Below the pieces are notes generated by a model, which saw nothing but the letters and a program-made list of their open reading frames with translations, was not told the origin of the DNA and did not search any database. A stretch of 64,000 bases of DNA. Origin: Dehalococcoidia bacterium (GTDB lineage: Bacteria; Chloroflexota; Dehalococcoidia; Bin125). Of this stretch, positions 1-64,000 are shown one piece after another. Every line of letters begins with the position of its first letter. Within the stretch, counting starts at the first letter, position 1. The position numbers and the translations under genes are program-made. The stretch is taken from NCBI GenBank assembly GCA_963663235.2, contig CAXXNO010000011.1, forward strand, positions 64,001 to 128,000. The letters are read 5' to 3'.

Positions 1-258
1 GGTGTCCGATCCCGACGCCGCGGTCAGGGATCGCACGGCGACGAGCCGGCCGGCCGTGCCCTGGAGCCCCGCCTCTTCGCGCAGCTCGCGCACCGCACCG
101 TCGGCCAGCGACTCGCCGGCTTCCAAGCCGCCGTTGGGGATCACCCATCGGCCGCGCGCCCAGCCGTAGGCCATCCGCACCAGCAGCAGTCGGCCCTGCC
201 GCGCGACAACAGCGCCGACGCCGACTTGCCTGAGTCCCTCTCCGGCGGATGCGCTCAT
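1..258 (-). CDS. Nudix hydrolase (partial, runs off the window start)
   Basis: Manual translation from ATG at 258: MSASAGEGLRQVGVGAVVARQGRLLLVR...WVIPNGGLEAGESLADGAVRELREEAGL, containing the Nudix box G-x5-E-x7-RE-x2-EE-x-G. Confidence 0.85.
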   Translation of the reverse strand, partial: MSASAGEGLRQVGVGAVVARQGRLLLVRMAYGWARGRWVIPNGGLEAGESLADGAVRELREEAGLQGTAGRLVAVRSLTAASGSDT

Positions 259-273
259 TGATCGCGTGACGCC

Positions 274-636
274 CTAGGCCGTTCCCGCGTCATTGGCGGG
301 ATCGAAGTCGATGCACCAGATGGGGCGAGCGCGCAGGCGCTTCCAGTCGGCGGCTGTCATGGACTCGGGCTCCAGGTGATTGATCGCGGCGAAGTAGCGC
401 TCAAACTCTTTCCGGCGCCGGCCACTCCAGCCTTCCAGCGCGAGGTCCCGCTCGGTGAGGCCGGCCAAGGTGCAGCGACGGACCCCCGTCACCCGGATCC
501 GGCCGAGCGCGGGCGAATAGTACGACGTCTGCACCGCGTAGGTGCGGCCCGGGTGCACCCGCGGTCGTTTCAGGCGGACCGTCTGGCGCTTGTCGCCGCG
601 GAGGACGGCCGCAACGAACTCCTTCTTGAAGAGCAT
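274..636 (-). CDS. ASCH (PUA-like) domain protein
   Basis: MLFKKEFVAAVLRGDKRQTVR...GRIRVTGVRR..L..LTERDLALEG matches the ASCH GxKxxTxR pattern; start chosen at ATG 636. Confidence 0.75.
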   Translation of the reverse strand: MLFKKEFVAAVLRGDKRQTVRLKRPRVHPGRTYAVQTSYYSPALGRIRVTGVRRCTLAGLTERDLALEGWSGRRRKEFERYFAAINHLEPESMTAADWKRLRARPIWCIDFDPANDAGTA

Positions 637-873
637 GCGGCGAGGGTAGCGGACGGCCGCCGGTGAATCCGGCGGTTCACCCGGGAGATTCCAGGATAAC
701 CCCGACGCCTCCAGCGGGCGGCAGATCGGACAGTGGTTCCAACGAGCGCGCGTCGCCACGCGCTCTGGAAGAGAGTCGATGTTTGCCCTGCGAGCGCTGA
801 GTGCTGTGGCAAGCGGCCTGTTGTTGTTCGCGGCCGTTCTGCTGCCGGCGATCCTGATCCCGCTGCTGGCTGG

Positions 874-1389
874 CTAGCGCGCCGGGTCCGGCGAGGCCGT
901 CTGGAAGGCGCGAAAGGCCGGCTCGTCAAAGAGGACGAAGCGGAGCAGAGGCACACTCTCCTCTTTCCCGGACCGCTCTCGCGCGGCGCGCACCATGATG
1001 GTTGCGCATTCCTCTAGCGGGAATCCTCCCACCCCCGTGCCCAGCGCCGGGAACGCCACCGAGCGCAGCTTGAGCTTCTCAGCCTCCCGCAGTGCGCCTT
1101 CCGTGGCGCGCCGGATCGCGGAGCCGTCCGTCTTGAGGTCTTGCCCCATGACGGCGGCGTGGATCACGTGCTTCGCGGGGAGCGTGCCGCCGCCCGTGAC
1201 TACCGCCCGGCCGACTTTGATGGGCCCCTGGCGGATGGCGGCGTCCTCGATGCCGCGGCCGCCACGCCGCACGATCGCGCCGGCCACACCAGCCCCCATC
1301 CAGAGATGATCGTTGGCCGCGTTGACAATGGCGTCGACCGCTTGCTCCGTGATGTCGCCCTGCACAACCTCGATGCGAGTGTCCGTCAT
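874..1389 (-). CDS. Macro domain (ADP-ribose binding/hydrolase) protein
   Basis: GDIT..VDAIVNAAN..L.MGAGVAGAI; VIHA; FPALGTGVGG. Confidence 0.93.
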   Translation of the reverse strand: MTDTRIEVVQGDITEQAVDAIVNAANDHLWMGAGVAGAIVRRGGRGIEDAAIRQGPIKVGRAVVTGGGTLPAKHVIHAAVMGQDLKTDGSAIRRATEGALREAEKLKLRSVAFPALGTGVGGFPLEECATIMVRAARERSGKEESVPLLRFVLFDEPAFRAFQTASPDPAR

Positions 1390-1477
1390 AGCGCGGCGAT
1401 TGTTCCGTGTGGCCCGCGGGATGTCAACGACGCGGGAAAGCGTCTAGCCTGTATAGGAGTGGGCCAAGGGGGATGGC

Positions 1478-2653
1478 ATGGCGCACGCTCGGCGTGTGGC
1501 GGCGTCGGCTACGGCCGGGCCACCGCGCCCGCCTTCTCGTCGGCTGCGATTGCGACGGTCGGCCCTCTCGGCGATGGCGCTCGCCGGCGTCGCGCTGTCC
1601 GTGATCGCGGCGGCGTGCGACGGCGGTGCGATCACGGACAGCGCGACGCCCGATCCGGCCCTGACCGCGGCGCCGACGCCCGATCCGACGGTGACCGACG
1701 TGTCCGCTCGCGACACGGATCCTGTACTGGACGCGGATCTGGCTGCGGCGACGACCGGCGGAGAAGCGCGCGCCTTGCAGGGCACGGTTGGCGAAGACGC
1801 CATGCCGGAGGAGCCCTCGACCGCCTCGGCGGGCGACTCGTCGTCCGCCGGTCCGATGCCGGTGAGAGAGCGGATCACGATCCAGCGGCCGCTCTCGCTC
1901 TTGTCGCACGCCGCGGCTGAGTTCATCGCCACTCGCGCTGGGCGGGTGAGCGTCACCGTGATTGATTTGCAGGAGGGAGTCGCCTATTACCACCGGCCCG
2001 ACTTGCGCTTCGAGCTCGTCAGCGTGGGCAAGGTGCCGATCCTGATCACGCTCTTGGAGCGGGCGCAACTGGGCCGGCGAGAGCTGTACGCATGGGAAGC
2101 AGACCAGGCCCAGCTGATGATCGTCTCCAGCGATAACGATGCAACCACCATCGTCTGGAGCCGAGTCGGCCGCGACGTGGGCGTCGCGGGGATCCTGCGG
2201 CGCATCGGCCTCGGATCGCCGCAATTCGAGCTGGTGTGGGACTGGGGCGCCATGGAGGCCGGTGCGCTCGCTGTGGCGTTGCTATTCGCCGAGGTGGCGG
2301 ACGGGGAGATCCTCAGCGACGAGACGCAGGCCGCCTCGCTGGACCTGCTGCGCAAAATCGACGACGAGCACACGTGGGGCGTGACCGCCGGATTCGAGAC
2401 CGCGGCCGCAGGCGAGACGCTGGCGTTCAAGAACGGCTGGTACTGGTTCGAGGAGGCGGGCGCTTGGGCGGTCCACAGCGTGGGCGTCGTGCTGGATGCG
2501 GCGGGCGAGGCGCGCTATGTGGTGGCGGTGCTCAGCGACGGCCAGGCGACGCATCCCGATGGCATCGATACCATCGAGGGGATCGCCCGCGAGATCCATC
2601 AGGCTCTGTCGCCGGTCGCGGCGGCCCCAGCGCCACCTCATTTTTGGCGCTGA
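1478..2653 (+). CDS. Serine hydrolase, class A beta-lactamase-like lipoprotein
   Basis: Lipobox AAAC; SxxK (SVGK), SDN and KNG motifs; start uncertain. Confidence 0.75.
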   Translation: MAHARRVAASATAGPPRPPSRRLRLRRSALSAMALAGVALSVIAAACDGGAITDSATPDPALTAAPTPDPTVTDVSARDTDPVLDADLAAATTGGEARALQGTVGEDAMPEEPSTASAGDSSSAGPMPVRERITIQRPLSLLSHAAAEFIATRAGRVSVTVIDLQEGVAYYHRPDLRFELVSVGKVPILITLLERAQLGRRELYAWEADQAQLMIVSSDNDATTIVWSRVGRDVGVAGILRRIGLGSPQFELVWDWGAMEAGALAVALLFAEVADGEILSDETQAASLDLLRKIDDEHTWGVTAGFETAAAGETLAFKNGWYWFEEAGAWAVHSVGVVLDAAGEARYVVAVLSDGQATHPDGIDTIEGIAREIHQALSPVAAAPAPPHFWR

Positions 2654-2903
2654 GGTGTCGTCGGCCTGGTGACAGGATCTGGCGAGGGGTGGATGGTCAC
2701 ACCCCTCCCGTCGGCGGGCACGGGTGGGGGAGCGGAGGCTGCGGTGGGTCGGCACGCATGCGCGCGATGAGCGGCGTTCGCAGCGGCCCTAATCGCCGCG
2801 GCGAACGCCCTCGCGTGCGCCGGCGACGATCCCGGACCCGCATCCAGCGCCGCCGTTTCGCGTCCGCGTCCTCTGCCCGGGTGACGCCAAGCGTTCCGAC
2901 GAC

Positions 2904-3212
2904 CTAGAAGATCCCCAGCTCGAACTTGGCTTCGTCGCTGGCCATCTCACGCGGGTCCCAGGGCGGACTGAAGACGAGCTCCAGCTCGACCTCCTCGACC
3001 CCTTCGACGTTGCTCGCGGCCTCCTGGATCTGCGCTTGCAGCATGGGGCCGACGGGGCAGGCGGGCGAGGTCAGCGTGTACAGGATCTTGGCGGTCTTGC
3101 CGTCTTCCGCCAGGTCGACCTCGTAGATCAGGCCGAGGTCCACGATGTTGATCCCAATTTCGGGATCGAAGACGGTCTTGAGCACGCTTCGGACTTCTTC
3201 CGCCGTCGCCAT
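2904..3212 (-). CDS. sufT: Fe-S assembly factor SufT (DUF59)
   Basis: DPEIGINIVDLGLIY, TLTSPACP, PPW; last gene of the suf operon. Confidence 0.9.
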   Translation of the reverse strand: MATAEEVRSVLKTVFDPEIGINIVDLGLIYEVDLAEDGKTAKILYTLTSPACPVGPMLQAQIQEAASNVEGVEEVELELVFSPPWDPREMASDEAKFELGIF

Positions 3213-3223
3213 GGTGTGTCTCC

Positions 3224-3742
3224 CTATTGCTCCGCCGCTGGGACGGCGAGGCGCGTCTGGATGTCGCTATCGCGCTCCATCTCGCTGCCGGTGGCTTCGG
3301 CCAGCGCTTGCTCTAGCACTTTCCAGCCCAGCAGCGCGCACTTGATACGGACGGGGAAGCGGGCGACGCCATGCAGCGCCTCCAACTCGCCGATCTCGAC
3401 GGTGTCCGGGTCGAAGTCTTCGTGCGTGAGCATCTTCTGCACCGCAGCCGATAGCGCCCGCACCGCGTCGATCGAGCTGCCCGCGACCTCATCGGTCATC
3501 ATCGAGGCCGACGACTGGCTGATGGAGCAGCCGTGTCCGCGGAAGCGGATTGCCCCCACCTTACCGTCATCCAACCGGATCGCGACCTGTAGTTCGTCGC
3601 CGCAAGCGGGGTTCATGCCCTCGGCGACCACCGTGGCGTCGTCCAGCGGGCCCTGATTGCGCGGCTGACGGTAGTGGTCCAGGATCAGATCACGATAGAG
3701 ATCGTCGAGCTGGACGGGGTGCTCGCTCTCGCGACTCGCCAC
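3224..3742 (-). CDS. sufU: SUF sulfur-transfer protein SufU
   Basis: LYRDLILDHY, NPACGD, GCSISQSSAS, RIKCALL. Confidence 0.93.
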   Translation of the reverse strand: MASRESEHPVQLDDLYRDLILDHYRQPRNQGPLDDATVVAEGMNPACGDELQVAIRLDDGKVGAIRFRGHGCSISQSSASMMTDEVAGSSIDAVRALSAAVQKMLTHEDFDPDTVEIGELEALHGVARFPVRIKCALLGWKVLEQALAEATGSEMERDSDIQTRLAVPAAEQ

Positions 3743-4998
3743 TAGATCCCGCCGTTCCCCTGCCCGAAGATGCGCGCTGCTTCCTGCAGCGCGTCGATGA
3801 AGACATCCACCTCGTCGGGACGATTGTAGACGTAGAAGCTGACGCGGGCCGTGGCGGGGACGCCTAGGCGGCGCATCAGCGGCTGAGCGCAGTGATGTCC
3901 CGCCCGCAGCGCAACCCCCCGCCCATCCACGATGGTGCTGATGTCATGCGGGTGAATGTCCAGGTAGTTGAAGGAGACCACGCCGCCTCGCCCGCCCGGA
4001 TCGGTGGGACCGTAGATCGTCAGCCCTTCCATGGCGCTCATGCGGTCCAGGGCGTAGGCGGTGAGCTCAATCTCGTGCGCGCGGACGGCGTCTATCCCCA
4101 ATCCGTCGAGGTAGGAGAGCGCTGCCCCGAAGGCGATCACGTCCGCGATATTCGGCGTGCCCGCCTCGAACTTGTGCGGAACGGCGGCCCACGTCGATGT
4201 CTCGGGCGTCACCACGCTGATCATCTCCCCGCCGCCGAGAAACGGGTCCATCTCCTCCAGCAGATCGCGCCGGCCGTAGAGCACGCCGACGCCCGTCGGC
4301 CCCAGCATCTTGTGCGCGGAGAACGCGAGGAAGTCCGCCCCCAGCGCCTCCACGTCGACGGGGAGGTGCGGCACGCTCTGCGCGCCGTCCACCACCATGA
4401 TCGCGCCGGCGCCCTGCGCCAGTTCCGCCAGATCGGCGATGGGGTTGATCGTCCCCAGGACATTGGACATGTGCGTCACGGAGACGATTTTCGTCCGCGG
4501 GCCGATCAGATCCTTCGCTTGCGCCAGGCTGAGCCGGCCCTCGTCGTCCACGTCCAGAAAGCGCAACACGGCGCCACTGCGCTGCGCCAGGAGTTGCCAG
4601 GGCACCAGATTGGAGTGGTGCTCCATGCCCGTGAGCACAATCTCATCGCCGGCTTGAAGCCGTCGGCCCCAGCTGTACGCGATCAGGTTCAACGACTCCG
4701 TGGTGTTTCGCGTGAAGACGATGTTCCGCGGGTCTGGGGCATTGATCAGCGACGCGACCTGTGTGCGCACGGCCTCATAGGCGGTCGTGGCCTCCTCCGC
4801 CAGGGTGTGCAGCCCACGATGGATGTTGGCGTTCGTCGTCTCGTAGTAGTGGGTGAGCGCGTCGATCACGGCCTGCGGCTTTTGCGTGGTCGCGGCATTG
4901 TCCAGGTAGACGAGGGGATACCCATTCACCGTCCGGCCAAGGATCGGAAAGTCCGCGCGGACGAGATCGACGTCCAAGGTCGCGCTCCTGGCGATCAT
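3742..4998 (-). CDS. sufS: Cysteine desulfurase SufS
   Basis: YLDNAATTQKP, FSAHKMLGP, RAGHHCAQP; ATG 4998 overlaps the Rieske gene stop. Confidence 0.95.
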   Translation of the reverse strand: MIARSATLDVDLVRADFPILGRTVNGYPLVYLDNAATTQKPQAVIDALTHYYETTNANIHRGLHTLAEEATTAYEAVRTQVASLINAPDPRNIVFTRNTTESLNLIAYSWGRRLQAGDEIVLTGMEHHSNLVPWQLLAQRSGAVLRFLDVDDEGRLSLAQAKDLIGPRTKIVSVTHMSNVLGTINPIADLAELAQGAGAIMVVDGAQSVPHLPVDVEALGADFLAFSAHKMLGPTGVGVLYGRRDLLEEMDPFLGGGEMISVVTPETSTWAAVPHKFEAGTPNIADVIAFGAALSYLDGLGIDAVRAHEIELTAYALDRMSAMEGLTIYGPTDPGGRGGVVSFNYLDIHPHDISTIVDGRGVALRAGHHCAQPLMRRLGVPATARVSFYVYNRPDEVDVFIDALQEAARIFGQGNGGI

Positions 4999-5318
4999 CC
5001 CGCACCCTCCAGGTCGATTTGCACCTCGTCGCCCACCACGCGGGTGGGGTAGGCGCGGACGGGCTTCACGGCGGGGAGGGTCTTGGGCGTGCCGGTGCGG
5101 ACGTCGAAGAGAGCGCCGTGGCGTGGGCATTCGACCCGGTCATCCCGCAAGGTCCCCTCGCCCAGGGGGCCGTTGTCGTGTGTGCAGACGTTGTCGATGG
5201 CGTAGAACTCGTCGCCCGCCACGTGGCACAGAGCGATGCTGTGCCCGTCCACGTCGACGACGATCACTTCGTTCTCCGGGACATCGGACGCCTTGGCCAC
5301 GGGGACGTATTCACTCAC
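4995..5318 (-). CDS. Rieske [2Fe-2S] ferredoxin
   Basis: CTH...CPRHG Rieske ligands, inside the suf operon. Confidence 0.92.
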   Translation of the reverse strand: MSEYVPVAKASDVPENEVIVVDVDGHSIALCHVAGDEFYAIDNVCTHDNGPLGEGTLRDDRVECPRHGALFDVRTGTPKTLPAVKPVRAYPTRVVGDEVQIDLEGAG

Positions 5319-6649
5319 GCGCCCACTCCGTTGTGCAGCTTGGCGTTGATCAGCCCTTCAACCACCTCGCGGACGTGGGCATCTGGCAGACGCTCTACTG
5401 CGACTTGCAGGAATCCCTGCACCACCATGCGCTCGGCGATGTCCTTGGGGATGCCGCGCGCCTGGAGATAGAAGATGTGCTCGGCGTCCACTGGGCCCAC
5501 CGCCGCTGCGTGCGAGCACTTGACGTCATCGGCTTCGATCTCCAGGACGGGGATCGGGTTCGCGCTGGCACCCTCGCTGAGCAACAGGTTGCGCATGGTC
5601 TGGAATCCGCTCGTCTTCTGACCCTCCGGGAAAATCTTGATCACGCCGTACTGCACGGCGTTCGCCCGCTCGATGAGGGCGCCCTTGATGAGCAGGTCGC
5701 TGGCGCCGCCGACGCCCCGGTGGTTTTGATGGGTGTTGTACTCCACGTGCTGGCTGTCGCCGCCGACGAACAGCCCGACCAAGTCGGCCTTGCTGCCGTC
5801 GCCGTCCAGGTCCACCTCGATGCGCTCCCGATTGAATGTCGCCCCGAACACGGTGGACGCGATAAGCACCCGCGAGTCCCGATCCAGTCGGGCCCGGGTG
5901 GTCACGAACGCGTTCACGTCCGCCCCCCAGCGCTGCAACTCGACGAGCCGCACGTGCGCGGCGCTCTCCGCGATGATCTCCACCGTGCGGTGGCTGAGTG
6001 ACGGCGTCGGGGCGTCGTCGGACATCGCCGCCTCCACCAGCGTCAGCGCGCTTCCGTTCTTGGCCACGATGAGCGTATGACCGAACAGCCCTTGGCCTGC
6101 GCCCGTTTTGCCCACGAGGTGGAACAGGGCCGGCGTGACGTCGGTGTCTGGCGGCACGTAGCAGAACAGGCCCTGCGTCCAGAGCGCGCCGCTGAGTGCG
6201 GTGAAACGGTCTTCGTCCAGGGCGACCACGGAGTTGAGATGCGGCCGGACGAGCGCTTCGTGCTCTCGGGCCGCCTGCGAGAGAGGGAGCAGGAGCACGC
6301 CTTGATCGGCCGTGGCGTCCGCGATCTCCTGATCCCTGACGGCGCCGTCCACGTGCACAATGAGCCCGGCCCGCTCTTCGGCGGCGGCGGCCAGCAGGGC
6401 CGGCGCCGGCGCGGCGCCATTCGCGTCCATCAGCAGGCGGTAGCTCTCCAGCGGCACCTCCGCCAAGGGCGTGCGCCGCCACTCCTCCTCTTCACCGCTC
6501 GGCCAGTCGAGCGCGTCGTAGGCGGTGAGCGCGCGAAGCCGGTGCTCCAGGAGCCAGCGCGGCTCGTCCAAGGCCAACGAGACGGCCTCGACCAACTCGC
6601 GCGTCGGCGCGCCGGTCAAGGGCTCATCCAGCACGGCGGCGTTTGTCAC
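5315..6649 (-). CDS. sufD: Fe-S assembly protein SufD
   Basis: EEWRRT, PVLEIEADDVKCSHAA, FYLQARG. Confidence 0.93.
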   Translation of the reverse strand: MTNAAVLDEPLTGAPTRELVEAVSLALDEPRWLLEHRLRALTAYDALDWPSGEEEEWRRTPLAEVPLESYRLLMDANGAAPAPALLAAAAEERAGLIVHVDGAVRDQEIADATADQGVLLLPLSQAAREHEALVRPHLNSVVALDEDRFTALSGALWTQGLFCYVPPDTDVTPALFHLVGKTGAGQGLFGHTLIVAKNGSALTLVEAAMSDDAPTPSLSHRTVEIIAESAAHVRLVELQRWGADVNAFVTTRARLDRDSRVLIASTVFGATFNRERIEVDLDGDGSKADLVGLFVGGDSQHVEYNTHQNHRGVGGASDLLIKGALIERANAVQYGVIKIFPEGQKTSGFQTMRNLLLSEGASANPIPVLEIEADDVKCSHAAAVGPVDAEHIFYLQARGIPKDIAERMVVQGFLQVAVERLPDAHVREVVEGLINAKLHNGVGA

Positions 6650-6749
6650 TCAACGGTCCTTCGTTCGTCGGGCCGGCCGGACGCGTGGGATGGTCCATCC
6701 GCACGCGCCGGCGCCGGGCGCCGGGCGCCGGTGAGGCTCGCTGCCGGCT

Positions 6750-8158
<1,409 letters not shown>

Positions 8159-8162
<4 letters not shown>

Positions 8163-8932
8163 GAGATCAGGGTTCCTTCCGCTGCCTGTACTTCTTCGAT
8201 GATGGGGTCATAGCCCTCGGCCTCCAGCCGTTCGGCGAGGTCGGGACCGCCGGACTTGATGATACGGCCGTCCACCAGCACGTGCACGAAGTCTGGGGTG
8301 ACGTAGTTCAGCATGCGCTGATAGTGGGTGATCAGGATGATGCCATTGCTCGGCGTGTGGAAGGCGTTAATCCCCTCGGCCACGATGCGCAGCGCGTCGA
8401 TGTCCAGGCCGGAGTCGGTCTCGTCCATGATCGCCAGTTCCGGCTTCAAGAGGCCGAGCTGGAGGATCTCCGCACGCTTCTTCTCCCCGCCGGAGAACCC
8501 GTCGTTGACGTAGCGACGAACGAACTGCTCGTCCATGTGCAGGCTCTCTAGGACCGCTTGGAGCTGCTGGCGGAACTCCCGGACGGGGATCGTGGCGCCA
8601 CGGCGGGCGCTCACCGCCCGCCGCAGGAAGTTGATCATGGAGACGCCGGGGACGTCCGTGGGGTACTGGAAGGCCAGGAACATGCCGGCGCGCGCCCGCT
8701 TGTCCGGGCTCCAGGCCAGCGCGTCCTTCCCCTGGTAGCGCACGCGCCCACCGGTCACGGTGTAGCGCGGGTGGCCCATCAGCGTGTTGGCCAGCGTGGT
8801 CTTGCCGGAGCCGTTGGGCCCCATGATGGCGTGCACCTCACCGGCGTTCACTGTCAGCGATACACCGTTCAGGATCGGCTTTTTGCCGACGCTGACGCGC
8901 AGCTCCTCGATCACAAACAGCGGAGCGGTCAT
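8159..8932 (-). CDS. sufC: Fe-S assembly ATPase SufC
   Basis: [26 protein letters not shown]. Confidence 0.96.
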
Positions 8933-9579
8933 CAGGGGTGTCCCTTTTCCTTCGATGGTGATGGCACCCCCTCTGTCACCAGGTATTCGCAGCTGTCGTC
9001 GCCGCGGGCCAGGCTGCCGATCAGCTTCACGTTGGCGCCCACAAGATCTTCGATGGCGAGCCGGTCCGACTCGCAGACGCAATCACTGGCCTCAGCGGCT
9101 TCGCGGTAGGGGCAGGCGTGGTTCTGGAGGCGATAGCCGTGCTCCGTTCGTTCCCAGCTGTCGAGGATTCCCTCGCCGTGCAGCGCATCAACGGTCGCGC
9201 TCACCCGCTGTTCCAGCGGGCCGCCTTCGGTCACGGCGGCGCGATGGTCCGCCGCGACGCGCCGCGCCACGCCGGCGGCGATCGCCTGGAGGTCGGCGCT
9301 TCCGTGCTGGATTTCGCCCAGCAGGCGCGCTACGAGTCCCGACGAGTGATCCCGCTGACGCCGGACGCCGGCGGGCGTGGCCTGGTAGACCTGGTAGGGT
9401 CGGCCGGTCGCCTGGCGGACCGGCTCACGGGTCTCCGCCAGCCCTTCCGCGGCCAGGCGGTCCAGGTGGCGCCGCACCGTCGCGTCGGCCAAGCCGACCG
9501 CGGCGGAGAGTTCGCTGACGGAGGCGCCCCCCTTCTCGACAATGTGAGCCAGGATGGCGGTACGGGTGTTGGCGGTCAT
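8932..9579 (-). CDS. sufR: SufR-type HTH Fe-S sensing regulator
   Basis: N-terminal wHTH (VRRHL..L, GRP...Y) and C-terminal cysteines (HACPY...VC...DSCEY); first gene of the suf operon. Confidence 0.8.
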   Translation of the reverse strand: MTANTRTAILAHIVEKGGASVSELSAAVGLADATVRRHLDRLAAEGLAETREPVRQATGRPYQVYQATPAGVRRQRDHSSGLVARLLGEIQHGSADLQAIAAGVARRVAADHRAAVTEGGPLEQRVSATVDALHGEGILDSWERTEHGYRLQNHACPYREAAEASDCVCESDRLAIEDLVGANVKLIGSLARGDDSCEYLVTEGVPSPSKEKGHP

Positions 9580-9622
9580 CGTCTGTCTCCACGCCCTTTC
9601 GCCCGGACGGCGCTTCACCGCC

Positions 9623-9667
9623 AGTATGCCGCCAACCCGTGCTTTTCGTCAAATATTGCGGAAAAGC
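9623..9667 (-). promoter_or_regulatory. suf promoter with overlapping palindromic operator
   Basis: Minus strand TTGACG (9652-9647), 18 bp, CATACT (9628-9623); palindrome GCTTTTC-nn-CAA-nnn-TTG-nn-GAAAAGC at 9641-9667 covers the -35. Confidence 0.6.
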
Positions 9668-9730
9668 ATAGTATGCCCGGACGCAACGACGGACGAGCAG
9701 CGGAGAGCGAGGCCGTTCCGGAGGAGGCGG

Positions 9731-10531
9731 CTAGGCCCCGCGATCGAGGCTGATGGTCAGCCCGTCACGGGCGATGTCCAGCGGCCCCTTGAAGAGGGCG
9801 TTTGCCTCCTCCTCGACGGCCTGGAGGTCGCTGTCGTACCAGAAATGCGTCAGGAGGAGCCGTTTGGCATGCGCGTTGCGCGCCATCGTCGCCGCCTCAG
9901 AGGGCGTGCAGTGGCCGGGCCGTGGGCCACCCTCCGGCTCCCGGAGGGTGGCCTCGCAGATGAAGAGGTCCGCTTCGTTCGCCAGCCTCGTCACCGCCGC
10001 CGACGGCCCGGTGTCGCCGGAATACACGACGCTCGCGCTGCCATCGATGCGCACGGCGTAGGCGAGGATGTAGTGGCGGGCCGCCGCGAAACGGACCGTC
10101 AGCGGGCCGAGAGTCAGGCTACGGTCCGGGTCGTATTCCCGGAGGCGGAAGGTATTGCTGAGGAAGTCGGACGGAAACGACACGGCGTCCAGGATGTCGG
10201 CGAGTCGCTCGACGCCGCCGGGCGGGAGATGGAGCGTGACCCGACGCTCACGCGGGCCAGCAAGCCGGCGGCTCACGCGGAAGCGCAGCGGCAAGACATC
10301 GACGAAGTGGTCGGGATGCATGTGGCTGATGAAGACATGATCAAGGTGAAACGCGGGTTGCGCTTCCTGCAGGGTGGGCACGACGCCGGGGCCGCAATCC
10401 AGGAGGATCGCTTGGCCTTGGTCCTCGACGAGAAACCCGGAACTGTTCTGTCCGGCCGGGGGACAGGCGGCCCCGCTGCCGAGGACGGTGACGCGCATGG
10501 GACTGGACTGCGTTGGGGACGGGTCGGTCAT
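9731..10531 (-). CDS. MBL-fold metallo-hydrolase (RNase Z-like / YhfI family)
   Basis: VLGS, LDCG, SHMHPDH, YSGDT, CEAT, LTH motifs. Confidence 0.88.
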   Translation of the reverse strand: MTDPSPTQSSPMRVTVLGSGAACPPAGQNSSGFLVEDQGQAILLDCGPGVVPTLQEAQPAFHLDHVFISHMHPDHFVDVLPLRFRVSRRLAGPRERRVTLHLPPGGVERLADILDAVSFPSDFLSNTFRLREYDPDRSLTLGPLTVRFAAARHYILAYAVRIDGSASVVYSGDTGPSAAVTRLANEADLFICEATLREPEGGPRPGHCTPSEAATMARNAHAKRLLLTHFWYDSDLQAVEEEANALFKGPLDIARDGLTISLDRGA

Positions 10532-10788
10532 GTGATATCGAGCGTCCAGGGGCGGAGTGTAGGCAGCGCTCGATCGGGGCGTCTATCAAACTCGGCACAT
10601 CGAGCGGGTCCGGCGGTGCGGCCGGCCGGGGCCAAACCGTGGCACAATCAGCGCCGATGAGCGTGACCTTCCACGATCTCCGCGCGGCACGAGCGGCCAG
10701 CGGTGGGCGGGCGCTGAAGAGCGCGCGACCGACGATCCGCATCGTTGAGGTGCAGGCGGCGGCGGGATCCGTCGCTGGCGAGATCTTG

Positions 10789-11091
10789 ATGAGCGGTCCG
10801 CCCCGGGCGCGCACGGAGATCGGCACAGAGGAGGCCACGGAGGTCCGGCCCGTCACTCTGCCGCCGTACCGCCTCGTCCTCCACAACGACGAGGTCAACA
10901 CGATGGACTACGTGGTGCATTCGTTGCTGGTCTGCGTGCCCGAGCTCGACACGGAGGGGGCTACGGCCGTCATGCTGGAGGCGCATCACGCTGGCAAGGC
11001 GCTGGTAATCGTCTGTCCGCTGGAGCGCTGCGAGCTGTACCGCGACCGGCTCAAGCGTCGCGGCCTGACGGCGACTGTGGAGCGCGCCTGA
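10789..11091 (+). CDS. clpS: Clp protease adaptor ClpS
   Basis: PPYRLVLHNDEVNTMDYVV...MLEAH..GKA.V; start uncertain. Confidence 0.88.
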   Translation: MSGPPRARTEIGTEEATEVRPVTLPPYRLVLHNDEVNTMDYVVHSLLVCVPELDTEGATAVMLEAHHAGKALVIVCPLERCELYRDRLKRRGLTATVERA

Positions 11092-11127
11092 ACCGAACGA
11101 CAACGGGCTGCGTGGTAGAATGACCCG

Positions 11128-11823
11128 GTGATGGTAGCGATCACGCCGACGACAGAGGACTACCTGCAAGCGATCGAGGCGCTGATCTCCGAGGGGCAGC
11201 CGGTGATCGGCGCCCGTCTGGCGGAACGACTGAAGGTCACGCCGGCATCCGTGTCGCAGACGATCGACCGGATGGCGCGCCTCAACCTGGTCGAGTTCGG
11301 GCCGGGACATCGCATCAACCTCACGGAGAGCGGGCGCAAGGCCGCGGATTCCATCGTGCGCCGCCACCGTCTCACCGAGCGCTTCCTGACCGACGTGCTC
11401 AAGCTGGGGTGGGTGGAGGCCCACGAGGAGGCGCACCGCTTGGAGCACGGCATCAGCGATCTCGTGGAAGGCCGGATCTCCGAACTGCTGGGGCATCCCC
11501 AGACCTGCCCCCACGGCGGTCCCATCCCGGGGAACTTCCCTGAGGGGGGCGACAGTGATTGGGCTCCCATCGGTTCACTGAAGGTCGGCGCCACGGCCAG
11601 GATCACGCGCATCGCCGACGTGATCGAAGACGACACGGACCTCCTGCGCTACTGCGACGAGAAGGACCTGCGTCCCGGCATGGCCGTGCGTGTGGCGGAG
11701 CAGGGGCCGGAGGGTGTCTTGTTAGTCGACGTGGAGGGGCAGACCGTCGCCTTGAGTGGGCAGTTGACTCGACACATCCTCTGCCGACCGGATGGTGCGC
11801 TCTCCGCCGCGTCCCACGCGTGA
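11128..11823 (+). CDS. DtxR/IdeR/MntR family metal-dependent regulator
   Basis: EDYL, RRHRLTERFL, EAHRLEH, CPHG.PIP, C-terminal FeoA/SH3-like domain. Confidence 0.92.
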   Translation: MMVAITPTTEDYLQAIEALISEGQPVIGARLAERLKVTPASVSQTIDRMARLNLVEFGPGHRINLTESGRKAADSIVRRHRLTERFLTDVLKLGWVEAHEEAHRLEHGISDLVEGRISELLGHPQTCPHGGPIPGNFPEGGDSDWAPIGSLKVGATARITRIADVIEDDTDLLRYCDEKDLRPGMAVRVAEQGPEGVLLVDVEGQTVALSGQLTRHILCRPDGALSAASHA

Positions 11824-11875
11824 GATGACCTGTCCCAACGACCAGCCGAAACGGCCCCCCCGATGGTCACGCGCC

Positions 11876-12637
11876 GTGCCTGATCGGGAACGCGAGCTCC
11901 ATGGGCGGGTTGCGCTGGTGACCGGCGGCTCGCGCGGGATCGGCCGGGCGATCGCCCTGGAGCTGGCGGCGCTGGGTGCGGACGTCGCGATCAGTTACGT
12001 GTCCCAGCCGGAAGGCGCGGAAGAGACCGCCCGTCTGGTGCGCGAGACGGGACGGCGGTGCCACGTGGTCGCCTGCAACGTGGACGACGCCGACGCCGTC
12101 ACCGCGATGGTGAAGAGCGCCGGCGACGAACTGGGGGCGCCCGACATCCTGGTGAACAACGCGGGGATCACGCGTGACACGCTGGTGATGCGCATGAGCG
12201 AGGCGGACTGGGACGCCGTGATAACCACCGATCTGCGCGGCGCATTCCTCTGCACGCGGGCCTGCCTGCGCGGCATGATGCGGAATCGTTGGGGGCGGAT
12301 CGTCAATATCGGGTCGGTGATTGGGAGCATGGGCGGTCCCGGCCAGGCCAACTACGCCGCCGCCAAGGCCGGGCTGGCGGGGTTCACCAAGGCGGTGGCG
12401 CGGGAAGTGGGGAGTCGGAACATCACGGCCAATCTCGTGGCGCCGGGGTTCATCCGCACCGATATCACGGCCGATCTGCCGCCGGAGTTGGCGGAGCGGG
12501 TGCAGGCCCAAATCGCGCTCCAGCGGCTGGGCGATCCCGAGGACGTGGCCCCCCTTGTGGCCTTTCTCACAACCGAGCGGGCCCGCTACGTGACAGGGCA
12601 AGTGATCCACGTCGATGGCGGCCTCGTGATGAATTGA
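11876..12637 (+). CDS. fabG: 3-oxoacyl-ACP reductase
   Basis: TGGSRGIG, NNAGITRD, GQANYAAAK; in the fab cluster. Confidence 0.92.
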   Translation: MPDRERELHGRVALVTGGSRGIGRAIALELAALGADVAISYVSQPEGAEETARLVRETGRRCHVVACNVDDADAVTAMVKSAGDELGAPDILVNNAGITRDTLVMRMSEADWDAVITTDLRGAFLCTRACLRGMMRNRWGRIVNIGSVIGSMGGPGQANYAAAKAGLAGFTKAVAREVGSRNITANLVAPGFIRTDITADLPPELAERVQAQIALQRLGDPEDVAPLVAFLTTERARYVTGQVIHVDGGLVMN

Positions 12638-12742
12638 ACGCATGACCTAGGGGTTGCCCTTGATTGCTGGGGCGATCGCCGCCGTGATATCGTGCGCCCA
12701 AGCATCATGGCGGGGGCCGCCTCGCTTCCGGCTCGAACGGAC

Positions 12743-13741
12743 ATGGTGACTATTTCAACGCGTGAACGGCGAGAGCCCGGCTTCGCGGTCGTCTTTCCCG
12801 GCCAGGGGTCCCAGTCGCGGGGAATGGCCGGGAAGGTGCTGCGCGTCTACCCCGAGGCGCGGGAGCGCTTTGAGCGCGCCTCCCAGATGCTCGATTACGA
12901 CCTGCTGCACCTGATTGAGCAAGGACCGGAAAAGGTCCTGGGCGACACCCTCCACTCGCAGCCGGCGATCTATACCGCCAGCATCGCCTGGTTCGACGCC
13001 TGGCGCGCCAAATGGGCGAGTGCGGGCCGCGATCTGCGGCCCGTGGCGATGGCCGGGCACAGCATGGGTCAGATCACCGCGATGGTGGCGGCGGGGGCGC
13101 TGGACTTCGAGCGTGGGCTGACCCTCGTGAGCGAGCGGGGCCGGATCATGCAGGAGGCCGGACTCGCCCGGCCGGGCGGCATGGCGTCCATCATCGGGCT
13201 GCGCGACCGCCTGGTGCGGGCGATCGTCGGCGAGGCCTGTACCGAGGGCACCTTGGTGGTGGCCAACGACAACGGCCCCGGCCACACGGTGGTATCCGGC
13301 GACGAGAGCGCGGTGCGGAAGGTGCTGCGCATCGCGGAAGACATGGGAGCGAAGCGCGCCGTGCGCTTGCCGATCTCGATCGCGTCGCATTCGCCGCTGA
13401 TGCAGAACGCCCAGCGCGAGTTCGGCGCCGTGGTGGATCGCATGCCCTGGCGTGACCCCGAAGTGAGCATCACCAGCAATATCGATGCCGCTCTGCTGCA
13501 AACACGCGAGGCGATGGTTAAGGAGTTGCACGAATCCCTCTTGGCGCCGGTGCGTTGGGACGCTGCCGTGAAGGCGATGGCCGGCCAGGGCGCGGAGCTC
13601 TTCGTCGAGGCCGGACCCGGGGACGTCCTCTCCAAGCTGGTGCGGCGGATCTCGCGCAAGGCGTGGACCTTCCCCGTCTCCGACGACGAGGACGGCTTGG
13701 CGCGGCGCGACTACCCGGCAATGACCGGCATTCCTAAGTGA
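12743..13741 (+). CDS. fabD: Malonyl-CoA:ACP transacylase
   Basis: FPGQGSQ, GHSMG, ASHSPLM, E.GPG. Confidence 0.9.
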   Translation: MVTISTRERREPGFAVVFPGQGSQSRGMAGKVLRVYPEARERFERASQMLDYDLLHLIEQGPEKVLGDTLHSQPAIYTASIAWFDAWRAKWASAGRDLRPVAMAGHSMGQITAMVAAGALDFERGLTLVSERGRIMQEAGLARPGGMASIIGLRDRLVRAIVGEACTEGTLVVANDNGPGHTVVSGDESAVRKVLRIAEDMGAKRAVRLPISIASHSPLMQNAQREFGAVVDRMPWRDPEVSITSNIDAALLQTREAMVKELHESLLAPVRWDAAVKAMAGQGAELFVEAGPGDVLSKLVRRISRKAWTFPVSDDEDGLARRDYPAMTGIPK

Positions 13742-14997
13742 CGAAAGGGCCCACCGTGACCCGGCGCGTCGTCGTCACGGGCCTTGGCGCCGTTTGCGCC
13801 GTGGGGAACGACCTGCCCACGACATGGGACAACCTGGTGGCCGGCGTATCGGGTGTCGCGCCGATCACCCGCTACGACGCGAGCCCCTTCAAGGTTGGCG
13901 TAGCGGCCGAGGTCAAGGAGTTCGATGCCAGCAAGCACATCGACGCCAAGACGCTCAAGCACATGGATCGCAACGTTGAGTACGGCGTCGTCTCGTCGCT
14001 CGAAGCGGTGTCGGACGCCGGTCTGGAGATCACAGAGGACAACCGAGACCGCGTGGGCGTGATCTTTGGATCCGGAGGTGGCGGCCTGGAAACAGCGTTC
14101 CGCTGGTACGATGTCGTCAAAGAGCGGGGCGTGCGCCGCGTATCTCCCTTCGCCATGCCCAACTTCATCGTCGATGCGGCCAGCGCGCACGTCGCCATCC
14201 AGACCGGCGCGGCTGGCCCCAACTACTCGCCGACCAGCGCCTGCGCCACCGGCACCAATGCCGTGGGCGAAGGCTTCGCGACGATCAAGCTGGGCCGGGC
14301 GGAGGCGATGATCGTCGGAGGTTCAGAGGCGGTGCTGTTGCCTTTCCTCCATGCCTGCTTCGAGATGATGGGCGTGGTGGCGCCGGAGACGGAGCCGCGC
14401 AACGCGGGCTGCCGCCCCTTCGATCTGCATCGCAACGGCTTCGTCCCTGGGGAAGGCGCCTGCTCGCTCATCTTGGAAGAGTTGGAGCACGCCCAGGCGC
14501 GGGGCGCGGAGATCTACGCCGAGGTCATCGGCTTCGGCAGCAGCAATGATGCCTACGACATGGTGGCGTCCGACGCCACCGGCCGTGGCTTGGTCAACGC
14601 GCTGCGCCAGGCGATGGATGAGGCCTGCCTGCCCGTGGGCGACGTGGGCTACGTCAACACGCACGGGACCGCGACACAGCTCAACGACCGCGTGGAGACG
14701 CTGGCGATCAAGCAGGTGTTCGGAGACCACGCGCGCAACATCCTGGTCTCGTCGATCAAGCCGGCCACCGGGCACATGATGAGCGCCAGCGGCGCGCTGG
14801 AGTGCGCGGTCACCGTCCTGGCGCTGCATCATGGGGTGATTCCGCCCACCTTGAACTACGAAACGCCCGACCCCGACTGCGACCTGGATTGCGTCCCCAA
14901 CACCGCGCGCGAGGTCAACCTGACCGCCGCGCTCTCCACTTCCGTGGGGCTGGGGGGGCACAACGCCGCGGTTCTTTTCCACCGCTGGGTAGGGTGA
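13738..14997 (+). CDS. fabF: Beta-ketoacyl-ACP synthase II (copy 1)
   Basis: RRVVVTGLG, SACATG, HGT, GH catalytic triad. Confidence 0.88.
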   Translation: MTKGPTVTRRVVVTGLGAVCAVGNDLPTTWDNLVAGVSGVAPITRYDASPFKVGVAAEVKEFDASKHIDAKTLKHMDRNVEYGVVSSLEAVSDAGLEITEDNRDRVGVIFGSGGGGLETAFRWYDVVKERGVRRVSPFAMPNFIVDAASAHVAIQTGAAGPNYSPTSACATGTNAVGEGFATIKLGRAEAMIVGGSEAVLLPFLHACFEMMGVVAPETEPRNAGCRPFDLHRNGFVPGEGACSLILEELEHAQARGAEIYAEVIGFGSSNDAYDMVASDATGRGLVNALRQAMDEACLPVGDVGYVNTHGTATQLNDRVETLAIKQVFGDHARNILVSSIKPATGHMMSASGALECAVTVLALHHGVIPPTLNYETPDPDCDLDCVPNTAREVNLTAALSTSVGLGGHNAAVLFHRWVG

Positions 14998-16253
14998 GCG
15001 ATCTGGACCGGACAGCGCCGCGCGTCGTAATCACGGGCATCGGGCCGGTGACCCCGATCGGAACCGGCGTCGACGAGTTCAGCGACAGCCTGTGCCGCGG
15101 CCGGTCCGGTGTGCGGCCGATCACCAGCTTCGATACCCAGGCGTTGAAGGTGCGCATCTCGGCCGACGTGCCGGACTTTGCCCCCGAGCGGTACATGACC
15201 GCCAAGGCCGCCAAGCGGATGGCCCGTTTCGCGCAGATGGGGGTGGGGGCGGCGCGGCTGGCGGTGGAGGATTCCGGGCTGGACTTGTCGGCCGTGGACC
15301 GCAATCGTGTTGGGGCGATCATCAACACCGGCGGAGGCGGAGTCACGACGATTAGCGACGAGACGCTGGTGCTGGCCAACCGCGGCCCGGGGCGGGTCAG
15401 CGCCTTGTTCGTCTCGGCGATGGCGCCGAACATGGCCGCCTGCCAAGTCTCGATGGAACTGGAGATCACCGGCCCGGTGATCTCGTCGGTGGCCGCCTGC
15501 GCCAGCTCGATCTACGCTTTCATGGATGCCGTTCACCTCATCCAGCGGGGCGAGGCGGACATCGTGTTGGCCGGCGGGGCCGAGGCCAGTATTTCGGCGT
15601 TAGCGATCAGCGCGCTAGCGAACATGCACGCGCTCTCGCGTCGCAACGAGGATCCGGAACGGGCGTCGCGCCCCTTCGACAAAGATCGTGACGGCTTCGT
15701 CATTGCGGAGGGCGCGGCCGTGTGCGTGCTGGAGCCGCTGGAGGCCGCGCGCGCCCGCGGCGCGCGCATCTACGCCGAGGTGCTCGGCGGGGGGCGGACC
15801 GCCGACGCCTATCACGTCAGCGCCCCCGAGCCGACGGGCAGCGGCGCCGCTCGCGCCATGCAGCGCGCCCTGGAGGCCTGTGCGCTGGAGCCCGCCGACG
15901 TCGATTACATCTGCGCACATGGGACCGGCACGCCGCTCAACGACGCCGCCGAAACGCGCGCCATCAAGCAGGTCTTCGGCGCGCATGCCTACGGATTGGC
16001 CGTGAGCTCGCCCAAAAGCCTCACCGGCCACCTCATGGGGGCGGCCGGCGCGCTGTCCGTGGCCGCCACCGCGCTGGCGATCCGGCGCCAGGAACTGCCG
16101 CCGACGATCAATCTTGACACCCCTGATCCCGAATGCGATCTTGACTACGTTCCGCACCGGAGCCGCAAGGCGCGCATTCAGGTGGCGATTGCGAACGGGT
16201 TCGGCTTTGGCGGACAGAACGCCGTCGTAGCGCTGGCGAAGGTCGATGAGTGA
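14994..16253 (+). CDS. fabF: Beta-ketoacyl-ACP synthase II (copy 2)
   Basis: RVVITGIG, AACASS, AHGTGT, GHLMGAAG, FGFGGQN; GTG start overlaps the previous stop. Confidence 0.88.
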   Translation: MSDLDRTAPRVVITGIGPVTPIGTGVDEFSDSLCRGRSGVRPITSFDTQALKVRISADVPDFAPERYMTAKAAKRMARFAQMGVGAARLAVEDSGLDLSAVDRNRVGAIINTGGGGVTTISDETLVLANRGPGRVSALFVSAMAPNMAACQVSMELEITGPVISSVAACASSIYAFMDAVHLIQRGEADIVLAGGAEASISALAISALANMHALSRRNEDPERASRPFDKDRDGFVIAEGAAVCVLEPLEAARARGARIYAEVLGGGRTADAYHVSAPEPTGSGAARAMQRALEACALEPADVDYICAHGTGTPLNDAAETRAIKQVFGAHAYGLAVSSPKSLTGHLMGAAGALSVAATALAIRRQELPPTINLDTPDPECDLDYVPHRSRKARIQVAIANGFGFGGQNAVVALAKVDE

Positions 16254-16322
16254 GCAGAGCGGGCACGGCGCGGTCCTGCAGGACGCCGCGGGGCAACCGC
16301 CGGGCGTGCGGGAGCGCAACCG

Positions 16323-16577
16323 GTGAGCACCATCCTGGAGCGGTTGTCCGAGATCATCGCCGAGCAGTTGCGCGTCGACGTGAGCAAGGTCCGGCAGGAC
16401 GCCCACCTCGTCGATGACCTGGGGGCGGACTCGCTGGACGTGGTGGATCTCTCCATTGCCTTGGAAGAGGAATTCGGCGGCGGCGAGCACCCGTTCGAGA
16501 TCACGGAGGAGGTCGCCGCCGCGATGCGAACGGTCCAGGACATCTTGGACTTCCTGGCGCGCCACGACATCTCCTAG
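16323..16577 (+). CDS. acpP: Acyl carrier protein
   Basis: DDLGADSLD phosphopantetheine site. Confidence 0.93.
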   Translation: MSTILERLSEIIAEQLRVDVSKVRQDAHLVDDLGADSLDVVDLSIALEEEFGGGEHPFEITEEVAAAMRTVQDILDFLARHDIS

Positions 16578-16591
16578 ATCGCCTGCGTCTT

Positions 16592-16909
16592 ATGCCCTTG
16601 CAGCGAATCCGTGCAACGCCGGCCGGCCAGCCGACGGGCCTGCCCAGCGCGCTCCGCGCGCAGGGGCTGCGGCTGGCGCCGGGGCGAACCCTCTTGAACC
16701 GGCGCGCGGACGGCACGGCGGCGTTGATTGTGGTGAGCGGGCGGCTGCTGGTCGGCGTCCCCGACGACGACGCCTGCCTCCAGCCGGGCGAAGGCGTTCT
16801 GTTGCCGGACGGTACGGGCTACTCCCTGCGGACGGAGGAGGACGTGGTGGCGGTGCTGTTCAAGCTGTCGGCAGAGGGCGGGCGGACGGAGAACGGCGAG
16901 TCCGCGTAG
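16592..16909 (+). CDS. Small cupin-like protein
   Basis: LIVVSGRL.V.......L.PGEGVLLP.G..Y cupin-like pattern. Confidence 0.5.
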   Translation: MPLQRIRATPAGQPTGLPSALRAQGLRLAPGRTLLNRRADGTAALIVVSGRLLVGVPDDDACLQPGEGVLLPDGTGYSLRTEEDVVAVLFKLSAEGGRTENGESA

Positions 16910-16922
16910 GAAGAGCGGGCGC

Positions 16923-17846
16923 TCAGTCCATTGAGACGAGCACCTTGTCCGGCCGCCAGAGATCGCTTGGCGGTTCGGCGGCGGCCAGCACGGCTACCAA
17001 GCGACCGCGGGTATCGGTGGCGAGAAGGTGCGGGCGGTCGCTGCGACCCGGCTGCAGGCGCAGCGACCGCCCGTGCAGCACCCGGATTAACTGATCATCG
17101 GGGAGCGTCACGCGGTCCCAGTCGCCAAAGAAGCGCTCAAGCGGGGCGGCAAGATCCCAGCCGCGGCCGTCCGCGAAGGCTTCCGCGAGCGCGTCTGGCG
17201 ATTGCGCTTCCTCGGCGCGCACGCTGCCGATGGCCGTCCGACGCATCTCGATCAAGTGCGCGCCGCAGCCTAAGGCCTCCCCCAGATCGCGGGCGATGGC
17301 GCGCACGTAGGTGCCGGTGCTGCAGCGGACCGAGAGCCGGAGCAGGGGACTGCTCCAGTCTTCGAGGTCGAGCGCATGGATCGTGGTCATCCGGGGCTTC
17401 AGGGAGAGCGGCTCGCCCCGTCGCGCGGCGCGATGCGCGGTGACCCCGCCGACCTTCACGGCGCTGTAGGTGGGGGGAACCTGCGAGATGGCGCCCCGAA
17501 AGCGATCGGCGAGCGCATCGATCTCCTCGATACGCAGCGCCGGGACGGTCCGCTCCGCGATCACCGCGCCCATGGCGTCATCCGTGTCCGTCCGGATGCC
17601 CAGACGCAGAGTCGCGCGGTAGCACTTGTCATAACCAGAGAGGTATTCGATGAGGCGGGTCGCTGGGCCCACGAAGACGGGGAGCAAGCCGGTGGCTAAT
17701 GGGTCCAGCGTGCCGGCATGGCCGGTCCGGCGGACGCCCGTCCAGTGCCGAACTTGTAGGACGATGTCGTGCGAGGTGGGACCGCTCGGCTTGTCGATAA
17801 GGAACAGCGCCGTTCGGCGGCCTGCGGCCGTTGTGGCTCCCATCAC
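16923..17846 (-). CDS. truB: tRNA pseudouridine(55) synthase
   Basis: DKPSGPTSHD, GHAGTLDPLATG, CSTGTYVR. Confidence 0.96.
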   Translation of the reverse strand: MMGATTAAGRRTALFLIDKPSGPTSHDIVLQVRHWTGVRRTGHAGTLDPLATGLLPVFVGPATRLIEYLSGYDKCYRATLRLGIRTDTDDAMGAVIAERTVPALRIEEIDALADRFRGAISQVPPTYSAVKVGGVTAHRAARRGEPLSLKPRMTTIHALDLEDWSSPLLRLSVRCSTGTYVRAIARDLGEALGCGAHLIEMRRTAIGSVRAEEAQSPDALAEAFADGRGWDLAAPLERFFGDWDRVTLPDDQLIRVLHGRSLRLQPGRSDRPHLLATDTRGRLVAVLAAAEPPSDLWRPDKVLVSMD

Positions 17847-18238
17847 TCGGTCGCGGGAGCGGTCGGGGCGCCCGGGGCGCCGGCCGTCCCGTCTTCCACG
17901 GCGACGCGGTCCATGAAGCTGAGCATCGCCTGGTCCCGCTCCAGGCGGTCATCGAGCTCGAAGCGGAGTTCCGGGATGCTTTTCATCGCGAGACGCGGTT
18001 TCAGCAGCCGCCGGATGAAGGGCTGGCCGTGATTCAGTGCGGCGATCGCCCCCGACCGCTCCTCCGCTGACCCCAGGACGGAGACCTGCACGCGCGCATG
18101 GCGGAGGTCCGGAGAGACGCGCACTTCGGTGATGGAGAGCATCTCCAGGTCCAGCCGGGGATCCTTCAGCTCCCGCGTGACGATCTCCGCCACGACCTCG
18201 CGCAGGAGCTCGTTGACGCGTTCGCGTCGACGAGCCAT
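17843..18238 (-). CDS. rbfA: Ribosome-binding factor A
   Basis: RRERV, KDPRL, SPDL..A.V, PELRF; lies between infB and truB. Confidence 0.95.
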   Translation of the reverse strand: MARRRERVNELLREVVAEIVTRELKDPRLDLEMLSITEVRVSPDLRHARVQVSVLGSAEERSGAIAALNHGQPFIRRLLKPRLAMKSIPELRFELDDRLERDQAMLSFMDRVAVEDGTAGAPGAPTAPATE

Positions 18239-18241
18239 GGC

Positions 18242-20074
18242 TCACGTCCGATTCGCGGTCGCCGGCGGCGTCCGCCCGCGGGTGATGGCGCGGCTTTGCT
18301 GCTCTTGGTGGAAGAACTCCAGCCGGTCGCCCGGCTCGAAGTCCTGGAAGCCCTCCACCGCGACGCCGAACTCCTGTCCGGCCTGCACTTCGCGCGCGTC
18401 GTTTTGAAAGCGGCGCAGGCTAGCAATCTTGCCCTCGGCCAGCCGTTGGTCTCCCCGCAACACGCGCACCAGCGCGTCGCGGCGGACGGTCCCTTCTATC
18501 GCGCGGGAGCCGGCCACATTGCCGAGGCGGCGGATGGCGAAGATCTGCAGCACCTCGGCCTGCGCGTCCACCACGTCCACCACGATCGGTTCGAGCAGGC
18601 CGCTGAGCGCCGCGTCGACCTCCTCCACCACCTTGTAGATCACGTCATAGCGGCGGATCTCGATGCCTTCCGCGGCGGCGAGCTTGGCCGCCCCGGGCGC
18701 GGCCTCCGTGTTGAAGGTGAGCACGATCCCTTTGGCCGCCAGGGCCAAGTTCACGTCGCTCTCGGTGACCGCGCCAACTGCGCCGTGGATCACCTTCACG
18801 CGGACCTCGTCGCCGGATAGCTGTTCCAGCGCGGTGCGGATCGGATCGACGCTGCCCTGGACATCGGTCTTCAGAATCAGGTTGAGCTCGCGGGTTGTGC
18901 CACGGCTGATCTCGCCAAAGAGCGCGTCCAGGCTGGCGGCATGGCCGACTTTCGCCGCGGCGGTCTCGCGGACGCGTTTGGCGCTCTCGTAGATGGCCTT
19001 GGCCTCTCGCTCGTTCTTCATGACGCGGAAGCGGTCACCAGCCTCGGCGATATCTTGGATACCAAGGATGGACACCGGGGTCGAGGGTCCGGCCGCGGTG
19101 ATGCGCCGGCCGCGAAAATCCAGCAGGGCCTTGACTTTGCCCCACGTTTCGCCGACCAAGAGCGTCGCGCCCGGCCGCAGGGTTCCCCGCTGCACGAGCA
19201 CGGTTGTCCGCGACCCCTGGCGGCGGTCGAGTTCCGCCTCCAAGACCACGCCGTCCGCGATGCGGTCTGGGTTACCTTTGAGATCTTGCAGCTCGGCGAC
19301 CAGCAGGATCGTCTCGAGGAGGTTGTCCAGCCCTTCGCGCGTCACGGCGGACACGGGAACCAGCGGAACATCGCCGCCGTACTCCTCAATCACGACCTCT
19401 CGTTCGGTGAGTTGGGACTTGACGCGATCCGGGTTGGCGTTGGGGAGATCGATCTTGTTGAGGGCGACGATCATCGGCACACCGGCGGCGCGAATGTGAT
19501 CGATCGCCTCGATCGTCTGCGGCATCACGCCATCATCCGCTGCGACGACGAGGACGGCGATATCCGTGGCTCCGACACCGCGGGCCCGCATCTGCGTAAA
19601 CGCCTCGTGGCCGGGCGTGTCCAGGAAGGTGATCAACTGGTCGTTACACATCGCCTGATAGGCGCCGATGTGCTGCGTGATGCCGCCCGCCTCGCCGGCG
19701 GTCACGCGTGTATCGCGGACCAAGTCGAGCAGGCTGGTCTTGCCATGGTCGACGTGACCGAGCAGCGCCACGACCGGATGGCGCGGCCGCAGGGAAGCGG
19801 CCGCGTCCGGCGTTTCGTCGGCGAAGAGGTCAATGGTTGCGGATGCGGCCGGGTCTTCCAGGACTTCGCCGCCTTGCGTTGGCTGGAAGCCGAACTGCGT
19901 GGCGATCATCGCCGCGGTGTCGTAGTCGATCGTTTTCGTGACGTCCGCCATGACGCTGCTTGCGATCAAGGTCTTGACGATCTGCACGCCCGTGACGCCG
20001 AGGAGGTCGGCGAGCTCGCGCACCGTCAGCGTGCGGGGGATCTGAACGGGCTTCTCGCCAGCTTCAGTCGTCAT
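18242..20074 (-). CDS. infB: Translation initiation factor IF-2
   Basis: [26 protein letters not shown]. Confidence 0.97.
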
Positions 20075-20378
20075 CGGCGGCTCCGTTCCCGTCGGCGGCC
20101 AGACGCAGGGCGTAGTCGCGCAAGCGCCGGCGGTCGGTCTCGTTCAGGGCCGTGCGCAAGGCTACGCCCAAGCGGTCGCCCTGGAGCGCCGCCGTCCAGC
20201 ATGGCGGCCGGGGGCAGAGGTAGCCGCCGCGGCCGGGGGCCCGGCCGCGGGAGTCGACGACGACCGCACCCTCGCGCGTGCGCACCACGCGCAGCAAGGC
20301 GCTCTTGTCGGTCGTGCTGCGACAACCGACGCACGTCCGTTGCGGGAGGCGCGGGGCTGGAGTCTTGGTCTCGACCAT
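20064..20378 (-). CDS. ylxR: YlxR/RnpM family RNA-binding protein
   Basis: PQRTCVGCR, GRGGYLC; lies between nusA and infB. Confidence 0.9.
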   Translation of the reverse strand: MVETKTPAPRLPQRTCVGCRSTTDKSALLRVVRTREGAVVVDSRGRAPGRGGYLCPRPPCWTAALQGDRLGVALRTALNETDRRRLRDYALRLAADGNGAADDD

Positions 20379-20407
20379 CGGCCTTCTTGCACGCTGTGGG
20401 ATCCGGG

Positions 20408-21868
20408 TTACTCGTCGTCCTTGTTGTACTCGGCGTACGGATCTTCATCCAGCCCTTCGTCGCTCTCGACGTACTGCTTGACTCGCTTTTTCTTGCGCGG
20501 CCGCTGCGGTTCCTCCGTTGGGCGTGCCAAGACGTCTTCCGCGAAGCGGATCCGGCCGGGCTCAGAGGCAACGGTCGCCACCTCGACCGCGGCCAGGGCC
20601 GGCTCGAACTGCTCCTCGGGCTCTTGAGCGGCCTCTTCTTCCCCGCCTGCTGCCTCGCGCCGGTCCGGTTGTGCGGCAGACTCGACGGCGGCGGCCACGA
20701 GTTCCGGCTCCTCGGCGGCGGCCGGCGTTGGCGCGGCCTGAGGGGCCTCGGCCTCCGGCGGGGCGGCCTCGGCGACCGGCAGCTCCGGCTGCGGGGCCAG
20801 CGGTCCGACTCCGTCCTCCGCCAGCTTCTCCGCCAGGGAGAGCGGCTTGATGTCGATGCGCATCCCCGTCAGACGGGCCGCCAGGCGGGCGTTCTGCCCC
20901 TCCTTGCCGATGGCCAGGGACAGCTGCGTATCCGGCACGGCGATCTCGGCCGTGTTCGTCTCTGGATCCACGCGGACGGCCACCACCTGGGCGGGCCCCA
21001 GCGCGTGGGCGACGTAGCGGCGCGGATCACGGTCCCACTGGATCACGTCCACGCGCTCCCCCTGGAGCTCGTTGACGATGTTCTGGATGCGGACGCCGCG
21101 CATGCCGACGCAGGCGCCCACTGGATCCAGCCCTTCCTGGTGACTGTGGACGGCGATCTTGGTGCGATGCCCAGGCTCGCGGGCCACGCCCATGATCTCG
21201 ACCAGGCCGCGCAGAATCTCCGGCACTTCCAGCTCAAAGAGCCGACGAATCAGATTCTTGTGGGTGCGCGAGACCACGACTTGCGGCCCCTTGTTGGTCT
21301 TGAGGACCTCCAGCAGATACACGCGGATGCGCTGGCCCGGCCGGGGGTGCTCCATGCGGACCTGCTCCGTGGGCGGCAGGACGGCTTCCGTGCGGCCGAG
21401 GTCAATGATCACCTGGCGCGCCTCTATGCGCTGCACCACGCCGGACAGGATGTCCCCCTCTTGGCCTGAGTACTCGTCGTAGACGACCTCGCGCTCGGCC
21501 TCGCGGAGTCGCTGGAGCACGACCTGTTTGGCGGTCTGGGCCGCGATGCGGCCAGCGTCGCCCACGGTTTCTTCGCGCGTGAGCGTGTCGCCTATCTGGA
21601 TGTCTGCCTGGATGCCGCGGGCGCGGTCAAGGTCGATCTGGAGGTCTTTGTCGGCGATATCCTCTTCCACCTCGACCACTTCGCGCTCAGACCAGACCCT
21701 GAGAGCGCCCGAGATGCGATCGATACGAACGTGCGTTTCGCCTTGGATCTCGTAGTCGCGTTTGTAGGCCGCGGCCAGCCCGGACTCCACCGCTTCGAAG
21801 ACCACGTCTTCCGGCAGATTCTTTTCCGATGTGAGCTGGGTAATGGCTGTCAGGAAGTCAGGAGTCAT
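20408..21868 (-). CDS. nusA: Transcription factor NusA
   Basis: [32 protein letters not shown]. Confidence 0.97.
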
Positions 21869-21897
21869 ATCACCACCGGCTGGGCATCCCGGTCTCC

Positions 21898-21961
21898 AAA
21901 CGAGAGAAGGTGGGCAGAGCCCACCTTCAGCGAAGAACGCTTAGGATTCTTATCAAGTATA
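21898..21961 (-). promoter_or_regulatory. nusA promoter and rimP-leader-like hairpin attenuator
   Basis: Minus strand TGnTATACT extended -10 (hexamer 21961-21956), then hairpin GAAGGTGGGC-TCT-GCCCACCTTC (21928-21906) followed by TCTCGTTT. Confidence 0.6.
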
Positions 21962-21995
21962 GCAAACGCCGCAGAGGCCCGCCATGCAGGAAGGG

Positions 21996-23711
21996 TCACG
22001 GCGACTCTGGGTCGTCGAGTGCATGCTCGATCGCTTCGAGGAGTTGGGACTGCGGCGCCTTGAGGGCGTCCGGCTGGTCGCGGCGCTTGAATTCCACGAC
22101 GCTTTCTTTCAGGTTGCGCGGGCTGACCGTGAGGCGGAGCGGCATTCCCAGAAGGTCGGCGTCGTTGAATTTGACCCCGGGGCGCTCGTCCCGGTCGTCC
22201 GTCAGGACGGCGAGACCGGCCGCCTCCAATGCGCGCTCGACGGATTCCGTGGCGGCGCGGACGTCCGCGTCCGCGAAGCCAATGGCGACGATGTGGACAT
22301 CGTAGGGAGCGACGGAGCGGGGCCAGCGGATGCCTTGCTCATCGTGGTTGGCCTCGATCACGGCGGCCAGCAGCCGCTCCACGCCGATGCCGTAGCAGCC
22401 CATGATCGGCAGCTGCTGCTGGCCGCCAGCGTCCAGGAAGGTGGCGCGCATCGCTTCGCTGTAGACCGTGCCGAGCTTGAAGACGTGGCCCAGCTCGATG
22501 GCCCGACGCAGCTCCAGCGGATCGCCGCAGCGCGGACAGGGGTCCCCGGCGCGGGCCAGCCCGATGTCGCCCACGACGGCAGCGGACCAGTCGCGCTCGT
22601 AGTTGACGTTGCGCAAGTGCGTGTCCGGCTTGTTCGCTCCGGCGACGAGGTTGGACGCCTCCGTGATGGACACGTCGGCGACCACGCGAACGCCTTGGAG
22701 GCCCACGGGCGAGGCATAGCCGGCCACCCAGCCGGCGGCCTCGACTTCGGCCTCGTCCATCGGGCGCAGGTCATGGGCCTTGAGCAGGTTTCGGAGCTTG
22801 ACCTCATTGACCTCCAGGTCGCCGCGGATGACGGCGAAGACCGGCTCGCCGTCCGCCATGTAGAAGAGCGCCTTGGCGGTCTGGCGAGGCGGGATGCTCA
22901 GGGAGGCGGAGAGGTCGGCGATGGTGGTGATCCCGGGGGTGGCGACCTCTTCCATGGGGAGGGGGTCGGCGGTGTCGGGGCCACCGCGGTTGAACTCGGC
23001 GCGCTCGGTGTTGGCCCCGTAGTGGCAGCGGGGACAGGTGACGATGGTGTCCTCACCGATGTCTGACAGAAAGACGAACTCCTGTGAGATCTTGCCGCCG
23101 ATAGCCCCGGAGTCCGCCTCCACGGCGAGGGAGGGGACGCCGCAGCGACGGAAGACGTTGGCATAGGCGGCGGTCATCGAGTCGTAGGAGGCGGTGAAGC
23201 CGGCTTCGTCCAGGTCGAACGAGTAGGCGTCTTTCATGATGAACTGGCGGACCCGGATGAGGCCGCCGCGCGGGCGCGGCTCGTCACGGAACTTGTGCTG
23301 GATCTGATAGAGGTTGATCGGCAAGTCTCGGTACGACTGGACCGTGTTGCGCACGAGGTCGGTGACGGCCTCCTCGTGCGTGGGTGCGAGCACCAGCTCG
23401 CGGTCGCGCCGGTCGCGCAGGCGGAAGAGGACGTCGCCGTAGTCCTCGTAGCGGCCGGTCTCCTTCCAGAGCTCCGCCGGCTGGATGATTGGCATCAGGA
23501 GCTCTTGTGCGCCGGCGCTGTCCATCTCGTCGCGGATGATGGCCTCGATCCTGCGAAGGGCGCGCCAGCCCAGCGGCAGGTAGGAGTACACGCCGGCGGC
23601 GAGCTGGGCCACGAGGCCGGCGCGGAGGAGCAACTGGTGGTTGGCGGTCTCGGCCTCGGCCGGGGCCTGGCGCAGCGTGCGCCCGAACATCGCGCTCATG
23701 CGAGTGGCCAT
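21996..23711 (-). CDS. proS: Proline--tRNA ligase
   Basis: LAPTHEE, FRDEPRPRGGLIR, GHVFKLG, MGCYGIG. Confidence 0.97.
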   Translation of the reverse strand: MATRMSAMFGRTLRQAPAEAETANHQLLLRAGLVAQLAAGVYSYLPLGWRALRRIEAIIRDEMDSAGAQELLMPIIQPAELWKETGRYEDYGDVLFRLRDRRDRELVLAPTHEEAVTDLVRNTVQSYRDLPINLYQIQHKFRDEPRPRGGLIRVRQFIMKDAYSFDLDEAGFTASYDSMTAAYANVFRRCGVPSLAVEADSGAIGGKISQEFVFLSDIGEDTIVTCPRCHYGANTERAEFNRGGPDTADPLPMEEVATPGITTIADLSASLSIPPRQTAKALFYMADGEPVFAVIRGDLEVNEVKLRNLLKAHDLRPMDEAEVEAAGWVAGYASPVGLQGVRVVADVSITEASNLVAGANKPDTHLRNVNYERDWSAAVVGDIGLARAGDPCPRCGDPLELRRAIELGHVFKLGTVYSEAMRATFLDAGGQQQLPIMGCYGIGVERLLAAVIEANHDEQGIRWPRSVAPYDVHIVAIGFADADVRAATESVERALEAAGLAVLTDDRDERPGVKFNDADLLGMPLRLTVSPRNLKESVVEFKRRDQPDALKAPQSQLLEAIEHALDDPESP

Positions 23712-23755
23712 GGTGCAGCGAGCCTAGCCAACGTTGCGGCGGCGGGCCAGCGGCA

Positions 23756-24145
23756 TCAGGGCGTCGGCGGGTCGTTTGACGTGGCGGGCGGCGGATCGGC
23801 CGGTAGGGCCGTCGCGATGCGCCTCTCCCTGACCTCGTCGTCGCGGACGGCCAAGGGCGCGAAGCGTCGGCCCAGGGCGTACTGGTCCCAGACCTGGTAG
23901 GCGAGCGCGCTGAGCAGCGCCCCACCCACGAAGGCCGTGGCCATGCTCACGCCGATGCCCGCGCCCGTGTCCACGCCCAGGACGGGCACCAGGACGCCGC
24001 CGCCGGCGCCGCCGAGGAGGGCGAACGGCAGGGCCCAGATCGCGCCGTACGCCCGGCGCCGGACCCCGAGCACGATCCAGGGGAGCGCGCCCAGCAGGCA
24101 CCAGGTGAGGAAAAAGAGGGTGAGGAAGATGGCGTCGAAGAGCAC
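23756..24145 (-). CDS. Hypothetical membrane protein
   Basis: Three hydrophobic segments. Confidence 0.6.
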
Positions 24146-24258
24146 GGGGGCCAGCGTACGCGGTTCGATCCGAGCATGCCGTTGCGAGCCATCACTTGCT
24201 ATCCTGCGTCCCGCGACCGTGCGAAGATTGCGACGCGCGGGCGATAGAGGTGACCCGG

Positions 24259-25407
24259 ATGAAGCGAAATCCGACGCGGCCGGTCCAGGTGGGCCCGATC
24301 ACGATCGGCGGCGGGGCGCCGATCGCCGTGCAGTCCATGGCGGCGACGCGGACCCAGGACGTCGAGGCCACGGTGCGCCAGGTGAACCTGATCCAGGAGG
24401 CGGGGGCAGACCTGGTCCGCATCGCCGTGGATTCCAAGAAGGACGTGGAGGCGCTGGCGGAGGTGCGGGCGCGGACCCGCGCGACCCTTTCAGTGGACCT
24501 GCAAGAGAACTACCGCCTGGCGCCGTTGGTGGCGCCCTACGTGGACAAGCTGCGCTACAACCCCGGCCACTTGCACCACCACGAGAAGCAGAAGCCGGTG
24601 CGGGACAAGGTGGCCTTCCTCGCCGAGACGGCCGCGAAGAACGACTGCGCGCTCCGCGTGGGCGTCAACTGCGGGTCGGTGGACCCGCGTTTGCAAGAGC
24701 GATACGGGAGCGATCACGTCGGTGCGATGGTGGCCAGCGCGCTGGAGCACTGCGCCCTGCTGGACGATCTGGGCTTTCAGCGCTACGTGGTGTCGCTGAA
24801 GGACTCCGACTGGCGCAAGGTGGTGGAAGGGAACCGTCGCTTTGCGGCCGAGCGGCCGGACGTGCCCATCCACCTGGGCGTCACCGAGGCGGGCATGCCG
24901 CCGGAGGGCGAGATCAAGACACGGGTCGCCTTTGAGCAGGTGCTCACCGAGGGAATCGGCGACACCGTGCGCGTGTCGCTCACGGTGCCGTTCGAGGAGA
25001 AGGGCCGCGAGGTGACGGTGGCCCGCGAGATCCTGGCGGACATCGCCGCCGGACGCTTCCGTTCCGTCCCCGCGTCTCTGGACCAGGGGCTGAACATCAT
25101 CTCCTGCCCCTCCTGCTCGCGCGTGGAGAACGAGGCCTTCATCGATCTGGCGCGCGACGTGAAGGAGCTGACCGCCTACGCCCAGGAGTACGACATCACG
25201 ATCGCCGTGATGGGCTGTCGGGTGAACGGGCCGGGTGAAACCGATGGCGCCGATCTGGGCCTCTGGTGCGGGCCGGCGGCCGTGAACCTTAAGCGCGGGT
25301 CGGAGACCATCGGCGCCTATCCGTATGACCGGGTGCTCGGTGAATTGCGGGTCGCGCTGGATGCCGTGATCGCGGAGCGGCGCGCCGGCAGCGGCGTACG
25401 CGCCTAG
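24259..25407 (+). CDS. ispG: (E)-4-hydroxy-3-methylbut-2-enyl-diphosphate synthase
   Basis: [50 protein letters not shown]. Confidence 0.95.
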
Positions 25408-25644
25408 CGCGGCGCGCTCTCCTAGCGCAGCGCGCTCTCCTAGCGCAGGGCGCTCTCCTAGCGCAGGGCGCTCTCCTAGCGCAGGGCGCTCTCCTAGCGC
25501 AGGGCGCTCTCCTAGCGCAGGGCGCTCTCCTAGCGCAGGGCGCTCTCCTAGGGCGCTCTCCTAGCGCAGGGCGCTCTCCGCGCTCTCCTAGCGCAGGGCG
25601 CTCTCCTAGCGCAGCAGGGCGCTCTCCTAGCGCAGGGCGCTCTC
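25404..25644. repeat. Tandem repeat of an 18-bp unit CTAGCGCAGGGCGCTCTC, about 13 copies
   Basis: Read directly; some units are degenerate or partial (13, 21 and 9 bp); no spacers. Confidence 0.95.
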
Positions 25645-27327
25645 CCCATCCACGACGCGCAGGATGTCGAAGTAGCTCACGATCACCACGAACATCAGGA
25701 TCAGGACGAACCCGGCGAGGTGGACCAGGCCCTCTTTCTCCGGAGAGATGCGTCGCCCTCCGCGCAGGATCTCGATCAGCACAAACATGATCCGGCCCCC
25801 GTCCAGCATGGGCAGCGGCAGGATGTTGATGATCGCCAGGTTGATGCTGAGCAGCGCCGCCAGTTCGATCAGCCGCAGCCAGCCCACTTCCCTCACCACT
25901 TCGCCCGTGGTCTGGGCGATGCCGATGGGCCCGGAGAGCTGCAACGGCTCGCCCCCCGCAATCCAGGAGCGGATGCGGTTGCGCATCAAGATCAGGGTGT
26001 CCATGGTCCGGTCCCAGCCGGAGCCGACGGCGCTGAAGAACCCCTCGCTCGCATTCACGGTGGTGCGGCGCAGGTTGGTGATGGTGATGCCGGTGGGCCC
26101 TTGCGGGATGGTGACGAGCGTGCCCGGTGCGAGGTGCAGCGGATCGATGCCGGCGGCGTCCAGCACGACCGTCGACCGGATCCCCAGATCGCGCGCGACG
26201 CTCTCCGCCGTGTCGTCCGGCTGGGTGAGGTAGCGTTGGCCGTCGGGTAGCAAGAGCTCAACGCCGGGCTCGAGCGGGATTCCGTTGGTGAAGCCGGCGC
26301 CGGCCAGGACCTGGCTGGCGCTGACGCCGAGGATCTCCGCCACGTCGTGAACCGTTTCGCCGGGCTGAACTACGTGCTCCAGCTGGTCGGGCGCTAGGCG
26401 GGCGCGGACGATGGTCTCGAAGCGCTCGCGCTCGGCGCTGGCGCGTTGCGTGGCGGTCTCCTGGACGACGTCCCGCTCGACGACGACGCTGATGTCCTCG
26501 CCGACGTTGAGCTGAATCGCCAGGCTGAGGTCGGAGGCGTTGCGGATTGGGTCGCCGTTGACGCTGATGACCTCATCACGAGGTTGCAGGCCGGCCTGGT
26601 CGGCCGGGCCGCCGCCCACGACCGAGGTGATGATGGCGGGGCCCTCGGCCACGGGCTGGGGGATCATCACGGCGATGGCGAAAAGGATGATCGGGAGCAC
26701 GAAGTTCACGCCCGCGCCTGCCGCCATCACGGCGATGCGCACGGGGCGCGGCTTGGTGGCGAGCGAGCGGGGGTCCGGGCCGACCTGGATCCCGGCGATG
26801 TGGCTGATGGCGGCGGCGGCCTTGCGCGAGCTGATGGAGTCGATCTCGCTGCCGGGCGGTGGCTCCAAGGTGAGGGTCTGGCGCTCCAACGTGGGACCGC
26901 GATCGCCGGCGATCTCGCGATCGACGAGCAGCTCGATCGGGCCCTCGCTCTCGTCGTCTAGCAGAGCGATGCCCAGGTTCTGGGCCAGCTGCTCCTGGCT
27001 GTGAACGGGGACGCCGTTGACCTCCAGGATTACATCGTTGGAGCGCAGGCCGGCGCGGTCCGCGGGACCGAAGCGGTTGATCTGCGTCACGAAGACGCGA
27101 GCGCTCTCCTCCCCGGTGAGGCGGACGAAGCCCCCGAGGGGGAGCCAGTTGATGGAGTAGAGCGTCTCGCCGAAGCGGATGCCCCCGATGCGCGGCGGCA
27201 TGCCTATGCCGAACTCCTCCACCCGCACGCCGGCCATCTTGGCGACCACGAAGTGGCCGAGCTCATGCAGGATGATCAAGCCGAGCAAGATGCCGACGAA
27301 GGGCAGGACGGATTCGATCACGGTCAT
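25627..27327 (-). CDS. rseP: RIP metalloprotease RseP (M50) with PDZ domains and two LysM-like domains
   Basis: HELGH, AGAGVN, SGPIGI, NILPLPMLDGG; downstream of dxr. Confidence 0.93.
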   Translation of the reverse strand: MTVIESVLPFVGILLGLIILHELGHFVVAKMAGVRVEEFGIGMPPRIGGIRFGETLYSINWLPLGGFVRLTGEESARVFVTQINRFGPADRAGLRSNDVILEVNGVPVHSQEQLAQNLGIALLDDESEGPIELLVDREIAGDRGPTLERQTLTLEPPPGSEIDSISSRKAAAAISHIAGIQVGPDPRSLATKPRPVRIAVMAAGAGVNFVLPIILFAIAVMIPQPVAEGPAIITSVVGGGPADQAGLQPRDEVISVNGDPIRNASDLSLAIQLNVGEDISVVVERDVVQETATQRASAERERFETIVRARLAPDQLEHVVQPGETVHDVAEILGVSASQVLAGAGFTNGIPLEPGVELLLPDGQRYLTQPDDTAESVARDLGIRSTVVLDAAGIDPLHLAPGTLVTIPQGPTGITITNLRRTTVNASEGFFSAVGSGWDRTMDTLILMRNRIRSWIAGGEPLQLSGPIGIAQTTGEVVREVGWLRLIELAALLSINLAIINILPLPMLDGGRIMFVLIEILRGGRRISPEKEGLVHLAGFVLILMFVVIVSYFDILRVVDGESALR

Positions 27328-28484
27328 GCGCGGACCGCCAGCCATTCGGTGGCGAAACGCCGGGCGCAGGCATCCGCCTCATCGATCGCGGCCAGATCGG
27401 GCTCGGGCTCGGACACGGGATCGTGGGCGGCGAGTGTCGCTTCGATCAGGGCCGGGATCTCCGTGAAGCGGAGGCGGCGCTCCAGGAACGCCTCCACGGC
27501 CACCTCATCGGCGGCCGCGAGGACCGCGGGGTAGGTGGCGCCGCGGTGGCCGGCGTCCATGGCCAGGCGCAGGCAGGGGTAGCGCTCCAGGTCGGGCGTC
27601 TTGAACGTGAGGGTGCCCAGGGCGGCGAGGTCCAGCGGCGCCACGGTTGGCGCGAGCCGCTGGGGATAGCTGAGGGCGCACTGGATGGGCAGGCGCATGT
27701 CCGGGTTGCCCAGTTGGGCCTTGACGGAGCCGTCACACAACTCGACGAGCGAGTGCACGATGGACTCGCCGTGCTGGATGACCTCCACGCGCTCGTACGG
27801 CACATCGAAGAGCCAGCGGGCCTCGATGGTCTCCATCCCCTTGTTCAGCAGCGTGGCGGAGTCGATGGTGATCTTCTTGCCCATTCGCCAGGTGGGGTGG
27901 CGCAAGGCCTGCTCTGGCGTGACGTCGGGAAGCGCGTCGAGGGGCAGATCGCGGAGCGCGCCCCCCGATGCGGTCAGGATGATCCGGCGGATGGCGTTGC
28001 CTTCTTCCCCCCAGAGGCACTGCCAGATGGCGCTGTGCTCGGAATCGATCGGCCGCAGATCGCCGCCCCCGCGGTCGGCGGCACGGCGCACCAGGTGCCC
28101 CGCCATCACAATCACCTCTTTATTCGCCAGGGCCACCGCCCGCCCGCGCTCAAGCGCGGTCAACGTGGGCTCCAGGCCGGCGCGCCCGGCGGTGCCGACC
28201 ACCAGCACTTCCAAGTCGGGGTGGGCCGCCATCTCTATCATCGACACGACGGTCGCGCCGATTTCGCCGGCGAGGCGGCGAAGCGCGTCGGGGTCGGCGC
28301 CATCGCAGCAGAGCAGGGGGGGTCGGAATTCGCGCGCTTGCCGGGCGAGGAGGTCGAAATTCCGGCCTGCGGCGAGCCCGAGGAGCTCAAAGCGCCCGTT
28401 CAGCGATCGGATGACGTCCAGTGTCTGGGTCCCGATGCTGCCGGTGCTGCCCAGGACGGTGACACGGGTTAGAGAACAACCCAT
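27324..28484 (-). CDS. dxr: 1-deoxy-D-xylulose-5-phosphate reductoisomerase
   Basis: LGSTGSIG, LANKE, DSEHSAI, HPTW.MGKKITIDSA. Confidence 0.97.
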   Translation of the reverse strand: MGCSLTRVTVLGSTGSIGTQTLDVIRSLNGRFELLGLAAGRNFDLLARQAREFRPPLLCCDGADPDALRRLAGEIGATVVSMIEMAAHPDLEVLVVGTAGRAGLEPTLTALERGRAVALANKEVIVMAGHLVRRAADRGGGDLRPIDSEHSAIWQCLWGEEGNAIRRIILTASGGALRDLPLDALPDVTPEQALRHPTWRMGKKITIDSATLLNKGMETIEARWLFDVPYERVEVIQHGESIVHSLVELCDGSVKAQLGNPDMRLPIQCALSYPQRLAPTVAPLDLAALGTLTFKTPDLERYPCLRLAMDAGHRGATYPAVLAAADEVAVEAFLERRLRFTEIPALIEATLAAHDPVSEPEPDLAAIDEADACARRFATEWLAVRA

Positions 28485-29350
28485 TGCATGAATAAGTATA
28501 CCGTTGGGATCCCGAATAACAGACTATCCAGTCGATCGGGCACCCCGCCGTGGCCTGGGATCAGACGGCCGAGATCCTTGACCGAGAGCGAGCGCTTCAA
28601 GGTGGACTCCGCGAGGTCGCCGAGCACGGCCATGACGGGCAGGATCAGCGCCAGGATCACCATCTTCCAGATGGTGACGTCCAGATCGAGCAGGAGGTCG
28701 ATCAGCAGCACGGCCGCGAAGCCTGCCGCCAGCGCTCCGACCGTGCCCTCCACGGTCTTGTTGAGGCTGAGGCGCGGAGCCAGCGCGTGCCGGCCGACCG
28801 AGCGACCCACCACGTACGCGCCGGTGTCGGCGGCCATGATGGCGAAGACGGCGAGCAACACCCACTCCTCTCCCGACGGCGCCTGGCGGAGCAGTACGGC
28901 AAAGCTGCCCAACCAGCCGAAGTAGAGGACGCCGAGCGCGGCGAACGCGAGCCGCTTGGCCTGGGGCGCGAGGGCCGGGGCGGGCGGATCGCCAACGCGA
29001 CCGCCAAGGCCGGCGACTATGGGGGCCGCGAGCAGCGCCAGCGCCAGCGCCGTGAGCGGCCACGTTTGGGGGATGTCGTCGATCAGCGCGACGGCCGGCA
29101 GCGCGGCCGCGCCGGCCGCGGTGAGCCAGAGCAGGGGGTCGCGGCTTCGCAGGCCGACGGCGGCGCCATATTCGAACACCGCCACCACCAGCGTGAGGGC
29201 GACGACCGCCGCCCACAGTTCGCCTCCCACGAGGATGAGGACAACCAAGACGGGCACGGCGACGGCGGCCGTGGCGCTGCGGAGCAGCAGGTTGGAGCCT
29301 GCCAGCCGTTGCAGGCCCCGTTGAGCCTGCGATTCCTCTGCTGCCGCCAC
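28469..29350 (-). CDS. cdsA: Phosphatidate cytidylyltransferase
   Basis: DTGAY..G, KTVEG, GDLAES..KR, PGHGG..DRLDS. Confidence 0.93.
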   Translation of the reverse strand: MAAAEESQAQRGLQRLAGSNLLLRSATAAVAVPVLVVLILVGGELWAAVVALTLVVAVFEYGAAVGLRSRDPLLWLTAAGAAALPAVALIDDIPQTWPLTALALALLAAPIVAGLGGRVGDPPAPALAPQAKRLAFAALGVLYFGWLGSFAVLLRQAPSGEEWVLLAVFAIMAADTGAYVVGRSVGRHALAPRLSLNKTVEGTVGALAAGFAAVLLIDLLLDLDVTIWKMVILALILPVMAVLGDLAESTLKRSLSVKDLGRLIPGHGGVPDRLDSLLFGIPTVYLFMQWVVL

Positions 29351-29353
29351 GCG

Positions 29354-30145
29354 TCAGGCGCCGTTCCCGCTGGGCACTCCCGCCAGCGATGTGACGGAGG
29401 ACGGTGCGGCCGGCCGGGCGGCCGGGTGGGCCGGCGGCAGCGCGCCGAACTTCCGCAGCCGTTGTTGGTAGACGGCCAGCGCTTCATCCACGTCGCGCTC
29501 GCTGAAGTCCGGCCAGTACGTGGGGGTGGCGTGATATTCGGCGTAGGCGCATTGCCATAGCAGGAAATTGGACAGCCGCCATTCGCCGCCGGTGCGGATG
29601 ATCAGGTCAGGGTCGGGGATCCCGGCGGTGTAGAGGTAGCGGCTGATGGTCTCTTCATCGATCGCTTCGGCGGGGATGCCGTCCGCGATGATCCGCCGCA
29701 CGGCATCGACCAACTCGGCGCGGGCGCCGTAGTTGAAGGCCACGCAGAGCATCATGGCGGTGTTGTTGCGGGTGAGATCGACCGCTTCCGCAATCTGCCG
29801 TTGCAGTGGCTTAGGGAGGACCTCGATCCGGCCGATGTAATGAAGCCGCACGCCGGCCTCGTGCAGCGGCTTGACCTCGCGCCGGATCGTGCGAGCGAGG
29901 ATGCGCATGAGTCCCGAGACCTCGCCGCGCGGCCGGCTCCAGTTCTCCGTTGAGAAGGCGAAGAGCGTCAGGTAGCGGACGCCGCGGTCGCCGAAGGCGC
30001 GAATCACCGCGCGGATGTTCTCCGTGCCGGCGCGGTGTCCGGCCGTGCGCGGAAGACCGCGCGCCCCGGCCCAGCGTCCGTTGCCATCCATGATGACGGC
30101 GACGTGCTGCGGCACGATGGTGGCGGCGGGGCGTGGTGCGGCCAT
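29354..30145 (-). CDS. uppS: Polyprenyl diphosphate synthase
   Basis: [35 protein letters not shown]. Confidence 0.96.
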
Positions 30146-30146
30146 C

Positions 30147-30722
30147 CTAGACTTCCATCATCTCCCGTTCCTTGTCACTGCCCACGCGGTCTACGTCTTC
30201 CACGAGCCGATGGGTCAGCTTCTCCAAGTCATTGTGGGCGTTCCGCTCTGCGTCCTGGGAGATATCTTTGGCCTTGGCGAACTTGCGGAGCTCGTCTTGC
30301 ACATGGCGGCGGATGTTGCGCACGGCCACGCGCGCGGCTTCACTCTTCTGGGACACCAAGCGGGCCAGCTCCCGGCGTCGCTCTTCCGTGAGCTCGGGGA
30401 TGGCGAGGCGAATCACTACGCCGTCGCTCTGAGGATTGAGGCCCAGGTCTGAGAGCTGGATGGCCTTGGTGATGGGACCGGTCGCGTTCTTGTCCCACGG
30501 TTGGATGACAAGCAGCCGCGCCTCGGGCGCGCTGATGGTGGCGAGCTGGTTGAGCGGCATCTCCGTGCCGAAGTAGTCCACGCGCAAGTGCTCCACCAGC
30601 CCCGGATGGGCGCGCCCGGTGCGGATGGTCTGCAACTCTCGCCGCAGCGCCTCAACGGCCTTCCCCATTCGGGTCTGGGCATCGTCGAGGGCCAGCGCGG
30701 TGAGGTCATCGTCGTCGGGCAT
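30147..30722 (-). CDS. frr: Ribosome recycling factor
   Basis: [29 protein letters not shown]. Confidence 0.97.
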
Positions 30723-30761
30723 AACTCTCTTCGCGCCCGGTGGCGCCGGCCCCGCCTCCGC

Positions 30762-31514
30762 CTACTCCTCGGAGCCGGCCAGGCGCGTGGGCATGGCGCC
30801 GACCAGCGTCCCGATGGAGCCATCGATCACCGCTCGCACGATAGCGTCCGGCGGGCCGATATCAAAGACCAGGATGGGGAGAGCGTTCTCTTCGCAGAGG
30901 GAGAGCGCGGCCGTATCCATCACCTGCACCCGGTCGGCGATGGCGTCGCGATAGTTGAGCGTTTCGTAGCGGCGCGCCTTTGGGTCGGTGGCGGGGTCGG
31001 TGGTGTAGGCCCCGTCCACTCCGCTCTTGGCCATCAAGAGCCGGGCCGCGCCGATCTCCACCCCGCGGAGCGCGGCGGCGGTGTCGGTGGTGACGTAGGG
31101 GTTGCCGGTGCCGCCGGCGAAGAGCGCCAGGCGGCCTTTTCCCAGGTGCCGGATGGCTCGGCGCCGGATGTAGGGCTCGGCGACCTGCGCCACCGTAATG
31201 GCGGACATGGTCCGCACCTCCAGACCGACCGCCTCCAAGGCGTCCTGGAGCGCTAGGGCGTTGATGATGGTGGCCAGCATGCCGGCGTAGTCGGCGGTGG
31301 CGCGGTCAATGCCGGCCTCGGCGGCCGTGCGGCCGCGGAAGAGGTTGCCGCCGCCCACCACCACGGCGATCTGCACCCCGTGTGCGTGGCAGCGCGCGAG
31401 TTGGTCGGCGATGCCACGCAGCGCGGATGGGTCGATGCCGAAGGGCTGGGAGCCCATCAGCGCTTCGCCGCTTAGCTTCAGGAGAACCCGTTCAGGCGGC
31501 GCCGTGTCGGCCAT
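30762..31514 (-). CDS. pyrH: UMP kinase
   Basis: LLKLSGEAL, GGGNLFRG, GNPYVTTD. Confidence 0.96.
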   Translation of the reverse strand: MADTAPPERVLLKLSGEALMGSQPFGIDPSALRGIADQLARCHAHGVQIAVVVGGGNLFRGRTAAEAGIDRATADYAGMLATIINALALQDALEAVGLEVRTMSAITVAQVAEPYIRRRAIRHLGKGRLALFAGGTGNPYVTTDTAAALRGVEIGAARLLMAKSGVDGAYTTDPATDPKARRYETLNYRDAIADRVQVMDTAALSLCEENALPILVFDIGPPDAIVRAVIDGSIGTLVGAMPTRLAGSEE

Positions 31515-31536
31515 GGGGGGCTCCCGGGCGCCGCCG

Positions 31537-32037
31537 TCAGTCCCCAAGGACGAAGCGCGCGAACCGCCGGACTTCGATCTTCTCGCCGGTGCTGGCGATG
31601 GCCTCGTTGATCAGATCATGGACGGTCTTGTCGGCGTCTTTGATGAACGGCTGGGTCAGCAGCGCGCGTTCCGCGGCCGGGCCCTCGGCGTCGCTGGGCA
31701 GGTCCGCCGGATCAACGGTCTGCGGGGCCATGGAGGCCACCTGCATGGCGATGTCATGCGCGAGCTGCTTGAAGAGGTCGGTGCGAGCCACGAAGTCCGT
31801 CTCGCAGTTCAGCTCGACCATGGCGCCGATGCGGCCGCCATGCACGTAGGCCTCCACCACGCCCTGGGTCGCTTCGCGGTCCACGCGCTTGGCCGCCTTG
31901 GCGAGGCCCTTTTCGCGGAGGAAAGCCACGGCCTTGTCCATGTCTCCGTCGGCCTCGGCCAGCGCCGCGCGGCAGTCCATGACCCCGGCCATGGTGCGCT
32001 CGCGCAGGGCCTTGATGTCGTCGATGCTGATGGCCAC
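31537..32037 (-). CDS. tsf: Elongation factor Ts (short form)
   Basis: LRERT.AGVMDC, ELNCETDFVA, GEKIEVRRF. Confidence 0.96.
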   Translation of the reverse strand: MAISIDDIKALRERTMAGVMDCRAALAEADGDMDKAVAFLREKGLAKAAKRVDREATQGVVEAYVHGGRIGAMVELNCETDFVARTDLFKQLAHDIAMQVASMAPQTVDPADLPSDAEGPAAERALLTQPFIKDADKTVHDLINEAIASTGEKIEVRRFARFVLGD

Positions 32038-32075
32038 CGCTGGGGTCCTCTCGTCAGCCGAGGGTGGGGCCGCTG

Positions 32076-32858
32076 CTAGCCCGGGGTGGCGGCGCCGGCC
32101 GTGACGTTGCCTTGGTCCCGGCTCGCCGCGGCCGCCTGCTCGGCAGCGGCCTCATCGGCGCGGGCGCTCTCCCGCACGGCGAAGCCTTCGAGCGCCGCGT
32201 CGGCGATGCGCGTGGTGATCAAGCCGAGGGCGCGGAAGGCGTCGTCGTTGGAGGGGATGGGGTAGGTGATGAGCGTGGGGTCCGCGTTGGTGTCGCAGAC
32301 GGCGACGGTCGGGATGCCGAGCCGGTGCGCTTCCAGCACAGCGATGGTCTCTTTGGGCACGTCGATGATGAAGAGCGCGCCCGGCAAGCGGGACATGTCC
32401 CGCAGGCCGCCGAGATGGCGGCGGAGGCGGAGAAGCTCGACCCGCCGGTGGATCCCTTCGCGTTTCGACAGCAGCTCGAAATCACCGGCCTCCTCCAGGC
32501 GCTCCAAGCGCAGCAGATGCTTGATGCGCGGCTGGATCGTTTGCCAGTTGGTCAGCGTGCCGCCGAGCCAACGGTTGATCACGTAGGGCATCTGGCAGCG
32601 CTGAGCTTCTTTCTCCACGAGCTCTTGCGCCTGCTTCTTGGTGCCAACGAAGAGGACTTCGTCGCCGGCCGCGACGGTATCGCGGACGAAGTCGACGGCC
32701 GAGTCGAGGAGCTTGACCGTTTGCGCCAGATCCAGGATGTGGATGCCATTGCGGGCGCCGAAGATGAAGGGCCGCATCCGGGGATCCCAACGACGGGTTT
32801 GGTGGCCGAAGTGGACTCCGGCCTCCAGCAAGTCCTTCATGGACACCGGCTCAACCAT
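32076..32858 (-). CDS. rpsB: 30S ribosomal protein S2
   Basis: LLEAGVHFGH, RWLGGTLTN, DTN.DP, IPSNDD. Confidence 0.97.
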   Translation of the reverse strand: MVEPVSMKDLLEAGVHFGHQTRRWDPRMRPFIFGARNGIHILDLAQTVKLLDSAVDFVRDTVAAGDEVLFVGTKKQAQELVEKEAQRCQMPYVINRWLGGTLTNWQTIQPRIKHLLRLERLEEAGDFELLSKREGIHRRVELLRLRRHLGGLRDMSRLPGALFIIDVPKETIAVLEAHRLGIPTVAVCDTNADPTLITYPIPSNDDAFRALGLITTRIADAALEGFAVRESARADEAAAEQAAAASRDQGNVTAGAATPG

Positions 32859-32960
32859 CGCACTCCCGTTGGCAAGCCTCAGTGGCGGTCCTGCGCACAC
32901 AAAAACGCGGCCGGCGCCCGACCGCGAAGCTCACGGAGCAGGTCCTCAATCTCAGTGCGC

Positions 32961-32990
32961 AGTATAGGCCGCCCGCCCTGGGGCGAGCAA
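32961..32990 (-). promoter_or_regulatory. Putative rpsB promoter
   Basis: Minus strand TTGCTC, 18 bp, TATACT, leaving a leader of about 95 nt. Confidence 0.5.
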
Positions 32991-33099
32991 CGCAGGCCGC
33001 GGCTGTCTGCCAGGATATTGCTGGCTCAGCGGTCCGCTGATACGCTGCCCAGCCGAGAGTGAGCCAGACCGCTCTGTGGGGCGGCATTGGAGATTCCGG

Positions 33100-33447
33100 G
33101 TGCCACGCTACACGTACGAATGCACGGAGGGGCACGCCTACGAGAAGACTGAAGGCTTCGACGCGCCGGTGCAGCAGCCCTGCCAAGAGTGCGAGGCAGG
33201 GGCGCGGCGGATTCCCACGGCGCCGGCCATCGTTTTCAAGGGCTCCGGCTTCTACAAAACGGATAGCCGCACATCCAGCCACGGTCGGTCCGGCGCTAGC
33301 GGCGATGGCAGCAAACCGAAGTCCGACGAGAGCGGTGAGGGCGCCAAGACGAGCGAGTCCCAGTCCGCAGCCAAGGCGGATGCCAAGCCCGGCGCCAAGT
33401 CCGCGAAGAAATCCGACGACAAATCCACATCCGTGACCAAGTCATAG
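33100..33447 (+). CDS. FmdB-family zinc-ribbon protein
   Basis: MPRYTYEC..GH...C..C...FKGSGFYKTD plus a low-complexity tail. Confidence 0.88.
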   Translation: MPRYTYECTEGHAYEKTEGFDAPVQQPCQECEAGARRIPTAPAIVFKGSGFYKTDSRTSSHGRSGASGDGSKPKSDESGEGAKTSESQSAAKADAKPGAKSAKKSDDKSTSVTKS

Positions 33448-33495
33448 CGTGAACGGCGGCCGCCGCGACGGCCGCCGGGCGCTTGTCTAGCCGCC

Positions 33496-33960
33496 ATGCG
33501 CGTCGTGCTGCAACGAGTGACCGCCGCCACCGTGACGGTCGATGGCGAGGTGGCCGGCGCGATCGGTGTGGGGTTCGTGTCGTTGGTGGGCGTGGCCCGC
33601 GACGATGGCCCCGAGCAGGCCGAAGCGCTGGCGGCGAAGACGGCCGCGCTGCGCCTCTTCGCCGACGCGGCCGGCAAGTTCAATCGCAGTCTCAGCGAGG
33701 TCGGGGGTGCGGTGCTGGTGATCAGCCAGTTCACGCTGCTGGCCAACGTGCGTAAGGGCCGGCGGCCCTCGTTCACGGATGCCGCGCCGCCGGAGACGGC
33801 GGGGCCGCTGGTGGAGCGCTACGCCGAGGCGCTGGAGGCGGCCGGAGTGACGGTGGCGCGCGGCCAGTTCGGGGCGCACATGCTCGTGGAGCTGAGCAAC
33901 GACGGCCCGGTCACGATCGTGATGGACTCCGCCGACCTTGAGGGGCCGCGCAGGAGCTGA
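33496..33960 (+). CDS. dtd: D-aminoacyl-tRNA deacylase
   Basis: [25 protein letters not shown]. Confidence 0.96.
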
Positions 33961-33975
33961 GGCCGTCCGCCGCGT

Positions 33976-34866
33976 CTAGAGGTCCGAGCGCTCCGGCTCG
34001 AGATCGAGCGCGATGTCGAGGGCGGGGGCGGAGTGGGTCAGCGCGCCCAGCGAGATGAAGTCGACGCCGGACTCCGCGACCGCAGCGATGTTCTCCAGCG
34101 TGATCCCTCCGCTCGCCTCCGTGAGAGCGCCGCGGGCCTGGGCGCGATACACGCCCGTCGAGAGGTCGCGCTCGCTGAAGTTGTCTAGGAGGACGGCGCG
34201 AGCGCCGGCCTCCAGCGCCTCGTCGAGCTCGTCGAGCGTCCGGACCTCTACCTCGACGGCGGTCGCCGGCCCGGCCGCGGCCAGGGCGGTGCGGACGGCG
34301 TCGGCGAGCGTCTCCCCACGCGCCCGCGCGGCGGCGATGTGGTTGTCTTTGATCAGCATGCCGGCGCTGAGATTGAAGCGGTGGTTGAGGCCGCCGCCGG
34401 CGCGCACGGCGTAGCGCTCCGCGATCCGCAGGCCCGGGCTGGTCTTGCGGGTATCCAAGATCCGGCTTTGCGTGCGGGCGACGCCATGGACGGCCTCCCG
34501 TGTGAGCGTGGCGATGCCGGAGAGCCGCTGGAGGAAGTTCAGGGCCACGCGCTCGCCGCGGAGGATGGGGTGGAGCGGTCCCGCCACGTGGGCGATGGTG
34601 GCGCCCGCCGCGATATCCATCCCATCCATCACCGCCGCCATCCACTGCACCCGCGGCTCGACGACGTGGTACGTCTCCTGCGCGAAGGTGAGTCCGCAGA
34701 TCACCCCCGATTGCTTGGCGATCACCGCGCCGCGCCCCAACTGGTCCGTGGGCACGAGTGCGTTGGTGGTGAGGTCCTGATTCCAACCGTCCTCCTCCAG
34801 CGCGGCCTGGACCAGTGTGCGCAGGGTGATGCGGTCCAAGGGGACGGGATCGAGAGGAAGGGTCAT
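33976..34866 (-). CDS. nadC: Quinolinate phosphoribosyltransferase
   Basis: ERVALNFLQRLSGIAT, DTRKT.PG, LIKDNH, LLDN, EASGG, GALTHS. Confidence 0.95.
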   Translation of the reverse strand: MTLPLDPVPLDRITLRTLVQAALEEDGWNQDLTTNALVPTDQLGRGAVIAKQSGVICGLTFAQETYHVVEPRVQWMAAVMDGMDIAAGATIAHVAGPLHPILRGERVALNFLQRLSGIATLTREAVHGVARTQSRILDTRKTSPGLRIAERYAVRAGGGLNHRFNLSAGMLIKDNHIAAARARGETLADAVRTALAAAGPATAVEVEVRTLDELDEALEAGARAVLLDNFSERDLSTGVYRAQARGALTEASGGITLENIAAVAESGVDFISLGALTHSAPALDIALDLEPERSDL

Positions 34867-35039
34867 GCAGCCGCCTGCTGGTAGGTGAGACGCCGCCTCC
34901 AGGCGGCGGCCGGCGCCGGATAGTCGCTGCGGTAGTGTGCGCCCTGGCTCTCCTCCCGGTCCAGCGCGGCCGCCACAATGAGCCGAGCCACGAGCGCCTT
35001 GTTGGCGAGGGCGGGATCGCTCGCGGGCGGGGAGGGCAT
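34863..35039 (-). pseudogene. nadB: C-terminal remnant of L-aspartate oxidase
   Basis: 58-aa frame ...ANKALVARLIVAAALDREESQGAHYRSDYP..., matching the NadB/SdhA C-terminal REESRGAHxRxDYP motif; its TGA overlaps the nadC ATG. Confidence 0.75.
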
Positions 35040-35209
35040 CGCTCACCTTCCCAGCGCTCGCTTGTGGGCGTCGACTTCGTGTCATCTCGACGCGAAGTCC
35101 TCCGGGTATAGTTGTCGATGGCGCGAGGCGCTGTCAGTGTACATCGCTGCGCGCTCGGCGGAACCGTGGCGTGAGGCGCCGAGCGGAGCCGCTATGATGC
35201 GCTGAGCGA

Positions 35210-36001
35210 ATGAAGGAGAGGCGGACCATGGACTACGAGCACGTCCTGGTGGAGCGTGAGGGCGACTTCATCACCATCACCATGAACCGGCCGGAGCGTC
35301 GGAACGCGCTCTCGCTGGCGCACATGCGAGAGCTGACGCAGGCGTTCCAGGAAGCCGGCGCGGGCGACGCCCGGGGGATCATCCTGGCGGCGAACGGGCC
35401 GGTCTTCTCCTCCGGCCACGACCTCAACGAGTTCGCGGGTGAGAACCTGCCGCATATCCGAAACCTGCTCTGGAGCTCCACCGAACTGCAGACGACGTTG
35501 CAGCGGGTGCCCCAGCCGGTGGTGGCGCGTGTGCACGGCCTGGCGACGGCGGCCGGCTGTCAGCTAGTGGCGAGCGCCGATCTCGCCGTGGCATCGAGCA
35601 ACGCGCGGTTCCAGACGCCGGGCGGCGGCGGCGGCTGGTTTTGCTTCACGCCGATGGTGCCGCTGAGCCGCAACGTGGGGCGGAAGCGGTCGCTGGAGAT
35701 GCTGATGACCGGCGATCCGATCGAGGCGCAGACGGCGTTGGAGTGGGGGCTGGTGAACTACGTCGTGCCGCTGGAAGAGCTGGAGAGCGCGACGCTGGAG
35801 CTGCTGACGCGGGCGACGCGGGGCAGCGCGCTGTCCAAGGCGCTGGGCAAGCACGCCTTTTACGCGCAGATCGATATGGACCAGTCGAAGGCCTACTCGC
35901 ACGCCGTGGAGGTGATGGCGGGGTCCAGCCAGACGCACGACGCGCAGGAGCGGATGCGGTCGTTCCTGGAGAAGCGCGAGGCGGTGTTCCTGAACCGCTA
36001 G
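35210..36001 (+). CDS. Enoyl-CoA hydratase/isomerase family protein
   Basis: NRPERRNAL, FSSGHDL, ATAAGCQL. Confidence 0.9.
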   Translation: MKERRTMDYEHVLVEREGDFITITMNRPERRNALSLAHMRELTQAFQEAGAGDARGIILAANGPVFSSGHDLNEFAGENLPHIRNLLWSSTELQTTLQRVPQPVVARVHGLATAAGCQLVASADLAVASSNARFQTPGGGGGWFCFTPMVPLSRNVGRKRSLEMLMTGDPIEAQTALEWGLVNYVVPLEELESATLELLTRATRGSALSKALGKHAFYAQIDMDQSKAYSHAVEVMAGSSQTHDAQERMRSFLEKREAVFLNR

Positions 36002-36013
36002 CCAGGGAACAGG

Positions 36014-36060
36014 CGGAAGCAAGAACGGCGCGGACAAAGTCCGCGCCGTTCTTGCTTCCG
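36014..36060. terminator. Perfect 22-bp hairpin between convergent genes
   Basis: CGGAAGCAAGAACGGCGCGGAC-AAA-GTCCGCGCCGTTCTTGCTTCCG. Confidence 0.65.
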
Positions 36061-36075
36061 ACCAAGGCGCGCGCG

Positions 36076-36516
36076 CTAGGCGCCGGACGCTTCCGCGCGC
36101 TGCTTCAACGCTTGGTTCATGGCCTCGAAGCCTCGCTTGGTCTGCGCGCCGACCAGGCGTAGCACGAGCCAGACCAGCACGCCGCTGAAGCGTTCAGACT
36201 GGGTGAAGCGGACACGGTCACCATTCAGCGGGTCGATGCGGAAGAGGTGGCGGCCGGAGAAGAGGAGCGGGAAGAGCAGGTGGCCGCGCCAGACCAACTG
36301 GCGGTTGGGATCAACGGAGAGGACGGTGGGGCGAAAGCGCATGGCGCGGCCGCCCTCCGGCTCAGCGCGGACGGTCAGCCGCCGCCCCGGCTCGGCCGTG
36401 CCGCCGATGGAGCGCATGTAGGGGTTCCAGTCGGCGTAGCGGTCGAAGTCCTGGAAGATCTGCCAGACGCGCTCGGCGGGTGCAGTGATCTCGATCTCGG
36501 TGTGAATTTCCGCCAC
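36076..36516 (-). CDS. SRPBCC (polyketide cyclase-like) protein
   Basis: EIHTEIEITAPAERVW...Y.DWNP...GFEAMNQALKQRAE. Confidence 0.85.
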   Translation of the reverse strand: MAEIHTEIEITAPAERVWQIFQDFDRYADWNPYMRSIGGTAEPGRRLTVRAEPEGGRAMRFRPTVLSVDPNRQLVWRGHLLFPLLFSGRHLFRIDPLNGDRVRFTQSERFSGVLVWLVLRLVGAQTKRGFEAMNQALKQRAEASGA

Positions 36517-36587
36517 GACTGCCTCCGGTTCGATGAAGATTCCGAGTGGGAGGATAGCGCCTCCGAGGGAGGCGGTGGAGCGCCGCG

Positions 36588-37247
36588 CTACAACTCCACG
36601 GGCGCGCGGCTGGCGAAGCGGTAGAGACGGGCGGGCCGGTGCGCGCCGCTCTTGGCCGTGCGCTCTGTCTCCACGAGGAGGCGGGAGGCCAGCATGTGGC
36701 GACGGAAGTTCCGCTTGTCCAGGCGACGGCCCAGGATGCTCTCGTACACCGCCTGGAGGTCGGTGAGCGTGAAGAGCTCCGGTAACAGGCTGTAGGCGGC
36801 GTTGGTGTAATCGAGCTTGTTCGTGAGACGCTCGCGAGCCGTCTGGAGGACGCGGTCGTTGTCGAAGGCGAGGACGGGCAGCGCGGACATGGAGAACCAG
36901 GCGGGGCGCCACGCGGGCCGATCGGCGAGGCGGACGCGGGCGTGGTCGACCAGGGCGAAGTAAGTGACCGCGACCGACCCGCCGGGCGTGAAGCGGTCCA
37001 GGTCGCCGAAGGTGTAGAGCTGTTCCAGGAAGACGTCGGTGACGCCGGTCTCTTGGGCGAGCTTGCGGGTGGCGGCGCCGTCGAGCGATTCATCGAGGGC
37101 AAGCGCGCCACCCGGAATGGCCCAGAGCCCGTCTTGCGGCGAAGCGGAGCGCTGGATCAGCAGCACCTGCAGGTTCCCCTGGACGACGGTGAAGATGACG
37201 ACGAGCACCGCCACGGTGCGGCCGGCGGGGTTCGGGCGAGCGGGCAT
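36588..37247 (-). CDS. nrtR: NrtR-type Nudix-wHTH regulator
   Basis: EQLYTFG, LAFD, FTLTDLQ.VYE.IL, DKRNFRR, HRPARLY; near nadC. Confidence 0.85.
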   Translation of the reverse strand: MPARPNPAGRTVAVLVVIFTVVQGNLQVLLIQRSASPQDGLWAIPGGALALDESLDGAATRKLAQETGVTDVFLEQLYTFGDLDRFTPGGSVAVTYFALVDHARVRLADRPAWRPAWFSMSALPVLAFDNDRVLQTARERLTNKLDYTNAAYSLLPELFTLTDLQAVYESILGRRLDKRNFRRHMLASRLLVETERTAKSGAHRPARLYRFASRAPVEL

Positions 37248-37255
37248 GGGGGTCG

Positions 37256-38602
37256 CTAGGGGCCGGATCGTGGCCCGGCCGGCTGGGCGACCGGCTCGCC
37301 CTGCAGGGACCAGGGGCCGGTGCGGGTGATGCGGATGTCGAGCAGGGCGCCGGGAGCGATCGCGCCGGCCGGCGCATCGAAATGGACGAGCTTGCCCGTG
37401 CGGGTGCGGCCGGTCAGGCGCTGGGTGTCCGGCCGATCGCTCGGCTTGCGCTCCGCGACCAGCACGGGCTGCGTGCGGCCGTAGAGCGCGTGGTTGATCT
37501 CCGAGGCGATTGCGGCCTGCAACTGCTCCACCGCCTGGAGACGCTCGGCCTTGACCTCGGGGGGGACGTCGTCGGGCTGCTCGCGGGCGGCGTAGGTTCC
37601 GGGGCGGGGGCTGTAGGCGGCGACGTGGACCTTATCGAAGCGGAGATCGGCCAAGAGGTCGCAGGTGTTGCGGAACTGGGCGTCGGTTTCGCCGGGGAAG
37701 CCGACGATCACGTCGGTGCTGATGCCCACGTCGGGCATCAGCGCGCGCACCCGCTGGATGCGTTCGCGGAACCCGGCGACGGTGTAGCCGCGGCGCATGG
37801 CGGCGAGGATGGCGTCGTCGCCGGACTGGACCGGCAGCGAGAACGCTTCGCAGACCTTGGGCAAGGCGGCCATGCCTTCCAGAATGCGGTCGGTCATATC
37901 GGGCGGGTAGGAAGTGAGGGCCCGGATCCGCCGCAGTCCATCGATCTCGTGCACGGCCGCCATGAGATCGTAGAGGTCAGCGTGGCTGGTGGCGGGGTCG
38001 ACTGGGGGCTGGTCCTTGCCGTAGGCCTCGACGGTTTGGCCCAACAGCGTGACCTCGCGGACGCCGCGGGCGACGTGCGCCTTGACCTCGCGGACCACCT
38101 CCATGATGGGGCGGCTGCGCTCGCGGCCGCGCCTGAGGGGCACGATGCAATAGGTGCAGAACTTGTCGCAGCCCTCGATGATGGGCACGAAGGCGGTGGG
38201 CGTGGGCGCGTCCGGGAAAACGGAGGGCCAAAACTCGCCACCGAGATCGTCGTCCGGGAGGTCCAGGACGGAGATCACGTCGTCGAAGCGCTGGGGCTGC
38301 GCGAAGACATCGACGTAGGGGAACCGCCGGCGCAGGTGGTCGCTCTTGGGTCCGACCATGCAGCCCATCACCGCGATCTTGAGGCGGGGGTTCTGTCGCT
38401 TGAGGTGGGCGATGGCGCCGAGCTTGGAAGCGGCGCGATCCTCCGCGTGCTCGCGCACGGCGCAGGTGTTGAGCACGATGAAGTCGGCGTCGTCGGGCCG
38501 TTCGGTAGGCTCCCAGCCGAGGCGGCGCAGACCGGCGGCGAGCTTGCCGCTATCGGCCTGATTGACCTGGCAGCCCACGGTCCAGATGTGATAGGTGCTC
38601 AT
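37256..38602 (-). CDS. miaB: tRNA methylthiotransferase
   Basis: GCQVN, NTCAVRE, GCDKFCTYCIVP, C-terminal TRAM domain. Confidence 0.93.
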   Translation of the reverse strand: MSTYHIWTVGCQVNQADSGKLAAGLRRLGWEPTERPDDADFIVLNTCAVREHAEDRAASKLGAIAHLKRQNPRLKIAVMGCMVGPKSDHLRRRFPYVDVFAQPQRFDDVISVLDLPDDDLGGEFWPSVFPDAPTPTAFVPIIEGCDKFCTYCIVPLRRGRERSRPIMEVVREVKAHVARGVREVTLLGQTVEAYGKDQPPVDPATSHADLYDLMAAVHEIDGLRRIRALTSYPPDMTDRILEGMAALPKVCEAFSLPVQSGDDAILAAMRRGYTVAGFRERIQRVRALMPDVGISTDVIVGFPGETDAQFRNTCDLLADLRFDKVHVAAYSPRPGTYAAREQPDDVPPEVKAERLQAVEQLQAAIASEINHALYGRTQPVLVAERKPSDRPDTQRLTGRTRTGKLVHFDAPAGAIAPGALLDIRITRTGPWSLQGEPVAQPAGPRSGP

Positions 38603-38657
38603 TCACGGCCTCTCGCCGGCGATGCGCAACTCGGCGTTGCGGATCCATCTATGGTGA

Positions 38658-38748
38658 TGGCGGAGGGTGTGGGATTCGAACCCACGATCGAGTTTCCCCG
38701 AAACCCGCTTAGCAGGCGGGCGCACTAGGCCAACTATGCGAACCCTCC
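38658..38748 (-). tRNA. tRNA-Ser(GCT)
   Basis: GGAGGGTTCGCATAGTTGGCCTAGTGCGCCCGC-CTGCTAA-GCGGG, long variable arm, GGTTCGAATCC, encoded CCA. Confidence 0.95.
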
Positions 38749-38840
38749 GGTCATGCCCGCTTGATCTTAGCAAGAGCACCGAGGACGGTGGCGACTTCGA
38801 GGCCACAGACCCGTTGGCGGGACCGCGTCGGAGGGGTGCG

Positions 38841-39746
38841 ATGCAGCGAGGGCGAATCAGGGTAAGGACGCCGCTGCGAGGGCGACGGCCGGGTCGGGCG
38901 GCGCTGCTGCTGGTCGCTATGGTCCTGCTCGGCGGGCCGGTGCTGGCCGCCTGCGGCGGAGACGGTGACGACGATGCACCGGCAGCGGCCGAGATCATCG
39001 AGCTGGAGACGAGCGACGGACTGCCGTTCGTCGCGGAGGTGCGAGACGGCGGCGGGATCTGGGTGCTGTTTGGCCATCAGTTCACGGGGAACCGTCGACT
39101 GTGGGCCCCGCTGGCCGAGGACTTTCACCAGCGGGGCTACTCGGTCCTGACCTGGGATTTCCGCGGGCACGGCGAAACGCCTGATTTCGAGGACGTGGAG
39201 AAGTTCTCCGCGGCGGAGATCTGGCGGGAGTGGCTGGCGGCGGTGAACTTCGCCGTGGCGGAGGGAGCCACGGCGGTGTACGCGATCGGCGCGAGCATGG
39301 GGGGCACGAGCGCGATGGTCGCGGCATCGATGGACTCGCGCATCGACGGCGTGGCGGCGATCTCCAGCCCCAATCGCTTCAGGGGGCTGGATGCGTTGGA
39401 GAACCTGGACCAGGTCACGGCGCCCAAGCTGTTCATCGCCGGCGAGGGCGACTTGGCGGCGCCCAAGTTCTCGCGCCGCTTCGACGAACAGTCCGTGGGG
39501 CCGCACGAGTTGGTGATCCTGGATACGGACCTGCATGGCAACACGCTGGCGGTGGACGAGGAGTTCGGGCCGATCGTGTTGGACCTGCTGCGGGCCTTCG
39601 TGCCCAGCGAGACGGAGGTGGAGAGGCCGGCGCCGGAGCCGGTCGCCGGCGGGGCGCGTGAGCGGCGGGCCGAGTCCCTAGACGACGCTACTTCATCGTT
39701 GAATGATGTGCCGGGAGCGACGAGCCAGCCTGCCCGGCTGATGTAG
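38841..39746 (+). CDS. Alpha/beta hydrolase lipoprotein
   Basis: Lipobox LAAC, DFRGHGE, GASMG nucleophile, HG. Confidence 0.82.
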   Translation: MQRGRIRVRTPLRGRRPGRAALLLVAMVLLGGPVLAACGGDGDDDAPAAAEIIELETSDGLPFVAEVRDGGGIWVLFGHQFTGNRRLWAPLAEDFHQRGYSVLTWDFRGHGETPDFEDVEKFSAAEIWREWLAAVNFAVAEGATAVYAIGASMGGTSAMVAASMDSRIDGVAAISSPNRFRGLDALENLDQVTAPKLFIAGEGDLAAPKFSRRFDEQSVGPHELVILDTDLHGNTLAVDEEFGPIVLDLLRAFVPSETEVERPAPEPVAGGARERRAESLDDATSSLNDVPGATSQPARLM

Positions 39747-39779
39747 ATCATCGCTGAATCATCATCCCCTTCGGCGGCC

Positions 39780-40324
39780 TTACTGTGCCGAGCGAGTGGT
39801 GACCGCCAGGTGGCGGCCGCGGCTCGGGGGCGGGGGTTTTCTGTCGCCCTTGCGGGTGCGCGGTCCAGATGGGCGGGGCCGCCGGGGCGGGCCGGGGGTG
39901 GGGGCTGGGCGACAGAAAGGGACGGGAGGGGGCCAGCCCGGGGGCGCTCGGTGGACAGATGGCGGCGGGGGCCGGACGGGGAGGCGGACAGGGAGCCGCC
40001 CAGGTCGTCGAGGAGGCGGTCGAGCGCGGAGAGGGCCGGCTGCGCGGCGGTGATCCGGGCCAGGAGTTGTTCGGCGCCCTCCAGGATCTGCCAGGTGGCG
40101 AGGTTCGTTTGGAGGGCGGGGTCTGTCTCCAAGCGATCGAGGCGGCGCAGGTCGCGGGTGACGGTGCGCTCGGAAACGCCGAGCGCGTGGGCGATGCGGC
40201 GTCGGGTCCAGCCGCGGCGGCGGAGGCGGAGGACGCGATCGAGGCGGCGTCGGGTGGGGCGGTGCCGGTACCAGGGCGGCCGGCCGCAGGGCTGGTCGAT
40301 GGTGCTTATAGCGTATGGTAGCAC
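39780..40324 (-). pseudogene. HTH-domain gene with a degenerate 3' part
   Basis: LRRRGWTRRRIAHALGVSERTVTRDL HTH; the frame then runs on antisense into the hydrolase gene, so the end is uncertain. Confidence 0.4.
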
Positions 40325-40495
40325 GCGGATGGGGGGCTTGTGCCTTTGGCATTCCAGCAGGTTTTTAGAACTCCCATTCGAGCACTCTAGTGAGCGATAT
40401 CCGGTACGCTAGCCGCAGACACGGAAAAGCCCCAGCGTTTGGGGGCTCGAATGCGTTCGTCACAAGCGTTAGTGGACAGGTCAGACTCCCGGTAT

Positions 40496-40527
40496 GACGC
40501 CCCTGGACGGTCGCGTCCAGGGGCGTC
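40496..40527. terminator. 14-bp hairpin
   Basis: GACGCCCCTGGACG-GTCG-CGTCCAGGGGCGTC. Confidence 0.45.
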
Positions 40528-40554
40528 GTTGTCCCTGGTGTAGAGGAAGCGACA

Positions 40555-40776
40555 ATGGCTATGAGTGAAGAGCTAAGAATTGCCTACGAAGATGCCGATA
40601 AGAAACACAGGGCTGAGCACGCTCGGCTTTTCCCCGTGCAAACGGTCACTGGCAAGTTGGAACTCAGCCGTCTCGAATCGCCGACGGCGGAAGACTTCGC
40701 GCGCCTTCATGCGCTCCACGAAGAAAGCGAACGTCTGCGTCGCGAATGGTTCAACGCGCCTAATCAGGCCCGCTGA
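40555..40776 (+). CDS. Hypothetical protein in a lower-GC patch
   Basis: 73-aa ORF with AGAGGA upstream; composition differs from neighbouring genes. Confidence 0.5.
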   Translation: MAMSEELRIAYEDADKKHRAEHARLFPVQTVTGKLELSRLESPTAEDFARLHALHEESERLRREWFNAPNQAR

Positions 40777-41111
40777 TCTCAAACTGACCCACTACGTGAC
40801 GGCGCGCTCGTTCGCGACCGGAGCCGGATGGGCACGCGCCGGGCGGCGCGTCCTAGGCTTATTTTGTGACTATCGCCGTACCGCACGTACCGTACAGGGC
40901 CGGCGCATCTGATAATCTGCGGAATTCGAACCTACACAGACGAGGACGAGATGGTCGCATCCGAAGTACGTCCGATGGACCGGGTGATCTGGGTCGGTAG
41001 CAGCAGATGCACTTGCGCCTCGTGATCAAAGAGGAGTCCGTTCGCGCCTTGGCACCGGCATACTTGAGACGTTTGCGCTAGGCTTTCTGCCGGGAAGGAC
41101 AGGTTGCGCCC

Positions 41112-41726
41112 ATGACGAACGCGGAGAACGGCTACCCAGCCCGATTGGCGATTGACTACCCCGATCGGCCTCTGAACCGCTGGAGCACGCTCCTACGGAT
41201 TGTCTACGCCATCCCGATCGTCATCGTGTTGGGGCTCGTGGGCGGGAACGGGGGTGGACGTGGCAGCGGCGGGGGCGCAGGCGGACAGCTGATTCTGGGT
41301 CCGCTGGTGATGATTCTCTTCCGTCGCAAGTACCCCCGCTGGTGGTTCGACTGGAACCTGCAGTTCGTGCGTTTCGTGACCCGTGTCTCCGCCTACCTCC
41401 TCCTCCTCGACGACCGCTATCCGGCTACGGACGCGGATCAGTCGGTGCAGCTGGAGCTGGACTACCCCGACGTGCCGCAGGAGCTCAATCGCTGGCTGCC
41501 GCTGGTGAAGTGGCTCCTGGCCCTCCCGCACTACGTGGTGCTGAGCGTGCTCTTGGTCGTCGTGGCGCTGAGCGTCGTGGCGGCCTGGTTCGCGATCCTG
41601 GCCACGGGGCGCTACCCGCGCGGGCTCTTCGATTTCGTGGTGGGGGGAATGCGCTGGGCGCTGCGCGTGAACGCGTACGCTTTCTTGCTCACGACCGATC
41701 GCTATCCGCCGTTTAGTATAAACTGA
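41112..41726 (+). CDS. DUF4389 membrane protein
   Basis: Two repeats ending YPR..FD...RV.AY..L..DRYP. Confidence 0.85.
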   Translation: MTNAENGYPARLAIDYPDRPLNRWSTLLRIVYAIPIVIVLGLVGGNGGGRGSGGGAGGQLILGPLVMILFRRKYPRWWFDWNLQFVRFVTRVSAYLLLLDDRYPATDADQSVQLELDYPDVPQELNRWLPLVKWLLALPHYVVLSVLLVVVALSVVAAWFAILATGRYPRGLFDFVVGGMRWALRVNAYAFLLTTDRYPPFSIN

Positions 41727-41817
41727 GCGCTGCAGCACGTGGCGTGCGCACCCCTGGACTATCGCCTACCTAGTACGTGCTGTGCGGGGATAGTCGCCGA
41801 CACGCGGGAGAGGAATC

Positions 41818-42729
41818 ATGCCCGACTACACGTACGAAAAGTGTCTCGCGAACTCGTATCGGATCAACTGGCGCATTGAGGACGTCATCGGCGGTCAGCG
41901 GTTCGACCCCTCGCGGCGCTGGCTGCCCGCGCAATTGTCCGGCGCCGACGCGATCGGCTGCCTCAACGAGGCAGAGAAGACGAAGCTCACCCACGTGGAA
42001 ATGGGCGCGTACGCGCACCTGTTCGGATTCGTGGAGGAGTTCATCTCGCCGACGATTCTGCGCTTGGCGGGCGAATTTGAAGTCGACCAGCGGCCTGCCT
42101 TCGACGCGCTGACGAATTTCGCGTCCGAAGAGGTCAAGCACATGACCCTCTTCCGGGAGGTCCGGTCGCTGGTGAACGAAGCGATCGGGTTCCCGGCCAC
42201 CCTGCTGGGCGACGAGAAGGCCGTCGCTCACTTGGTGATGAGCAAGCACATCGGCGCCGTGCTGTTGCTGATATCGGTGATCGAGTGGTTCACCCAGCTG
42301 CATTATCTATCGGGCTTCAAGGACGACGAGAGCCTCGATCCCTTCACGAAGCGGATCTTCCGCGCGCACTGGCAAGAGGAGTCGCAGCACGCGCAGCTCG
42401 ACTACCTAGAAACGGTGCGCAAGTTCGCCGCGATGACGTCCGCAGAGAAGGACCAGGCGATTGACGATCTGATCGAACTGGTGGGGGCGGTCGATGGGCT
42501 CCTGCAGCAGCAGACCGCCCATGACGTCGACAACCTGGCGCGCTACCTGGACCGGAGCTTCACGGAGGCCGAGCGCGAGGAAGTGGCGACCAGCGTGCTC
42601 AAGGCCAAGCGCTACACTTTCATCGAGAGCGGCGTGACGCACCCGAACTTCCAGCTGGTCTTCACCGAGGTCACCAACGAGGCGCAGCGCGAGAAGGTGG
42701 GAGCCGCGCTGGGGGCGCTGCTGGGCTAG
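41818..42729 (+). CDS. Ferritin-like diiron protein (AurF-like)
   Basis: Two EExxH motifs (EEVKH, EESQH) plus additional Glu ligands. Confidence 0.7.
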   Translation: MPDYTYEKCLANSYRINWRIEDVIGGQRFDPSRRWLPAQLSGADAIGCLNEAEKTKLTHVEMGAYAHLFGFVEEFISPTILRLAGEFEVDQRPAFDALTNFASEEVKHMTLFREVRSLVNEAIGFPATLLGDEKAVAHLVMSKHIGAVLLLISVIEWFTQLHYLSGFKDDESLDPFTKRIFRAHWQEESQHAQLDYLETVRKFAAMTSAEKDQAIDDLIELVGAVDGLLQQQTAHDVDNLARYLDRSFTEAEREEVATSVLKAKRYTFIESGVTHPNFQLVFTEVTNEAQREKVGAALGALLG

Positions 42730-42801
42730 GCGGCGCCAAGCCGCGAGGGAGCTGGCTCGCGATGGTCATGCTCCAGGGTGTGACTGCGCGTTCATTACCG
42801 C

Positions 42802-43811
42802 TTATTTGATCGCCACGACCATGGATTCGGGGCCGGCCAGCGGCTCGACGCGCGCCTCGCGGAAGCCGGCGGCGCGGAGCCAGCGGCAACAGTCGGCGCC
42901 CGTGTAGTCGAAGCCCCCGGGGGTCTCGATGAGCATGTTGAGGCTCATCAGCAGCCCGAAGGCGTTGTGGCGGCGGTCGTCGTCGATTATGGCGTCGTAG
43001 ACGATGAGCGCGCCGCCGTCGGGGAGTGCGCCGTAGGCCTTCTCGATCAGCAGGCGCTTCTCGTCCAGGTTCCAGCCGTGCAGGATGTGGCCCATCACCA
43101 AGACGTCCGCGTTGGGCAAGGGGTCTTGAAAGAAATCGCCCGGGTAGAAGCGCAGGCGCTGGGCGAGGCCGGCCGCCTGGACGTACTCCTGGAAGAGCGG
43201 TGCGACGACGGGGAGGTCTAAGCCGCCGCCGGTGAGGTGCGGATGCCGCTGCGCGATGTGGACGGGCAGGGCGCCTTGCGCGGCGCCGATATCGATGAAG
43301 GTCTTGTAGCGGTCCCACGGGAAGCGCTCGGCCATGGCGGCGGCCGCGCCCAGGGAGATCCCGGTCATGGCTTGCAGGAATTGTCGCAGGCGAGCGGGGT
43401 CGGCGTAGATGGCGGTGAAGGGGTCGTCGCCGTGTTTGCTTTCGTTCTGGGGCGTGCCCGATCGCAGCGCTTCCGTCAGGGCGCCCCAGAACGAGTACGT
43501 GCGGGCGTTCGCCATCTCCAGGAGGCCGCCGACGTAGGAGGGCTTGGCGGGGTCCAGGAAGAGGTCGGTCTCGGGGGTGTTGCGATAGCGGTCGCCGTCG
43601 CGGTCGAGCATGCCCAGGGCAACGAGGGCGTCGAGGAAGTCGGGTGCGCCGCGTTCGTGCAGGCCGAGCCGATCGCGGATCGCTTTTGGTCGAGGGGGCC
43701 CTGGGCGAGCGCGCTGAAGAGGCCGAGCTCGACGGCCGAGAGGAGCGTCTTGGAGCCCCAGAACGCCATGCCAATTTGCAGGATGTGGTCGGGAGCGAGT
43801 TGGGGCGTCAT
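42802..43811 (-). pseudogene. SAM-dependent O-methyltransferase (dimerisation + Methyltransf_2), frameshifted near 43685
   Basis: N-terminus [32 protein letters not shown] in one frame; DIGAAQG, GDFF and GHILH in another; the break falls in an A4 run. Confidence 0.8.
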
Positions 43812-43984
43812 GAGCCGTTCCTCCTGTGCGGGATTCCGGGTTGCGGCAACTGGATGGCGCGATGAGGCTACGATCCATCGCACGGCTCGTCTAGGCTGGC
43901 GGCTGCGGGCGCGCCTTTGGGGCCCGGGTGACCCGATGTGACGCGGAGCCGGTCGGGGCGGCGGGACCGCGGAGTGGAGGCATC

Positions 43985-44455
43985 GTGCGAGTGACGGCCA
44001 GCAGGATGATCGAGGCGACGACGGCCGACGTGTTCGCGCTGGTGGCGGAGATAGAGGGGTACGCGGCGTGGCTGCCGGGGACGGTGGAGGCGGAGCGGGT
44101 GGCGGAGGAGAGCGGAGAGGTGGGCGCGGTCTACCGTGTGGTCGAGAAGCAGGGCTGGCGCCGGGTGACGCAGCGGCTGGAGGTGGTGGAGACAGAGGCG
44201 CCGCGACGGCTGGTGGTGGAGTCGAGGCCCTTCGACTTCGCTCAGGACAGGCCGTGGCGGGGTGGAGAGTCGGCGCAGTGGATCTGGGACTTCTGGCCGG
44301 CGGGGGAGGGGTCGACGCGGGTGACGCTGGTGGGGGAGGCGCAGCTGCCGCGGGCGCTGCGGTTGGCGGGGCCGGTGGTGCGTCGACTGGCGGGGTGGAT
44401 GCTGGGGAGGTACCTGCGGCGGTTGGAGAAGGCGGTGAAGGAGACGTCGCGATGA
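43985..44455 (+). CDS. SRPBCC family protein carrying an in-frame 24-nt REP-like insert
   Basis: IEAT..DVFALVA....Y..WLPG; GSTRVTL; GGAGG RBS. Confidence 0.75.
44230..44253 (+). repeat. REP-like unit CTTCGACTTCGCTCAGGACAGGCC
   Basis: Bounded by a direct repeat AGGCC (44225-44229 and 44249-44253); related unit at 53190. Confidence 0.7.
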
Positions 44456-44531
44456 TCGGGAACGTCAAGACGGCCGCGCCGAGGCCGGCCGTTTGCGCTA
44501 TCCTGCCGCCGTCGTGAAACGGAGGTGGCGT

Positions 44532-44896
44532 GTGCGCCGCTTTGGCCTGATTGCGTTGGCGTTGGTGACCGTCGCGCTCGTCGCGGCCTGCTCGGATGGT
44601 GACGACGGCGGGGACGGGGATCTCGACGCGCGGATCCAGGGTCTCGAAGAGCGACTCGGCGTCGTCGAGGGCCAGGGAGCCGAGATCGGCGCGCTGATCG
44701 TCTTGGGGTACGGCCTGGAGCCGATGGGCGTGGACGCGGGCGCGCCCATCGGCAGTGGTGCGTTCGCTACCGCGCGTTCGGTGGAGTAGAAGAGACTTGC
44801 TTTTTTGACGCCCCCGTCTGCGAGCGCGAGGTGCACATCGGCCGGGTGCTTCCCGACAACTGTCTCAACCCGAGCACGGCCGCGGGCGACGATTGA
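44532..44896 (+). pseudogene. Small lipoprotein, frameshifted near 44745
   Basis: Lipobox LVAAC; a Cys-containing continuation [25 protein letters not shown]... lies in the shifted frame. Confidence 0.45.
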
Positions 44897-44941
44897 GGTT
44901 GACGGGGGCGCTAACCTTTGCTGCGGAGGGGGAGGCAGGGC

Positions 44942-45379
44942 ATGCGCTGGGCGTGGGCGCTAGCGGTTTTCGCGACGGTGGTCATCGCCGCCTGCGGGTA
45001 TGGCGACGACGACGCCGACGAATCGCTCGACGCCGACGAGGCGGCGGTGGTTGTGCGTGTCAACGGGCGGCTGGTGACGGAGCCCGCGCTGAACCGCATC
45101 GTGGACCTGCGCGGCGGTCAATGCTTCAACGATCCGCGAGGCCTTGTGTTCGGGGAGTCTTCCACCCAGCGAATCGAAGTGGTGTCGTGCGACGGGCCCT
45201 GGCAGTACCAGGTGCGGCACTCGTTCACGGTCCCGGCGAGCGGGGGCTATCCGCCGGGCGCGTTCTTCGATGGGGAGCCCCTGCGTTGCGATCGGCGGGT
45301 CACGTTCTTCGTCTTCCCGGTCCCGACACGGTGGGACTTTGGGCACCGGACGGTCGCTTGCCTCCTGGAGCGCCAGTGA
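44942..45379 (+). CDS. Lipoprotein with a septum-formation-like cysteine domain
   Basis: IAAC lipobox; L..GQCFN...VVSCD.P.....V...C...RTVAC pattern. Confidence 0.65.
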   Translation: MRWAWALAVFATVVIAACGYGDDDADESLDADEAAVVVRVNGRLVTEPALNRIVDLRGGQCFNDPRGLVFGESSTQRIEVVSCDGPWQYQVRHSFTVPASGGYPPGAFFDGEPLRCDRRVTFFVFPVPTRWDFGHRTVACLLERQ

Positions 45380-45508
45380 CGCAGGCCTAGCGGTGGGGGT
45401 GTCGCGCGGCGGCGGTGCCCGACTCTTCGTTCGGGATCGCCGTAGGCCGGCGTCGCTGTCCGCGCGTGATCGCCGCCGCCCGTCGTGGGATCTGAGGTCT
45501 CGGCACTG

Positions 45509-45922
45509 ATGACGTCGTTGCTCTGGCTGCTGGGCAAGCTGGTCTTTTTGGCCATCCTGCCATTGCACGCTGTCTGGCTGCTGGCGACGGCGATCCAGGC
45601 CCGCGTTCGCTCCATGGAGAGCCTGGAGCGGAAGCACGCGGCGCTGGAGCAGCGGCTGGCCGCGGCCGTCGAGCAGCTGGGGGAGCTGGGGCTCGCGCAG
45701 GACCTGCCGCTGGAGTCGTCGGACCGGCGCGGGCGCCGCTTGAAAGGGTTGCTCGAGGAGGCCGGGCGGTTCAGCGATGAGGCGAGGGAGCATCGGGCGT
45801 ACGGGCGGAAGTGGCGCGCGCAGCGGGCGCTGGGGTCGATGAACGTGCGGCTGCTGTGGTTTCAGCAGTTTTCGGCGAAGTACGTGGAGCAGAGGCGGGC
45901 GGGGATCGGGGGTCGGGGGTAG
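45509..45922 (+). CDS. Hypothetical membrane-anchored coiled-coil protein
   Basis: N-terminal TM segment followed by a helical region. Confidence 0.5.
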   Translation: MTSLLWLLGKLVFLAILPLHAVWLLATAIQARVRSMESLERKHAALEQRLAAAVEQLGELGLAQDLPLESSDRRGRRLKGLLEEAGRFSDEAREHRAYGRKWRAQRALGSMNVRLLWFQQFSAKYVEQRRAGIGGRG

Positions 45923-45962
45923 GGGGCGGCGTGCGGCTCGGCCAGAATGTACGGTGGCACTA

Positions 45963-45997
45963 TTGACACTGCATCGGTGGTGGTGGTATTGGTGTCA
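45963..45997 (+). promoter_or_regulatory. hicAB promoter/operator (probably leaderless)
   Basis: TTGACA at 45963, TGnTATTGG, inverted TGACAC...GTGTCA abutting the ATG. Confidence 0.45.
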
Positions 45998-46236
45998 TGG
46001 CTGAGATTGATTTTGGACTGCTGCGCCGACGGGTCAGCGGCCTGACGCAGCGGGAGTTGGTCGGCCTGGCCGTTCGGCTGGGCTGGGAGCATGAGTCGAG
46101 GCGGGGGAAGGGGAGCCACGAGGTGGTGCGCAAGGGCGGCCGGACGCTCACGATCCCGCAGCACCGGAGCAAGGGCACGTAGCTGGCGATCCTGCGCGAC
46201 CTGGAACGGGGAGCGGCGAATGAAGGCGCGGACTAA
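45997..46236 (+). pseudogene. hicA: HicA toxin with in-frame TAG at 46180-46182
   Basis: LGW.....KGSH......G.TLTIPQH...KGT*LAILRDL. Confidence 0.8.
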
Positions 46237-46663
46237 GCAGCGGGTGGCGGAGGTGTTGGCGGCGCCGTATGCGCGGGTGCTGCGTCGGGATGCGGACGGG
46301 GGCTTCGGCGCGGAGGCGCTGGAGTTTCCCGGTTGCTACTCGGCGGGGGCGGACGGGCCGGAGGCGCTGGCGAACCTGGACGAGGCGATGGCGCTGTGGG
46401 TGGCGTCGCAGCTGGAGCAGGGGCAGGAGATCCCGCCGCCGCTGGCCGTGGCGGAGTATTCGGGTCGCGTGACGCTGCGGCTGCCGCCGTCGCTGCACGA
46501 GCGGGCGGCGCTGCTGGCGGCGGCGGAGGGGGTGAGTTTGAACCGCTGGCTGTCGGCGGCGGTGGCGGTGTACGCGGGGGAGCGGGTGGACGTGGGGAGG
46601 GCGCGGGAGGTTGCGCGGGTGGCGGAGGGGGAGGCGGGGTATGGGTCGGGGCGGGGGGAGTGA
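46220..46663 (+). CDS. hicB: HicB antitoxin (RHH type)
   Basis: EFPGCYSAG....EALANL.EA..W...IPPP; YSGRVTLRLPPSLH...EGVSLN. Confidence 0.9.
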   Translation: MKARTKQRVAEVLAAPYARVLRRDADGGFGAEALEFPGCYSAGADGPEALANLDEAMALWVASQLEQGQEIPPPLAVAEYSGRVTLRLPPSLHERAALLAAAEGVSLNRWLSAAVAVYAGERVDVGRAREVARVAEGEAGYGSGRGE

Positions 46664-46769
46664 GGGGGCGGAGAACGTGTGGCTGATGTGGTTTGAGCAT
46701 GTGGTGAGGGGGCGGGAGTGAGGGGTCTGGGGTGAGTTTGCGGACACGGACGGCCCGTATCATTGAATC

Positions 46770-48812
46770 ATGAGCGGGTGGGCATATTTCTCCGACGAAC
46801 ACGGAATCGGGCGGCCCGAGACTGGGCTAGTGCGTGAAGAAGTCCCGGAGCGAGTGAGACATGCGCTTGTCCACTACCTGGGGGACCGAGATGGATTCCG
46901 TCTTTCTGAAATGTGGACATGGATCGTGTATCAGTTGGATTGGAATCCTAACCTGGTGCGCGTGACCTGCCCCCCCAGAACCGGTCCAGATCCTGTGCGA
47001 GGATTCGGGCCGGTGCGAAGGGAGTCGGCATGGCACGCAAGCGGTACGCGGCCGAGGAGATCATCGGCAAACTGCGGGAGGCGGAGGTGGTGCTCGCGCA
47101 GGGGGAATCGGTCGCGCCGGTCGCGCGCCGCCTCGGCGTGGCCGAGCCAACGTATTACCGCTGGCGGCGGGAGGACGGGGGGCTGCGGGTCGACCAGGGG
47201 CCAAGCGGCTGAAAGAACGGGAGCGCGAGAACAGTCGGCTGAAGCGGGTGGTGGCCGATCAGGCGCGGGCCAACGCGATGGTGGGGGACGTCGCAGCGGG
47301 AAACTTCTGCGCCCGGCCCAGCGGCGCCGGGCGACATCCTACCGCACGGACCCGTACGCGGTGTCGGAGCGGCGGGCCTGCCCGGTCACCGGCCAGGCGC
47401 GGGCGACACAGCGCTCCGTGCCCCGGCCGTCCCCGGATGAGCCGGCGCTGATCGCGCGCAGCGTCGCGCTGGCCCCCCGCTGCGGCCGCTACGGCTCCCG
47501 TCGCATCCCGGCCCGGCTGCGCCAGGCGGGCTGGCGGGTGAACCCCAAGCGGGTCGAGCGGCTCTGGCGTCAGGAAGGCTGGCGGGTCCCCGGGAAGCAC
47601 CCCCAACGGGGCCGCCTCTGGCTCGCGGCCGGCGCGCTGGTGCGGCGGCGGGCCGAGCGGCCGTCCCACGGCTGGTCCGACGCCTTCGGCTTCGACCGCA
47701 CCGCCGATGGGCGCCCGGTGCGGATCCTCGCCATCGTGGATGAGGACCACCCGCGAGGGCCTGCGTCTCGACGTCGCCCGCCGACGGCGCCGCGACGACG
47801 GCCTGGCGCGGTTGGCCCAGCTGTTCGTCGAGCGCGGGCCGCCGCCGTTTCTGCGGTCCGCCAACGGCCCGGCGTTCACCGCCACCGCGGTGCGGGACTG
47901 GCTGCACCGGGTCGGGGGCACGACCCGCTTCATCGAACCGGGCAGGCCTTGGGCGAACGGCTCTGGGGAATCGTTCAACGGCAAGCTGCGCGACGCGTGC
48001 CTCAATCGCGAGCGCTTCGACACCCTGCTGGAAGCCCAGATCCTCATCGCGGGCTGGCGGCGGGAGGACAACCCGATCCGCCCCCACCGTGCCCTCGGCT
48101 ACCGCCCCCCCGCCCCGGAAACGCAGCAACCCCGGGAACGTCCCATGACGCTCGTCCCGGCGATCGGACTCACTTAACGACTGGTACAACGATCGGGGGC
48201 AGGTCAGACCTATGGAGCGCCATTTTCTATTACGTGCGTGATAAGAGCAGCTACGGGTTATTTGGCGCGAATGAGTTCCTGAACTTTCTCAACTCGCGAC
48301 TGATTCGACACTACTCTGCGTACCAGATGGACGAGACGGGCCGGATGATTGAGCCAGGTGCTGCGCCTGCGAATGAAGCGATTGCCGAGGCGCGGGCGCT
48401 CCTGGCGGAGGATCGTTTCCGAGGTCCGGATAGGCAATATCAAGAGGCGTTGGAGGCGTTTTACCGACGCCCCGATCCGAACTGTGAAGCGGCTGTTTCG
48501 AATGCAATCAACGCGACCGAGGGCGTTGCGCGCGTCGTCCTTGATAACAGCAACATCAATCTTTCGGATGCGCTGAAGCGAATCCAAGACGAGCGAGACT
48601 TACACCCAGCGCTCTCCGAGAGCATGGTCAGGCTATACGGGTATGCTTCGGACGAGGGCGGCCGACACGGACTGGTCGGAGATCCGAGAGTGGATCGCCC
48701 GATCGCCGAGTTCTGTTTGCACCAGTGCGCAGCGGCAATTGTGTTCTTAGCGCGGCTCTATAGTGCAGAAGTGGTGGAGGGGCCACGGGCATCTGCAAAC
48801 GCTGAGTCATAG
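46770..48812 (+). pseudogene. AbiJ-NTD4/HEPN-like gene interrupted by an IS3 element
   Basis: Host parts 46770-46962 and 48207-48812: FS..HG..., SAYQM, LHPAL...LYGYASDEGGRHG. Confidence 0.7.
46963..48206 (+). mobile_element. IS3-family element, degenerate (OrfA about 47030-47310, OrfB to 48177)
   Basis: TGACCTGCCCCC...GGGGGCAGGTCA terminal IRs; MARKRYAAEEIIGKLREAE OrfA; ESFNGKLRD and RPH..LGY in OrfB; frameshifts; no target duplication seen. Confidence 0.93.
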
Positions 48813-48870
48813 ACTTCCAGGCTCGCGTGTCGCGGCTTTTGATTCCCAGCTGGCTTAGGTGAGTGGGCAT

Positions 48871-49575
48871 TCACGCGTTATGAAGGTCGTCATGTAACGG
48901 GCTTGCGGCCAGCATCCGCAATCTTCTTGCCGAACTCTGCGCGGCGCGCGGCGTCTTTGGCAGGCGCAACGAAATAGAAGTCAAAATGCCGTCCAGCACC
49001 TCGAGCGCCCACTCCGCTTCGCCTGACTCGACTGGAATCACAGCGCCTGAATTGGTCGACTTTTGCGCGTGCGTGGCGAAGTTGCCGATCTCGCGGAGGT
49101 GATGCAGGTTGTCTTTCAGCTGTGAGGGGTTCTTGAGATCGGCGCAGAAGTCATCGATCTGGTCACTTAGATTCTGCTTGTTGTAGCCACCCTTGTCTCG
49201 AAGGACGGTCTGAAGAATGCGGCGAGTGATTGCGGCGCTGCCCATCGCGCTCAGGTCGCGGATGAGTGCCGCTTCTTTGTATTCGGAGTTGTGCGGATCG
49301 GGAACCGCTGGATCGGCGGCGCGCAGCGCTGAGATGCGTGGAATCGCGAAATATTGCCCCGGCACATCAGCGCCTGGCAGAGTGAATTCCGCGCGGACGA
49401 TCAACTGCTCACAATCGTCGCTCGGGCAGAGCATCCAACGGAGGCGTGCGACGACTCGCACGTCTTGCTCGTCGGAGAAAGCCATCTGGATGAGTGGATC
49501 TTGATTCCCGTCCTGCGCGAACAGCAATGGCTTCCACGACTCGTGGATTTCGACGGAGCAGTGCGGACACTTCAC
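48871..49575 (-). CDS. DUF4145 (HEPN-like) protein with N-terminal zinc ribbon; apparent frameshift near the 3' end (48983-48986)
   Basis: MKCPHC; EY.EA......S...SA...RR.LQ; LREIGNFATH. Confidence 0.8.
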   Translation of the reverse strand: MKCPHCSVEIHESWKPLLFAQDGNQDPLIQMAFSDEQDVRVVARLRWMLCPSDDCEQLIVRAEFTLPGADVPGQYFAIPRISALRAADPAVPDPHNSEYKEAALIRDLSAMGSAAITRRILQTVLRDKGGYNKQNLSDQIDDFCADLKNPSQLKDNLHHLREIGNFATHAQKSTNSGAVIPVESGEAEWALEVLDGILTSISLRLPKTPRAAQSSARRLRMLAASPLHDDLHNA

Positions 49576-49630
49576 GCCGTCATTATAGCGGCCGTGGTAA
49601 GCGGGCTAGCCGCGCCAGCGAAGCGCTTAT

Positions 49631-50521
49631 CTACCCGAGGAGGCCGTTCTCCTCGAGGACGGCGAGCATGGTGGCGCCGATCTCGGCGGGGGAGCGGGAG
49701 ATGGTTGCGCCTGCGCGCTTGAGGGTGGCGATCTTGGCGGCGGCGGTGCCGGACTTGCCCTCGATGATGGCGCCGGCGTGGCCCATGCGACGGCCGGGTG
49801 GGGCGGTGGCGCCGGCGATGAAGGCGACCACGGGCTTCTGCATGTGGCGGCGGATGTAGGCGGCGGAGGCCTGCTCGGCGGTGCCGCCGATCTCGCCGAT
49901 GAGGACCACGGCGTCGGTGTCTTTGTCGTTGTTGAAGAGCTCCAGCAGCTCCACCTGCGTGCTGCCGACGATGGGGTCGCCGCCGACGCCGACGCAGGTC
50001 GACTGGCCGATGCCGAGTCGCGTGAGCTGGTCGACCGACTCGTAGACCAGCGTGCCGGAGCGGGAGATCACGCCCACGCGGCCAGGGGCGAAGACGTTGG
50101 CGGGCATGATGCCCACGCGGCAGTTGGCGCCGGGGGTGATGAGGCCGGGGCAGTTGGGGCCGATGAGGCGGCTCTCGCTTCGATCCAGGGCGGCCTTGAC
50201 GCGGATCATGTCGTGGACGGGGACGCCCTCGGTGATGGAGACGATCAGCCGGACGCGGGCGGCGATGTTCTCCAAGAGGGCGTCGGCCGTGCCGAGGGCG
50301 GGCACGAAGATGATGGAGCAGGTTGGCTTGGCGCGGGCCATCGCCTCCCCCACGGTGTCGAAGACGGGGACGCCCTCGAAGGCATCGCCGTGGCGGAAGG
50401 AGGGATGCACCGCGGCGACCACGTTGGTTCCGTAGTCCAGCGAGCGGCGGGTGTGGTTCTGGCCCTCGGCGCCGAGGCCCTGCACGAGCAGGCGGGTGCG
50501 TTTGTCGATGAGGATGCTCAT
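49631..50521 (-). CDS. sucD: Succinyl-CoA synthetase alpha subunit
   Basis: [22 protein letters not shown]. Confidence 0.95.
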
Positions 50522-50558
50522 GGCGTCGTTCGTTTCGTGTCGGTGAGAGTGCGAGCGG

Positions 50559-51818
<1,260 letters not shown>

Positions 51819-51989
51819 CGTTGAAGTGCTCCAGGGGCTTGGGGGATCATCGGGCCCGCTGGACGATACCGGCAAGGGAGAGCAGCGGCAAGTCTGGCCC
51901 GGCGACCGGCTCCGCAGCGGCCGGGACGGGCGGACAGTCGCTAAGATCGCGGTAGTGCCAAGCGAGCGGAGGGCGCAAGGGGCGTGGGG

Positions 51990-52697
51990 ATGCGGAGCGC
52001 GCTGCGATCCATCGTCGGGGGCGTGATCGTAGGGGGCGCGGCGCTGCTGGTGGCGTCGCCGGAGGTCGCGGCGCAGGACACTGGCTGTCCTGCCGCCGAC
52101 CGATTCCCGGCCGGCTTCGACTTTTCTTTAATCGGCAATAGCCACGCGCCGGTGGGCGTGGAGTGGGCGGCGTGGCTGCAGGGGCTCGTGCAGGAAGGGT
52201 GCGTCTTGCCGCCCGCGCCGGGGCAGATCCACGTGATCAAGGCGACGGACACGCTGGAATCGATCGGAGAGCAGTATGGGCTGAGCGGCGAAGAGTTGGT
52301 GGAGCTGAACCCGCGGCTGAATAATCTGATGCTGGGGCAGCAAGGCGCGCCGCTGTTTCTCACGGAGGACTACCTGGTGGTGGGCAACGTTCTCTATCTC
52401 GCCAAGGCCCCGCCGGTGGCCGTCGAGCCTTCGGCGACCTCGACGGCATTGGGCATCGAGGAAGAGGAGAGCGCGCCCGACCAGCAGCAGGAGAGCCCGC
52501 CGGACGAGGAGGCCGCGGAACCCGCGCCGCCCGTGCCCGCCGACGACGAGGCCAACGATACGAACGCGGTAATCGCGGTCGGGGTGGCCTTGGGGTTGCT
52601 GGGGTTGGTGATCTGGTTGGGGCGACGGATCGCGATCCGGGCGCCGAGACCGCCGCCGGGCGGGGGGCCGCCGCCCACGGATCGCTGGCGGCGGTAG
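51990..52697 (+). CDS. Secreted LysM protein with C-terminal TM anchor
   Basis: Signal peptide; HVIKATDTLESIGEQYGLSGEELVELNP LysM; acidic linker; TM segment and basic tail. Confidence 0.75.
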   Translation: MRSALRSIVGGVIVGGAALLVASPEVAAQDTGCPAADRFPAGFDFSLIGNSHAPVGVEWAAWLQGLVQEGCVLPPAPGQIHVIKATDTLESIGEQYGLSGEELVELNPRLNNLMLGQQGAPLFLTEDYLVVGNVLYLAKAPPVAVEPSATSTALGIEEEESAPDQQQESPPDEEAAEPAPPVPADDEANDTNAVIAVGVALGLLGLVIWLGRRIAIRAPRPPPGGGPPPTDRWRR

Positions 52698-52717
52698 CCC
52701 TGGGGTATCATTCCGGC

Positions 52718-54121
52718 ATGCGGTACTCATCCGTCTTGTTCCCGGTTGCGCTGATCATCGGGGCGATGGCGCTGGCGGCGTGCGGAGGCGGCGGCTCGGA
52801 GGACGAGTCGTCGCAAGCCGACTTTGGCGTCGAGCCGGAGGAGCGGATCGAGGAGCCGCAGGTCGCGGGGGTGGCGGAAGAGCCGGGGGCGGCGGACGTC
52901 CAGGCGGAGGCCGCGCGTGAGGAAGCGGAGGCCCGAGCGGAAGCCCAAGCAGAGGCCCAAGCGGTAGCCCAAGCGGAAGCCGAGCCGCCGCCGGTGGAGG
53001 ATCTGCGCGCGGCCGTCCTGGCGGGGCTGCGCGTGTTCGAAGAGGTCACGATCTTGGAGATCGATCCGCTGGGGCTGCCCGACGCGGGAACGTTGCGGGC
53101 GGTACACGCGACGGGGATGGGGTTTTCGCTGGGGCCCGACGGAGGGGCGCCGGAGGCGCACTTCCTGGCGATCTACCGGGCGGAGGCCGCTTCGACGAGC
53201 TCAGGACGAGCGGCGTGGCAGCAGGTGGCGCGGCTGGAGCTGGAGTCGCTGCCGGACTTCCTGGTGGAGGACGCCGTACGGCAAGTGGAGATCGCGCCGG
53301 GCGAGGTCTGGTTCGAGGTCCAGGGGTTCACGGGGGCGCACTCCGGGGTCTACGAGCTGATCAGCTACGACGGGACCGCGCTGGAGACGCGGCTCACCTG
53401 GTTCAGTCCGAGTCCGGGAGCAGGCGAGCTCTCCGACCTGGACGAGGACGGCAGGCCGGAGGTGCTGCTGAACGCCACGGATCCGTTCGTGTTCTGCTAC
53501 GCCTGCGGCGTGTGGATCCCGTTCGTGGTGGTGTATCGCTGGGACGGCGCGGATCTGATGCGGGTGGAGATCGAAGCGCTGCCGGCGTCGGCGCCGGCGG
53601 AGGCGCGGGCGGCGGTGGATCGGGCGCTGGCGTCCGTCCGGGCCGACCTGTGGCGCGACGCGCTGGCGGCGATCGAGGTGGCGGAGCAGACGGGCTACGC
53701 GGACGAGACGCTGAAGTGGAATGCGATCCTCGTCCGCACGATCACCGAGTCGCGGCTGGAAAGCATCGAGCAGGGCGCGTACCCGCTGCTGGGCTACGTG
53801 TTCGCGGGGGAGTACGCGGAGGCGGTGGACTTTCTGGGCCAGTACGCGCCGGAGGAGATCTTCAACTTTGAGGGGCCGCTAATCGTGGGGACGGCGGCGC
53901 AGAGCTGGGTGAACGTTCTGGGTGGCTGGCTGGTGAACTTCGCCAGCCGGGCGGTCACGGCGCAACCGGATCTGGCGTCGGCGCACTTCCTGCTGGGGCT
54001 GGGCTAGTACTTCCTGGACCCGGGCAACGGCGCGGTGATCCGCGCATCGGTGGAGCAGGCGCACCTGCTGGAGCTCGCGGACGTGCTGTACGCGCTGTCG
54101 GTGGTGTACCTGCTGGAGTAG
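52718..54121 (+). pseudogene. Lipoprotein with in-frame TAG at 54005-54007
   Basis: LAAC lipobox, DLDEDGRPE Ca-binding loop, helical TPR-like C-terminus; the frame continues with normal codon usage for 37 codons past the TAG. Confidence 0.6.
53190..53213 (+). repeat. REP-like unit CTTCGACGAGCTCAGGACGAGCGG
   Basis: Shares CTTCGAC-N2/3-GCTCAGGAC with the unit at 44230; in frame within the gene. Confidence 0.65.
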
Positions 54122-54178
54122 GCGGCCGGGCGCGCCATGTGGCTTCCAGGCCGTGCGCGCGGTTTATCGCTCTCGTTT

Positions 54179-54613
54179 TTAGCGTACGCGCCGAATCTCT
54201 ACCGCCCTCACCTCAACATCCCAGCGACCGGCCTGCTCGCTCAGCCTGGCCTGTACTTGCGCCTGGAGATCGTTTGGACGGATGTCATCTCGATCCAGGT
54301 CCCCAATCAGCTGGCGCATCGTGTCCACCGCGACAGCGCGACAGCCCCCCTGGTAATTCTCCACTTCCGTCGCGGCCTTCTCCGCATCGACGACGCGGGC
54401 GTAACCTTGGAAGTCGATGGCTACGTCGCGCAGATCTTTGGTCACATACGTCTCTGACGTGCTCTCGAACTCGAACTCACGCAGATCGATTCGTAGCGAT
54501 TGCTGGAGTATTGGCCACACCCACACTGTTCCCGGCCCCTTCATACCGACGTAGCGGCCTAACTTGAACAGCGCGAGCCGTTCGTATTCACGCAAATTAT
54601 TGATTAGGGCCAT
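54179..54613 (-). CDS. Short SPFH/stomatin (band 7) domain protein
   Basis: EYER...FKLGR..G.KGPG, IDLRE, W.VEV..VEI. Confidence 0.75.
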   Translation of the reverse strand: MALINNLREYERLALFKLGRYVGMKGPGTVWVWPILQQSLRIDLREFEFESTSETYVTKDLRDVAIDFQGYARVVDAEKAATEVENYQGGCRAVAVDTMRQLIGDLDRDDIRPNDLQAQVQARLSEQAGRWDVEVRAVEIRRVR

Positions 54614-54680
54614 CGAGCAATCTTCCTTCGGTCGGCCGACGAGATTCTTCCGCCGGCGGCTGACGCGGCCGCGCGCCGGT

Positions 54681-55214
54681 TCAGCGACTGGGAGGGACGA
54701 CGCCGAACTTGCCGCCTTTGACGCGGTCGAAGAGGCGACGGGTTTCCTCGTCGAGGAAGAGGGCCTCCATGACGGCGCCGATGGCCGTTTCGGTGTCGAA
54801 GTAGACGAAGCGCATGCCGGGGTTGGTACCGAGGCGGCCGCTCTGAATGACGCCGAAGCCGTTGGCGGCGAAGTCGGCGGTGACCTTGGCTTCGTCTTCG
54901 ACGATGAAGCCGAGGTGGTGGAGCCCCTCGCCCTTGGTGTTTAGGAAATCCGTGTAGATGCTGCTGCCGGAGAGGGGCTGGACCAGCTCGAACTGGGTGT
55001 CGCCGGCGTAGCCGAGGGAGAGGCTGATGTGGCAGTCGCCGGGCCGGCCGCGGTAGAGGCTCTCGTAGATGGGGATGTCCTCGATGCGGAAGAAGCCGGG
55101 CAGGCCCATCTTGTCGATGAAGAAGCGCTCGGCGGCGACGATGTCGCGGACGACGAAGGCGACCTGGTGGTGGCCGGCGGCGAGGTAGGCGTAGGGAGCG
55201 GGAGCGTCGGGCAT
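54681..55214 (-). CDS. VOC family (methylmalonyl-CoA epimerase-like) protein
   Basis: HQVAFVVRD, FELVQP, GEGLHHLG. Confidence 0.85.
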   Translation of the reverse strand: MPDAPAPYAYLAAGHHQVAFVVRDIVAAERFFIDKMGLPGFFRIEDIPIYESLYRGRPGDCHISLSLGYAGDTQFELVQPLSGSSIYTDFLNTKGEGLHHLGFIVEDEAKVTADFAANGFGVIQSGRLGTNPGMRFVYFDTETAIGAVMEALFLDEETRRLFDRVKGGKFGVVPPSR

Positions 55215-55222
55215 GGCGGCTC

Positions 55223-57019
55223 CTAGCCGGACGGGGCGGCGGCGCGCCGTTGGGCGCGGAGTTTTTCGGTGGCGGGGCGGTCGATCTTATAGTCGAGGGT
55301 GCGGGGGTCGATCTCCTTGACGATGACGGCGTACTGGGAGCGGGCGGCGGGGATGGTGACGTAGCCGTCGATCACGTCTTCGAGGACGGCGTCGGGCGGG
55401 CGGGCGAGGGGGTCGCCGTAGCCGCCGCCCCCGCCGGACCAGAGGGAGAGCGTCTCGCCGGGGGCGACGGGCGCGTTGGAGCAGAAGACGCCGAGGGTGC
55501 GCTCCGACTCGGCGCCGGGGTTGGCGACGACGCCGCTGTGACCGCCGGGACCGCCGCCGAAGATGCCGGGCGGGCCGGCGATCTCGCGGTTCCCGACGGC
55601 GGAGATGGTGCCGGGGCCGTAGGGGAAGTCCAGGAGCTGCTCCAGGGCGAGGCCGCCGCGGGTGCGGCCGGGGCCGCCGGAGTCGGGGCGGCACTGGAGC
55701 TTGCGCCAGATCACGGGGTAGCGGCGCTCCTGGAGCTCCACGGGGATGTTGGTGCAAGAAGCGCCGTAGGAGGGGGCGCAGTCGTTGGCGCCGTCCTTAT
55801 ATTTCGTTGCGCCGAGGCCGCCGAAGGACCAGACGTAGTCGATGAACTCGGTCTTGAAGCCGGGGCGGGCGTCGGAGCCGGCGAAGACGGTGTTGAGGGT
55901 GCTGAAGGGAGCGCCGGCGCCGCGCTCGGGGAGGGCCTGGCTGAGGGCCCGCATCACGGAGCTGATGACGCACTCCATGGTGGTGGCGGCGAGGCCGGAG
56001 ATGGCGGAGGGGGGCTCGGCCCAGACGATGGAGCCGCGCTTGGCCTTGACCTCGACGGCGCGGGCGATGCCGGAGTTCATGGGTACGGGCGGGAGGATGG
56101 AGGCCATGGCGATGTAGACGGCGGAGACGGTGGCGGCGATGGTGCCGTTGATGCCGGACTCGGCGGGGCCGTCGCTGGCGGTGAGGTCGAAGGTGGCGTG
56201 GTCGCCTTGGACGGTGAGGGTGAGGCGGATGGTCTTGGGCTCGCCGGTGTACACGTCGGGGTCGACGGAGTCTTCGGCTTCGTAGCGGCCGTCGGGCAGG
56301 GCGGCGATGGCGGCGCGGACGAGTCGTTCGGAGTGGTCTTGCACGCCGTCCATGGAGGCGAGCACGGTCTCCAGCCCCTGTTTGGCGATCAGCGCGAGGA
56401 GGCGGGACTCGCCGGCGTTGATGGCGGCGGTCTGGGCGTTGAGGTCGCCGAGGCGCTCCCAGGACTGGCGCATGTTGGCGAGGAGGATGGTGACGACGTC
56501 GCGGTTGAGAACGCCGGCGTTGTAGAGGCGGATGGCGGGGATGCGGACGCCCTCCTCGAAGTGGGTGCGGGCGCGGGCGTTGAGGGAGCCGGGGGCGACG
56601 CCGCCGACGTCGGACCAGTGGGCGGTGGAGGTGACGAAGCCGATGAGATCGCCCTGGTGGAAGATGGGCTTGACCTGGTGGATGTCGTTGCAGTGGGTGG
56701 AGGCGACGTAGGGGTCGTTGATGATGTAGATGTCGCCGGGGCGCATGTTGTCGACGCCGATGGCGCGCATGACCTCCGGGACGGTGAGCATGGTGAGGCC
56801 GACGAAGCAGGGGGCGTCGTATTCGCCCTGGGAGATGAGCTTGCCGTGGCGGTCGTAGAGGGCGCCGGCGAAGTCGCGGCCCTCGTTGACGGGGGTGGAG
56901 TAGGCGCTCTTGGCGACGACGAGGGCCATCTCGTTGCAGACGGCGATGAAGGCGTTGCGCAGGACCTCGAAGGTGATGGGGTCGAGGAGGGTGGGGTTGG
57001 GCACGGTGGGGTTGGGCAC
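55223..57019 (-). CDS. Hydantoinase B / oxoprolinase family protein
   Basis: DPITFEVL, NDPY..STHCND, HWSDVGG..PGS, DSGGPGR.RGG, GGGGYGDP. Confidence 0.93.
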   Translation of the reverse strand: MPNPTVPNPTLLDPITFEVLRNAFIAVCNEMALVVAKSAYSTPVNEGRDFAGALYDRHGKLISQGEYDAPCFVGLTMLTVPEVMRAIGVDNMRPGDIYIINDPYVASTHCNDIHQVKPIFHQGDLIGFVTSTAHWSDVGGVAPGSLNARARTHFEEGVRIPAIRLYNAGVLNRDVVTILLANMRQSWERLGDLNAQTAAINAGESRLLALIAKQGLETVLASMDGVQDHSERLVRAAIAALPDGRYEAEDSVDPDVYTGEPKTIRLTLTVQGDHATFDLTASDGPAESGINGTIAATVSAVYIAMASILPPVPMNSGIARAVEVKAKRGSIVWAEPPSAISGLAATTMECVISSVMRALSQALPERGAGAPFSTLNTVFAGSDARPGFKTEFIDYVWSFGGLGATKYKDGANDCAPSYGASCTNIPVELQERRYPVIWRKLQCRPDSGGPGRTRGGLALEQLLDFPYGPGTISAVGNREIAGPPGIFGGGPGGHSGVVANPGAESERTLGVFCSNAPVAPGETLSLWSGGGGGYGDPLARPPDAVLEDVIDGYVTIPAARSQYAVIVKEIDPRTLDYKIDRPATEKLRAQRRAAAPSG

Positions 57020-57092
57020 GGTGGAGTCTCCTGTCGGGGGGATGGTAGCGCGGCGGGAGGGTGGGGGCCGCGGGCGTTGCCGGCCCGGCGCG

Positions 57093-59441
57093 CTAGGGGG
57101 CGGTCCCGCCCTCCACGAGGAAGACGGTGGCTCGGCCGCCGGGGAGGCCGCCGTCCGCGCCGATGGTGTAGGTCCCCGAAACGCCGGTGGGGGTAAGGGT
57201 CCCCTCGAAGGTCACGAGGATGTTGGCGAAGCCGGCGGCGAAGCCACGGCCCTCCGCGCTGAAGGCGCCGTCCGCCTGGAGCGGCCCGCTCACGGTGACC
57301 CAGGGGTTGGCCCCGGTGAAGGTGACGACGAGGCCGCCGTCCTGAGCCACGGCGACCTCCGCGGCGGCCGCGGCGGGACCGCCGGTCACGTCCACGTCGA
57401 TCGTAGCGGGGTGGTTGGAAGCATCGATGCAGCAACCGTGCGGGTTGCTCTCCTCTTGGTAGACGACAAACATCTCCGCCGTGAAGCCGGGCCCGATGAG
57501 GCTCACCTCCTCGACGCGGCCCATGCGGGTGACGATCAGGATGGTGGCCGTGCCTTCATCGGTCTCGACCGAGACGACATGCTCGCCGTCCGGGATCCCC
57601 TCCGCGATCTGGACGCCGATCCCGGTGTCGCTCAGGAAGACGACGGGCGCCGGTTCCCCGTTGATGAACACCATGGCGCCGGCCATCGCCTCGCCGGTGA
57701 GGACCAGGACGTTGTCGTCGGTGAAGTCGGTCGAGCCGACGCGGGGTGGGAGCGGTGAGGTGTCGGGGTAGGGAATCGGGTTGAAGTTGCCGGCCTCGTT
57801 CTCGAACAGGAGGCTGAACGAGCGCACGGGCATGGTGTCCCCAGAGAGGAAGGCGGCGTCAAGGAGCAGGGCGTTCTCGTAGGCGAAGTAGTAGAGGATC
57901 ACGGCGAAGGGGAGGTCGAACTCCTCCGCCCAGGCGCGCATGGCGGCGCGGGCGCGGGCGCTGCCCATCAAGTCGTCCAAGCCGCTCAGGAAGCCGCTGG
58001 TGAACTCGCCCCCCGCGTCGGAGGGGTTGGGGTCAACGGCCGGGTCGATGTCGAAATAGGACTCGCGGGTGTTCGAACTCGTGATCACGATCTGCACGTT
58101 GGAGACGGCGTTGAGCGCGCCAAGGAAGTTGCCGCTGAAGCAGGCATCGATGATGACCTTGAAGGTCTTGGTGGGCAGCCGGCGGATCTCGGCCGCGAGC
58201 CTGTCGGCCGTGAGCACGGTGCCGCCCAGGGTCACGTACACGGCGGCGGAGCCGTCGGCCCACTCGTCGCCGCCGTGCGTGGTGATATAGATGGTGATGT
58301 CGCGGCAGTTGGGGTCGTCGGCCAGGAGGCGGAGCCGCTGGATGAGCGCGCCAACGCCGTTGACGTCCGGGTTGACGCCCTCGCCCATCGTCTCGATGCG
58401 CTCGTAGCCCTGCCGCAGCCCGAACACGCGCCAGTCGAAGGCGTCGCGGACGAAGTCGTTGCGTCCGATTTCGCCGTCCAGCCAACCATTGATGATCAGC
58501 AGGCACTCGCCGTCCCCCACGGCGGGGGGGATGGTGGGGCCGGAGGCTTGGCTCGCGTGGAGCCCGGCCGCCGCCGTGTCGACGGCTTCGACCGGCGGGA
58601 GCTCCGCCGCCAGCGTCTCAACGTCGGGCAGGGCGTGGACCCAGTTGGCGGGGTCGCGGTACTCGTCCTCGTCGGTGAAGAGGTCGACGCCGTTCAGCTC
58701 GGGCCACCACTGCTCGTCCGCGGTCGTGACGTCGCCGGACACCGCATCGACCAGGACGAAGCGGGTGTCGTGCGCGAAGCGCGCGCCGGGTGCGTCGTCG
58801 ATCCAGTAGAAGTAGCTGATCGCGGCGGCGGTGAGGCCGCCGAGATCGGCGACCGAGCCGTCGGGCAGGAAGCGGATCCCCGGGAGCACGCGGTCGCCCT
58901 CCCGCAGCAGATCGGGATGCCGGAAGAGGAGAAGGCGCTGGTCCTCGGTGGCCGGCTGCACCACTTCGTCGATCACGATCTGGTCGGCTTCGGCGGGGGT
59001 TAGCCCACCGGCGGGAAGCTCGGGAGGTTCCGGGAGATCCGGGAGCGCGGGCCCGCCGATGGGGATCTCCTGGGCCTCCTCGGAAACGACCCAGAGGACC
59101 GCGCCTTCCGCGATCGAGAAGTTGGTTACGCCCAGAAGGGGAACGAACGATATCCAGGCGATCGCGGTGGGGTCGAAGAGCCAGGCGATCTTGACGGAGG
59201 CGAAGACGTCGGCGGCGTTGGCCGGGGCGAAGGTCCAGAAGACGAACTGGCCGCCGGCGTCCAGCGAGAGGGTGCCGTCGCTCGAAGCCTGAGCGACATC
59301 GATGGCCGTGCCGTCGTTCTGGCCGCCGGGGGGCTGGTGCGGGGGGGCTTGGGCGGCGCCGGGGGTCGTGGCGGCGAAGATCGCAACGGCCAGCGCCGCG
59401 ACGAGAGCCACCATCCTGAATCGCCTGATGCGTTGCTTCAT
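57093..59441 (-). CDS. Secreted clan CD (C13/caspase-like) cysteine peptidase, multidomain
   Basis: Signal peptide; ITIYITTHGG and VIIDACFSG His-Cys dyad; Ig/IPT-like C-terminal region. Confidence 0.75.
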   Translation of the reverse strand: MKQRIRRFRMVALVAALAVAIFAATTPGAAQAPPHQPPGGQNDGTAIDVAQASSDGTLSLDAGGQFVFWTFAPANAADVFASVKIAWLFDPTAIAWISFVPLLGVTNFSIAEGAVLWVVSEEAQEIPIGGPALPDLPEPPELPAGGLTPAEADQIVIDEVVQPATEDQRLLLFRHPDLLREGDRVLPGIRFLPDGSVADLGGLTAAAISYFYWIDDAPGARFAHDTRFVLVDAVSGDVTTADEQWWPELNGVDLFTDEDEYRDPANWVHALPDVETLAAELPPVEAVDTAAAGLHASQASGPTIPPAVGDGECLLIINGWLDGEIGRNDFVRDAFDWRVFGLRQGYERIETMGEGVNPDVNGVGALIQRLRLLADDPNCRDITIYITTHGGDEWADGSAAVYVTLGGTVLTADRLAAEIRRLPTKTFKVIIDACFSGNFLGALNAVSNVQIVITSSNTRESYFDIDPAVDPNPSDAGGEFTSGFLSGLDDLMGSARARAAMRAWAEEFDLPFAVILYYFAYENALLLDAAFLSGDTMPVRSFSLLFENEAGNFNPIPYPDTSPLPPRVGSTDFTDDNVLVLTGEAMAGAMVFINGEPAPVVFLSDTGIGVQIAEGIPDGEHVVSVETDEGTATILIVTRMGRVEEVSLIGPGFTAEMFVVYQEESNPHGCCIDASNHPATIDVDVTGGPAAAAAEVAVAQDGGLVVTFTGANPWVTVSGPLQADGAFSAEGRGFAAGFANILVTFEGTLTPTGVSGTYTIGADGGLPGGRATVFLVEGGTAP

Positions 59442-59542
59442 TACAAGCGCTCCCCACCCTGTTTCGCCCAATCGCGGTAGGTGGGAGGAAGGCTAGCAAC
59501 GCTTCGCAAGCGGATCAATCGCGCATGGTACCCGCGAGGGCT

Positions 59543-60244
59543 CTAGGCGATGCTGAGGAAGTAGTCCTCTACCTCGCCAAGGCGGGCGGGGCCGGTGGGG
59601 TCGAGGGCGCTGTAGTTGAGCTCTGGGGCGGCGCCGCCGCCGATGCGGATGTCCTGCGCCGTGTTGGAGACGATCCAGAGCACCGCGCCGTCGATGAGGG
59701 TGAAGTTGACCGTGCCCAGGAGGGGGATGAAGGAGGTCCAGGCGAATGCATCGGGGTCGAAGAGCCAAGCGATCTTGACGGTGGCGAAGACGTCGGCGGC
59801 GATGTAAGGCCCGAAGTTCCAGAAGACGAACTGGCCGCCGGGGAGCAGCGAGAGGACCGCGCCGCCGGCGCCGACAGAGAGCGAGACTTCGGTCAGATCG
59901 CCGCCGGAGACCGGCCAGGCTGTGGGGGTGGAGACGCCTTCGACAAAGAAGGTCACCTGCGTGGCCTGGCTCATGTCGATCTGGATGCCCCGATCTCCGC
60001 CAGTGATGACGTCGCTCCCGACCAGGACCCCATTCGCGTTGCGCGCCTCGATCAGCGTGCCGTCCGGCGCCGGCTGGCCGTCGATGAGGACGCCGGAGCC
60101 GTTGCTCTCGCTGCCGAAGAACTGGTGCGGGGGGGCTTGGGAGGCGGCGGGCGTCGCGGCGGCGAAGATGGAGACGGCCAGCGCCGCGACGACGGCGGCC
60201 GAGCGCAGACTGGGCCTGAGAATGCACATGGAATGGGTGCTCAT
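59543..60244 (-). CDS. Secreted protein sharing a domain of about 68 aa with the adjacent peptidase; GEVED-like tail
   Basis: Signal peptide plus QAPPHQ; GGQFVFW.F...AADVFA.VKIAWLFDP; ends GEVEDY. Confidence 0.7.
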   Translation of the reverse strand: MSTHSMCILRPSLRSAAVVAALAVSIFAAATPAASQAPPHQFFGSESNGSGVLIDGQPAPDGTLIEARNANGVLVGSDVITGGDRGIQIDMSQATQVTFFVEGVSTPTAWPVSGGDLTEVSLSVGAGGAVLSLLPGGQFVFWNFGPYIAADVFATVKIAWLFDPDAFAWTSFIPLLGTVNFTLIDGAVLWIVSNTAQDIRIGGGAAPELNYSALDPTGPARLGEVEDYFLSIA

Positions 60245-60516
60245 GGGGCGTGCTCCAAGGGGCTCTCGCCGTGCGTCAGAGCGGGCGCGCCCCAGATATG
60301 AATCGCGGCCGCGACACCAGAGTAGGCCAGTGGCCGCGCGGGAGCATCAGGGAGACGAGCCCCCGCTTGAGGTGGCCGCGCTGATGGCGGAGATCTCGGC
60401 GGGGGGATGCGTCACAGGCCATGTGCGTGGGAGACTATTAACTAAGTGGAAGCGATCTCTGGGCCTGCGGTCCCGGGTCGCGCGCCATACGGGGTGTAGG
60501 AACGGGCGGCGCCACG

Positions 60517-60795
60517 ATGACTGTCCGCGCACAGGAGCCGGTTTCCATTCGAACGCGCGCGGCGGCGCGGGACGAAGAGGCGGCAGCCGCCCGGGAGCGA
60601 ACGCGAGACAGCGGTCTCGTTGAGGCGGCGCAACGGGCCGTGATGGCGGGGCACCAGGGCGACCAACTCGGCCTCGCTAGGGCGCTGCATGACCTGGAAC
60701 AGTCGCTGCGGGCCGGCGTAGATGCGGCGGCTCCGGCCCACGCTTCGCGGGGTTCGGCGGTTGCGATGGTATCGGCGAAGCGACGCTCGATCTGA
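60517..60795 (+). CDS. Hypothetical protein
   Basis: 92-aa ORF convergent with the next gene. Confidence 0.35.
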   Translation: MTVRAQEPVSIRTRAAARDEEAAAARERTRDSGLVEAAQRAVMAGHQGDQLGLARALHDLEQSLRAGVDAAAPAHASRGSAVAMVSAKRRSI

Positions 60796-60828
60796 CGTCT
60801 CGTGCCTGCAGCCGCTTACCGCACCCGA

Positions 60829-61137
60829 CTAGGGACGAGCGCTGCCGCCGCCACGTACCCAGCCACCAATCGCGCCTCCCACCACCGCGCCAGCGAGTGC
60901 GGCCACGACGCCGAAGAGGGCGAGGTCGGGCGAGGGTGGCGGCGGCTCGTCGGGCTTGGCGGCGATGAGCCGCAGGACCTCGTCGATTGACTCGATCACG
61001 GCGACGAAGCGCTCGCTCTCATCGACCATCTTGATGCGGGTTCCGCCGCCGGGAACGTCCCGGAATGACGTGATGTGCGAGACGTTGAGGTAGTCCACGG
61101 TGCTGTCGCTGGCGCGGGTGAGGGGAATGAAATCCAT
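60829..61137 (-). CDS. Small hypothetical membrane-anchored protein
   Basis: GGAGG RBS; YLNVSHI...V.ESIDEV small beta domain plus C-terminal TM segment. Confidence 0.6.
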   Translation of the reverse strand: MDFIPLTRASDSTVDYLNVSHITSFRDVPGGGTRIKMVDESERFVAVIESIDEVLRLIAAKPDEPPPPSPDLALFGVVAALAGAVVGGAIGGWVRGGGSARP

Positions 61138-61278
61138 GACGTCCTGCCTCCCAAGAGTGAGGGTATCCCAGTGGGAGTCGCTCCACCGGCGGGAGAGGTC
61201 GTCGGGGGCTTGCGGCGGCTTTTGGGGTTTCCGGCAGGCCAGGCTCGGCATGAGGCGGGGGGTCTCGCGCGACGGGCG

Positions 61279-63192
61279 CTAGTGGCAGTGGTCGGGCGGG
61301 GCGACATCGAGGGCGGGGTTGCGGTCGAAGAAGCCCCAGGGGCGGAGGGCGAAGCCGGCGCGATGCACGGGCATGATCGGCCAGTCCTCCGGCCGCACGA
61401 TGTGGGTGAGGCCGAGGGTGTACCAGAGGACGACGTCCGTGTCGTCCAGGGGGCGGTCGGCCTGGGTCCAGCGGGGGAGGCCGTCGCCGCCGGGATGCTG
61501 GTTGGGGTAGTCGCCGGCGGGGTAGCGCTCGTCCGGGTCGTACGGCGTGACCCAGAGGGAGTGGCGGCCGAAGGCGGCGCGCTTGCCGGCGCTGGAGTCT
61601 TCGCTCGCCATCATGGGCGTGGTCTCACCGGGGATGAGCGTGTAGCCCACGGCGTGGCCCGAACCGTTGCGGCGTGAAGCGTTGACCACCTTCCAGTAGC
61701 GGGCGGAGTACGGGTCGATGTCGCGCTGGGCGGCGCGCTCCGAGGTGAGCTGGACGGCTCGGGAGCGGAAGGCGTTGCCGTAGGGGTTGCGGGCGCGGTC
61801 CGCGACGGGCTCGGAGGACATCTCGTAGACGGAGTTGTCGGGGCCGTCGACGTCCATGTCCAGGCGGAAGCAGAAGAGGTGCTGGTGGTTGGGCGCGGCG
61901 AGGTTGCGGCTGATGACGGTCGCGGTCTCGGGCGCGGCGCCGGTGGCGATGGCCTGGGTGAGGACGACGCCGGTGGTGCGGACTTCCATTTCGATCGAGC
62001 CGTCCTGGTAGAAGAACCAATAGAAGGCGTAGTCGTAGTTGCCGACGGTGGCGATGAAGGAGACGACGAGGCGGCGGCTGCGTCGCACCTCGGAGGTGTT
62101 CTCGAAGATGTCGGCGTGCTTCCAGAGGAGGCCGAAGTCTTCCTCGTGGATGCAGACGGCGTTGGGGTAGGCCTTGGGCTCGCCCTGCTCGTCGCTGAGG
62201 ACGGCGTCCAGGTAGACGATCTCGCCCAGGCAGTCGCAGCCGTGATCCAGGGCGTTGGTGAAGCGGCCGATGGCGGCCTCGCCGCTGTCGAAGAAGGCGC
62301 GCCAGTATTGCCCGGCGCTCGTGCCGGCGTAGGGGACGACCAGCTCGGCCAGGGAAGCGCGGTAGCAGACGGGGCGCAGGCGACCGTTTTCCTGGTAGGC
62401 GATCTGGTGGAGCACCAGACCCTCGCGGGGGGTCATGCCGATGTGCATGCGCCAGTTCTGCCATCTCAGCTCGTGGCCCACGATCTCGAAGCTCACACCG
62501 TCGGGCTGGGTGATCTCCAGCGGCTTGAGGCCGGTGCGGATGGGGCCGACGGAGTCGACGTCGAAGCGGCAGGTCTCCTCGGGGATGGGGGCGCCGTCGG
62601 CTTCGTCGACGATGTGCAGGATCTCGCCGGACTGCACGTCGAGGAGAGCGACGAGGCCCTCAAGGGGCTGCGCCCAGGGGTAGTCCGCCTTGTGCGGCTT
62701 GCGGTAGGCGAGGACGCGCATGAGGCGCCGGCCGTCGTGCTCGGGCAGGCCGAGGGCGCCGGCGGGCTGGGGCTCGACGTAGACGGTGTCGAGGTCGTCG
62801 ATGCCGCGGCGGCGGACGGCGGCCTGCCACTCCTTGTTCGAGCGGACGGCGTTGATGGCGTCGGCGAACTCCTCGAAGAGGAAGTAGGGCTGGACGTCCG
62901 GCTTGTGCGTCCAGGAGCGGAGGGCGCCGGCGGTGAGGTCGACGACGGCCTCGTGGGTGCGGCCGGAGTCGCGGTCGAGGACGATGGCGAAGGCCTCGCG
63001 GGGGATGGCCGCGTTCGATTTGCCGTCCAGCACCGCAGCCTTGGGCGGCTCGCGCAGCTCAATGGTGACGAAGCGGGCGCGGGGCCCGAGCGGTTGGGCG
63101 TCGCGGACGATGCGGGCGGCGTGGGTGATCTCGTCGGCGGTGAGGGGGTCGAGGGGGTGGGTGATTGTGGTGCGTGCTGCGGTGGTAGTCAT
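61279..63192 (-). CDS. tynA: Copper-containing primary-amine oxidase
   Basis: HPLDPL, TVGNYDY (TPQ site), HQH copper ligands, H..RPEDWP.MP. Confidence 0.93.
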   Translation of the reverse strand: MTTTAARTTITHPLDPLTADEITHAARIVRDAQPLGPRARFVTIELREPPKAAVLDGKSNAAIPREAFAIVLDRDSGRTHEAVVDLTAGALRSWTHKPDVQPYFLFEEFADAINAVRSNKEWQAAVRRRGIDDLDTVYVEPQPAGALGLPEHDGRRLMRVLAYRKPHKADYPWAQPLEGLVALLDVQSGEILHIVDEADGAPIPEETCRFDVDSVGPIRTGLKPLEITQPDGVSFEIVGHELRWQNWRMHIGMTPREGLVLHQIAYQENGRLRPVCYRASLAELVVPYAGTSAGQYWRAFFDSGEAAIGRFTNALDHGCDCLGEIVYLDAVLSDEQGEPKAYPNAVCIHEEDFGLLWKHADIFENTSEVRRSRRLVVSFIATVGNYDYAFYWFFYQDGSIEMEVRTTGVVLTQAIATGAAPETATVISRNLAAPNHQHLFCFRLDMDVDGPDNSVYEMSSEPVADRARNPYGNAFRSRAVQLTSERAAQRDIDPYSARYWKVVNASRRNGSGHAVGYTLIPGETTPMMASEDSSAGKRAAFGRHSLWVTPYDPDERYPAGDYPNQHPGGDGLPRWTQADRPLDDTDVVLWYTLGLTHIVRPEDWPIMPVHRAGFALRPWGFFDRNPALDVAPPDHCH

Positions 63193-63391
63193 GGGGGGGT
63201 CTCCCGTCGGGGGGATAGTAGCGGTTGGGGAGGGACTTGTTCCGTCGCTGGTTGGTTGGCCGGTTACTGGGTAGCGGCGCCACGCTCGACATGACGATGG
63301 GCGTTTATGCGCACCGGGTCTCGGCTGGACTCGGACGTTAGGATGTGACCGGATAGGCAGGCTCTCGTGGCTTTCCGACCGGTTCGCATCC

Positions 63392-64000
63392 TGACCTGCC
63401 CCCGATCGTTGTACCAGTCGTTAAGTCGTTAAGTGAGTCCGATCGCCGGGACGAGCGTCATGGGACGTTCCCGGGGTTGCTGCGTTTCCGGGGCGGGGGG
63501 GCGGTAGCCGAGGGCACGGTGGGGGCGGATCGGGTTGTCCTCCCGCCGCCAGCCCTCGATGAGGATCTGGGCTTCCAGCAGGGTGTCGAAGCGCTCGCGA
63601 TTGAGGCACGCGTCGCGCAGCTTGCCGTTGAACGATTCCCCAGAGCCGTTCGCCCAAGGCCTGCCCGGTTCGATGAAGCGGGTCGTGCCCCCGACCCGGT
63701 GCAGCCAGTCCCGCACCGCGGTGGCGGTGCACGCCGGGCCGTTGGCGGACCGCAGAAACGGCGGCGGCCCGCGCTCGACGAACAGCTGGGCCAACCGCGC
63801 CAGGCCGACGTCGCGGCGCCGTCGGCGGGCGACGTCGAGACGCAGGCCCTCGCGGGTGGTCCTCATCCACGATGGCGAGGATCCGCACCGGGCGCCCCTC
63901 GGCGGTGCGGTCGAAGACGAAGGCGTCGGACCAGACGTGGGACGGCCGCTCGGCCCGCCGCCGCACCAGCGAGCCGGCCGCGAGCCAGCGGCGGCCCCGT
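63392..64000 (-). mobile_element. Second copy of the IS3 element (right part; truncated by the window end)
   Basis: Near-identical to 47606-48206 in reverse orientation, IR TGACCTGCCCCC at 63392. Confidence 0.95.

Follow-up and report, generated by a model that had tools for sequence, protein, structure and literature searches.

A dead IS3-family element changed almost only by A:T>C:G transversions in a sponge-associated Dehalococcoidia genome

Introduction

Fungal RIP produces C:G>T:A transitions within a dinucleotide context, with a fall in GC content. In bacteria, point-mutation spectra are usually taken as a property of the whole genome; here, a per-site bias near 100 to 1 sets one sequence family apart from the remainder of the genome. 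The bias is toward A:T>C:G. Passages of one report (PMC5542668) describe A-to-C changes arising from incorporated 8-oxo-dG and break repair in Escherichia coli that is mutagenic through 8-oxo-dG derived from the nucleotide pool.

The window, by which we mean the whole stretch of 64,000 nucleotides that was analyzed, contains an element that a sequence-only reading had described as an IS3 element hypermutated by A:T>C:G change. That reading had invoked a process restricted to IS DNA, either a host defense against transposons or error-prone synthesis during copy-out. The analysis reported here upholds the first part, a real A:T>C:G process restricted to an IS lineage, and supports neither of the proposed mechanisms in the form given.

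Results

The defective IS3-family element extends exactly from 46963 to 48206 on the plus strand (1244 bp, GC 0.74), has intact TG...CA ends, and belongs to a hypermutated "Y" sublineage. Its ends, TGACCTGCCCCC ... GGGGGCAGGTCA, are the same in 12 of 12 full copies, in agreement with the original description of the terminal inverted repeats as intact. The IS3 layout was confirmed as orfA with HTH_Tnp_1 followed by orfB with rve (DDE) in the other frame. Pfam remnants in the window copy are HTH_Tnp_1 (43.7 bits), HTH_21 (41.8 bits), and rve_3 (75.1 bits), and rve scores 20.4 bits, under the cut-off of 32.6. An intact relative on contig C14 scores 66.4, 50.6, and 106.4 bits for the same three domains and 80.2 bits for rve; the terminal repeats of the intact relative in this genome are almost identical to those of the dead element.

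The coding region is reduced to remnants, all on the plus strand. The orfA remnant (47030-47212, 60 aa) is truncated at 47197-47198 by an insertion of 2 bases, which only 2 of the 12 copies contain and which is missing from about half of the read depth. The former orfA stop at 47308-47310 has changed from TGA to TGC, a loss that recurs in copies of three genomes (the G0Y C10 copy, G3Y_935751, G5O_578532, and G5O_579768). In the first part of the orfB remnant (47307-47759), WSYDF has become WSDAF, and the first catalytic Asp codon is GCC at 47682-47684. The second part, past a frame break (47707-48177), reads SANGPAF for SDNGPEF (GCC at 47860-47862), RPWANGS for SPWENGY, and RDACL for RDECL. 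The three altered codons are just as the sequence-only reading had listed them. Both of the Asp codons checked among the catalytic acidic residues of IS3 transposase have thus become Ala codons (GCC) in the window copy, which is a dead, non-autonomous member of the IS3 family. Frameshifts are weaker evidence than these substitutions because the orfA insertion occurs in so few copies and because the assembly has indel errors, with rpoB split across four frames. Elements of this kind are missed by protein-based IS annotation and inflate local GC.

The element interrupts a host gene of an AbiJ-like abortive-infection family. The N-terminal 64 codons of this gene lie at 46770-46962 (GC ~0.6) and its C-terminal 201 codons, which are not hypermutated, at 48207-48812, both on the plus strand; the junction lacks ~25 to 30 codons and any target duplication. 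Homologues of the host gene carry PF18863 and PF14355, and PF18863 on P0001 scores 29.6 bits, under the cut-off of 34. A second copy of the same hypermutated element lies partly in the window, on the minus strand at 63392-64000, where it is clipped by the window end (full span C11:127392-128643).

The 2.75-Mb genome, from a sponge-associated community, holds at least 17 copies of the sublineage, 12 of them full and 5 partial, at 97 to 100% identity. Most changes are common to the 17 copies, and only 10 sites separate the window copy from its closest sister. No target duplication of 3 to 5 bp is present at any of the 12 full copies, and the intact copies of a related genome, G003, likewise have none. 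A pair of older copies in this genome (84 to 86% identical), with GACTC on either side, retain WSYDF, SDNGPEF, GVTTLF, SPWENGY, RDECL, and REYNQIRPHS together with the orfA stop, so that the residues taken as ancestral in the sequence-only reading do occur in actual relatives.

Matches were found in 7 of 65 family genomes searched, with close ones only in G003 and a second related genome, G005, and no additional hypermutated lineages among the 65. A scan of genome contigs with the intact transposase returned distant relatives only (at most 73% amino-acid identity), and two scans of metagenome contigs returned no match. Atlas matches to RpoB fell in Bacillota or Chloroflexota clusters only. Same-age control elements shared with G003 or G005 were sought; two 9- to 10-kb regions gave only 65 to 94% over short stretches. 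In RNA runs, a fraction of 0.05 to 0.08 of the sampled words was present.

Changes were polarized by the older copies and by the copies of G003 and G005. After parting from the nearest foreign copies, the 12 full copies each acquired 36 to 47 substitutions, of which 34 to 46 are A>C or T>G, versus 0 to 1 C>T and 0 to 2 G>A per copy; outgroup-polarized site patterns give 38 of 40 for the window copy. The near-pure A:T>C:G spectrum claimed earlier therefore holds in every full copy. The consensus differs from that of the G003 copies at 45 sites, all 45 of them A/C or G/T, with no other class. Both strands are affected equally (28 of 166 A sites and 30 of 141 T sites changed), and W>S changes comprise 58 transversions and 2 transitions (A:T>G:C). 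Per copy, 11 to 15% of A/T positions are altered, and the GC of the interior has shifted from ~0.70-0.71 to 0.74-0.75 since the lineage lost working transposase coding. Changes fall at codon positions 1, 2, and 3 in 9, 28, and 2 cases (n = 39), and 40 of 49 differences between older lineages are at position 3. No coding selection acted on the element while it was mutating; it was already noncoding when mutated. Private changes in G003 are A:T>C:G in 8 of 9 and in 2 of 4 cases, and in the second lineage of G005, A:T>C:G makes up 45 of 104 changes versus 9 of 72 in its tandem neighbor. We conclude that a near-pure A:T>C:G process is confined to this IS lineage.

Such a signature could arise without any targeting if the organism or a recent ancestor had a mutT-like, A:T>C:G-rich spectrum throughout its genome, with selection protecting functional DNA and the IS lineage being the largest neutral DNA with unsaturated A/T sites. 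This is an unlikely account. It is favored by the G+C content of fourfold sites in the genome (86%), by changes private to single copies, which at A/T sites are 5 transversions to C/G and 1 transition, by two dead IS6 copies with a milder A:T>C:G excess (15/43 and 27/100 versus 3/51 and 4/98 in their sisters), and by the flank variants of one sequencing run, X3, 2 of 3 of which are C/A. Furthermore, the MutT equivalog was not found (best TIGR00586 match, 34.6 bits versus a cut-off of 97.9, in a genome that is 92% complete and with a model that reaches its cut-off in just 3 of the 14 control genomes). However, fourfold composition predicts ~15.6 G:C>A:T changes beside 38 A:T>C:G, and 1 was observed (Poisson P = 2.8e-6). 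The per-site ratio of A:T>C:G to G:C>A:T is ~99 in the window copy versus 6.4 implied by that composition. The adjacent copies in G005 also contrast sharply with each other (45 versus 9), and the older pair of dead copies in this family has an ordinary spectrum over ~15 differing sites.

The genome-wide comparison, which covers repeats and two flanks, likewise argues against a general bias. Non-IS3 repeats of at least 99% identity differ by 80 transitions, 31 A/C or G/T changes, 6 C/G changes, and 4 A/T changes. Duplicates of 6 to 10 kb at >99% identity and six intact IS6 copies, at least 99.7% identical, have an ordinary spectrum. Twelve other repeat families have 98 members, of which 2 show more A:T>C:G than G:C>A:T and 96 do not. 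Repeat units adjoining two copies have 0 of 69 A/T columns changed A:T>C:G, and the interrupted host gene is undamaged, with 29 columns invariant across all 14 sequences, window included, although as a test the flanks are weakened in that most changes may predate each insertion. These results bear out the earlier statement that the flanking host gene is free of the damage. A segment common to C10 and C12 lies beside two copies, with junctions that differ by 156 bp, and provides no clean boundary test.

The ends of the element itself are spared. Its first 105 nt (46963-47067, plus strand), comprising IRL, an untranslated leader, and the first 13 orfA codons, contain 25 A/T sites, none of which changed in 12 copies, and its last 36 nt (48171-48206, plus strand; IRR) contain 13, none changed. 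End A/T sites were thus changed in 0 of 38 cases versus 58 of 307 overall (hypergeometric P = 2e-4), which also counts against a genome-wide bias. A check of sequence context, suggested when the element was first noticed, revealed recurrent hot spots in the order NAG > NAC > NAA > NAT. The G005 lineage and the copies of this genome have 20 mutated sites in common (odds ratio 3.9, P = 2e-4).

Several simpler sources of the changes were rejected. DGR-type adenine mutagenesis does not fit because A and T are both changed, solely to C and G. Templated change from another paralogue conflicts with the four non-hypermutated copies used as reference, all of which have A/T at the mutated sites. Dislocation or slippage mutagenesis predicts a 5'-C before the mutated A, for which there is no preference, and transcription-strand asymmetry is contradicted by the strand symmetry of the changes.

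Read support was assessed in Logan contigs from four sequencing runs, each of a different study, which contain both element junctions. Contigs of run X1 over 46700-46991 and 48180-48500 show 0 differences, and interior variants in the four runs are A/C or G/T in 20 of 22, 28 of 30, 31 of 33, and 27 of 30 cases. The recurrence of these variant types in short-read contigs of all four studies indicates that the signature is not an assembly artifact. Some features of the data would suit an artifact of sequencing, assembly, or polishing of a G+C-rich repeat: the indel errors seen in rpoB, several contigs that end within element copies, and the capacity of polishing with multi-mapping reads to produce mosaics. 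Such an origin is extremely unlikely, given that the signature is found in three separate assemblies, that the change is absent from older copies sharing the local sequence, and that the direction of change is set by protein conservation.

Private and shared changes differ in spectrum. Private changes are 5 A:T>C:G versus 7 others (six G:C>A:T and one A:T>G:C), while shared and fixed changes are 53 versus 5 (Fisher P = 3.6e-4); the seven others could be assembly errors. The four-gamete test was failed by 213 of 528 informative-site pairs, a count to which polishing artifacts could add, and the mosaic of the copies could come partly from polishing with multi-mapping reads. A composite of intact element and hypermutated fragment is present twice in G003, and 3 of its 2061 positions distinguish the two copies. 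These 3 differences are A/C or G/T and fall in one 42-bp stretch of the hypermutated part, with 0 differences in the 1241 bp of the intact part. Three intact full sister copies in G003 are identical (branch length 0).

These data bear on transposition-coupled mutagenesis, in which IS3 copy-out by a low-fidelity polymerase or with oxidized dGTP, trans-mobilized by an intact sister, would add a few A:T>C:G changes per cycle to donor and new copy; the ends would be kept since only working ends propagate. It would account for changes that are bounded by unmutated ends, that affect the strands equally, and that are mostly common to several copies, as if they had arisen in transposing lineages. Intact relatives with nearly the same terminal repeats could supply transposase, and Y-family and DnaE2 polymerases are encoded. 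Furthermore, the hypermutated G005 copy is the downstream partner in a head-to-tail dimer with a 4-bp spacer, and head-to-tail IS3 dimers are tied to the circle-junction intermediate. Transposition nevertheless looks clean in G003, as the intact sisters are identical and the intact part of the composites, which moved or were duplicated as a unit, is unchanged; the 3 differences in the 42-bp patch resemble a conversion tract. The 5 private A:T>C:G changes over 12 copies amount to <1 per last event, target duplications are missing at all 12, and site patterns are non-tree-like. The copy-out mechanism of the sequence-only reading is weakened by the recently transposed but identical sisters in G003, and we consider it rather unlikely.

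The genome contains a DinB-like gene, two imuB-dnaE2 cassettes, and a gene for a 248-aa MutY-like protein with the catalytic domain only. An integrase-imuB-dnaE2 segment is duplicated, and one copy of this segment adjoins an element copy. A comparison of CRISPR spacers with the element yielded one small array (C4:37333-37574) with 12- to 15-nt chance matches only, and CRISPR self-targeting was rejected on that basis.

The other mechanism proposed earlier, a dedicated RIP-like defense that would mutate recognized repeated mobile DNA in place until it is dead, is very unlikely. In its favor, the damage is family-restricted, directional, and dense, catalytic residues are destroyed, three genomes contain independently affected lineages with some mutated sites in common, and flanks are unmutated. 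However, the six near-identical intact IS6 copies and the three identical intact G003 copies are untouched, and codon positions indicate that the element was already noncoding when it was mutated. The terminal repeats, which a defense would need as its target, are exactly the unmutated parts. No candidate gene was found, the single small CRISPR array offers no spacer match, and we know of no enzyme that converts A:T to C:G directly. Also unlikely is a more far-reaching proposal, that a repeat-restricted RIP analogue with a transversion signature operates in the sponge-associated family, singling out multicopy or defective IS DNA for one-way A:T>C:G change at defined hot spots in at least three genomes and leaving neighboring DNA untouched.

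Discussion

Our tentative first choice, somewhat short of probable, is a recombination-linked, one-way A:T>C:G ratchet in a multicopy dead element, combining error-prone synthesis with oxidized dGTP and mismatch correction that favors G/C. Its steps are inferred. Changes would arise and spread during recombination between dispersed copies. Strand exchange would be restricted to the common interior, with homology at the ends needed as an anchor. Repair synthesis would draw on a nucleotide pool or on polymerases that place G or 8-oxo-G opposite template A, and a heteroduplex A.G mismatch would be turned into C.G through a MutY-type adenine glycosylase. The net result would be a one-way A:T>C:G ratchet felt only by multicopy, unselected sequence, as a by-product of recombination and repair and not a dedicated defense.

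Exchange between copies is supported by the four-gamete result and by the G003 composites. The absence of target duplications at 12 of 12 copies and the host codons missing at the junction in the window fit flanks reshuffled as copies recombine. The clean transposition in G003, the spared ends, and the set of repair genes also count in favor of the ratchet. Biased spread is suggested by the difference between private changes and shared or fixed ones, and a link to copy number by a process that is heavy in this genome, with its 17 copies, and light in G003, with 2 full and 3 partial hypermutated copies. Site-specific mutational input would also be needed because conversion cannot make new alleles, and the G005 lineage, with one full partner, has the 20 shared sites. 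Against the ratchet, a general conversion bias toward G/C should favor A:T>G:C too, and the 2 transitions versus 58 transversions do not show this; the imbalance may reflect mutational input or a repair bias specific to A.G. The asymmetry of the spared ends, 105 versus 36 nt, is left unexplained by the ratchet model.

If recombination-linked synthesis or mismatch correction is responsible, these elements are a natural record of mutagenic repair and conversion bias and show a route by which repeats reach extreme GC. Were transposition the cause, IS3 copy-out could be strongly mutagenic, and a dedicated process would be without a RIP-like precedent in bacteria. No description of such a process was found in a full-text literature search of a limited collection of papers.

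Five described systems are close to this locus. As in fungal RIP, a repeated mobile element is filled with one class of point mutation, its genes are dead, and unique flanks are unaffected; unlike RIP, the change here is a GC-raising transversion, the element ends are unmutated, and other multicopy elements of the genome are untouched. The signature of MutT deficiency shares the near-exclusive A:T>C:G change on both strands, and the MutT equivalog went undetected here, but that signature extends over the whole genome, whereas here it is dense in one dead IS lineage, with a per-site bias ~15 times that implied by fourfold sites. Trans-mobilized non-autonomous IS derivatives also have intact terminal repeats and dead transposase genes, and occur as numerous dispersed copies beside an intact relative whose ends are nearly identical; they are usually deletion derivatives, whereas this element is full length, was killed by dense point mutation, and lacks target duplications.

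Mutagenic break repair in E. coli, which involves Pol IV and 8-oxo-dG from the pool (PMC5542668), resembles the proposed ratchet in that it couples error-prone synthesis to recombinational repair and requires oxidized dGTP, and DinB-like and ImuB-DnaE2 genes are present here. It differs in setting, having been described around breaks induced in single-copy DNA of a laboratory strain and not as a long-lasting substitution ratchet limited to repeats. GC-biased gene conversion likewise has G/C alleles that are commoner among shared than private variants, exchange between copies, and a rise in family GC. The bias known for that process includes transitions, in contrast to the 58 transversions among 60 W>S changes here, and the parallel hits in another genome need hot-spot mutation.

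Hypermutated copies of an IS3-family element

The element is 1,244 bp long (window 46963-48206), has the ends TGACCTGCCCCC and GGGGGCAGGTCA, and interrupts a host gene whose halves (46770-46962 and 48207-48812) are lower in GC than the inserted element. Homologues of the interrupted gene contain AbiJ-type abortive-infection domains, and a HicAB pair lies immediately upstream. From the last part of the HicB-like gene through the spacer that precedes the interrupted gene (46333-46686), the plus strand is very G rich (GC skew of ~0.32), and cumulative GC skew runs upward across the whole window. The element belongs to the IS3 family, an assignment that is sound because an intact relative on contig C14 has the expected architecture, with HTH_Tnp_1 in orfA and HTH_21, rve, and rve_3 in orfB. 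In the window copy, the domain remnants are weakened (rve, 20.4 bits versus a cutoff of 32.6).

The genome (G000; 2.75 Mb in 14 contigs, 68 to 69% GC; the window is C11:64001-128000) contains 12 full-length and 5 partial copies that are 97 to 100% identical to the window copy (GC of 0.737 to 0.750), the partial ones located at contig ends. Two older copies (84 to 86% identical, GC of 0.69) keep the orfA stop codon and retain WSYDF, SDNGPEF, GVTTLF, SPWENGY, RDECL, and REYNQIRPHS. The ancestral residues that the sequence-only reading had assumed are thus found in these two copies, and the codon changes it named are present in the window sequence as stated. Copies in G003, a related genome of another genus, are 95% identical (GC of 0.71). 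A third genome, G005, contains two more distant copies as a head-to-tail pair with a 4-bp spacer between right and left ends (C1:578532-581016, locus L031), of which only the downstream copy is hypermutated (A:T>C:G accounts for 45 of 104 changes versus 9 of 72 in its neighbor).

Substitution spectrum

Site patterns were polarized with outgroup copies, and no ancestral sequence was built. Each of the 12 G000 copies has acquired 36 to 47 substitutions after diverging from the G003 copies, with A>C and T>G together accounting for 34 to 46; the changes in the window copy are 18 A>C, 20 T>G, 1 C>A, and 1 C>G, and no A>G change was found in any of the 12. The G000 and G003 consensus sequences differ at 45 positions, all A/C or G/T, and 8 of 9 and 2 of 4 private changes in G003 copies are of the A>C/T>G type. 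At least one G000 copy is changed at 58 of 307 ancestral A/T sites, symmetrically between strands (28 of 166 A sites and 30 of 141 T sites). The element ends are spared, with 0 of 25 A/T sites changed in the first 105 nt and 0 of 13 in the last 36 nt (P = 2e-4), and the 3' neighbor of a changed A matters (NAG, 40/93; NAC, 27/89; NAA, 8/42; NAT, 3/33). Changed sites are shared between the G005 lineage and the G000 copies (20 common, 34 G000 only, 28 G005 only, 185 neither; odds ratio of 3.9, P = 2e-4), and loss of the orfA stop by TGA to TGC recurs in copies from all three genomes. The changes fall at codon positions 1, 2, and 3 in the ratio 9/28/2 because that is where A/T bases stand. Of 49 ordinary differences between older lineages, 40 lie at third positions; therefore, the lineages were still working genes while they diverged, and the transversions arose later, after death. 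Copy-out synthesis during transposition is a possible but unlikely source of the changes.

Both IS junctions were confirmed by contigs from four public sequencing runs of four studies, and the window may itself derive from one of these runs; the label of one run containing the stretch is sponge metagenome. Contigs of one run (X1) over 46700-46991 and 48180-48500 showed no differences. In the four runs, interior variants were of the A/C or G/T type in 20/22, 28/30, 31/33, and 27/30 cases. The sequence-only reading had named consensus artefacts as a danger, and the recurrence of the same variant types in all four runs makes an artefact hardly credible. In the G000 assembly, rpoB matches fall in four reading frames with no stops within the pieces (G000:C4:535112-538711, L191), reflecting either assembly indel errors or an essential gene that is oddly broken, and therefore we place little weight on any frameshift call in G000. 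We conclude that a dense A:T>C:G process is real, strand symmetric, and dependent on sequence context and that it occurred in three genomes.

Confinement to the IS lineage

Pairwise differences between copies of this IS3 family (at least 95% identity) comprise 308 transitions, 2,013 A/C or G/T, 67 A/T, and 135 C/G, versus 80, 31, 4, and 6, respectively, for non-IS3 repeats at ≥99% identity and 192, 79, 12, and 97 for those at 97 to 99%. In 12 other repeat families, A:T>C:G changes exceeded G:C>A:T transitions in 2 of 98 members with at least 12 private changes, one of the two being a dead IS6 copy. Two dead IS6 copies have a mild polarized A:T>C:G excess (15/43 and 27/100; sisters, 3/51 and 4/98), and six intact IS6 copies have an ordinary spectrum. 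These comparisons place the excess in this IS lineage, with other repeats mainly free of it.

The intact IS6-family element is ~955 bp, and its six copies (G000:C12:38983-39937 and five other sites) are at least 99.7% identical; on C12, an intact copy and a dead one (82% identical) are arranged back to back, 8 bp apart. A small CRISPR-like array of about four units with a 37-nt repeat (G000:C4:37333-37574) adjoins IS6 and older IS3 copies, and none of its spacers matches the hypermutated element. A ~1.75-kb repeat family occurs at window 55254-56986 and ~17 other G000 sites, often as adjacent pairs; all are <85% identical to each other with many C/G differences, the open reading frame at 55250-57196 has no Pfam match, and the repeats may represent either an old mobile family or paralogous genes that have diverged.

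In the flanks, the interrupted host gene kept all 29 columns invariant among 14 sequences, including Tyr, Phe, Glu, Leu, and Ile, in line with the earlier impression that it is undamaged, and repeat units abutting two IS copies had no A:T>C:G change in 69 A/T columns, but these tests are weakened because most changes may predate each insertion, the window copy and its nearest sister being separated by just 10 differences, each of them A/C or G/T. Two hypermutated copies are inserted at the edges of REP-like palindromic units of ~110 bp (CCCTCTCCATCG...CGATGGAGAGGG), which occur at many C6 sites (e.g., L008 2743-2900, G000:C6:149051-149210).

No MutT equivalog was found in G000 with a model that passes its cutoff in only 3 of 14 control genomes, and the best MutY candidate (248 amino acids, L161 1429-2175, G000:C12:439679-440425; model positions 3 to 212 of 277) appears to have the catalytic domain only, its C-terminal 8-oxoG-recognition domain missing unless a frameshift error hides it. 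A genome-wide mutT-like bias visible only in neutral DNA is doubtful. Four-fold sites (86% G+C) imply a per-site bias of ~6.4 versus ~99 for the window copy, which has 1 G:C>A:T change where ~15.6 are expected (P = 2.8e-6). The process is limited to this IS lineage and its interior and was active after loss of function. A dedicated defense against the element would also be confined in this way and would here be acting on dead copies; we consider it very improbable.

Exchange among copies

All four allele combinations occur in 213 of 528 informative site pairs, including non-transversion markers, and the site patterns among copies are not tree-like. Private changes number 5 A:T>C:G versus 7 others, and those shared by 2 to 11 copies or fixed in 12 number 53 versus 5 (P = 3.6e-4). 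None of the 12 full G000 copies has a target duplication, and the window's target gene lacks ~25 to 30 codons at the junction; both would be expected if copies often recombine with one another or if adjacent DNA is deleted.

At two G003 sites with different flanks (L051/L053, C1:1649964-1652024 and C1:1191572-1193632), a hypermutated copy carries an intact element inserted at its position 425. The resulting composite, which runs from the left end of the intact element to the right end of the hypermutated copy, is placed as if it had moved as a single unit. The two composites differ at 3 of 2,061 positions, all A/C or G/T and all in a 42-bp stretch belonging to the hypermutated part, and at two of these one composite carries the allele of the full copies; the patch resembles a short conversion tract. 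Over the 1,241 bp of the intact part there are no differences, and three full intact G003 copies are mutually identical.

We tentatively favor a link between the A:T>C:G process and recombination between IS copies. Error-prone or oxidized-nucleotide repair synthesis would be the source of the changes, A.G mismatch correction favoring G/C would spread them, and together these would form a ratchet felt only by multicopy neutral sequence. Several points weaken this interpretation: few partners are available to the G005 lineage, transitions from A/T to G/C are nearly absent (2 versus 58 transversions), assembly errors may account for the private G:C>A:T changes, and the mosaics may in part be polishing artefacts. 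G000 has one DinB-like gene and two 99.6%-identical copies of a 9.3-kb segment (G000:C12:54196-63477 and G000:C9:139293-148579, L166) encoding an Xer-like tyrosine recombinase/integrase, an ImuB-like Y-family protein (121.5 bits, under the Pol IV cutoffs), and error-prone DnaE2 (1,028.8 bits; cutoff, 939). One copy begins where a hypermutated IS copy has its right end, and the segment looks like a mobile mutasome cassette. The repair gene set makes an oxidized-dGTP or low-fidelity route plausible but proves nothing.

Comparison with known systems

In the literature covered by full-text searching, no account of an A:T>C:G process limited to an IS came up; mutagenic break repair (PMC5542668) serves as a comparison system. 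The spectrum resembles that of MutT-type mutagenesis, which is genome-wide, whereas the IS process is not. The outcome resembles that of RIP, but RIP makes C>T changes and affects all repeats, and the IS process does neither. The distribution of alleles among copies resembles that left by biased gene conversion, whose known bias includes the transitions that are nearly lacking here. The IS process therefore misses one defining feature of each of these three systems.

Follow-up and report, generated by a model that had tools for sequence, protein, structure and literature searches.

The two insertion sequence (IS) copies in the window, the 64,000-nucleotide stretch of a Dehalococcoidia genome analyzed here, belong to a multicopy family of apparently dead IS3-type elements that has decayed largely through a single class of change, A:T>C:G. 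The signature is real and restricted to the element: it runs in one direction, toward G:C, and only dead copies of this IS group carry it. As a tentative explanation, held at a probability of roughly 0.35, we prefer that transposase-triggered re-synthesis misincorporates G (of the 8-oxo-dGTP type) opposite A and that short-patch recombination then shuffles the resulting alleles; two parts of this account are inferred, namely that transposase triggers the synthesis and that the misincorporated nucleotide is 8-oxo-dGTP.

A putatively nonautonomous IS3 family

The source genome (G000) contains at least 17 copies of a 1244-bp element, 12 full and 5 at contig ends, and the flanks of the 17 copies diverge in alignment exactly at bases 46963 and 48206, the ends of copy 1 (Table 1). 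Two intact relatives, IS-B (L020) and IS-C (C14:9712-10955), encode a 92-residue OrfA ending at GGGAAAC, a heptamer that we take to be a slippery motif, followed by OrfB in the -1 frame. The OrfA of an intact relative matches Pfam HTH_Tnp_1 (4e-20), the OrfB of IS-B matches rve (9e-22) and rve_3 (5e-30), and HTH_21 was also matched in intact-relative OrfB. The window copies keep remnants of this layout. In copy 1 the OrfB tail still matches rve_3 at 3.5e-21, and the OrfA remnant is shortened by a sub-lineage-specific 2-base insertion. The terminal inverted repeats start with TG and end with CA, and every copy carries TGACCTGCCCCC and GGGGGCAGGTCA at its ends. In length (1.24 kb), TG...CA ends, and HTH_Tnp_1 and HTH_21/rve/rve_3 domains, the element resembles the IS3 family, whose members move by copy-out-paste-in and encode OrfA, a -1 frameshift, and a DDE OrfB; it differs in that the window copies lack two of the three catalytic residues and that most copies have an additional +1 frameshift. 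By these features the window copies are IS3-family members by descent with a transposase that is predicted not to be functional, both catalytic Asp residues being Ala.

Table 1. Positions in the window of the two IS copies and their features
Feature	Position	Strand	Basis
Copy 1, full-length 1244-bp element of the IS3 family, probably nonautonomous	46963..48206	+	BLAST against the genome for ends; 17-copy alignment
Left terminal inverted repeat, TGACCTGCCCCC	46963..46974	+	All copies have 12 nt identical to the reverse complement of the right end
Remnant of orfA (60 aa; HTH_Tnp_1 type)	47030..47212	+	ORF list; alignment; Pfam match on OrfA of intact relative
GGGAAAC heptamer in orfA/orfB overlap, likely -1 frameshift site	47298..47304	+	Kept in all relatives
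Asp-to-Ala change at the first catalytic codon, GAC>GCC (A>C)	47682..47684	+	GCC in 15/15 source-genome copies spanning the site
+1 frameshift allele, GAGGACCACCCG	47742..47753	+	GAGTA-CAC in intact relatives
Asp-to-Ala change at the second catalytic codon, GAC>GCC	47860..47862	+	GCC in 15/15 source-genome copies spanning the site
Right terminal inverted repeat, GGGGGCAGGTCA	48195..48206	+	Alignment of copies
Copy 2, right-hand 609 bp, cut by the window end	63392..64000	-	Alignment; whole copy is C11:127392-128643
8-bp direct duplication, private to copy 2	63427..63434	-	Alignment; adjoins element end

A first-pass annotation of the window had reported that copies 1 and 2 share a +1 insertion and both Asp-to-Ala changes, and GAGGACCACCCG and the GCC codons are indeed found in both. 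It had also proposed that the element was dead before it multiplied, which agrees with the presence of both changes in all 15 copies that span them; relatives keep GAC at the first site within W-S-Y-D-F and have S-D-N-G-P-E-F at the second. Its description of the +1 insertion as the inactivating lesion needs qualification. The insertion is present in both window copies but is not the killing lesion of the family itself, since it also occurs in both 85% relatives and in 4/5 copies of genome G003 and is missing from one source-genome copy. In all, the allele was found in 13/14 source-genome copies and is missing from the C10 copy, G003_c, the G005 copies, and IS-B; the orfB of IS-C reads through the site uninterrupted (IVDEYTRECL).

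Because both catalytic Asp residues are lost in all copies spanning them, a related intact element would be needed to move these copies. Mobilization in trans, as the first-pass annotation had suggested along with a search for an intact helper, is plausible: the 12-nt inverted repeats are intact in all copies, and the search found IS-C, a candidate helper whose outermost 13 nt equal the left terminus of the dead family, with a match of 12 nt at its right end. The family thus resembles nonautonomous, MITE-like elements moved in trans in its intact ends, its dead transposase throughout, its 12 insertion sites, and its co-occurrence in the genome with an intact relative whose termini match; unlike miniaturized derivatives, its copies are full length. 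IS3 elements typically make 3- to 5-bp target-site duplications. None of the 12 full-length copies had matching flanks, and the two IS-B flanks read in G003 likewise had no target-site duplication, which is unusual for IS3 and leaves the mode of movement of the copies uncertain.

Differences between copies 1 and 2 were not gained in place

Local alignment of window positions 47300-48260 with the reverse complement of 63300-64000 gave a single block (47606-48207 against 64000-63391) of 602 aligned columns with 8 substitutions, which in copy-1 positions, as copy 1/copy 2, are 47617 T/G, 47634 G/T, 47671 G/T, 47689 G/T, 47708 T/G, 47798 A/T, 47876 T/G, and 48050 C/A. These are the positions already listed in the first-pass annotation, which had counted 8 substitutions in ~600 bp, 7 of them A/C or T/G, 1 A/T, and none a transition; the pairwise alignment that it proposed as a check for a transition-rich spectrum found no transitions among the 8 differences. 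With the class frequencies in the other 95 to 99% repeats of the genome as the null (AC/GT 0.206, transitions 0.58), the probability of at least 7 AC/GT differences among 8 is 1e-4 and that of no transitions among 8 is 1e-3, so the pattern is beyond chance. Over their entire length, copies 1 and 2 differ by 17 AC/GT, 2 C/G, and 1 A/T substitutions and by no transitions.

Relatives used as outgroups bear out the polarity proposed earlier (derived G/C in copy 1 at four sites and in copy 2 at three): the derived allele lies in copy 1 at 47634, 47671, 47689, and 48050 and in copy 2 at 47617 and 47876, with conflicting outgroups at 47708. The 8-bp duplication reported near the inverted repeat of copy 2 was recovered as well; it is direct and occurs in that copy only among those spanning the site. 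Gain of the differences after duplication is where the earlier reading fails. At all 8 sites the allele of either copy also occurs elsewhere, in 2 to 11 other copies, and among the copies of the family no private A:T>C:G change was found in copy 2. The differences were not acquired in place; they came down from two source sub-lineages or were moved by recombination. Continued mutation after the first duplications is supported by the different derived alleles of two sub-lineages and by a few private A:T>C:G changes. Nor is a genome-wide process implied, the signature being confined to dead copies of the IS group.

Size, direction, and context of the signature

Among the 17 copies, with relatives as outgroups, 46 of 67 polarized variable sites are A:T>C:G in an element whose A+T content is only 26%. 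On the + strand these sites are about equally A>C (25) and T>G (21). G:C>A:T accounts for 8/67 sites and A:T>T:A for 1, and in the dead copies A:T>C:G stands to A:T>G:C as 46:6. Across all 66 pairs of the 12 full copies, the AC/GT share of differences ranges from 0.62 to 1.0 (median, 0.86). Where relatives agree, the changes of copy 1 relative to all sequences from outside the source genome are A:T>C:G in 20/20 cases. The ancestral A/T states encode the conserved stretches W-S-Y-D-F, S-D-N-G-P-E-F, and P-W-E-N-G-Y-V-E-S-F, which intact relatives keep.

There is no strict motif: A:T>C:G is found at 28% of A/T sites with G/C on both sides and at 14% of the remaining A/T sites. Along the element these changes are sparsest toward the left terminus, at 9% over the initial 155 bp versus 23 to 34% in mid-element, a further point in favor of mobilization in trans. 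A repair gradient initiated at the ends, for which density should be highest there, was rejected. Dislocation (neighbor-templated) mutagenesis was rejected as well, since the top T>G context, CTC (14/41), has no G neighbor. Of the 314 possible A:T>C:G changes in the element, 305 are nonsynonymous and only 9 silent; those observed are all nonsynonymous, and the other changes are mostly synonymous. A:T>C:G makes up 40/45 variants common to several copies and 8/16 singletons, and 2 or 3 of these 8 singletons recur in contig-end copies.

The derived alleles are distributed as a mosaic. The four-gamete test was failed by 243/595 informative site pairs (41%), at a rate of 10% for pairs less than 25 bp apart and about 35 to 56% for wider spacing, so recombination or recurrent hits are needed whatever the mechanism. 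Many variants follow a two-lineage structure, with one pattern common to seven sites, and at many sites most copies carry the derived allele. In the 85% relative, the +1 allele sits in a patch of at most 15 nt flanked by that lineage's own variants. Hot spots alone were rejected as the cause of the mosaic: the context effect is ~2-fold, yet most A/T sites are unchanged in all copies and others are changed in many.

Dead relatives share the signature, and working relatives lack it

A:T>C:G accounts for 42/69 changes in a decayed copy from G005 (G005_o80) and for 15/28 in the G003 clade. It also accounts for 22/44 in a solitary relic on C14 of the source genome (C14:1-531), a member of another IS lineage for which no partner exceeds 75% identity. 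The carriers, in the source genome and in dead relatives from two other genera, thus represent three genera of one bacterial family. Among working relatives the corresponding counts are 1/35 (85% relative), 4/59 (IS-B), and 6/76 (IS-C). The same catalytic and adjacent codons were changed in parallel in the source genome and G005_o80, and the overlap of changed sites between the two is 21 versus 10.6 expected (P = 2e-4). The overlap between G003 and the source genome was set aside as hot-spot evidence, as it is partly explained by one G003 copy that lies nearer the source-genome clade. The pair of 85% relatives was likewise rejected as an in-place neutral control because 7 of their 12 differences fall within 92 bp and are mostly silent, which marks an imported tract.

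Five IS-B copies in G003 carry no substitutions; they provide no spectrum and were rejected as a spectrum control, and they imply that any errors average far less than one per transposition. The same genome has two occurrences of a composite, a truncated dead copy plus IS-B, and between them there are 3 differences, all AC/GT and all inside 42 bp of the dead part.

Other DNA examined in the genome is ordinary

No other repeat pair in the genome (0/140) had an AC/GT share of at least 50% with at least 6 mismatches; the share there is 17 to 25%. Repeats of at least 99% identity gave 29 AC/GT among 117 differences. Fourfold-degenerate sites of paralogs, whose GC4 is 92%, gave 295 C/G, 205 transitions, 60 AC/GT, and 6 A/T, and a crude estimate of intergenic GC is ~67%. 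A minisatellite derived from the 3' end of nth, which is dead and multicopy without being an IS, has 9 A:T>G:C, 6 G:C>A:T, 5 G:C>C:G, and 1 A:T>C:G. Among the 35 strain variants listed for 18.8 kb of unique DNA around copy 1, 18 are transitions, 8 AC/GT, 5 C/G, and 4 A/T. Outside the phylum, none of 48 alignments of related IS copies, chromosome-level metagenome-assembled genomes (MAGs) included, had an AC/GT majority.

The copy-1 insertion was seen in contigs from 4 runs of 2 studies, with flank contigs that end at 46989-46991 and restart at 48180-48207; both alleles are present at some internal sites, and as the run data are contigs, the phase of variants inside each copy is that of the assembly. 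The C10 copy and the contig-end copy on C12 share a 3.5-kb flank with 9 transitions and 2 C/G differences, and 461 bp of the IS shows 7 AC/GT differences and 1 transition. That these two copies are alleles of one locus was rejected, as the insertions lie 157 bp apart.

Comparison with known mutational systems

Repeat-induced point mutation (RIP) in fungi produces C:G>T:A transitions in duplicated DNA of any kind. The decay described here is likewise concentrated in transposon copies while the remaining genome is spared, but it proceeds by A:T>C:G, with G:C>A:T at few sites, and it affects the solitary C14 relic while leaving the 140 other repeat pairs and the nth array unaffected. Diversity-generating retroelements, which require a reverse transcriptase, change A to any base on one strand. 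Changes at A:T pairs are common to both; here, however, A>C and T>G are found on the same strand in similar numbers, and A>T and A>G are rare. The class of change matches the 8-oxo-dGTP signature of MutT deficiency (PMC10625568), A:T>C:G being dominant on both strands, with a context effect that appears weak here; that deficiency acts genome-wide, whereas only dead copies of one IS group carry the present signature.

Candidate explanations

The preferred reading is that these are real mutations made when element DNA is re-synthesized apart from ordinary replication of the chromosome. During transposition by copy-out-paste-in, the element would be copied from a primer that a nick by the transposase supplies; guanine, most likely as 8-oxo-dGTP, would be placed opposite adenine during that synthesis and then fixed. 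In working elements, selection would remove A:T>C:G changes, because 305/314 of them alter an amino acid, and in dead but still mobilizable copies they would accumulate, with short-patch recombination among copies producing the mosaic. The enrichment of A:T>C:G among shared variants, that is, in lineages being copied, supports this reading. Published work describes largely context-independent T>G changes via 8-oxo-G opposite A in mutT mutants (PMC10625568, PMC13212565), circular-copy synthesis primed by a 3'OH with regeneration of the donor, and action of the error-prone polymerase PrimPol at the copy-out synthesis step in other hosts (both bioRxiv 10.1101/2023.06.07.543989). The source genome (92% complete) has 3 IMS matches to Y-family polymerase genes, and a domain search gave no Prim-Pol match in it. 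Several observations count against the synthesis model. Substitutions are absent from the IS-B copies in G003, and target-site duplications from the 12 full copies; the differences in the G003 composite resemble a small patch left by recombination more closely than an error of copying; the mosaic calls for recombination or recurrent hits in any case; and the weaker bias of private than of shared changes could also be explained by a drive of biased conversion.

Such a drive, which we consider unlikely, would take the form of transversion-specific biased gene conversion, in which A.G mismatches in heteroduplexes between copies are corrected to C.G, over very short patches, by an A/G-specific glycosylase of the MutY type, so that rare A:T>C:G alleles spread while other variants stay private or are erased. 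MutY corrects A/G to C.G in heteroduplexes in E. coli, and the genome has a MutY-like gene (206 bits, below the 286.5 cut-off). The mosaic, with its 41% four-gamete failure and fewer failures below 25 bp, the excess among shared variants (40/45 versus 8/16), the patch of at most 15 nt around the +1 allele, and the 3 clustered changes in the G003 composite pair all fit. The direction toward G:C, the mosaic spread, and the shared excess are also likenesses to the GC-biased gene conversion reportedly treated by Lassalle and colleagues in 2015; here, however, only transversions are favored, relics lacking partner copies carry private changes, and the nth minisatellite lacks the signature. Conversion, moreover, creates no alleles, so that a mutational origin is still needed for the 20/20 private changes of copy 1, the 22 changes in the C14 relic, and the 42 in G005_o80; the minisatellite, multicopy and recombination-prone, has 9 A:T>G:C against 1 A:T>C:G, and by our estimate ~95% or more of ordinary mutations would need erasing. 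Quite improbable, in our judgment, is a host-wide bias of the MutT-deficiency type across the bacterial family that would show itself only in unselected DNA, given the constraint on nearly every A/T site of these GC-rich genes. The change class is that of mutT mutants (PMC10625568), the signature spans three genera of a single family, nearly all changes possible in the element are nonsynonymous, and the equilibrium GC that we calculate from dead-copy rates (~93%) is near the GC4 of paralogs. The best MutT (TIGR00586) match reaches about 35 bits (34.6) against a cut-off of 97.9, which is a weak point in favor, as only 3 of 14 control genomes pass. Other DNA of the same genome argues the other way: besides the minisatellite, AC/GT is outnumbered by transitions at fourfold sites (60 versus 205) and makes up 29/117 differences in the most similar repeats and 8 of the 35 strain variants listed, and intergenic GC is ~67%. 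Scaled by a transition clock, the dead-copy ratio is estimated to predict several-fold more A:T>C:G at neutral sites than the observed maximum.

We give similarly low credence to a process aimed at the element, whether host defense or something intrinsic to the copying of the IS group, that rewrites A:T to C:G and disables the transposon. A dedicated host or element function that recognizes these IS ends or copies and mutates A:T pairs, a bacterial counterpart of RIP that disables transposons, would account for the restriction to one IS group, the recurrence in three genomes and three dead lineages, and the parallel codon hits and excess site overlap between the source genome and G005_o80. It seems at best a long shot: no candidate gene is linked to the copies, we know of no enzyme chemistry that yields A:T>C:G directly, the overlap can be explained by context (28 versus 14% of A/T sites), and the young, active IS-B family is untouched. 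Least probable is an artifact of collapsed-repeat polishing or of systematic base-calling error in multicopy MAG sequence. The 14-contig MAG does have near-duplicate contig ends (99.4 to 99.9% identity), the contig-end copy on C5 has 10 gap openings, variants are mosaic among copies, and the runs have no sequencing technology recorded. However, many variants follow the clear two-lineage structure, and the predominance of the derived allele at many sites excludes errors of low frequency as the source. The signature is present in single-copy relics but absent from working relatives and host genes of the same assemblies. In comparable MAGs from other phyla, related IS copies have transition-rich spectra, and contigs with the insertion and its alleles come from 4 runs of 2 studies.

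Implications

Spontaneous mutation in bacteria as a rule favors transitions and is biased toward AT, and genes in decay usually move toward A+T. In three genomes, this dead transposon family moves the opposite way through one rare class of change, while the other DNA examined in the source genome is ordinary. We found no earlier report of element-restricted A:T>C:G decay in the full-text literature, with subscription journals outside its coverage. If the process is conversion drive or is targeted, it would bear on how GC-rich genomes stay GC-rich and on mutational inactivation of transposons in bacteria; if aimed at the element, it would amount to a form of RIP in bacteria that works by another chemistry, and to a natural mutational force that raises the GC of mobile DNA. 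If synthesis tied to transposition is responsible, as we tentatively prefer, this would be the first sign that copy-out-paste-in is strongly mutagenic for the element itself, and the mobilization history of an element would be readable from its sequence.

Two copies of one element differ almost only by A/C and T/G exchanges

Window positions 47300-48260 and 63300-64000 (reverse-complemented) align locally as a single block of 602 columns, in which copies 1 and 2 differ by eight substitutions and copy 2 also carries an 8-base insertion. The eight positions are exactly those listed by the first-pass annotation, and the transversion-only signature that it described was borne out: seven are T/G or A/C differences (AC/GT) and the eighth is A/T, with transitions absent. 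Taking the other 95 to 99% repeats of the source genome (G000) as the chance baseline (AC/GT, 0.206; transitions, 0.58), at least seven AC/GT among eight differences have a probability of 1e-4 and zero transitions a probability of 1e-3. Over the whole length of the copies, to G000:C11:128643, there are 17 AC/GT, 2 C/G, and 1 A/T differences and no transitions.

The annotation had also proposed that each copy gained its changes in place after copying. That part did not hold, since none of the eight alleles is private to either copy. Copy 1 falls in a small sublineage with the C9, C4-end, and C6-end copies, while the larger sublineage includes copy 2, which has no private A:T>C:G change. The 12 full copies hold 16 singletons, 8 of them A:T>C:G, and 2 or 3 of these recur in contig-end copies. 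The differences between copies 1 and 2 are inherited or exchanged, not in-place gains.

The element is an inactivated member of the IS3 family

G000 is a metagenome-assembled genome of 2.75 Mb in 14 contigs (68 to 70% GC, 92% complete), and the window corresponds to G000:C11:64001-128000. It carries 12 full-length copies of the 1,244-bp element within contigs and 5 partial ones at contig ends, 97 to 99% alike, plus two copies of a relative at 85% identity (the 85% relative); the terminal inverted repeats are 12 nt and perfect. In each of two intact relatives, IS-B in G003 (another genus of the same bacterial family) and IS-C in G000, a 92-aa OrfA matching HTH_Tnp_1 is accompanied by a GGGAAAC heptamer, and OrfB, which bears HTH_21, rve, and rve_3 domains, is read in the −1 frame. 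Architecture and domains place the element in the IS3 family, and it is nonautonomous. The shared Asp-to-Ala changes reported earlier were confirmed: each of the 15 G000 copies extending over these codons reads GCC at both the first and the second catalytic Asp position, and 13 of 14 copies have a +1 frameshift within the catalytic domain. It follows that the family can no longer supply transposase, and despite this it occupies 12 different sites. Mobilization in trans had been suggested, and the search for an intact helper yielded IS-C, which has 74.5% nucleotide identity and complete OrfA and OrfB and matches the dead family's termini (outermost 13 nt at the left, 12 nt at the right); it is a candidate for that role. 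Six G000 loci, each with a 278-aa open frame, all score a weak 30.6 bits for rve and look like another, probably active, IS family.

Comparison of flanks revealed no target-site duplication at any of the 12 full-length copies, which is unusual for the IS3 family, whose architecture and domains the element otherwise shares. Three left flanks of full copies end in GAGAAGA or GAAGAAGA(C), hinting at some target preference. Copy 1 splits an AT-richer open reading frame whose halves continue on both sides, and its insertion point is identical in contigs from four runs.

Coordinates of features. Contigs without a genome prefix belong to G000; allele counts are of copies covering each site.
Feature	Location	Detail
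Copy 1	window 46963-48206 (+)	
Copy 2	window 63392-64000 (−)	whole at C11:127392-128643
Aligned block	window 47606-48207, 64000-63391	
8-base insertion, copy 2	window 63427-63434	
Flanks compared, copy 1	window 46953-46962, 48207-48216	
Split reading frame	window 46770-46962, 48207-48812	
+1 allele	window 47742-47753	
Difference	47617	T 4, G 11
Difference	47634	G 4, T 11
Difference	47671	G 4, T 11
Difference	47689	G 4, T 11
Difference	47708	T 4, G 11
Difference	47798	A 8, T 7
Difference	47876	T 3, G 12
Difference	48050	C 7, A 7
Tandem repeat	C11:128648-129038	141 bp, 2.8 units, 74% match; adjoins copy 2's left end, beyond window end
IS-C	C14:9712-10955	
Solitary relic	C14:1-531	
Weak-rve loci	C4:39162, C8:64132, C8:221983, C11:47497, C12:9721, C12:39372	
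nth minisatellite	C8:33892-34686	
Composites L113, L114	G003:C1:1649964-1652024, 1191572-1193632	
IMS-domain gene	C12:57236-57634, C9:142331-142729	
Contig-end repeat	C12:1-10285	C8:231960-221676
Contig-end repeat	C12:54196-63477	C9:139293-148579
Contig-end repeat	C4:1-6423	C4:55715-49293
Contig-end repeat	C10:2-3540	C12:467335-470873
Contig-end repeat	C12:49801-52926	C6:3125-1
IS end with C run	C8:207974 onward	at least 18 C past the usual 7

A:T>C:G changes mark dead copies

The AC/GT share is 0.62 to 1.0 in all 66 full-copy pairs. Across the 17 copies 69 columns vary, and polarization by the 85% relative assigns A:T>C:G to 46 of 67 sites (the rest being 8 G:C>A:T, 6 A:T>G:C, 3 G:C>T:A, 3 G:C>C:G, and 1 A:T>T:A), although A+T makes up 26% of the element; on one strand, A>C (25) is about as frequent as T>G (21). 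Of the 21 changes that the G000 family has fixed, 18 are A:T>C:G when closer outgroups from G003, at 95% identity, are used. The direction of change is secure because the ancestral A/T states encode conserved transposase motifs that intact relatives retain. Context has a modest effect, 28% of A/T sites with G/C on both sides having changed versus 14% of the others, and density runs from 9% at the left end to a maximum of 23 to 34% mid-element.

Other dead relatives carry the signature, at 15/28 derived changes in the G003 clade, 42/69 private changes in G005_o80 (a decayed copy from a third genus), and 22/44 in a solitary relic of another IS lineage with no partner above 75%. Working lineages have few such changes (85% relative, 1/35; IS-B, 4/59; IS-C, 6/76). 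The A:T>C:G changes are all nonsynonymous, other classes being mostly silent, and a silent one is possible at only 9 of 314 A/T sites; because nearly all are nonsynonymous, selection would hide them in working elements. Parallel hits occur in separate lineages: 21 A:T>C:G sites coincide between G005_o80 and the G000 family, where 10.6 are expected. IS-C and the heavily decayed solitary relic lie on the same 37-kb contig.

Copies seem to exchange short patches

Of 595 informative site pairs, 243 fail the four-gamete test (10% of pairs less than 25 bp apart, ∼35 to 56% of those farther). The +1 allele is present in the G000 family, G003, and the 85% relative and is polymorphic within three diverged lineages; each group has at least one member that lacks it or holds it in a patch of at most 15 nt amid foreign flanking variants, and in the 85% relative it lies between that lineage's own variants. 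This pattern suggests either exchange of very short patches or tolerance of the frameshift, the latter because private changes downstream of it in the 85% relative are 8 silent and 1 replacement. In G003, a 2,061-bp composite of a truncated dead copy and IS-B occurs twice with unrelated flanks and so apparently moved as a whole; three AC/GT changes, clustered within 42 bp of the dead part, separate the pair, whose IS-B parts show no difference. Together, the four-gamete failures, the distribution of the +1 allele, and the composite differences make short-patch exchange among copies seem real.

Host-wide bias, artefact, and conversion as explanations

A trivial explanation could be an artefact of sequencing or assembly. 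This is unlikely: many variants split cleanly into two lineages, derived alleles are frequently the majority among copies, and single-copy relics show the signature, which is absent from nearby working elements and from host genes. In contigs from four runs in two studies, unique flanking sequence continues into copy 1 at either end, and the five internal sites listed (47383, 47617, 47845, 47876, and 48050) all have AC/GT-type alternatives; these contigs cannot phase variants, so each copy's haplotype rests on the assembly. Several G000 contig ends duplicate other parts of the assembly at 99.4 to 99.9% identity, often beside IS copies; their differences are transition-rich, and they may reflect haplotypes of different strains or segmental duplications that arose recently. 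A 7.6-kb segment is duplicated, and its second copy contains one left IS end that runs into a long stretch of C.

A host-wide A:T>C:G mutational bias is hard to reconcile with the remaining DNA. No AC/GT majority was found in 140 other G000 repeat pairs; 4-fold sites in G000 paralogs gave 295 C/G, 205 transitions, 60 AC/GT, and 6 A/T; and the 35 strain variants listed for the unique DNA flanking copy 1 (18.8 kb) comprise 18 transitions, 8 AC/GT, 5 C/G, and 4 A/T. The best control is the minisatellite behind nth, in which a coding 3′ end is repeated as dead copies; these differ from the functional end by 9 A:T>G:C, 6 G:C>A:T, 5 G:C>C:G, and 1 A:T>C:G. Like the IS copies, these dead repeats drift towards GC, but their changes from A/T to G/C are nearly all transitions (9 versus 1). 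G000 DNA outside this IS group thus looks ordinary in spectrum, and 48 alignments of related IS copies from other phyla, chromosome-level MAGs included, had no AC/GT majority. Gene-conversion drive alone, for its part, cannot generate the private changes of relics that lack partners, and the nth array shows no sign of it.

Mutagenic copying as a possible source

With host-wide bias hard to fit and conversion insufficient, we favor a mutation source tied to the element itself, tentatively mutagenic copy-out synthesis (probability, roughly 0.35). A:T>C:G is the characteristic change when 8-oxo-dGTP is placed opposite adenine, which is what happens in mutT mutants (PMC10625568, PMC13212565), and an error-prone PrimPol is known to act at the element-copying step of copy-out-paste-in transposition in other hosts (bioRxiv 10.1101/2023.06.07.543989). 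A transposase nick would give the primer, and the element would be copied into a circle and the donor regenerated, by synthesis that in this host would be biased to A.G(oxo) misincorporation. Copies repeatedly fired on by a helper would accumulate A:T>C:G, which selection would purge from working elements. Enrichment on lineages being copied would fit the A:T>C:G share of shared variants, 40/45 versus 8/16 for singletons. Counting against copy-out synthesis, five identical IS-B copies imply a low per-event error rate, and the three-change cluster in G003 resembles recombination. No particular polymerase is implicated: G000 has three Y-family hits, and no Prim-Pol domain was found in this 92% complete genome. 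A Y-family (IMS-domain) polymerase gene lies in a duplicated 9.3-kb segment, a few kilobases from IS copies.

The mutational class matches that of MutT deficiency, but the genome-wide extent of the MutT signature is lacking here. Fungal RIP is alike only in its confinement to transposon copies, and DGR mutagenesis differs, the change here being symmetric and A>C specific. A full-text literature search, judged from titles and abstracts, found no report of element-restricted A:T>C:G decay in bacteria. The signature in this IS group is real, highly nonrandom, and replicated.
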